Shown here: positions 1 through 32,000 of the stretch, piece after piece
How the letters are laid out: the number at the start of each line of letters is the position of its first letter
Numbering within the stretch: the stretch's first letter is position 1
Assembly (NCBI GenBank): GCA_024275415.1
Contig: JAJRZD010000059.1
Location: 30,001-62,000 of the forward strand
DNA: 32,000 nucleotides
Reading direction: 5' to 3'
From: an archaeon
GTDB lineage: Archaea; Asgardarchaeota; Thorarchaeia; Thorarchaeales; Thorarchaeaceae
Position numbers and translations under genes: made by a program
Notes under the pieces: model-generated
What the model was told of the DNA's origin: nothing
The model's database searches: none
What the model saw: the letters and a program-made list of their open reading frames with translations, nothing else

Positions 1-1
1 A

Positions 2-1426
2 TTCACTCAAGAAGATGCTGTCAAATGGACGAGTGAGGGGAAGAAAGTAATCCTCATCAGAGAAGAAACGAGCCCCGAAGATATCGAAGGGATGCGGGCA
101 GCCGTAGGACTGTTGACTGCACGAGGTGGGATGACCAGCCACGCAGCATTGGTGACACGTGGATGGGGCAAATGTTGTATCGTTGGAGCGTCGGAGCTGG
201 AGATAGACCCCTTTGAGAAGAAGATGTCAGTTGATGGCAAGATTTACAGTGAAGGGGACGTGCTGACATTGAACGGCACACTTGGACTTGTCTATGAAGG
301 CGAGCTTCCTATGATGGATTCTACAAAGAACCCGAGGCTCCAAGAGTTCATGTCCCTAGTTGACAAGTACAGACGACTTGGCGTTCGTGCGAATGCCGAA
401 ACACCAGAGGATGCCAAAATAGCCCTCGACTTCGGTGCCGAAGGAATTGGTCTTTTCAGAACCGAACATATGTTCTATGGCGAAGGGTCAGACGAGCCCC
501 TCTTCCTTCTGAGGAAGATGATAATGAGCAATACTAAGGCTGAACGGGAGTTGGCTCTGGAAGAACTAATGCCATATATGAAAGCAGATGTCAGGTCAGT
601 TCTGGAAATCATGGACGGAAGACCGGTCACTATCAGGTTGCTTGACCCGCCACTTCACGAGTTCGTCCCGAAAAGCAAGATTGGCCAAGAACGTCTGGCA
701 CTTGCATTGGACATCGATATCGATGAAGTACGAAAACGAGGAGATGCACTACATGAGAGTAACCCAATGATGGGACATCGAGGCGTGCGACTGGGAATCA
801 CTGAGCCCGAAGTCTATGAGATGCAAGTGAGAGCAATACTCGAAGCAGCAGCAGAAATGCTCAAGGACGGCAAGAAAGTCAAACTTGAGATTATGATCCC
901 TGTCACTGTGGGCTCTGCAGAACTGAGGGCTATGAAGATGGCTGTTGACAGGATATACGAAGAGGTCAAGGAAGAGCAAGGAATTGACATCGACTTCTTG
1001 TATGGCACGATGATCGAACTCCCGCGTGCCTGCATGCGAGCTGCTGACATGGCAGAGAGCGCAGAGTTCTTCAGCTTTGGAACAAACGACCTGAGCCAGA
1101 TGAGCTTTGGCTTCAGTCGGGACGACATCGACTCTTTCTTGCCAAAGTACCTTGAGATGCACCTACTTCGAAACGACCCCTTTGTCAGTATTGACAAAAG
1201 AGGTGTCGGTCAGCTTATCGAGATAGCTATCGAGCGAGGACGAAAGACACGTCCAGACATAAAGCTAGGTGTGTGTGGTGAGCACGGTGGTGATGCGAGG
1301 TCGGTGGAGTTCTTCCACAAGATTGGCCTGGACTATGTATCATGTTCGCCGTTCAGACTCCCCATTGCAAGGCTGGCTGCTGCCCAAGCTGCAATCAAAG
1401 AAGAACGTGGGCTTCCATACCTCTGA
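2..1426 (+). CDS. ppdK: Pyruvate, phosphate dikinase, 3' part (5' end lies outside the window)
   Basis: Frame is open from base 2 (FTQEDAVKW...REETSPEDIEGM). Motifs: phospho-His GGMTSHAA, GIGLFRTEHMF, TIRLLDPPLHEF, NPMMGHRGVRL, FSFGTNDLSQM, GVCGEHGG. Confidence 0.97.
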   Translation, partial: FTQEDAVKWTSEGKKVILIREETSPEDIEGMRAAVGLLTARGGMTSHAALVTRGWGKCCIVGASELEIDPFEKKMSVDGKIYSEGDVLTLNGTLGLVYEGELPMMDSTKNPRLQEFMSLVDKYRRLGVRANAETPEDAKIALDFGAEGIGLFRTEHMFYGEGSDEPLFLLRKMIMSNTKAERELALEELMPYMKADVRSVLEIMDGRPVTIRLLDPPLHEFVPKSKIGQERLALALDIDIDEVRKRGDALHESNPMMGHRGVRLGITEPEVYEMQVRAILEAAAEMLKDGKKVKLEIMIPVTVGSAELRAMKMAVDRIYEEVKEEQGIDIDFLYGTMIELPRACMRAADMAESAEFFSFGTNDLSQMSFGFSRDDIDSFLPKYLEMHLLRNDPFVSIDKRGVGQLIEIAIERGRKTRPDIKLGVCGEHGGDARSVEFFHKIGLDYVSCSPFRLPIARLAAAQAAIKEERGLPYL

Positions 1427-1520
1427 TGATTATCCCACATGAGTCGATTGACGCAAGCATCTGCAAAACGTCAATCGGACTCCTATTTCTTTTATGCAGG
1501 CAAGCACCATCAGTAGCGTA

Positions 1521-2087
1521 CTATATTCCCCTTCGAATCCAATTGACAAGTTCTGCATGCATCAAATTCTCTTCCATGAACACATCTCGGTATTCAGGAT
1601 TCCTGAGCCGGAGCCAGACACAGGTAATGCCTAAATCGAAACCGATGATTTTCACATACATTTCAAGCTCGCTTGGTCTAAAGATTAAGATTGCAAGGAT
1701 CATGCTTACGCCCAGCAGCACGATGACAAGCGGAAGTCCAATGGAAACAGGTCGCCCTAATGATAGGTCACCACTAGCAAAGATGACCTCAACCAACAAC
1801 AAGGAGATAAGAATACCAGTAGTGGCCGCACAAAGGCACTTGCCACGTTCGCGTTCGTCGTCTGGCTGGTAATGCTCATCGCAGACGTACACGAGCATGG
1901 ATCTAGTTCCAGGACCCGAAAGCCTAGCACCCTTGTAAGTCCTGACAGGGCCCTCACGGGGGGCTACCATAATACGTGAGCGTCTTTTAGCACTCCCACC
2001 ACATACCGGGCAGATATGTGGAAACCGAGCCTTGTCGATGTCTATGCGAACCAAAGGTTCCTCGAAATATTCAGTCCATTCAGGCAT
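1521..2087 (-). CDS. Hypothetical membrane protein with putative zinc site (CPVC...CDEH) and two TM helices
   Basis: 188-aa ORF. N-terminal CxxC plus CxxH, followed by two hydrophobic stretches (ILISLLLVEVIF; LPLVIVLLGVSMILAILIF). Confidence 0.75.
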   Translation of the reverse strand: MPEWTEYFEEPLVRIDIDKARFPHICPVCGGSAKRRSRIMVAPREGPVRTYKGARLSGPGTRSMLVYVCDEHYQPDDERERGKCLCAATTGILISLLLVEVIFASGDLSLGRPVSIGLPLVIVLLGVSMILAILIFRPSELEMYVKIIGFDLGITCVWLRLRNPEYRDVFMEENLMHAELVNWIRRGI

Positions 2088-2249
2088 AGCATTTGAGCTA
2101 GCAGTGTCAATGAATACATTAGTATATCGGAGAAAGCAGAATTACAAACAGTCACTGGATTGACTGCTGATGCCAGTAGGGCACACGCCTGAAAATTCAT
2201 CTCAAAAGCCATAAGTCCTCAACCCGAACTTGTTTCCGGTGAAGGCTGG

Positions 2250-2933
2250 ATGCAAGTGGGGATAGTAGTTGGGATACTTCTTCTGTTTGCTCTGTGCCTT
2301 ACCATCATAACTGTCTGTATGGTATCGAAAGCTTGTTTGGATAATTCGCGTCCAACAACAGATAAGATATACAGCTGGATCGATGACTTTGGGGGGTCAG
2401 CGAGAAGACTCAAACTGCGGTATGTTTCAGACCATAATGTTGCCAGCAGCGAATCCGCTGTGAGTGCCGGAGAAGGTGCCCTAAAAACCAGACTGAATAT
2501 TGATGATGAAGCCCACTATGATCCAACAGCAGAGCCTGAGTTACCATTTGGAAGGTATGGGAAGCCTAGGTACACGCCAAAAGAGGTTTCATCGCTTGGA
2601 CTGGAACTTTGGACTTCCCGGATGCTCTCATGGAGAGAGTCCCTTAGTATTGACAAGAAGTGCAGACTCCTATTCAAAGAAGCAAAGCATGAGCTGGAAC
2701 GGATTGGTCTGACAATCATTGATTCGCAGGAAACGTCTGAGGGTATCCTCTATACGGCAGATATCAATGCCAGCGGTTATGATAGGTCTATCAATGAGAG
2801 AGTTATTGTTAAAATCCGGATCTACGGGACACATGGATCAAGAACCTGTGTGGTCGAGATCTCGGTTTTTTCGCGGGACAAAGAAGCTGTCATCCAGTTA
2901 GCAGAACAGGTCAAACAAGCTCTCTGGCAATAA
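2250..2933 (+). CDS. Hypothetical protein with N-terminal membrane anchor
   Basis: 227-aa ORF. N-terminal hydrophobic helix (VGIVVGILLLFALCLTIITV), then a soluble alpha/beta-patterned region. Confidence 0.65.
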   Translation: MQVGIVVGILLLFALCLTIITVCMVSKACLDNSRPTTDKIYSWIDDFGGSARRLKLRYVSDHNVASSESAVSAGEGALKTRLNIDDEAHYDPTAEPELPFGRYGKPRYTPKEVSSLGLELWTSRMLSWRESLSIDKKCRLLFKEAKHELERIGLTIIDSQETSEGILYTADINASGYDRSINERVIVKIRIYGTHGSRTCVVEISVFSRDKEAVIQLAEQVKQALWQ

Positions 2934-3422
2934 TAGATATCTCAGAAGCTATGAAACCAATCGGGAATCTATTGGGATTGATTTGGAAAACAGGAATAGC
3001 AGCATTGGAAAGGAGTGAGAGAGAAATAACACGACCAATCAATCATGCTGGCTCTACACCCATGCTGCCATTCCTGTAAAGAAGAGAATAGGCTTCACTA
3101 GTCCTGTATCTTGAAAGAATATCATTCTAATTCTTGAACACACCTGCCCAAGCTTTAGAACAGTAAATAGTGGCGTAGAAGTAAGAACAGCCGTTCCCGA
3201 TACAGTGATGTTCATCTATGGCAGCATGGTATCTGACCTCCAGAAGCGGATATAGTGCGGAAGACAACGGAAACAGCAGGATCTTGATGGTCACATCAAT
3301 CGTGATGGTTCAAACCACCCATCTCAAAATAGTACTATTTTGGAGGATAATCTGGGAATGGTCGAATGGCGTGACGAAACCAACGGCAGACTGATAACCA
3401 TACGTCAAGATACAATGACCTG

Positions 3423-3779
3423 ATGTTTCAATCCATCAAAGAATTCCGTGAAGCACAAGACAAGCGAAGGATCAAACTCGAAGCTGAAGTGAGAAGGCTT
3501 GTCCTAAAGCTAAGCGAACTAGGTGCAATAAAGCTCATCCTTTTCGGTTCTCTTGCTAGCGGAAAGATCACGCCTTGGAGCGACGTAGACCTTCTTGTGA
3601 TCGTTCCCAACCATGAGAGTAGCAAAGAGTGGAGACGGATAATATATGAGGACTTGGAACGGAAAGTCGCTGTAGATGTCCTTGTGTTCACCGAAGAAGA
3701 ATATCATGCGAATCTTGTTCATAGTAGCCTGCTGCAAACGATTGCACAGACGGGAGTTCTGATATATGAACGGAAATGA
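3423..3779 (+). CDS. Minimal nucleotidyltransferase (MNT, Pol-beta superfamily), antitoxin-type
   Basis: LILFGSLASG...SDVDLLVI (GS + DxD) and VDVLV. Overlaps the downstream HEPN gene. Confidence 0.9.
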   Translation: MFQSIKEFREAQDKRRIKLEAEVRRLVLKLSELGAIKLILFGSLASGKITPWSDVDLLVIVPNHESSKEWRRIIYEDLERKVAVDVLVFTEEEYHANLVHSSLLQTIAQTGVLIYERK

Positions 3780-4173
3780 ACTTGACGGAGCAAGGAGATG
3801 GCTCATCCAAGCCGAGGACGAGCTTGAAGATGCCCGCCTGCTCCTCGAAGCGAAACGGTATTACCTGACGTTGTACCTGAGCCAGCAGAGTGCAGAGAAG
3901 GCGCTGAAAGCATTCCTTTTTAGCCAAGGTGTGAAACCGATACTCACTCATTCTGTCAGTGATCTCCTCAATCTATCTGCAGAAATCGATCCCTCTTTTG
4001 AGAAATTGAAACCATCTGGTCGTTTGGATGACTACTATATTCCCACTCGGTATCCAAACGGATTGCCCGGTGGGATTCCCTCGCGATACTATCAAAATGC
4101 TGATGAGGCACAGCGAGCCATCGTACTGAGTGAGAAGGTCATAGAAAAAGTCCGCAATGTCATTGATAGGTGA
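3766..4173 (+). CDS. HEPN domain protein (COG2250-type), partner of the MNT
   Basis: WLIQAEDEL, SQQSAEKALKA, THSV and YIPTRYP motifs. 14-nt overlap with the MNT. Confidence 0.9.
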   Translation: MNGNELDGARRWLIQAEDELEDARLLLEAKRYYLTLYLSQQSAEKALKAFLFSQGVKPILTHSVSDLLNLSAEIDPSFEKLKPSGRLDDYYIPTRYPNGLPGGIPSRYYQNADEAQRAIVLSEKVIEKVRNVIDR

Positions 4174-4370
4174 AACCATGAATCTTTGGTCACCACGACC
4201 ACGCCTGGATCACAATTACTTCAACAACGCGTGTTAACAAGGTGCTCGACTAGAAGATTCCCGATCGGATACAATGCGGATACTGGGAGTCGGGCGACCA
4301 AAGCCCAAGTCGATACTGTTTTTACTTGCCGTTCACATAGAACCTTATAATCGCGTTTGGAGATAGAGGC

Positions 4371-5513
4371 TTGAAGGTTCTAGTGCTTGGTTCTGGTCAG
4401 ATGGGCAAGGGTGCAGCATATGACCTCGTACGTAATGATAAGGTCGAACAGGTGATTTGTGCAGACATCAACGAGTCGATGGCAAAAAGACTGGCGGACG
4501 AAATGGGTGGCAAGGCCATTGCGAAAAGGGTTGATGCAAAAAACCGTGACCAGCTTGTTAGTGCTTTCTCTGAGGTTGATTCGGTCATCAGTGCTGTTAG
4601 TTACACAGTCAATCTCTTGCACACAGAAGTCGCCATTGAAACTGCGACTCATATGTGTGACCTTGGAGGAAACCTGAGTGTGGTGAAGGATCAGCTCGCA
4701 TTGCATGACAGGGCAAAGGATGCTGGGATTACAGTGGTGCCGGATTGTGGGCTTGCTCCAGGAATGGTGAGCGTCCTCGCGCGGGCTGGGATCGAGGCAT
4801 TGAACAGTGTAGAGGAGGTCAAGATCCGTGTGGGAGGGCTACAGCAAGAACCGAGACCACCGCTGAATTATGCTCTGATATTCTCTGTCGAAGGGCTCAT
4901 CAACGAGTACGTCGAGCCATGTATGGTGTTGCGTGATGGGAAGATAACATACGAAGACCCGCTTGTTGGGTTCGAGCAGGTAGAGTTCCCTGAGCCTTTT
5001 GGCACTCTTGAAGCATTCAATACGAGTGGTGGGACTTCGACCCTGCCTCTGACCTATGAGGGGAAGATAAAGAACCTAGACTACAAGACCTTGCGGTATC
5101 CCGGTCACGGACACAAGATGTGGTGCCTGATGAAGCTGGGCTTGATGGATGGTGAGGAACAGGACTTTGATGGCGTCCGCATCGCCCCACGAAAGGTGTT
5201 GGAGAAGATGCTGGAGAATAACCTCCCTGAGTCAGGGAAGGATGCCACTCTCGTCCGTGTGACAGTGTCTGGTTGGAAAGGAACCGAGTCACGCCAACTC
5301 ATTTATGAGATGATCGACTATTTTGATGATGCGAGTGGATTGACCTCTATGATGCGCACGACATCGTTCCCGGCAGCGGTGACTGCGGTGATGATGGCTG
5401 ATGACACCATTGTTGACAGAGGAGTCCTTCCGCCTGAGCGATCGATACCTCCTGAACCTTTCATCAAGGCGTTGCGTGAAAGAGGATTGAACATAGAATT
5501 CAAGCAGATTTGA
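4371..5513 (+). CDS. Lysine 6-dehydrogenase / saccharopine dehydrogenase family protein
   Basis: TTG start. Rossmann VLVLGSGQMG, DCGLAPG, VGGLQQ, FSVEGLINEY, TSGGTSTLP, YKTLRYPGH. Confidence 0.88.
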   Translation: MKVLVLGSGQMGKGAAYDLVRNDKVEQVICADINESMAKRLADEMGGKAIAKRVDAKNRDQLVSAFSEVDSVISAVSYTVNLLHTEVAIETATHMCDLGGNLSVVKDQLALHDRAKDAGITVVPDCGLAPGMVSVLARAGIEALNSVEEVKIRVGGLQQEPRPPLNYALIFSVEGLINEYVEPCMVLRDGKITYEDPLVGFEQVEFPEPFGTLEAFNTSGGTSTLPLTYEGKIKNLDYKTLRYPGHGHKMWCLMKLGLMDGEEQDFDGVRIAPRKVLEKMLENNLPESGKDATLVRVTVSGWKGTESRQLIYEMIDYFDDASGLTSMMRTTSFPAAVTAVMMADDTIVDRGVLPPERSIPPEPFIKALRERGLNIEFKQI

Positions 5514-5580
5514 AGGTGGTTATGTATCTGGTCTTCCTCGTAGGAAACAATATCAGCAACCACAATACTATGTTGATGCA

Positions 5581-6813
5581 GTGAAATTGATGACTGCGTT
5601 CAAACACATATTTGAGAAGACACTTGAGGCGCGGGAAATCCTGAAAGGGATTGCCCACCGGACGCGACTAGACCACTCGTCCACGTTCTCAAGACTTTGT
5701 GATGGCGATGTGTATTTGAAATTGGAGAACCTGCAAAAGACAGGCTCGTTCAAGGTACGAGGAGCTGCGTACGCGATGTCCCAGCTCAGTGACAAGGAGA
5801 AGGAAGCAGGGGTCATTGCAGCATCAGCTGGAAATCATGCACAGGGTGTAGCATATGCTGCCACACGGCTAGGAATCAAGTCGACCATCGTAATGCCTAT
5901 CTTCTCCCCGATTGCCAAAATACATGCGACCCGGGCCTATGGAGCTAAGGTCATTCTGCACGGGACAACATTCGATGATGCTCTCGCATTCGCTCTTGAA
6001 ACCTCTGAAAAGACAGGGGCCACATTCCTGCACCCATTCAATGACGTAGATGTTATCGCAGGACAAGGAACCATCGGGTTGGAGATCTTGGACGAACTCC
6101 CTGATGTAGACGTAGTTGCCGTCCCAGTCGGAGGCGGAGGGATTTCCGCAGGTATCGCCGTTACGATGAAAGAACAGAAACCCGAAGTGGAGGTATATGG
6201 AGCTGAAGCAGCGACTGCAGCCTCGCTTCAGGCATCGCTCAAGGCAGGGCGGGTCACGACCGTACAGGGCCTCGACACCGTATGTGACGGTATCGCAGTC
6301 AAGACCATTGGTGACAAGACGTTCAATATCGCCAAGGAACTGTTGAGTGGTGTTGCTACAGTCAAGGATCTTGAAGTTACGAGAACGCTATTCCTCCTTC
6401 TGGAACGAGCGAAGATTGTCGTTGAGCCTGCTGGGTGTGTGGGTCTCACGGCCTTTCAGTTCAAACACATCGATATCAAGGACAAGGTAGCAGTCGCTGT
6501 TCTCTCAGGTGGGAATATCGACATGAGCTTCATGGCGCGGGTCGTCGAAAAGGAACTCTACCGTCTTGGGCGTTCAGTGAGGCTCAAAGGTACGATTCCT
6601 GATAGGGTGGGCACACTGAACAAGGTGATTGGTATCGTGGCAGAATCGGGTGTGAGTGTTATCGAGTTGAATCAGGACAGGACTGATCCCGACATCGCTC
6701 CGAACAAGACTGACCTTACAATGATTCTTGAGGTCCCAGACGAATCGGCTGTCGAGAAGCTTCTTAGACTTCTAGACGAGTCCGGTTTCAGTTTTCATCG
6801 GTTTGAGGACTAG
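5581..6813 (+). CDS. ilvA: Threonine ammonia-lyase (PLP-dependent) with C-terminal ACT domain
   Basis: LKLENLQKTGSFKVRGA (PLP Lys), SAGNHAQG, VPVGGGG, SGGNID, and ACT-like IPDRVGTL. May be the catabolic (TdcB-like) type. Confidence 0.92.
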   Translation: MKLMTAFKHIFEKTLEAREILKGIAHRTRLDHSSTFSRLCDGDVYLKLENLQKTGSFKVRGAAYAMSQLSDKEKEAGVIAASAGNHAQGVAYAATRLGIKSTIVMPIFSPIAKIHATRAYGAKVILHGTTFDDALAFALETSEKTGATFLHPFNDVDVIAGQGTIGLEILDELPDVDVVAVPVGGGGISAGIAVTMKEQKPEVEVYGAEAATAASLQASLKAGRVTTVQGLDTVCDGIAVKTIGDKTFNIAKELLSGVATVKDLEVTRTLFLLLERAKIVVEPAGCVGLTAFQFKHIDIKDKVAVAVLSGGNIDMSFMARVVEKELYRLGRSVRLKGTIPDRVGTLNKVIGIVAESGVSVIELNQDRTDPDIAPNKTDLTMILEVPDESAVEKLLRLLDESGFSFHRFED

Positions 6814-7756
6814 AGGTAGTCTTCTTGCTCCTAGGACGAAGTGTCGTGTAAACCAACAACACTCCCGCCACCCCAATGAAAACGAACGAATATGCCCTGA
6901 GATAGTCAGCGTAAATCTGATACCAGAAGACCTGAGCATCCACTTGTAGGGTTCTTGCGAGTTGTGCTGTGCCTTGGAGCCCGCTCACCATCCATGTGCT
7001 GGTTTCGTGGACGATTGCAGAATCCAGTGTGTCAGACATGCTGGTTGACCGCCCAGTGGTCAGTCTAAAGGCTGTCAGGTTGTCAAGGCTTCCATAAGTG
7101 ATGCCCACTTCGATTTCTGTCATCCCCGAAACCGCTTCCATGATGCCCGTTCCCTTTGTCAGGCTCTGACTATCATCCTTTCCCACTGCAATAAGGAGAT
7201 TGCCTTCGACCACACTGAACGATTCATCTGTCAGTCTGCCCAAGTCACCGAATGCTACGACTGCCCTTGGCGTGTCTGAGTATTGCATCATCCTGAGCGC
7301 GACCTGAATCCCTTCGTCATGAGCGAGGATACCAAAGGTCTCTTGATTCACTTCATAGGTACTCCTTACGAAATCTAGGGCTCTGAGGTACGTCGTTGCG
7401 GAATCATTCAACGTGCTCTCATCCAGCAATCCCATGGCAATCTCTAGCTTTCGGGACTCGACAGAGATGACTGTCATGTTCCTCCTTGCAAGCTCGATGT
7501 TGAATGCGAACAGGGTGTCAACTGACTCACCTGTTCCGTAGATCGAAACGACCACAGGAGTCAGGGTTTCAATTGTTGGATAGTAAGGGCGGTAGACTAC
7601 GACAGAAACGTTTGTGCCATCATGATTCAGGACAGACTTGCGAACCACCTCCAAATCGCCAAGCCCTCTCTGAACGCTGTACGAGAGAATGAATGATGAT
7701 GAGAGAAGCGTGATGCCTATCAGCAGCATCGCATAGAAGACCCTTTTGTCCAACAT
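6788..7756 (-). CDS. Membrane-anchored alpha/beta-hydrolase-fold protein with atypical nucleophile elbow
   Basis: N- and C-terminal TM helices. PVVVSIYG..., IELARRNMTVISV and FGILAHDEG align with the HG, ELARRG and GHSxG motifs of the fold. 26-nt convergent overlap with ilvA. Confidence 0.7.
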   Translation of the reverse strand: MLDKRVFYAMLLIGITLLSSSFILSYSVQRGLGDLEVVRKSVLNHDGTNVSVVVYRPYYPTIETLTPVVVSIYGTGESVDTLFAFNIELARRNMTVISVESRKLEIAMGLLDESTLNDSATTYLRALDFVRSTYEVNQETFGILAHDEGIQVALRMMQYSDTPRAVVAFGDLGRLTDESFSVVEGNLLIAVGKDDSQSLTKGTGIMEAVSGMTEIEVGITYGSLDNLTAFRLTTGRSTSMSDTLDSAIVHETSTWMVSGLQGTAQLARTLQVDAQVFWYQIYADYLRAYSFVFIGVAGVLLVYTTLRPRSKKTTSSPQTDEN

Positions 7757-7843
7757 CGAATCACCAATTGGATTGCCTCGTCTGTCGAATGAGATAAACT
7801 CATCGGTTCCATGTGGGTCTTAGGATAGAACCATGTCCATAAA

Positions 7844-7889
7844 AGTTGCATGATTTTAGTTAATTTTATATATGGGTGACGAGTTGCAT
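7844..7889. promoter_or_regulatory. Divergent promoter with TATA box flanked by two AGTTGCAT direct repeats
   Basis: TTTTATATAT at 7864-7873. AGTTGCAT at 7844-7851 and 7882-7889. Confidence 0.5.
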
Positions 7890-7906
7890 ATAATTGGTTA
7901 ACTAGT

Positions 7907-8380
7907 ATGTTCCCGTTCAAGAGCTTGCGTTATCCCACACCAGAACAGAGCAAGATCTGGTTCAGACGAAAACAAGGAAAAGCGCCATCCGCCATTGCGA
8001 CAGAAATGGGTGTTTCCAGGCCCTACGTGAGTCAGGCACAACGGATAGCAGAACGACGCATTGAAGGCTTACTTAGACATATGGCATCAGCAAACCGCAT
8101 TGACTTGAAGCACATCAGTCCCCAGCATGGCATTGCAGTAGGCGAGTGTCCTGCTCTGAACACGACTGTGTACTTTACCTATACATCAGCAATGGGTGTC
8201 CAAACATGGTATCGTCATCAAGGGGATTGCAAGAAATGCAATATGATTGCTAGTTGTAATGAAATCCTGAAGACGCTCTCTAAGGAATGGGGCATCAAGA
8301 TTCCCAAGGACAAGGCACCTACAGAGGTGGGTGTACAACTATTCGATAAAATTATGGAGGAATTAGGTTGGACGAAATAA
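7907..8380 (+). CDS. HTH transcriptional regulator with C-terminal Cys cluster
   Basis: HTH APSAIATEMGVSRPYVSQ. C-terminal ECP...HQGDCKKC...SC. AT-rich TATA-containing region upstream. Confidence 0.75.
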   Translation: MFPFKSLRYPTPEQSKIWFRRKQGKAPSAIATEMGVSRPYVSQAQRIAERRIEGLLRHMASANRIDLKHISPQHGIAVGECPALNTTVYFTYTSAMGVQTWYRHQGDCKKCNMIASCNEILKTLSKEWGIKIPKDKAPTEVGVQLFDKIMEELGWTK

Positions 8381-8466
8381 AATCGGTAGCACCGTTTGAG
8401 ATTTGCCGTATCCCCCCAAAGCCAACGGTCAGGACTCATTATTTGAACCATGGAACAATCAAGTTC

Positions 8467-8727
8467 ATGAAACAGCGCAAGGTCATCACATTCATGATAG
8501 TGGTATTGATTGGTGTCACAGCATGGGCTCCTTGGATAACTGAGGATTACGCTCGAACTGCGGTCGTTGAAAGTTTGGGCGGAGAGGATGCCCAGTACTT
8601 CTATCTTGGTGAGAATGTGACAATATCAGAAATCCCGATTAGAACCGTCAGAGTTCCCTTTGCGATCCTGGTCTACTTTCCGAGTGAGGCGATGTTCATT
8701 GTTACTTTTTGGGGTGCTGTGATCTGA
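8467..8727 (+). CDS. Small membrane or secreted hypothetical protein
   Basis: Likely start at ATG 8467 (MKQRKVITFMIVVLIGVTAWAPW, signal-like). The track's 8368 start overlaps the upstream gene. Confidence 0.65.
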   Translation: MKQRKVITFMIVVLIGVTAWAPWITEDYARTAVVESLGGEDAQYFYLGENVTISEIPIRTVRVPFAILVYFPSEAMFIVTFWGAVI

Positions 8728-8870
8728 GTGTCACTATCAATGAATACGAACAAATGATATCCAGTAATAGTTGCAGCCTACTACTCTTATAGTGAGTGTT
8801 CCTCCGATGAGATTTCAGTACACGCAATCATCAACTGGAGGAACATCGTTGCCATGGAGTCTGCTCTGGT

Positions 8871-9824
8871 TTAGTAACTTACACCGAGCTTCTTGGAAAG
8901 CCTCTCTAACATATCCTTGACCATTGCTGGAAGGTCATAGTCTGGTTTCCAACCCCATTCATCTCGTGCAGCACTATCATCAATAGACTTTGGCCAACTC
9001 TCAGCAATCTGCTGTCTGAAATCCGGTTCGTACGAGATCTCAAATTCAGGGATGTGCTTCTTTATCTCGGCTGCAATCTCTTCTGGTGCGAAGGACATCG
9101 CCGTGATGTTGAAGCTCCGGTGGACAAGATTCTCTGCTGGCGCCTCGATGAGGTCGATGGTACACTTGATACAATCAGGCATATACATCATCGGCAGGTA
9201 CGTTCCCTTGTCCAGAAACGAAGTGTACCGTTTGTTCTTCAGTGCCTCGTAGAATATCTCAACGGCATAGTCTGTTGTCCCACCCCCTGGCAAAGCCTCG
9301 GAGCTGATGATGCCAGGGTATCGCAGCGAACGAAAATCAAGACCATATCTCTTTACATAGTACTCGCCCCACAGTTCGATGAACACCTTCGAAACGCCAT
9401 ACGCTGTGGTAGGGCGCATGATCACATCGTTGGGGGTGTTGTCCTTCGGTGTGCTGGGGCCAAAGGCTGCAATAGAACTCGGGATCATGACTTGATCGAG
9501 TCCAAGTATCCTCGTCGCCTCAAGCACATTGTAAGCTCCTACTATATTTGTGTGAAAGGCGAGTTGTGGATTCTTCTCTCCCGTACCAGACAGAAGTGAG
9601 GCGTTGTGGATAATGATGTCGATGTCCTGATCGACAAGCATCGCATGAAGCTGGTTCGTGTCCATCACATCGAGCTGGAGATACGGACCATCCTCCTTCA
9701 GGACTGCGGGAGGCTTTTTCCTACCTGTGGCGATGACATTCTCGCCACCATATTTCTGCCTCAGAGCGCCGATAAGCTCAGTTCCGATTTGCCCATAACT
9801 GCCAGTCACAAGTATCCGTTTCAT
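8871..9824 (-). CDS. tdh: L-threonine 3-dehydrogenase, SDR / UDP-galactose-4-epimerase-like type
   Basis: ILVTGSYGQIG, SSIAAFG, YGVSK (YxxxK), LRYPGIIS, PGGGTTDYAV, LPMMYMPD: diagnostic of SDR-type ThrDH. Confidence 0.9.
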   Translation of the reverse strand: MKRILVTGSYGQIGTELIGALRQKYGGENVIATGRKKPPAVLKEDGPYLQLDVMDTNQLHAMLVDQDIDIIIHNASLLSGTGEKNPQLAFHTNIVGAYNVLEATRILGLDQVMIPSSIAAFGPSTPKDNTPNDVIMRPTTAYGVSKVFIELWGEYYVKRYGLDFRSLRYPGIISSEALPGGGTTDYAVEIFYEALKNKRYTSFLDKGTYLPMMYMPDCIKCTIDLIEAPAENLVHRSFNITAMSFAPEEIAAEIKKHIPEFEISYEPDFRQQIAESWPKSIDDSAARDEWGWKPDYDLPAMVKDMLERLSKKLGVSY

Positions 9825-10106
9825 CGTTGACCACTGGGACTGAGCGCAAAACTTCCCCGTTAAAAGAGTTGGCTTTACGTTGGAAAAGAAATCATCAGGT
9901 GCGTTTCATCCTTTTGTCGGTTCGACATCCATCGATTAGGGGAGAGAACAATGTTTCTCGTATCATTGTCATCAGGGTGGGACGATTCTATTCATCCGGA
10001 CTGAACGAGATGCGCTTCCACGACCTCAAGGTGGTCACATTCAGCCAACACGGATCCACTTTGTTTCTGCTCGGAGTGTTCACGTTGCCCAATGTGCCAA
10101 ATGATA

Positions 10107-10967
10107 CTAGTGCCAGTTAATAGCAGGCATCGGTCGCGGAGGGATCTTCCTGAAGTCGTGTTTAGGATAACCCAATGCAAGAGCAGCTCTTAGTCCGTAG
10201 CCATCAGGGACGCCAAGGGATTCGGATATCTCCTTGTTATGATCTGCAATTCTGATGAAGAATCCGCTCATCGTAGTCCCGATTGAGAGAGAGCGAGCCA
10301 ACAATCGGATATTGGCTATTGCAAGATAGGCATCAGCCTCGGCAAACTCCCTTTCGGGATTCAAGAACAGCATCACTACTGGCGCATTAAAGAAGATTCG
10401 ATCCCTTCCATCATTTCGCCAATCGCTGACTGTCCTATGAAGCTCTGGCAGAAACCTCTTGACCGTGTCATAAGCGTCTCTCTTTCTTGCAAGTTTTGAA
10501 ATCGTACCCATAAATGGCCGTTCGACTAGCCTTGTTGTGGACTCGACCGCATCAATGGCTTGGTCTACCAATCTGGTGAGTTTCTCACCTTGATAGACCT
10601 CAATGATCATCTCCCTCCTGTTATGAGCTGTTGGAGCAAGACTGGCAGCCTTTATGAGTGCCTGGAGTGTATCTTCGGGGATTCGTGTTTCCTTGAATCG
10701 TCTTATGCTTCGTAACGAAGCCATATCATGTATCAGTCGTTCTGATTCGATGGCTTCAGATGCAGCGGGTAGTTCGTCAGGATATGATTCATGGATAATG
10801 GCATTTCGTGGACAGATTGCCACACAGTGACCACATGTTGTACATGTTTCTGGTGATGTCACAACCGTTCTTTCACCTTCCAAGGTGAATACATTTCCAA
10901 CGCAGACCTTCTCACACTGTCTGCACTTGCTACCTAAACAATTTTCGTCGATTGATATTTCTGTCAT
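10107..10967 (-). CDS. Nitroreductase family protein with N-terminal 4Fe-4S ferredoxin domain
   Basis: CLGSKCRQCEKVC and CTTCGHCVAICP, then RSIRRF, APTAHN, FFNAP, LALGYP. Confidence 0.9.
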   Translation of the reverse strand: MTEISIDENCLGSKCRQCEKVCVGNVFTLEGERTVVTSPETCTTCGHCVAICPRNAIIHESYPDELPAASEAIESERLIHDMASLRSIRRFKETRIPEDTLQALIKAASLAPTAHNRREMIIEVYQGEKLTRLVDQAIDAVESTTRLVERPFMGTISKLARKRDAYDTVKRFLPELHRTVSDWRNDGRDRIFFNAPVVMLFLNPEREFAEADAYLAIANIRLLARSLSIGTTMSGFFIRIADHNKEISESLGVPDGYGLRAALALGYPKHDFRKIPPRPMPAINWH

Positions 10968-11104
10968 TCTATATCGCCTTGTGGACTCTTGGGAGGCACT
11001 CTAGATCCAGACTCTGCTAGTCAGAAACACCTCACCATACAGTTATGGATGAACCTAGTGTTTTTAAGGAAATTACTCACATTTTCACAACTGAGAGTTG
11101 AAAA

Positions 11105-11905
11105 ATGGAAACACTGGAAGACCTCGGACTTACCAAATATGAGGCGCAGGTCTATCTTGCCTTACTATCATCGGGGCTTGACACTGCGAGGAACCTATCA
11201 TCAAAGTCACAAGTTCCCACGGGGAGGATATACGATGTTCTGCGGTCGCTTGTGAACAAACGACTGGTCATCAAGCAAGATTCACGGCCGTTGAAATATA
11301 TGCCAGTTCAGCCACGGAATGCAGTAAAAACGCTTCTCCAGAGAAAAACTGAAGAATTGCAGACGCTCAAGGAAAAGGCAATCCTGATAGAAGAGCAATT
11401 GAATGTGTTCTCGAAGACAACTCCGGATGAGAGCCTCTTCTGGAGCGTCAGCATTGGGGAAGACTTGAACTGCAATGGTCACAGGATAGCAGAGGCGGAA
11501 AAAGAGCTGCTTTGCTGTATCGAACTCGATTCAAAAAGATGTGACGAGTGCATACCAGATATGTTGCATTTTCTTGAGATCAAATCTGAACTGGCGGAAA
11601 AAGGAGTCGATATGAAAATACTTGTGGGTGCTAGAGATGAAAAGATAATCAGGAATGATGTACTCCCACATGCACTGCCATACTTGGAGCGGTTAAAACA
11701 TGTGCCAATTCGGGTGACAGAAGCTGTTACCACAAGCTTTGATATCATTGATAAAGAGAAGGTCATTCTGTGGGTAAGAAACCCAACGAATCCTGATAGA
11801 TATTTAGCAGCAATCTACATCTGGCAAAAGAAACTTGCTGACGAACTCAGAAACCGATTCAATGAGGTGTGGGAAACAGCAAGAGTGTTCCACATAGAAA
11901 AGTAA
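11105..11905 (+). CDS. TrmB family transcriptional regulator
   Basis: LGLTKYEAQVYLALL...VPTGRIYDVLRSL wHTH, plus C-terminal PLD-like effector domain (FDIIDKEKV). Divergent from the nitroreductase. Confidence 0.9.
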   Translation: METLEDLGLTKYEAQVYLALLSSGLDTARNLSSKSQVPTGRIYDVLRSLVNKRLVIKQDSRPLKYMPVQPRNAVKTLLQRKTEELQTLKEKAILIEEQLNVFSKTTPDESLFWSVSIGEDLNCNGHRIAEAEKELLCCIELDSKRCDECIPDMLHFLEIKSELAEKGVDMKILVGARDEKIIRNDVLPHALPYLERLKHVPIRVTEAVTTSFDIIDKEKVILWVRNPTNPDRYLAAIYIWQKKLADELRNRFNEVWETARVFHIEK

Positions 11906-12285
11906 AGAGATAAGAAAAGTCCGTTACAGGGATCTTCTTTCTCTTCTCGGTAGAGCTGAGTGCATCTGGTTTCGTTACAGATGGGTTGTCTGGTAGCCAC
12001 GCGCCTCCGCCGATGGCAACCACCTTTCGTTTCGCCAAAAGGAGGATGACAACCACCGCAACCACAGCCCCTATCCCAGTATGTATTGGATTAAATGTTC
12101 TTATTAAATTGGCAGATGAAGGTTAAAGAATGTAAGTTTTGCAACAACGATAGCATGTTCTACTAAAAAACAACCACATTGCCTCTTTAGAAAGGGCTTG
12201 CTTGAGCCTAGTAGCATCATATATCCAAAAGCACGGCCCGTTCTGTATGAAAGGTAATTGACATAGCTCCTGTTGTACATCTGTA

Positions 12286-13065
12286 CTACATCAGGATTCT
12301 ATAGAACACATGATAGGACTGAGGATTTGAATATCCCAGCTTCAACGCGAGATGAATCGACTCCTCATTGGCAGCATCCCAGTCTGGAACCAACCCACTT
12401 CTGAGAGATGATTCGATTAGCATCGCGCTGGCGCTTGTTGCCAACCCTTTTCTTTGAAACCTTGGTAGGGTGTTGACTTGGATCTCAAAACGTGTTCGAA
12501 AGGGAAAGCAAGTTCGAGCTAGACTGACCAAGTTACCATCGCGGAGGACGCCGAACCCAAAACCACGATTCAAGAAATCATCGTATGAATTATAGAAGAG
12601 CAAGATGTCACCTAACAGACTTCGAGAAGACTGTTCAAGCAGCGCTAGGTCAAGTGGACGAATGACATACTCGGACGGCAGAGCTTCTTTCAATTCAATT
12701 ATCCTTGAAAGATCTAGGGAGTCTGGATTCATCCGCGTTCTTCGTTGTTTGCGAAGCGACGATCCCCATTCCTCCTTGAGGACTGATTCCCATCGCGTGT
12801 TAGGCACCATAAGAAGCCTCATCGGGGGGATTTCGTGAACTACCTCCCTTGCCTTTGCAGAGTTAGGGTCACCAGCAATGAAATTCATGACTCTGTAGCG
12901 GAACAGTACGATGTTCGGACTGGATGGTGAGTCCACGAACACTGTACCCAGCCCCATGTCCAACCACTGCAATGCCATGTTCTGGACATGGGAGAGTGAC
13001 TCAAGAAGTTTGACTACTGGGCCACGGTCATCTTCTGTGTATTCAATCATCAGCCAAATCACCAA
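12286..13065 (-). CDS. GNAT family acetyltransferase
   Basis: GFGFGVL, EIQVNTLPRFQRKGLAT (acetyl-CoA motif A), WDAANEESIHLALKLGY. Confidence 0.88.
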   Translation of the reverse strand: MVIWLMIEYTEDDRGPVVKLLESLSHVQNMALQWLDMGLGTVFVDSPSSPNIVLFRYRVMNFIAGDPNSAKAREVVHEIPPMRLLMVPNTRWESVLKEEWGSSLRKQRRTRMNPDSLDLSRIIELKEALPSEYVIRPLDLALLEQSSRSLLGDILLFYNSYDDFLNRGFGFGVLRDGNLVSLARTCFPFRTRFEIQVNTLPRFQRKGLATSASAMLIESSLRSGLVPDWDAANEESIHLALKLGYSNPQSYHVFYRILM

Positions 13066-13094
13066 CTGGAACTAGGCCAAGGGCCGGCTTGGAC

Positions 13095-13538
13095 TCAATC
13101 GAGCGGATGATCAGTATAGCGAGGGACGTTATTCTTGAGCCAGTCTGGCACTTTTGCCCTATCCACCTTATCGGAGAAGGGGATATACGGCTTGATGTCT
13201 ACCACCGGCGTCCCATCAATCGCATCGATCTGGTCAATGAATATTCTATGAAGCTCGCTATCTATGCTGACTATCTTGACCGTCGTCATGCCAATAGGTG
13301 TAGGACGGCCAGGGGATCTACTTGCAAAGACGCCAGACAGGGGTGCACCCTCAATAGGTGGATAATTCTGGAGGTGCATGCGAGCCTCATCATTGTCCAT
13401 ACCGGTAATCCACCAGAGGACGATGATGTGTGAGAACTTGTCTAATTCCAATGTCCCAGGCCAATATGTGGGGTTCATCTGGATGTGAATTCCACCATCC
13501 TCGGGTTTAATAATATGTCCTATTGCCGTTGCTTTCAC
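13095..13538 (-). CDS. trmO: tRNA m6t6A37 methyltransferase TrmO/TsaA family
   Basis: FSHIIVLWW, GVFASRSPGRPTPIG, IDAIDGTPVVDIKPY. Confidence 0.88.
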   Translation of the reverse strand: MKATAIGHIIKPEDGGIHIQMNPTYWPGTLELDKFSHIIVLWWITGMDNDEARMHLQNYPPIEGAPLSGVFASRSPGRPTPIGMTTVKIVSIDSELHRIFIDQIDAIDGTPVVDIKPYIPFSDKVDRAKVPDWLKNNVPRYTDHPLD

Positions 13539-13673
13539 GAGTTCAACCTCTCAAGTAAATAGGTATACAGATACATATGAGAGCTTAGGTCATACCACGA
13601 AAATAGGAGCTGGTACAGCAGCAATGGACATCCTTATTTATCCGAAAGGAAAGGACTCTTCGTGGTGCCATCA

Positions 13674-13961
13674 ATGAGAATCAAGGCAGTTCTTCGAGAT
13701 AACCAAATCTTAGGCATGGAACCAGGAAGCAAAGACCGGATTGTTGCAACGGCCATGAAGAACTTGGACAGGATTGTTAGCCAGTCCAGCATCCTGAAGG
13801 TCATGGGCTTAAAGCAAGATGCAAGAGCGACCATGCTGGAGGCACTAAAGGATAAGGACATCCACATCTGGCTGGCAAATGAAGCCCAGCAAGATATCAT
13901 ATATCTGAGCAAGGAAGACCTACCTGATGACTTTGAGATTGCAGGATACAAGTGGCAATAG
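13674..13961 (+). CDS. Small hypothetical protein
   Basis: About 95-aa ORF (MRIKAVLRD...) filling the gap between divergent and convergent neighbours. Protein-like composition. Confidence 0.65.
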   Translation: MRIKAVLRDNQILGMEPGSKDRIVATAMKNLDRIVSQSSILKVMGLKQDARATMLEALKDKDIHIWLANEAQQDIIYLSKEDLPDDFEIAGYKWQ

Positions 13962-13964
13962 CCA

Positions 13965-14699
13965 TTAGCTTGAACGCTCAATCTCGTTCATCGGTTCCTG
14001 TAAATAGGACGGCAATGGCAAGTTCAGGCGTTCAAATCGTTTCCGCACATCCCTTACTTCATAGATGACGCGGGAAAGATCCTCTTCTACATCTTCAACG
14101 AGTGCTGTATCTGTTGTAGAACCAGCTAAAGTTTTCAATCGTTTCAAGATAATGTACTGCTCAATGAAGTAACTCGCTAAAGCAGTGAGTAAATCGCTAT
14201 CAGCAGGATTGTCTACGAGACCAGAGGCAATATCATCTTCAACCCGTTGGAGCAAATACAGAAGAGGGTCGTATGCCTGACGTTCTTTTGGGAAATCCTT
14301 GATATGTTGTCGTGCGGCTCCCAATGCTTTCTCGGTGTTTCCTTCGTCGTACCACAGCCTGCAAAGATCATCAAGGACTGTGTGACCCGGAGGACAATTC
14401 CTCAGGAACTCCGTAAAGAGGGCTTCTGCCTCATCGACCCGCAACGAGTTGTCGAGCATCCTTCCGAGTGAAGAAACCGCTCTCTCATGACAAGGGTTTC
14501 TTGCGATAATGTCACGGAGCATAACCTCTGCCTTGCTATCATGTCCCTTTCTAGAGAGAATGATGGCAAGCTCGGTTCGCAGGTCAAGGTTCGCAGAAGC
14601 GTCTTCCAGAGCTCTCCGGACGAGTTGCTCTGCTTTGTCCTCCTCGCACAAGACACAGAGTTCCTCTGCTCGCTCAATGACATCCTTTGGGTCTTGCAT
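13965..14699 (-). CDS. Tetratricopeptide repeat protein
   Basis: Helical repeats with TPR spacing (AEQLVRRALE, LAIILSRKG...AEVMLRDII...NP, LGRML...EAEALF). Confidence 0.8.
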   Translation of the reverse strand: MQDPKDVIERAEELCVLCEEDKAEQLVRRALEDASANLDLRTELAIILSRKGHDSKAEVMLRDIIARNPCHERAVSSLGRMLDNSLRVDEAEALFTEFLRNCPPGHTVLDDLCRLWYDEGNTEKALGAARQHIKDFPKERQAYDPLLYLLQRVEDDIASGLVDNPADSDLLTALASYFIEQYIILKRLKTLAGSTTDTALVEDVEEDLSRVIYEVRDVRKRFERLNLPLPSYLQEPMNEIERSS

Positions 14700-14866
14700 C
14701 CTTCCGCCTCGCCTGTTCGATGGATTATTTCCTTAAGAGGCTACGGGAGTCACTACGAGAGTTCCTATCCAAGCTCTTATTTTCTGTTCTACATCCTATA
14801 TCGAAGGCAATATTTACAGGCTTTTTTTTATTCTGAGCCTGCACTACACAGTCAGGGGAACCCATT

Positions 14867-16303
14867 ATGCTGAAGGTATACAACACTCTTTCCCGCTCGA
14901 AGGAAGAATTCGTGCCACTTGTCGAGAACCAAGTACGGATGTACGTGTGTGGTCCGACGGTCTATGACTACCCGCACATCGGGAATGCCAGATCATTTGC
15001 GGTATTCGACACTATCAGGAGATACCTCGAGTACAAGGGATACCGAGTGTTCTATGTGACTAACTTCACCGACATCGATGATAAGATGATCAACCGTGCC
15101 AACGAAGAAGGGATCAGTGTCCAAGAACTGGCTAGCAAGTATATCGCCGAGTATCTGGTCATCGCAAGGCAGTTGAACCTCAAGCCTGCAACAGTGAACC
15201 CCAGAGCAACAGAGCATATTGACGACATCATAGACATGGTGCAAAGAATCATCGAGAAAGGGTACGGCTATGTGGTGGATGGCGATGTCTATTTTGATGT
15301 CAGCGAATGGAAATCCTATGGGGTGCTTGCCAAGCTTGCCAGCGAGGATCTTGAGGCTGGTGCTCGTGTTGATATTGACGAGCGGAAACAGGATCCCCGC
15401 GACTTAGCATTGTGGAAAGCAGAGAAGCCAGGAGAACCCTCATGGGATAGCCCATGGGGAAAAGGTAGGCCTGGTTGGCATGCAGAGTGTTCGGTGATGG
15501 GCAAGTACTATCTCGGACTGCCATTCGATATCCATGGCGGCGGGCAGGATCTTACGTTCCCACATCACGAAAACGAGATTGCCCAGTCAGCATCAGCATA
15601 CGATGTCGAAACCCCTGTGAAGTACTGGTTACACAACGGATTCCTGACGATAGACTCCGAGAAGATGTCAAAGTCCGAAGGCAACTTCTTCACAGCTAGA
15701 GAGGTTCTAGACAACTATGAACACCAAGCTGTGAGGCTGTACCTGATCTCGGGTCAGTATCGCCAACCACTGGATTACAATGCCAAGGCAATCAACCAAG
15801 CAATCCAGAGTCTGGAACGAATCCGTAATGCTGTGGATACAATTCGAGGCAGAATCCTAATCCTTGAGAGAAGTGGTGGACGAGTAGCCGAAGCTGACAA
15901 GAAGCTCAAAGAGGCGATTGACAAACTTCAGGAAGGCTTCGAAAAAGAGATGGATGACGATTTCAATACCCCTGGGGCACTTGCAGAGGTCTTCACCTTC
16001 ATCAAGGCTTCTAACACATTGACGCCAAAGGTCGGGAATACGGCTGTTCTTCGAGAGGCGCTTGCTGTGCTTTCCGAGTTCCTCATGATTCTGGGAATTG
16101 ACCTTCAAGCCGAAGAAGGCGGACAGGATGCGGGCATCTCATCTGCGAAGCTGAGTGCCACCATTGAGCTTTTGCTAGAGATAAGAGAGCAGGCGAGAAA
16201 GAATAAAGATTGGGCCATGGCGGACCTTATCAGGGACAGGCTTGGAGAGATAGGGATAGAGGTCGCAGACACAAAAGATGGTCCTACATGGAAGGTGAAT
16301 TAA
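14867..16303 (+). CDS. cysS: Cysteine--tRNA ligase
   Basis: MYVCGPTVY, HIGN, GRPGWHAEC, DIHGGGQDLTFPHHENE, KMSKS, ADLIRDRL. Confidence 0.98.
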   Translation: MLKVYNTLSRSKEEFVPLVENQVRMYVCGPTVYDYPHIGNARSFAVFDTIRRYLEYKGYRVFYVTNFTDIDDKMINRANEEGISVQELASKYIAEYLVIARQLNLKPATVNPRATEHIDDIIDMVQRIIEKGYGYVVDGDVYFDVSEWKSYGVLAKLASEDLEAGARVDIDERKQDPRDLALWKAEKPGEPSWDSPWGKGRPGWHAECSVMGKYYLGLPFDIHGGGQDLTFPHHENEIAQSASAYDVETPVKYWLHNGFLTIDSEKMSKSEGNFFTAREVLDNYEHQAVRLYLISGQYRQPLDYNAKAINQAIQSLERIRNAVDTIRGRILILERSGGRVAEADKKLKEAIDKLQEGFEKEMDDDFNTPGALAEVFTFIKASNTLTPKVGNTAVLREALAVLSEFLMILGIDLQAEEGGQDAGISSAKLSATIELLLEIREQARKNKDWAMADLIRDRLGEIGIEVADTKDGPTWKVN

Positions 16304-16425
16304 GTATATTCCCATTAAAAACATAAGGTCAAAACAATATGTGATATTGCTCAATACTGGTAACCAAATGAGATAGTGGATTTCGACACAGCCTGATGGG
16401 ATCTAAGAGACCGGTGACAACTGAC

Positions 16426-16845
16426 ATGAAAGGAATAATAGTCTTTGATGAGGCAGGGATTCCACTTGCCTCCATAGGATTCGAGAACCTTAAGGTCAAT
16501 CCCGGCCTGTTCTCATCATTCATGTCAGCAATGCAGACCTTTGCCTGTAGCCTGTCAGGTGGCGAGGTGAAAGAACTCGAGTACGGGAATGTCAGAATCC
16601 TTCTTGGGCATGCCAGAGGGAATCAGGTCATAACTATCCATTCGATTGTTGACAATGATGCTGACTGGAACCATGGCACGGTGCTGGAGCTGATTGAGAG
16701 CAACGATTTCGCGTTGGATGACAACTTCCTTTCACTTCTACGCGAGCTTCTTTCAGATGCAAGAGTGTCCATTGAGGAAGCCAAACGCGGAATCAATGGC
16801 GTCAACATTTTTTCAGAAAGACACAAACCACCAATAGGCGAATGA
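16426..16845 (+). CDS. Longin-like domain protein (putative)
   Basis: IIVFDEAGIPL...LFSSFMSAMQTFACSLSGGEVKELEYGNVRILL matches the pattern I associate with Asgard longin domains. ATG 16426 or 16396. Confidence 0.6.
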   Translation: MKGIIVFDEAGIPLASIGFENLKVNPGLFSSFMSAMQTFACSLSGGEVKELEYGNVRILLGHARGNQVITIHSIVDNDADWNHGTVLELIESNDFALDDNFLSLLRELLSDARVSIEEAKRGINGVNIFSERHKPPIGE

Positions 16846-16922
16846 CATTAACAAGCTGTCGGGTCATAGTTCGGAGAATTGTGGATCAATCCCCGAAAAG
16901 CAAGAACTGTGTTGCTCTTCAT

Positions 16923-17159
16923 TTATGGTGAAAGCACATCGTTGACCAACCGTTCCTCTATCGGCTTGAAGTCAAGATACTTCAGTACCACTCTTTCAAT
17001 GAACCCATATCTGAATTCCTCGTCCTTGCTGATCAGGAGCTTACCTTTGATGACTTCATACTTGAAGAAGAGAGGTGCTTGATTTAGGACTCGGAGGTCA
17101 ATCGGCAGTCCCACTTGGGCCTCGATCTCGATTCCCAGTTTCTCAATCATAAATCTCAC
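16923..17159 (-). pseudogene. C-terminal fragment of an MNT nucleotidyltransferase
   Basis: IDLRVLNQAPLFFKYEVIKGKLL...YLDF is the MNT C-terminal half. The catalytic GS/DxD N-terminus and any HEPN partner are absent. Confidence 0.75.
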
Positions 17160-17225
17160 CCTTCAATTTCATGCCATTCAATCCTCTGATAATAAAGGGT
17201 CGGATTTCGATTCCGTTTCTTCAAA

Positions 17226-17544
17226 TTAGTTGAACACTCCAGCAAAGATAGCGGCGATGGTGAAGCTAACCACACATAAGATAACATTGAGAATTGTAAG
17301 TCCATAATGCGTTCTTGCTTGGACTGCCTGCCATTTATCTCTAAATGCCGATAACCCCATACTTCTCCAAACATTTGTCCTGCTTTCTTGGTCAGAGGAC
17401 ACTTCTCAACGATCGCTGAAGTTATTGAATTTGTTCCGGAGCCGCGCCATAGGAGTAATACACCTGTAAACAGAAATTCTAAGCCTATCTGCCAATTAGG
17501 AGCATTTGATGAATGTTTTTGGAGATGTGAGAGAGCAGATCCAT
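17226..17544 (-). pseudogene. Doubly frameshifted small membrane protein gene
   Basis: ATG 17544 lies just after the upstream stop. Frame breaks at about 17489 and at the G4 run 17355-17358. Reconstruction: MDLLSHISKNIHQMLLIG/IGLEFLFTGVLLLW...KKAGQMFGEVWG/LSAFRDKW...GLTILNVILCVVSFTIAAIFAGVFN*. Confidence 0.55.
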
Positions 17545-17549
17545 AGTTC

Positions 17550-17915
17550 TTAGATGATTCCGGAAATATCCCTTAACTTGCCCCAAATGGCAAAAGGGCA
17601 AAGCAGAAACAGACTAGCAAAAACCACAGCACGCTCTGCAATCAAATCGGGGTATTTGAACAAAAACATCTGATGAACCAAATACCCTGCAATAGAAAAC
17701 AAAAACCTCGCTACGGTAATGGAACCAAGCCAAAAGGTGTACCACTTAGCTCTCGACTCGCGACACATGGATCCCATCCTCTTCGCAAAGGCACCGGATT
17801 CTGTCCCTTCTATGAACTCAGTTGTCTTATCAGTAACTTCGATTCCTAGGAATAGGAAAACGACTCCCAGTATCACAATGAGGTTGAACAGCGTAAAATC
17901 AGGCTGGACTTGCAT
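17550..17915 (-). CDS. Small hypothetical membrane protein (about 3 TM)
   Basis: GAGGTGAG RBS before the ATG. Three hydrophobic segments. Confidence 0.7.
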   Translation of the reverse strand: MQVQPDFTLFNLIVILGVVFLFLGIEVTDKTTEFIEGTESGAFAKRMGSMCRESRAKWYTFWLGSITVARFLFSIAGYLVHQMFLFKYPDLIAERAVVFASLFLLCPFAIWGKLRDISGII

Positions 17916-18348
17916 CTCACCTCAAGTCCTATAGGTATAGAAATGTGGGAAGAAGATGCCTGTGAATACCAATCCCAACATGATAAAGATTACCCTTGTT
18001 GCCTTTGTGATAGCCAGAGCAGCTTTTATGGCGTCAACAGAAACTCGTAGAAAGAACCCGAGCACTCGCGATAGTACAGCAGTGTGGACGAGGTACTAAG
18101 ACTTGTGGTTTCCCTGACACGTTTCTGACCTCACAGAGTCACTCGATTGCCGTTCAATGGGAGCACAACACTCTGGTGCACACATGTGCGCAAGAAACAA
18201 TGAACGGTCACGATAACTGCATATATCCTGAAAGAAATGATCCATATCTGAGTGGCGATACTCAACACATTGCATCGATGAATTAGATACTAGTGGCGGA
18301 CGTATTCAAGCTTCCTGTATTGTGTCTATTGTTGGACACACTGGAACT

Positions 18349-19737
18349 TCAGTGGATCTGGTTCTTGACATTGATAAGAAGACCAGGGTCATCCAACACG
18401 TAGATTCGTGGGTTCTCTATCCCAGTTTCTTTTGTGAACCTCTCGACCAGCTCACGAAGCAGGCGCTGGCTGTCATCGGGAGAGTTCGGGTTGCATGCCT
18501 CCATTCGATAGACATTCCGCAGCTCGTCAGGATCCAGCTGTGTCACCACCTTGATGTTCCCTTCTGCCACATCAAGTAGTATCCGGAACAAGTCAGGGGG
18601 TTTCTGATTCCCGATCTTGAACGTCTGCTCAGAGCCATATGTTTCAATGACATAGCGCAAGGCATCCCGCACTTCAAGGTCTTTTGCAGCCTGCATGGCG
18701 TTGGCGTAGGCATCGCTTCCAATACCATCCTGACAGGGAGCCAGCAAGACTATCCAGCCCTTGCGGTCGTGACGGACTGCATTCCACGCAGCATGGATTC
18801 CCTTTCCTGCCTGGTATAGGTTCAGTCCTAGCTCGCCAACAGAAACGAAGACGAGGTCACCAGGCTCGTCTACATCCACAACCCTTAACCGTTTTAGTGG
18901 TTCAGCAGCGGCTTTGTGACATGCAATAAGGTCTCCAGCCTGTAGGTACACAATCTCTCCGTGATGCACGATGGTATCCACGCAGAACATCGGGAGGTGC
19001 TCGCCAATCTTTGTGGAAATCTCAATCATATCCTCTATGACAGGGTTTCCGTTACAATTGCCAAGCCGACATCCTTCCACGAACCCGCGTTCCAAATCGA
19101 ACATTCTTGGATGATTGACGCGGATGGTTTCTCTTCCAGCAACACCAGGACAGAATAGTTTGACAGTCCCAGCTTGGCCTGCAAAGTAATGGTATTCACT
19201 GTCTGAGAGTGGTAAGACCAGACACGATTCCATAACCCGTTCATCAATATAGATGGGGGTTCCTCTGTTCGTCTTCCCGAGAAGCTTGTTGCCAGAGTCG
19301 CAGTCATGGATGAGCACATTGTCTTTCCATTCGGCGTAAAGTTCTGAACCAAGGATCCTCGTTTCAATTGCATCATCGCTAGGTGGCTTGTGGGATCCGC
19401 TGGCAATGATAATCCTGATATCATCCCGTGGTACTCCGAGAGATTGCAACCTCTCTGTCATGTGGGGGAATAGTGCCCTCGTGTGTATGTTTGGACGGGT
19501 ATTGTCATCCACGATAATCATCACTGGCTTGCCCGGAACATACACTTCCTTGACCAAGTCATCGAATGGCTTAGAACCAATTGGGTTGGCAAGCACCTCA
19601 TCCAACTTGCTCTTGATGTCAGTGAAGTCCGGAATGAATTCTCCAATCTACAAAACGGTCACATTCTCGAAACTGGTCGGAATGAACTCGTCAACAACGT
19701 GGCTTCCGTATTTGAGCGGTGTCTTGTGATAGGACAT
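18349..19737 (-). CDS. larA: Nickel-pincer lactate racemase (LarA) family protein, interrupted by an in-frame TAG at codon 30 (19648-19650)
   Basis: ATG 19737 with GGAG RBS gives MSYHKTPLKYGSH..FIP..VL*IGEFIP...LANPIGS. Conserved DDNTRP, SGSH, HYFAG...KLFCPG and LYQAGKG. The track starts it at an internal TTG. Confidence 0.88.
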
Positions 19738-19847
19738 CGTCTTCTCCAACCTAAATAGGGTACTAGATTCTATGTAACCGTTTTGGTGGAGCCCGCATGG
19801 ATGTTCGATACAATACTCTTATATTCACACCATGAAAGTTAGAGTTG

Positions 19848-19863
19848 ACTAACATTAGATACT
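19848..19863. promoter_or_regulatory. Palindrome GTTAG-N6-CTAAC upstream of feoA, possible metal-repressor operator
   Basis: Inverted repeat about 20 nt before the feoA ATG, in the larA/feoA divergent spacer. Resembles the TTAG...CTAA cores of DtxR-family boxes. Confidence 0.4.
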
Positions 19864-19883
19864 GACAGCTCAGAGGGTCGCAT

Positions 19884-20270
19884 ATGGATACTGACGACAC
19901 AGCTGGAAAACATCATGCTGAAGGAGTTTCTGTCCTTTCAGAGATACCCGCTGGTAAGGAATGCAAACTGGTTGATGTCGTCGCAGGTGACCGTGAGCAT
20001 CCTACAGGAGGGAGGAAGCACCGTAGAAGAGGACACCTCTTTGTCCACACAGATGAAGAGTCAGACTGGCATTTTTTCCATCCAAGAAGGATGGCAAAAA
20101 GGCGAATCATGCGAAGGTTACTGGATCTCGGGATAACGACGGGCTGCTCTTTCAAGGTCATACACGGTGGGTGAAAGGGCCCTGTCCTAATACAAGTAAG
20201 AGGGACAAGGGTCGCACTGGGACAAGGATTAGCACGGAAAATGCTAGTGAGAGTGGTAGATGGACAATGA
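19884..20270 (+). CDS. feoA: FeoA with His/Arg-rich insertion, interrupted by an in-frame TGA at codon 97 (20172-20174)
   Basis: RRLLDLGIT.G..FKVIHGG*KGPVLIQVRGTRVALGQGLARKMLV is the complete FeoA signature across the stop. The terminal TGA (20268-20270) overlaps the feoB ATG (ATGA). Confidence 0.9.
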
Positions 20271-21082
20271 CAATCAAAGTGGCACTTATCGGCAACCCTA
20301 ATGTGGGCAAGTCGGTGGTCTTCAATAATCTAACAGGGCTGAAACAACATACAGGAAACTGGCCAGGAAAGACGGTCGAGGTCAAACGTGGCAACTTCGA
20401 ATACAAGGACCACGATTTCGAAATCATCGACCTACCGGGCGTGTACAGTCTGAGCGCATTGTCGGATGACGAGCAGGTCGCACGGGAGTATCTTATCGAC
20501 CATCGCCCTGATGTGGTCGTTGATATCCTGAACGCAAGCCAGTTGGAGAGGAATCTCTACCTGACATTGCAGCTTGTCGAATTACAGGTCAACCTTGTGA
20601 TAGTCCTCAACATGTACGATGTGGTTCGGGCAAGAGGTGATACCATCGATATAGGCAAGTTGTCAGAGTTACTAGGAGCACCGGTCATTATGACTACTGC
20701 TACCAAGAAAGAGGGGATGGACGAGCTGAAACAGGCAATCTTGGATGTAGTGCCAGAACACACACATCTCCTAGAGGATGGAGAGCGGATTCCCAGCGAG
20801 CATTTAGCGGGTGATATCAATGGTAAAGACCACTTGCATTACCATCCCCGTCACCACCATCATGGGGAATTCGAGAAACTGAAACCGCCGTCTATCAAGT
20901 ACAAGCCTGAGATAGAGCGAAAACTGAAGATGCTCGTGAAAGTCTTGGAATCACGAAAGGATCTTTTTGACCGATTCCCTCCTCGATGGCTTGCCTTGAA
21001 AATACTGGAAGGCGATGAAGAGGTCATGGGGTTCGTCAACACTCCAAACTTGCGGAGAAAGGTCATGGAGGTACTCAGATGA
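20267..21082 (+). CDS. feoB: FeoB N-terminal GTPase domain (split FeoB)
   Basis: True start is ATG 20267 (MTIKVALIG). G1 GNPNVGKS, GNWPGKTVE, G3 DLPG, G4 NMYD. His-rich insert HLHYHPRHHHH. Confidence 0.93.
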   Translation: MTIKVALIGNPNVGKSVVFNNLTGLKQHTGNWPGKTVEVKRGNFEYKDHDFEIIDLPGVYSLSALSDDEQVAREYLIDHRPDVVVDILNASQLERNLYLTLQLVELQVNLVIVLNMYDVVRARGDTIDIGKLSELLGAPVIMTTATKKEGMDELKQAILDVVPEHTHLLEDGERIPSEHLAGDINGKDHLHYHPRHHHHGEFEKLKPPSIKYKPEIERKLKMLVKVLESRKDLFDRFPPRWLALKILEGDEEVMGFVNTPNLRRKVMEVLR

Positions 21083-22398
21083 ACGGACATGGACTCTCAC
21101 TGGAAAAGGAGTTCGATGATGAGATCTTTTACGAATCGCAACTGATGCTTGCCGATGAGAGATATGAGGTCATTAGTGAGATACTATGTCAGGTCTACCA
21201 GCCCGGGAAAAGGAAATGGGTGGTGAGCGATACCTTGGACAAGGTATTCTTGCACAAGTATCTCGGATTACCAATCTTCCTTCTCATCGTCTGGGCAATG
21301 TTTCATTTCACGTTTCAGGTAAGCGAGGTCTTCATGGCAATGATCGAAGTATCGCTTATCTGGCTTTCAGGCTTCACGGAGCAAATCCCGATTCCATGGC
21401 TTGCATCCCTGCTGACTGAAGGGATCATTGGAGGTGTTGGGTTCATCCTCGTGTTCCTTCCACCAATCCTTTTCATGTATATTGCCATCTCCATGCTGGA
21501 GGACAGCGGGTATCTGGCACGAGCTGCATTCGTCATGGACAGGATCATGATGAAGATGGGTCTCCACGGTAGGTCATTCATCCCGTTGCTACTCGGCTTC
21601 GGGTGCAGTGTGCCTGCTATCATGGCGTCAAGGACAGTTGATGGGCAGTCCAACCGGCTAGCGACCATTCTTGTCACTCCTTTGATGTCCTGTGCTGCAC
21701 GGCTTCCGGTCTATGTCCTCATCGCAGGGGTGTTCTTTCCAGACTATGCTGGCACAATGATATTCCTGATGTATATCCTTGGCATCGTGATGGCAGTCCT
21801 GATGTCCCTGATATTCAAGAACACGATATTCAAAGAGAAGACATCTCCCCTGCTGATGGAACTCCCAATGTACCAGATCCCCACACTGCACGGGACCCTG
21901 ACCCATGCATGGGAGCGAGGCTTTCTCTTTCTCAGGAAAGCAGGCACCTATCTACTCGGCGGCGCCATAATCCTCTGGTTTACCGCAAATACGGGCCCCG
22001 CAGGATTCGGTGTTCCAGTCGGAGAGTCCTATGTCGCAATGTTTGCGAGCCTGATAACTCCAATCTTTGAGCCTCTAGGGTTCCCGTGGCAGGTGGTCGC
22101 GGCACTTCTTTTCGGGCTTCTTGCAAAAGAGGTCGTGGTCGAATCTCTTGGGATCATATTCTCCGTTCAGGGTGAGTCCGCTGTCGGAGCGAGTCTGGCT
22201 CTGCTGCTTGGACCCGTTCAGGCACTTGCCCTAATGGTCTTCGTCTTGTTGTATACACCATGCATTGCTACTCTTGGAACCATAAAGAAGGAAACAGGAT
22301 CGTGGAAATGGACCCTGTTCTCTCTGGGATACCAAGTGATCCTCGCATATATTGGGGCTCTGGTAGTTGTATTAGTAGGAGGGTTCCTCTTTGGCTGA
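21079..22398 (+). CDS. feoB: FeoB membrane domain (split FeoB)
   Basis: SDTLDKVFLHKYLGLPIF, LEDSGYLARAAFVMD, GFGCSVPA, MSCAARLP, YTPCIAT. ATGA overlap with the GTPase gene. Confidence 0.93.
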   Translation: MNGHGLSLEKEFDDEIFYESQLMLADERYEVISEILCQVYQPGKRKWVVSDTLDKVFLHKYLGLPIFLLIVWAMFHFTFQVSEVFMAMIEVSLIWLSGFTEQIPIPWLASLLTEGIIGGVGFILVFLPPILFMYIAISMLEDSGYLARAAFVMDRIMMKMGLHGRSFIPLLLGFGCSVPAIMASRTVDGQSNRLATILVTPLMSCAARLPVYVLIAGVFFPDYAGTMIFLMYILGIVMAVLMSLIFKNTIFKEKTSPLLMELPMYQIPTLHGTLTHAWERGFLFLRKAGTYLLGGAIILWFTANTGPAGFGVPVGESYVAMFASLITPIFEPLGFPWQVVAALLFGLLAKEVVVESLGIIFSVQGESAVGASLALLLGPVQALALMVFVLLYTPCIATLGTIKKETGSWKWTLFSLGYQVILAYIGALVVVLVGGFLFG

Positions 22399-22858
22399 TG
22401 ACGATACTCTTCCGAGGTGGCCATTCCTCTACAATGTGCTGTTTGGAACGCTTTACCTGACAATCGGTATCACAGATATCTTGAGTGCACTGGGGATATC
22501 CATTTTCCCCTTCCGTCCCAAAGACATCATGTCGCCTCTCATGCTACTTATCACAGGTATCGTCTTTCTAGCTGGAACCCCGATGCTCAAGAGGCGTGAT
22601 GAAGAAGGTTACGCATTCACGCTCGTGGCGACCATTCTGGCTGCCATCCTTTTCGCGCTCCAAACATTGGTTCTTATCTCAAACGCGTTGGGTTGGGTTC
22701 TTGGACTTGAAGATTGGACAGAGTGGAACGTCATTTCAGATATCACCCCAGCGGTGTGGCTCTTCTTCCTAGTCGCAGTTGCATTCTGGATACTAAAGAC
22801 AACCAACCGGCTTGGTGGTGATAAGGGGATATTCCCTGCATCTATAGGAGGTAGTTGA
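22391..22858 (+). CDS. Four-TM hypothetical protein within the feo operon
   Basis: TTG start overlaps the feoB stop. Four hydrophobic helices. Abuts the feoC-like gene. Confidence 0.75.
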   Translation: MADDDTLPRWPFLYNVLFGTLYLTIGITDILSALGISIFPFRPKDIMSPLMLLITGIVFLAGTPMLKRRDEEGYAFTLVATILAAILFALQTLVLISNALGWVLGLEDWTEWNVISDITPAVWLFFLVAVAFWILKTTNRLGGDKGIFPASIGGS

Positions 22859-23125
22859 ATGCTAAAAGAGATACTCCAGTGCATGTTGTCAGACGGGTTG
22901 ACCAGCAAGAAACAGATAGCAGAAAAGATAGGCGTGCAGCCAGAAACCCTCGATGACATGCTTCGTCTTCTTGTCAAGAGAGGTATGCTGAAGGTCTCAG
23001 AGTGCGAGCCTGTCGAACAACCAAAGTGCGCAAGCTGTCCCATATCAGAAAGTGGCTGTACTAGCGATATCTGGGGGCAGGCATATTACGTGACCGACCG
23101 GGGTAGACGTTATGCACAACAGTAA
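22859..23125 (+). CDS. feoC: FeoC-like winged-HTH protein with Cys cluster
   Basis: SKKQIAEKIGVQPETLDDMLRLLVKRGML wHTH plus C...CASCP...GC. Last gene of the feo operon. Confidence 0.8.
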   Translation: MLKEILQCMLSDGLTSKKQIAEKIGVQPETLDDMLRLLVKRGMLKVSECEPVEQPKCASCPISESGCTSDIWGQAYYVTDRGRRYAQQ

Positions 23126-23359
23126 TGGTGTTTGTAGAATTATCTTGCTCGATGTCAAAATGGAATTTATTGTGAAACACACTTTCTGACGGCCCTGTAA
23201 TGGTTCGAATAATGTGAAGGAAAGTCAGAGTGTGAAATTGATCATATCACATAATTATTATCTATTTCAAAAGAAAATGTCCCATGAATTAGATCAAAAG
23301 ATGTGGGCTATTAGACTTGTCCAAATCCTGATTAAAAAGGCATTCTAGATGTTTTTCTT

Positions 23360-23884
23360 TCAATCATAGTTTCTCCAGTAATATTCAAAGTCGTCAATCG
23401 ACTGAAAATCCCCTTCTTTTCGTAGGATTCGATCTAAATCTCTTACAGAACCTATGTGTTTTGTCGTTCCTGTGCCAGTCGATTTCGATGCGAGCCTCCA
23501 TTTCTCAGCAACCACGACATATCTAATATCGACCATATTTACACTTGATTCAGCTGGTTCCCACTTGTATATCAAACCAACAATCACATGCCTTGTGAAC
23601 TCGTTGTATGGTCTTTTGCAGCCTCGCATTTTAACATCTGGATTCCTGAAGTATCCCGCACGACTACCCAGCGTAAAACCTGATATGCTATTCACGCCTT
23701 TCAGTCTACAAGTTTTTATATCAAATGCGACCAATTCATTTCCAAAATCCGCACCAGAAATCGTGAGATCCGGATACTCCCTATCGCCACCTCTCTCATA
23801 AGACAGTCCTAAATCATCCAGCGTCTTTTCAATTTCATACACAGTCATTTCTTCAAGTATTGCTGTAATTAGGGTTGATTTCAC
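23360..23884 (-). CDS. EcoRV-family type II restriction endonuclease-like protein (N-terminally short, no cognate methyltransferase in the window)
   Basis: YPD...FDIKT catalytic core, FTLG, EKW..A...GTGTTKHIGS and G.F.S.D.FEYYWRNY mirror EcoRV motifs. Confidence 0.85.
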   Translation of the reverse strand: MKSTLITAILEEMTVYEIEKTLDDLGLSYERGGDREYPDLTISGADFGNELVAFDIKTCRLKGVNSISGFTLGSRAGYFRNPDVKMRGCKRPYNEFTRHVIVGLIYKWEPAESSVNMVDIRYVVVAEKWRLASKSTGTGTTKHIGSVRDLDRILRKEGDFQSIDDFEYYWRNYD

Positions 23885-24075
23885 TGGAAGATCACATTCG
23901 AACCTTGAATAATGTTAAAAATCTAAGACCCTGAAGGAAGTTGACTTGAAAATTGCCACTCCAACTATCGGATAATGGACTTGTTCCACAGAGCCCCCCT
24001 CAGACAGAAAACTTAAATACAAAACTATCCAAATCAAGAACCGCGCCAACAGAACAATGCTAGTTGATAGTAGAG

Positions 24076-24091
24076 CCGAAAGGTTTATATA
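24076..24091 (+). promoter_or_regulatory. BRE-TATA promoter upstream of the tfb pair
   Basis: CCGAAAGG followed by TTTATATA (24084-24091). GGGGTGA RBS at 24252-24258 before ATG 24265. Confidence 0.55.
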
Positions 24092-24264
24092 TTAGTTTTT
24101 CTATATAAGTATTGCGAAAGGCTGTGCCTTTTGATATAAATGTAGCGGATACAACGGGGCGATAGACGATAGAGAAGCACCACCTTCTACTCTCTTTGTT
24201 TCACACCAAAGTTGACTTCATAGACCACTCCCCGACCTGCTCTATATATATGGGGTGATATGAA

Positions 24265-25227
24265 ATGTCCTCACGAACAGACCGGAAGAAGCGTGCAGAA
24301 AGACACGCGCGAGATCAAGAGGAGTTCAGGTGTCCAGAATGTGGTGGTACTGATGTTGTTCAAGACCTTGAAAAAGGTGAAAGGATCTGCGCCACCTGCG
24401 GACTCGTTTTGAGCGACCACAGGATCGACACCGGGCCCGAATGGAGGGCATTCACCTCTGACGAGAAGGATGCTCGGTCAAGAGCGGGTGCCCCGACAAA
24501 CTATGCAATCCATGACAAAGGCTTGTCAACTATGATTGACTGGCGCGACCATGATTCATCTGGAAAGAAGTTCTCCGCTAAGAAGCGTTCGGAGATCTAC
24601 AGGCTTCGCAAATGGCAGATTCGAACCAGAGTCCACTCCTCTGTCGATAGGAATCTGGCACAGGCGATGTCTGAGCTCGAGAGGCTGTCCTCACAGCTGG
24701 GACTCACGAAAAGCATCAAGGAGCTTGCAGCTCTCCTGTACAGGAAGCTCATCATCCGAAGACTTGCACGGAGCAGGTCGATAGATGCGATGGTCGGAGC
24801 TGCGATATATGCGGCGTGTCGGCTGAGGGAGTCACCAAGGTCGCTTGAGGAGATCGCTCGACACTCACGCGTCACCAAGAAGAAGATTGGTCAGCACTAC
24901 CGGCTTCTCGTGGAGAAGCTCAAGCTCAGGATGCCCATCTCGGATCCTGCGAACTATGTTCCGAGATTCATCACACAGCTTGGACTTCCTGGAGAGGTAC
25001 AACAGAAGGTGCTGGAGATTCTGACGCTGGCAAAGGAGAACCGAACACTTGTGACTGGCCGTGACCCGCGAGGGCTGGCTGCAGCAGCGATATACATCGC
25101 GTCAATCCTCACTGATCACAGGGTGACCCAGCGAGATATTGCCATGGCTGCGGGAGTCACAGAGGTAACAGTTCGCAACCGATACAAGGAGCTCGTGAAC
25201 AAACTCAACATCACGATGGCTCCCTAG
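24265..25227 (+). CDS. tfb: Transcription initiation factor IIB (TFB), copy 1
   Basis: Zn ribbon CPEC...CATC, B-reader GPEWRAF, RNLAQA, two cyclin folds, HTH TQRDIA.AAGVTEVTVRNRYKEL. Confidence 0.97.
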   Translation: MSSRTDRKKRAERHARDQEEFRCPECGGTDVVQDLEKGERICATCGLVLSDHRIDTGPEWRAFTSDEKDARSRAGAPTNYAIHDKGLSTMIDWRDHDSSGKKFSAKKRSEIYRLRKWQIRTRVHSSVDRNLAQAMSELERLSSQLGLTKSIKELAALLYRKLIIRRLARSRSIDAMVGAAIYAACRLRESPRSLEEIARHSRVTKKKIGQHYRLLVEKLKLRMPISDPANYVPRFITQLGLPGEVQQKVLEILTLAKENRTLVTGRDPRGLAAAAIYIASILTDHRVTQRDIAMAAGVTEVTVRNRYKELVNKLNITMAP

Positions 25228-25314
25228 GAGATATCCTAGTAGGTGATCATCACAACCCACGAATCAACGCACGCGACATGTGATCGCACTACATAGGAGA
25301 GAGATCTAAACAAT

Positions 25315-26295
25315 ATGGTATCTACACTTGGAATAGGAATGAAGCACTCACGGAAGAGAAGGAACACCAACAACATTCTGGAGGGGCACATCAAAGCCTG
25401 CTCTGAATGTGGTGGGACTGAGATCATCCGTGACAACGAGAAGGGGGAAATTATCTGCGCGACATGCGGTCTGATCCTAAGTGACCATCGCATCGATTCT
25501 GGTCCAGAATGGAGAGCCTTCACCAGTGATGAGAAAGACGCACGTTCTCGAACAGGAGCACCAACCAACTTTGCCCGCCATGACAAGGGACTTTCCACTG
25601 TCATCGATTGGCGCGACCATGACTCACAAGGGCGTCGCTTTACTTCGAAACAACGCGCTCAGATATACCGCCTGAGGACGTTGCATATCAGGACTCGAGT
25701 CCACGGTTCGCTCGACCGGAATCTTGCCCAGGCAATGACCGAAATGGACAGACTAGCATCGCAGCTAGGACTCTCTAAGGGTATAAAGGAGCTATCAGCG
25801 ATGCTTTATAGGAAGCTCATCGTCGGACTGAGAGCCAAGATCCGTTCAATCGACGCGACTGTCGCAGCATCAATCTATGCGGCTTGCAGACTGAGGAAAT
25901 CACCGCGCTCTCTTGAAGAGATTGCCAAGTTCTCACCAGTTTCTAAGAAGAAGATTGGTGCACACTATCGGATGCTAGCGACCAAGATGAAACTGCGAAT
26001 GCCTATCCCTGGCCCGGAGAACTACGTTTCAAGGTTCATCTCAGACCTAGGCCTTCCACCGGTGGTACAGAAGATGACCCTTGAAATCATCGAGCGAGCC
26101 AAGGAGGTCCGGAACCTTGTGTCCGGGAGAGACCCCCGGGGTCTTGCAGCAGCATCTATCTACATTGCGGCAATCATCACGGATCAACGAGTCACACAGC
26201 GAGCAATTGCTAGGACTGCTGGGGTCACTGAAGTCACTATCAGGAATCGTTACAAGGAGCTCGTGAAGAAGCTCGAACTCGCTATAGTTCCTTAA
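25315..26295 (+). CDS. tfb: Transcription initiation factor IIB (TFB), copy 2
   Basis: CSEC...CATC, GPEWRAF, RNLAQA, GRDPRGLAAA, GVTEVTIRNRYKEL. Start is 25315 or 25339. Confidence 0.97.
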   Translation: MVSTLGIGMKHSRKRRNTNNILEGHIKACSECGGTEIIRDNEKGEIICATCGLILSDHRIDSGPEWRAFTSDEKDARSRTGAPTNFARHDKGLSTVIDWRDHDSQGRRFTSKQRAQIYRLRTLHIRTRVHGSLDRNLAQAMTEMDRLASQLGLSKGIKELSAMLYRKLIVGLRAKIRSIDATVAASIYAACRLRKSPRSLEEIAKFSPVSKKKIGAHYRMLATKMKLRMPIPGPENYVSRFISDLGLPPVVQKMTLEIIERAKEVRNLVSGRDPRGLAAASIYIAAIITDQRVTQRAIARTAGVTEVTIRNRYKELVKKLELAIVP

Positions 26296-26392
26296 TGGAA
26301 CATTGGATGGCCGTAACACTGTTTGCGGTCATCTCCTCATTTTCTTTCGGACTGGAAAACTGTCGTGTAAGAACAGTAATCAGAATGCTAGC

Positions 26393-27049
26393 TCATTTGT
26401 GAGAGCTGTCAATCGCCTCAAAGAACTTCTCGGTGAGGAAAGCCCTATAGAGGAACCCTCCCCAGCCTGAATGCTTCATGAGGGTCGAGATGTCGCCGAG
26501 CAGCTCCTCCCTCGATGACACTTTCACATCAAAGATCTCGTACGTGTCGATAGGCTTCATCTCACCACCGACCTCACGCGCCAGAAAGACAAGAGAGCGC
26601 CATGGGATGATACCCTCGGCACACCGAACGTCAAGTGTGAGGTCAAGTACGAAGCGGTCAAGCTCGATGTCCAGCCCTGTTTCTTCTTTCATCTCTCTCT
26701 TGGCAGCCTCTTCGATCGGCTCACCATCCTTCGCACCTCCCGATGGCGCACGATAGATGCCAGTCCTCGAATAGGCGTGCTTCTGGATAGTGACATAACC
26801 TCCGTCCTTGGGAATGAAACAAGTAATATCGTGTTGTCGTCCTTTCAGGGAAGACCTACGGACGAGGTCACACTCGAAATCCAAGAAGTCAGCTGCAAAA
26901 TGAAACTTGAGAGGAATGCCGAACTTGGAAACTAGCAGTTCATATTCCTTGTCTGTGATGTCGTTCAGGATGCCTCGCCAGATGTCCCAGAGAACGCAGG
27001 AACAAAAGCATTGTGATGTGTAGCAATCTTTTTTCGGGTGTATGTACAT
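26393..27049 (-). CDS. Nudix hydrolase (start uncertain, possibly near 26968)
   Basis: Intact Nudix box GGAKDGEPIEEAAKREMKEETGL (G-x5-E-x7-REUxEExGU). Confidence 0.88.
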   Translation of the reverse strand: MYIHPKKDCYTSQCFCSCVLWDIWRGILNDITDKEYELLVSKFGIPLKFHFAADFLDFECDLVRRSSLKGRQHDITCFIPKDGGYVTIQKHAYSRTGIYRAPSGGAKDGEPIEEAAKREMKEETGLDIELDRFVLDLTLDVRCAEGIIPWRSLVFLAREVGGEMKPIDTYEIFDVKVSSREELLGDISTLMKHSGWGGFLYRAFLTEKFFEAIDSSHK

Positions 27050-27101
27050 AATCTACGCAGGTATATTCAGGATGTCGAGTCATAAGAGAGAACGGTGAGG
27101 G

Positions 27102-27584
27102 ATGGTTATGAGCAAATGGGAATGGGAATTCGGCAACCTTCGGGTGACACTCAGGATAGGTCCTGTCGACGATTCTGGGATGGGGCTCGTCGTGAAGTCT
27201 AGGAACATCCCGTTGGGCATGCATGCTGGAGGAATAGATGGCGGATTCAAGATCTCAGTCCAAGAAGCCTCCAATGCTGAACATATCGAGTATTGGCCGG
27301 CAATCACAATGCTTGACCAGGATAGACGACAGGCTATCAATCAGGCGGTCTGTCAGGCACTGTCGAAGGCAGAGGAAAGCAATGCGAAAGAAGTAGGGAT
27401 CTACACGATGGGGCTTGAAGTCTCCAGAGTGCCCAGTTGGGAGGTAGCAGAGGAGATAGCAAAGGCAGTGTATCAACATTCCATGAATGATTGCTCTGTC
27501 GGGCATGTGGTGGTCGTGGCAAGCTCGCCAACCCAGATGAGCTCGTTCCAATACGCCTTTGACAACGCTTCAATTCTCATTTAG
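27102..27584 (+). CDS. Macro-domain-like protein (degenerate)
   Basis: GGTGAGG RBS. HAGGIDGG loop, AV.QALSKAEE..AKEVGIYTMG..V...P...AEEI.KAV and VVVVASS follow macro-domain topology. Confidence 0.55.
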   Translation: MVMSKWEWEFGNLRVTLRIGPVDDSGMGLVVKSRNIPLGMHAGGIDGGFKISVQEASNAEHIEYWPAITMLDQDRRQAINQAVCQALSKAEESNAKEVGIYTMGLEVSRVPSWEVAEEIAKAVYQHSMNDCSVGHVVVVASSPTQMSSFQYAFDNASILI

Positions 27585-27691
27585 GAGTTGGATCGGTATT
27601 CAAAGTAAATGCATACAAGTGATAAGAACTCGATCAGAAAGACTGCACTATCCAACAAGCAAGTACATATGGTTCTACCCAGTGAAAAGGA

Positions 27692-28099
27692 TTGAAGGTG
27701 GAAATGTTGAATGCTGAAAGGGGGTTTGGCAAAGCACAGATGTATAGAGATATTGCCCTCGAGTCAATTGAAAAGAAAAGATTCGACTTTGCCGGATTCT
27801 CAGCTCAACAGGCAGTAGAATTCTTTCTTAAAGGATTCCTGATCGAACTTGTAGGAGTTCGGCCATACACGCATTCGCTCCCTGAACTGTTAGCGGCCCT
27901 TAACGAAGCAGGTATAGAAAGTCCTCCCGATGTCAAGGACTGTGTGAAAAGTCTTGCAGAACATTACATTCAGGCCCGCTATCCTGATGCTCGCGTGACA
28001 GAATATGACCACGAGGAGGCAATTGAAGCCATCAAGTGCATGGAGGTGACCCTCGATTTCCTTACCAAAATTCATACGGAGTCTTCGAAAGGCAAATGA
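27692..28099 (+). CDS. HEPN domain protein (COG2250-type)
   Basis: AGFSAQQAVEFFLKG, THSLPEL, HYIQARYPD. Confidence 0.88.
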   Translation: MKVEMLNAERGFGKAQMYRDIALESIEKKRFDFAGFSAQQAVEFFLKGFLIELVGVRPYTHSLPELLAALNEAGIESPPDVKDCVKSLAEHYIQARYPDARVTEYDHEEAIEAIKCMEVTLDFLTKIHTESSKGK

Positions 28100-28484
28100 A
28101 AGGAAAACAAAAGACTTCGATGACTTCGTGAGCCTGCTAAGAGACCGTCTGATAGAACGCGGGAGCGCACTCCTCTTTGGCTCAAGAGCGCGTCAGGACT
28201 CTCACTGGATAAGTGATTTTGATGTGCTTGTGCTACATGATAATGTGGACAACGCTGACTCATTACGTTACTGGGCAAGGGGATACAGTGTAGACCTCTT
28301 TGTCATTGACTTGGCATCGACCAAGGAAGAGATAGAAAGAATGAACACTGTGCTCCTTGATGCATTGCTAGAAGGCGTCATCTTGTTCGATGATTTGGAC
28401 ACGATAGAGGAACTGAAAGAGTTCACCCTGGATATGGTCAGGACGCGAGGATTAAAAAGGCGTAAAGATGGGGGGTATTGGTAA
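28056..28484 (+). CDS. Minimal nucleotidyltransferase (MNT); start uncertain (ATT 28056 or GTG 28128)
   Basis: LLFGSRARQD...SDFDVLVL, VDLFVI, LEGVILFD. Frame is open upstream to an ATT preceded by GGAGGTGA. Confidence 0.85.
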   Translation: MSLPKFIRSLRKANERKTKDFDDFVSLLRDRLIERGSALLFGSRARQDSHWISDFDVLVLHDNVDNADSLRYWARGYSVDLFVIDLASTKEEIERMNTVLLDALLEGVILFDDLDTIEELKEFTLDMVRTRGLKRRKDGGYW

Positions 28485-28828
28485 CAGCCGTTCGAAAGAA
28501 AGTCCCCACTATCGGCCTGCAATGGTTCATCTATCCTAGGATAAGGCTAATACGGAAACTATCTTCCGGAGATACTCCGGAATCAAACAGAAACAGCAAA
28601 AGGGCGGGGACATATGTCATTTTATCATAACCTTTGACAAAATACGAACTCCGATCATCGGGATGTGATAGTACACATGGTCATGCAATACAAGCCATTT
28701 CATTTCATTGCATATTCTGTTTGTCTTTGCAAGTCCTAGTAGCTCGATTAATGTCATATAGATTGTATATGCTCATTACATCCAAATGATGATCCTCCTA
28801 CCCCGCCTCCTGAAAACCGATAGGCCTG

Positions 28829-30247
28829 TCACGCTAAGAACGTGATGGCTTCCTCTTCGAACAGGCACCTTGAGAGGTCTACGTATGGGTCCACCATCAG
28901 GGACACGCCCCGCCCGAAGGTTATAGTACAGTCAGGTGCGTCCTGCATGAGGGGGGACACCACCACAGGCACCGGGCGTTTCGGGTCTGGGTTCTTGTCA
29001 CTATGGAGGTACACGTGCCTGAGCGTGGCACCGCCCACGTGATCCAACTGGACTGGGGACGCCCCTCTGAAGTCACTCAGGTCAAGGTAGAGGCGTTCCA
29101 ACGACTTGAACTTTACCAGGGGGAACAGGGACTTTTCTGACGTGGGGGCATAGTGAAGTTCCCGCACTCCCGCGCAGTCGTCCACAGTCAGGAACCATAC
29201 CCAGTCAAGTCCAGCCTTGCCGGACAGGGACAGACGGTTGATGTTGGATGCACGCATGAAGGCATGTGGGTCGAAGACTGGGACATCACACCCGTAGGCG
29301 AACTGTGTCAGGTGAGGGAACGTCCCCTCTGAGGGCACGAGTTTGTCCCCGTCCAGTCCGCACTCGTCCACGACCAGCACTTCGAGGTTTTTGTGCTGGG
29401 CGAGGGACGGTACGTTGTGCAGCACAACACCCATCAGGTCAAGAGTCATGATCTGGGTACATCCAGACAGGATGTCAAGGTCGAAGGGATGCCTCCCCCT
29501 GAAGCGTTCGATACTGCGGACTATGAGGGGGCGGTAGGTGCCCACGCATACATGACGTGCCTCCTGCGAGTCTATCGTTTTCTTGTCGTAGGAGTGGGGC
29601 AAGATCGACAGCACCCTGCCGTTCCATGTCGGGTCAAGGTCCGACATATAGTGCTTCGCAGCCGACATCTCGGCAAGGCACTCTTTTTTCTGTTCATTCC
29701 ACAGGTGTACAAGACCTCTTAGTGCTAGGAGCAGGGTTCTACCCGAGGAACTGCTCCTGACCTGACGGGCATAGGAGATGACCTCCTCGAAGCCTTTCCG
29801 TTCCTCAACAAGGACGTCCCCGAGGGCCTCGAAGGCGGACATGACCACCATCACCTGTTGGAGGAGTTCGTTGTCGTACGTGTCCCCTTGCCTCGCAAGC
29901 AACCCCATGGTGTACTCGCCGCGGTCGTATAGTTCTGCGGTCCTGAACCGGGTATCATCGATGCTCATTACAGCGTGGTGCAACACCCTGATGTTTGCTT
30001 CCTTCAGTACGGGCACGTCGGACAGGGATATGGCTGCTCCTTTCCTGAGTAGAGACCGTGGGGCGAAGGAGTCTCTTTGTCCCCCCATATGTTCTTGGAG
30101 GGTGTGTCCGTTGTAGGTGTGGTAATTGATCCTCTGGAGTGCCTTCAAGGCGTTGCCAAGGTAGTCCTTGGGCACCAGCATAGTACAGATGTCCTTGTAG
30201 AACGCGTACGCTGCAGAATAGGGGTCGGACTTGTCGAAAGGAAGCAT
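28829..30247 (-). CDS. Helical-repeat plus leucine-rich-repeat protein, GC-rich
   Basis: 472-aa ORF. C-terminal LRR-like units (DLDILSGCTQIMTLDL, LAQHKNLEVLVV, FKSLERLYLDLS). TPR-like helix LALRGLVHLWNEQKKECLAEM. Confidence 0.7.
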   Translation of the reverse strand: MLPFDKSDPYSAAYAFYKDICTMLVPKDYLGNALKALQRINYHTYNGHTLQEHMGGQRDSFAPRSLLRKGAAISLSDVPVLKEANIRVLHHAVMSIDDTRFRTAELYDRGEYTMGLLARQGDTYDNELLQQVMVVMSAFEALGDVLVEERKGFEEVISYARQVRSSSSGRTLLLALRGLVHLWNEQKKECLAEMSAAKHYMSDLDPTWNGRVLSILPHSYDKKTIDSQEARHVCVGTYRPLIVRSIERFRGRHPFDLDILSGCTQIMTLDLMGVVLHNVPSLAQHKNLEVLVVDECGLDGDKLVPSEGTFPHLTQFAYGCDVPVFDPHAFMRASNINRLSLSGKAGLDWVWFLTVDDCAGVRELHYAPTSEKSLFPLVKFKSLERLYLDLSDFRGASPVQLDHVGGATLRHVYLHSDKNPDPKRPVPVVVSPLMQDAPDCTITFGRGVSLMVDPYVDLSRCLFEEEAITFLA

Positions 30248-30277
30248 CGTGTATCATCAATCTTTCTTTGAAAGCTC

Positions 30278-30988
30278 TTATAAAGACAAGCACTCGTCCC
30301 CGACAGTTGCCAACGGACAGGCACCACTCGTTGGCAACTCTGTGAGGGGGATGTAAATACGACTGGTCCTATAACCAATAAACAACGAAGCTATTATGCT
30401 TTGTAGGATGGACATACCCCTGTGTACCCCCTGTCTGGCTGCCAGGCGATATATGTGTAATGCCCTATTAATGATCGCAGGGGGTGTTTGTAGTTGGGAT
30501 GTGAACACGCGCATATCGCTCCACGCCTGTATCAGGTTGCGTTGGAACGAATCAGTATGGACTTCTGTAGTACGGTGGCGCTGCCAATGCGAAGCAGTAC
30601 CTATTTTGAAGAAGGGGGCGACATTCCCTCGTATCCTATGGGTTTTGTCGAGGTTTTGTGGTACTTTTGGTTCCCACAGCCAGTCTGGAAAATCCCCTTC
30701 GTTACCGAAGACGAGTCCACAGTTATCCTGTTCATGTCCTAAGTCGTCCTGTCCCGTTTGGACGAGTATCTCCTGCATGTCCCTGCTCTCGTGTCCTTTC
30801 TCGTCGATATGGAACTTTTTGAAGTAACATACGGGACACTGTAGTGGATAGAGTTTTTTTACTGGGTCTTTTTGTGCTTCGTAAATCGGTTCTTTGCAAT
30901 GACGACAGACGAACCGGAGGACTACAGGTTCACCTACCACCGGTGTGATGGCAGTGATTTTCCCCAGCACCTGGATAAATTTGTCCTA
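30278..30988 (-). pseudogene. Chimeric ORF: MCM OB-fold/Zn-finger fragment fused in frame to a degenerate TFB core
   Basis: H*DKFIQVLGKITAITPV...FVCRHC...Q...PLQCPVC...F...DMQEILVQ (MCM-type), then NCGLVF...RNLIQA...L..P...RALHIYRLA..QG..RGMSI...IASLFI.YR (TFB cyclin fold 1). Confidence 0.7.
30305..30339. repeat. Perfect 11-bp inverted repeat with 13-nt spacer
   Basis: AGTTGCCAACG (30305-30315) and CGTTGGCAACT (30329-30339). Confidence 0.9.
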
Positions 30989-31007
30989 ATGTCCTGCGTC
31001 ATGGTAG

Positions 31008-32000
31008 TTAATAGAAGACCACTTGAACATCCTTCAACCGCTCCCTCAACGGCCATGTTTTATCCATGACCGTGGATCGATACTTTTCTGCAATCCGAAT
31101 GTTCACATGTGCATCCACGGTCAGGTATTGGAACTCTTTGCAGTTCATTAGAGGAGTGAGATCCAATTCATCAAGCATATTGTCCTCCAGCCGTAGATTT
31201 TTCAATGTCGTCAGTTCGGATAGAGGAGAAAGATCGATGGATTCAAGCCTATTGCCATCCAACTGTAGATTCTCCAATGTCGTCAGTTCGGATAGAGGAG
31301 AAAGATCGATGGATGAAAGGCTATTCCCGTGAAGGTCAAGATATTCCAATGGGCACTGTGAAAGAGGAGTCAGATCCAACTTTCTCACGTCAGCACATCC
31401 TGCGACTGTCAAACGTTCAAGGTTCTCACACTGAGGTAATGTGACAGGAGTTCTGTTTTTGACGATACTACCAAGCATATGCATCGGATGAAGCAAATCC
31501 CCTAAGAACAATGTTCGCAGTGACCTTGAACCTGACAATGGCGTGAGATCAAATTGATAATGTGTCACTGTGTTGATGAAGAGTCGCTCTAGCGAGGGAC
31601 ACTCTGACAGTCCGTCTAAAATGATGGACTCTATAGGGCCCTCTACCTCGATGTTCTTAATACTCGCACTCCGCCTCAACGGGCTCAAATCCACCGAGTT
31701 CATCTGTGAACCACGAACTTGAAGATTCAACCTCTCAAAAGTCGGGAGCTTGCAAAGTCCTTCTAAATCGATTGCCTGCATGTTCTGAGCTCTGCTCACT
31801 GAGAACCCCCGAAGGTTGTCAAATTTGCTGAACAAACTAGTGTCAATGAATTCATTCTTAATGTAGAAAGAGGAGATATTCTCGATATTCGGAGCAATGT
31901 CTACGACTTGTTCTACAAGTTTTTCATCAATGTATATCTGTGAGAAAGTGCAATTTTTTATATCATCAGGCACTTCCTTGACTGTGAGCGTGCCATCTTT
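31008..32000 (-). CDS. Leucine-rich repeat protein (5' end lies outside the window)
   Basis: Repeated (I/F/L)DL(S/T)PL...L..L.L units. Frame is open to base 32000 (KDGTLTVKEVPDDIK). Confidence 0.92.
   Translation of the reverse strand, partial: KDGTLTVKEVPDDIKNCTFSQIYIDEKLVEQVVDIAPNIENISSFYIKNEFIDTSLFSKFDNLRGFSVSRAQNMQAIDLEGLCKLPTFERLNLQVRGSQMNSVDLSPLRRSASIKNIEVEGPIESIILDGLSECPSLERLFINTVTHYQFDLTPLSGSRSLRTLFLGDLLHPMHMLGSIVKNRTPVTLPQCENLERLTVAGCADVRKLDLTPLSQCPLEYLDLHGNSLSSIDLSPLSELTTLENLQLDGNRLESIDLSPLSELTTLKNLRLEDNMLDELDLTPLMNCKEFQYLTVDAHVNIRIAEKYRSTVMDKTWPLRERLKDVQVVFY
31203..31314. repeat. 40-bp perfect direct repeat with 72-bp period inside the LRR gene
   Basis: CAATGTCGTCAGTTCGGATAGAGGAGAAAGATCGATGGAT at 31203-31242 and 31275-31314, matching one 24-aa LRR unit. 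Confidence 0.95.

Follow-up and report, generated by a model that had tools for sequence, protein, structure and literature searches.

The open reading frame at positions 30278-30970 (minus strand) of the window, the whole 32,000-nt stretch of DNA analysed, joins a piece of an MCM gene in frame to a piece of a TFB gene, and is most likely (with a probability of about 0.7) a pseudogene relic, in which pieces of genes from mobile-element DNA recently became joined in frame. The frame is uninterrupted, as first described, for 230 codons from a GTG to a TAA, and stands in the public record as an annotated protein forming a singleton cluster. Its GTG start was picked mechanically, the first in-frame ATG being codon 65, and its two neighbours are co-oriented with it, 37 nt and 30 nt away. 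Domain searches, of the kind that the earlier note had advised, returned for each half its own family (MCM_OB, and the TFIIB repeat and TFB profile), with lineage-specific tests being far stronger than Pfam in both cases.

The MCM-derived fragment covers 288 nt (30728-31015, minus strand) and ends in ..GHEQ at residue 81 of the frame. Pfam places MCM_OB at residues 3-76 (E 6.5e-5); the frame alone scores 23.1 bits, under the cut-off of 24.8, whereas a read-through across an in-frame TAG up to 31030 reaches 31.1 bits over model positions 8-88 of 126, and a whole-genome scan for the same domain gives 32.1 bits at the locus, with one TAG inside. In a library of 1.84 billion proteins, the chimera is matched at E 1.4e-22 by a metagenomic MCM of 687 residues (hereafter P0002), to whose residues 109-200 it aligns without gaps and with 51 of 92 positions identical (55%), which bears out the MCM N-domain pattern that had been noticed in the N-terminal residues. 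The fragment corresponds to P0002 residues 109 to about 205, that is, about 97 of the 687, and its alignment to the Pyrococcus furiosus MCM N-domain spans residues 110-191 of 257. It comprises the first strands of the OB fold, the whole C4 zinc finger (30827-30907, minus strand; residues 22-48) and the next OB strand, with about a third of the fold absent, and the four Cys of the finger (CxxC-19-CxxC) are all present and aligned with those of 15 MCMs. The Pfam models MCM, MCM_N and MCM_lid find no match in the chimera. Subdomain A, the AAA+ ATPase and the lid are absent, and a tblastn search of the genome with the full P0002 recovers nothing but residues 109-200 here and, on C43, the host MCM. 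The junction, at first put at about 30750, has to be moved to near 30725-30730, because the residues DDLGHEQ align better with the MCM family (..EDM.GG.E / ..L.GGEQ). To judge from its sequence, this piece is foreign to the host, since it is 55% identical to P0002 but only 26-28% to the MCMs of the host and its relatives; a recent copy of the host MCM (26%) is ruled out.

The MCM homology begins on the last codons of the upstream LRR gene, overlapping its stop, and thus extends 16 codons beyond the called start of the chimera, through a TAG at 30986-30988 (minus strand). At this codon P0002 has a Leu, and the alignment to it confirms the early observation that the MCM match crosses the TAG and is consistent with the accompanying suggestion that the codon was formerly a TTG. 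TAG is a true stop codon in this genome, since neither PylS nor a tRNA-CUA is encoded, which rules out recoding as pyrrolysine, and since TAG is not in excess between open stretches, where its share (36%) equals that among terminal stops (34%). As the homology runs through this stop up to that of the neighbouring gene, the chimera is left with no natural start.

On the other side of the junction, the TFB-derived fragment (30326-30589, minus strand; residues 128-215) contains the end of the B-linker (WQ.R..VH), the RNL motif and helices 1-4 of the first cyclin fold. The Pfam TFIIB repeat scores 23.2 bits at residues 144-209 (positions 3-68 of 92), against a cut-off of 23.6, the lineage TFB profile gives 56.7 bits on the chimera, and hhalign aligns it to TFB (97.7%, E 1.8e-12) over 79 columns ending at residue 215, so that only positions ~124-202 of the 320 of TFB are detected. 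Within residues 128-215, every residue invariant across 16 TFBs in this span is retained. The presence of a first cyclin fold is therefore confirmed by hhalign, although the fold is not quite full as had been claimed, its fifth helix being cut short by the stop of the frame. Identity to any TFB is 29-39%. The two intact TFBs reported nearby are present at 24265-26295; a recent copy of a host TFB gene is ruled out, identity being 29-34%. In a phylogeny, as had been proposed for this part, the branch of the piece is 11 times as long as the median and has no supported affiliation. As for the second cyclin fold, with its BRE-recognising helix-turn-helix, all three frames over 28829-31060 are without a signal, and so is the read-through into the downstream gene.

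Between both fragments lies a stretch of the minus strand (30590-30727; residues 82-127) that is predicted to be disordered and has no significant match to the TFB reader/linker or to MCM in any frame. Compared with TFBs, the reader/linker region is short by about 22 residues, and of its motifs the linker-end WQ.R..VH is present while PEWRAF and GL.T.I are unrecognisable. This stretch begins with NCGLV, which holds the only TFB-type Cys left. Zn_Ribbon_TF (PF08271) has no match in the chimera even at E 10, a TFB zinc ribbon was detected in none of the frames, and the zinc-ribbon profile scores 1.1 bits, a value equalled by 16 of 500 shuffles. For the remnant of a TFB zinc ribbon with three of its four Cys lost, as it had been read here, the CGLV motif is the only hint.

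The structure predicted by AlphaFold2 is confident only for the zinc finger (residues 11-60, pLDDT 75-93) and the helices (residues 140-230), the OB strands outside the finger and residues 62-138 being below pLDDT 50. The predicted finger fold matches the MCM N-terminal domains 4YWL and 1LTL over 41-47 columns, and the predicted TFB fragment superposes on the TFB core of P. woesei (1D3U_B) at 1.8 A over 93 columns. The predicted product (a zinc ribbon, ~75 disordered residues and a cyclin fold) would be laid out like the N-terminal two thirds of a TFB. The headline idea of the earlier note, a TFB with an MCM zinc finger in place of its zinc ribbon, is thus fair for the predicted architecture, but the second cyclin fold that a TFB requires is missing.

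With regard to its genomic setting, the chimera is part of a strain-specific block of 6.6 kb, which in window numbering runs from 27585 to the window end at 32000 and on to about 34226, and contains a HEPN-MNT pair, the orphan gene ORF472, the chimera, the LRR gene LRR341, a second orphan (ORF124) and a type II methyltransferase. The block is inserted between ORF160 and the gene of a pyridine-nucleotide-disulfide oxidoreductase. These two genes are separated by 6.6 kb here, but are neighbours in three congeners, directly adjoining in G001 and G004 and with 0.8 kb between them in G005, so that close relatives differ in the presence or absence of the block at this conserved site. Its GC3 is patchy, from 0.46 to 0.72. 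No integrase was found among its genes, no tRNA in the window and no flanking (att-type) direct repeats at the block, and none of the PADLOC families is matched by the chimera, LRR341, ORF472 or ORF124. The spacer at 28485-28828 (344 nt) holds no further gene fragments in six frames. The chimera had been described as embedded between two LRR genes, which is true on one side: LRR341 (31008-32000 and on to 32033, just past the window; minus strand) has Pfam LRR_8/LRR_4 domains, but ORF472 (28829-30247, minus strand; 472 residues) has no Pfam LRR match and gives only weak LRR-like signals, its C-terminal half being weakly LRR-like.

Among about 15 billion proteins, the chimera is a singleton, as are ORF472 and LRR341. 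No second copy of an MCM-TFB fusion was found in 40 relatives, in 400 genomes of the phylum or in protein libraries of 5.8 and 1.84 billion entries. A word-index search for longer fused forms was also empty, a result of little weight since it missed P0002 too. Relatives of P0002 are themselves scarce, with none in IMG/VR, only ordinary MCMs (30-37% identity) in GTDB representative genomes and one chance match of 24 residues, on a contig of 61% GC, in JGI metagenomes. The P0002 contig, 50.6 kb long and part of the Logan assembly of SRR13394437, carries two ParA, a ParB-HTH, an ArdC-N, many unnamed open reading frames and, 1.9 kb from the MCM, a TFB of 294 residues; it looks plasmid- or ICE-like and resembles a mobile element. 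This TFB was not among the matches of the exhaustive search with the chimera (1.84 billion proteins), so that one source for both halves is no more than a possibility.

Several lines of evidence converge on the relic. Both pieces end inside folds, the MCM homology crosses a nonsense codon and leaves no natural start, the MCM piece is foreign and has its nearest relative on a plasmid/ICE-like contig, the block is strain-specific, patchy and accompanied by HEPN-MNT and type II methyltransferase genes, the chimera and both neighbours are singletons with the fusion absent from 40 relatives, the TFB piece sits on a very long branch, and AlphaFold2 is confident only in the finger and the helices. 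Two readings had been put forward at the outset, and that of a mobile-element relic is supported by the kinship of the MCM piece with an MCM linked to ParA, ParB, ArdC and TFB genes and by the strain-specific insertion, whereas that of a domain-shuffled factor linking replication and transcription finds no support, given domains cut inside their folds, the nonsense codon, the missing start and the lack of a second copy.

The formation of such a relic would start with the MCM gene of a mobile element losing its first ~108 codons, at the point where the LRR gene now ends, and all those past codon ~205, where chance would have fused it, in frame, with a divergent TFB gene. The zinc ribbon of the latter would have been lost before or at the joining, and the gene would have been cut within its first cyclin fold, in helix 5, at the point where the promoter region of ORF472 may start. 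A later change from TTG to TAG would have broken the MCM frame, and gene callers would now see the stretch from the first GTG past this TAG to the next stop. In short, rearrangement and deletion of foreign DNA of the mobile-element type inside a variable genomic island would leave a mosaic of this kind; we infer that the TFB half also came from a mobile element and that the product would have no function. Some observations speak against this pathway. The open frame, with intact Cys and TFB-invariant residues, is one of them, and fits a very young relic and a selected protein equally: the 250 codons of homology contain a single stop and, with respect to P0002, no indel, and one new stop in 750 nt would correspond, as a rough estimate, to a neutral change of ~0.03 per site. 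The TFB-like layout of the predicted product is another, and the lack of integrase, tRNA and flanking repeats counts against an integrated element as the origin of the block. If it is a relic, the locus records the arrival of a rare MCM-bearing element, otherwise known from one metagenomic contig, in a probable Asgard lineage. Its value would be modest, as an example of the in-frame joins of fragments that are annotated as 'hypothetical proteins', and as a caution that the domain architectures of singletons are not to be taken as functional fusions.

Archaeal plasmids, viruses and integrated elements are known to capture MCM genes (Krupovic et al. 2010, as cited in PMC6563490), and both this capture and the presence of TFB genes on mobile elements of Asgard archaea and thaumarchaea are documented (PMC6563490; 10.1101/2021.07.29.453957). 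Like captured MCMs, of which P0002 is the nearest, the chimera has the entry strands of the OB fold and the C4 zinc finger, but subdomain A, the AAA+ ATPase and the lid are missing from it, as is the remainder of the OB fold including the DNA-binding hairpin, and what remains contains a nonsense codon. With TFB/TFIIB proteins, including the copies of Asgard viruses and mobile elements and of thaumarchaeal ICEs, it shares the linker end, helices 1-4 and the invariant residues, but not the TFB zinc ribbon, a detectable B-reader/linker strand, the second cyclin fold or the BRE-binding helix-turn-helix, and its branch is very long. The block as a whole is similar to decayed integrated elements or 'defence islands' in being strain-specific between syntenic genes, in its HEPN-MNT, methyltransferase and orphan genes and in its mixed composition, but differs from them in having no integrase, att repeats or tRNA target and in LRR and orphan genes outside the known defence families.

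An unlikely alternative is that domain shuffling has produced a small working protein, in which a flexible linker connects an MCM-type zinc ribbon to a single TFB cyclin fold. Starting at the GTG at 30970 or by re-initiation past the TAG, such a protein would sit on TBP through its cyclin fold, without recruiting RNA polymerase or reading the BRE, and would modulate the transcription of the host or of an element, or serve as a decoy in it. The 230-codon frame, the four intact zinc-finger Cys and all the invariant residues of the first cyclin fold are in its favour, as are the closely spaced co-oriented neighbours, the two confidently predicted domains with their linker in a TFIIB-like layout and the presence of TFB-like regulators on archaeal mobile elements. 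Nevertheless, the junction occurs in no homologue, so that no sign of selection is seen, neither the OB fold nor the fifth cyclin helix is complete, the would-be leader is MCM homology with a nonsense codon, the GTG start is a mechanical choice, no PADLOC family is matched, and the second cyclin fold, which TFB requires for stable binding to TBP-DNA, is missing. Sulfolobales have N- or C-terminally reduced TFB paralogues, such as Tfb3, which keeps the ribbon and reader and lacks the core. These partial TFBs can still act on transcription, and a partial TFB need not be inert, but they are conserved across species and consist of whole TFB modules, whereas the chimera is found in one genome and takes its ribbon from another family. 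It is quite improbable that the frame encodes an expressed TFB mimic, a newly born regulator with an MCM-type zinc ribbon tethered through a disordered linker to a single cyclin fold, with which an element or a defence island would sequester TBP or bridge MCM rings and the transcription machinery. If expressed, it would be a very young example of a gene born from shuffled modules of replication and transcription, among the archaea closest to eukaryotes.

That the junction is an assembly artefact, in which reads of two different molecules (an MCM-bearing element and a TFB gene) were merged, is very unlikely. An assembly of 127 contigs with an estimated contamination of 4.5% and the patchy composition along the block would leave room for it, but the 288-nt MCM piece is flanked on both sides and would take at least two false joins inside 1 kb, the genome holds no second copy of the 6.8-kb stretch that could mislead the assembler, save for the LRR tandem units inside it, and the block is framed, on a single 86-kb contig, by genes syntenic in three congeners.

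Finally, it is scarcely credible that the chimera and ORF472 form a single long gene, now broken (with MCM-OB, TFB core, helical and LRR parts), whose TFB core crosses the TAA and two TGA. The two do share a frame 30 nt apart, and a few residues near the TAA are similar to those where TFB helix 5 ends. Read-through into ORF472, however, does not improve the TFIIB score, a profile of TFB positions 200-320 has no match in the read-through sequence or in residues 1-120 of ORF472, a gene in which no TFB signal was found, the hhalign alignment ends before the stop, and GC3 jumps at the boundary from 0.51 in the chimera to 0.72 in ORF472; continuation of the TFB core into this gene is ruled out by these four observations. 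The TATA-box-like TTTATAA at 30278-30284 (minus strand), whose final three bases are the stop codon of the chimera, also speaks against a single gene, and from its position 31-37 nt ahead of the ATG of ORF472 it is possibly the own promoter of that gene.

The chimeric open reading frame (30278-30970, minus strand; 230 codons, starting with GTG), found in a genome of 3.53 Mb, 127 contigs and 47% GC, has two co-oriented neighbours: LRR341 (31008-32033, minus strand), 37 nt upstream, and the orphan ORF472 (28829-30247, minus strand), 30 nt downstream. The MCM-TFB junction in this frame is a real feature of the sequence, and none has been found described in the literature searched. A Pfam search assigned aa 3-76 to MCM_OB, which scores 31.1 bits (cut-off 24.8) once the frame is extended upstream past a TAG (30986-30988) to 31030, covering model positions 8-88 of 126 only. 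Exhaustive HMMER analysis of 1.84 billion representative proteins gave a single close relative of this piece, a metagenomic MCM of 687 aa (P0002; E 1.4e-22), itself without other close relatives in the collections searched. BLASTP aligned both without gaps (51 of 92 residues identical) over P0002 residues 109-200, from 'SIN' (window 31015), in the final codons of LRR341, and uninterrupted across the in-frame TAG, which faces a leucine in P0002, in line with the earlier guess of a mutated TTG. An alignment of 15 MCMs shows that the piece keeps the four zinc-finger cysteines as well as the family-wide conserved residues that are present in P0002. The same alignment suggests that '..DDL-GHEQ' is still MCM: the in-frame join described in the earlier note stands, while its position would move from about 30750 to about 30725-30730. 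The host MCM (contig C43) shares 40% identity with P0002 but only 26% with the piece, and no other match above 28% identity to P0002 residues 100-215 was found in 400 genomes of the phylum. A tblastn search with the whole of P0002 detected no further piece of it in the genome, so the remainder of the MCM gene has been lost rather than frameshifted.

TAG is a real stop codon in this genome. It terminates 34% of the long frames and accounts for 36% of the single stops that separate two long open stretches, which is no excess of the kind suggestive of recoding; with neither a PylS match nor a tRNA with a CUA anticodon in the genome, TAG recoding was ruled out. A tRNA-Sec (UCA; c[8832,8922], aragorn) is present, and some in-frame TGA codons may therefore encode selenocysteine. 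In the congener G005, the orthologue of a neighbouring oxidoreductase gene (G005:C6:144639-146018) carries one in-frame TAG.

Regarding the other half, Pfam placed a TFIIB repeat at aa 144-209 (23.2 bits against a cut-off of 23.6), and hhalign against an alignment of 16 TFBs (probability 97.7%, E 1.8e-12, 79 columns) paired aa 136-215 with TFB residues 124-202, so that each half matched its own family, as had been proposed. All residues invariant in the 16 TFBs over the aligned span are retained. A profile of 18 TFBs, taken from this genome, its relatives and metagenomic matches, hit the chimera in this frame only, at profile positions 120-198 only (56.7 bits); pairwise alignments extended the match upstream to the B-linker end 'WQ.R..VH', and a PDB sequence search matched chain residues 3-75 of the P. 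woesei TFB core (1D3U, 1AIS). The degraded TFB zinc ribbon read directly after the MCM piece in the earlier note did not hold up: its sole basis is 'CGLV', and a profile of TFB positions 36-123 scored 1.1 bits, equalled by 16 of 500 shuffles. Searches of the three frames of 28829-31060 and of a read-through into ORF472 gave no sign of a second cyclin fold. In a maximum-likelihood tree of a region of about 100 residues, the branch of the fragment measures 4.3 changes per site (median 0.39), with no supported partner. The fragment is therefore no recent duplicate of a host TFB; its identity to the five of them is 29-34%. The genome encodes at least five full TFBs, including a tandem pair (24265-26295, plus strand) conserved in all congeners examined; its orthologues are 80-96% identical, whereas identity between the two copies is lower, at about 68-75%, indicating an old duplication.

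The chimera lies within a strain-specific block (27585-32000 in the window, continuing past its end to about 34226) between ORF160 and a pyridine-nucleotide-disulfide oxidoreductase gene. In three congeners (G001, G004 and G005), the genes follow one another as ORF527, oxidoreductase, ORF160, NUDIX and then TFB2 and TFB1. The oxidoreductase gene directly neighbours ORF160 in G001 and G004; the distance between them is 0.8 kb in G005 and 6.6 kb in the genome under study, where DNA similarity to the congeners ends at about 27570 and restarts at 34227. The site is also variable in G005, with its 0.8-kb gap and 9.6 kb separating NUDIX and TFB2. Besides the chimera, the block contains a HEPN-MNT pair, ORF472, LRR341, ORF124 and a type II N6-methyltransferase without a recognised endonuclease partner; no integrase, tRNA or flanking repeat was found for it, nor a second copy in the genome. 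Outside it, a 174-aa ORF (23360-23884, minus strand) has a hit to the profile of the EcoRV restriction endonuclease family (positions 31-215 of 244, E 1.2e-21) and may be N-terminally short. GC3 across the block genes ranges from 0.46 to 0.72, with an abrupt rise between the chimera (0.51) and ORF472 (0.72; genome, about 0.50). LRR341 carries two tandem 72-nt units, 79% identical (31149-31292, minus strand), which are duplicated leucine-rich repeat pairs. ORF472, preceded by a TTTATAA box 31-37 nt ahead of its ATG, has no match in Pfam, PADLOC or PHROG, and its C-terminal half gives no more than faint LRR-like signals. In a collection of 15 billion proteins, LRR341, ORF472 and the chimera each form a singleton cluster, and homology searches with ORF472 or the chimera returned only self matches. 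Among 40 relatives, ORF472 had no match and the chimera hit ordinary TFB and MCM genes only, never both in one frame.

The chimera is probably a relic (about 0.7), because its truncations fall inside folds, it has no natural start and a nonsense codon lies within the homology, and because the MCM piece is foreign, the insertion strain-specific and nothing similar was found elsewhere. That the frame is open and its key residues are intact is no strong argument against this reading. By our own estimate, about 4% of random base changes in coding sequence give a stop, and a single stop gained over 750 nt would then roughly correspond to 0.03 neutral changes per site, a very recent event that is plausible in an island confined to one genome. 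Such a low figure means that post-fusion decay cannot explain the unrecognisable aa 82-127: this part was already atypical in the parent TFB, or it has another origin. A functional zinc ribbon-linker-cyclin protein is unlikely, though it remains the best of the alternatives. AlphaFold2, run on a small two-part alignment, was confident at aa 11-60 (three strands and the zinc finger) and aa 140-230 (four helices), with pLDDT below 50 at aa 1-9 and most of aa 62-138, and did not predict the OB fold to form. Foldseek related the strands to the zinc subdomain of MCM N-terminal domains (4YWL, 1LTL; 41-47 columns) and the helices to first cyclin folds of TFB/TFIIB (1D3U_B, 1.8 A over 93 columns). The product, if made, would be a zinc ribbon, a floppy linker of about 75 residues and a single cyclin fold, similar in layout to the N-terminal two thirds of TFB. 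An assembly artefact is quite improbable, as it would require a pair of false joins less than 1 kb apart in the absence of any repeat that could have produced them, and we give hardly any weight to the chimera and the co-oriented ORF472 being one long broken gene. Most likely, the chimera is yet another scar left by gene fragments within a variable island.

As for a mobile source, P0002 is encoded on a 50.6-kb contig (Logan, SRR13394437) with two ParA/CbiA genes, a ParB-type HTH, ArdC-N/MPTase, an AAA ATPase, an Arf-like GTPase, many unnamed ORFs and, on the opposite strand 1.9 kb from the MCM, a 294-aa TFB. This gene content points to a plasmid or conjugative element and fits the literature: archaeal mobile elements often capture MCM, a TFIIB gene lies near ParB in all thaumarchaeal conjugative elements (PMC6563490), and several Asgard viruses and unclassified elements encode TFB (10.1101/2021.07.29.453957). 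PHROGs gave weak matches to phrog_10371, a family of viral helicases (positions 120-200 of 683), and to a 293-position family of unassigned function. Both halves of the chimera could hypothetically come from one element, an idea kept at that level since the TFB of the P0002 contig was not among the matches of the exhaustive HMMER search (1.84 billion proteins). Arf-family GTPases gave at least 20 matches in the genome under study and none in 14 control prokaryotes, a contrast that is among the signs suggesting an Asgard archaeon as the host. Another metagenomic TFB of 381 aa (P0004; Logan SRR33452759, 7.7 kb) sits in a tight row of 15 small ORFs without Pfam matches, a layout suggestive of a virus or a small mobile element, and falls on the same long-branch side of the TFB tree as the fragment.
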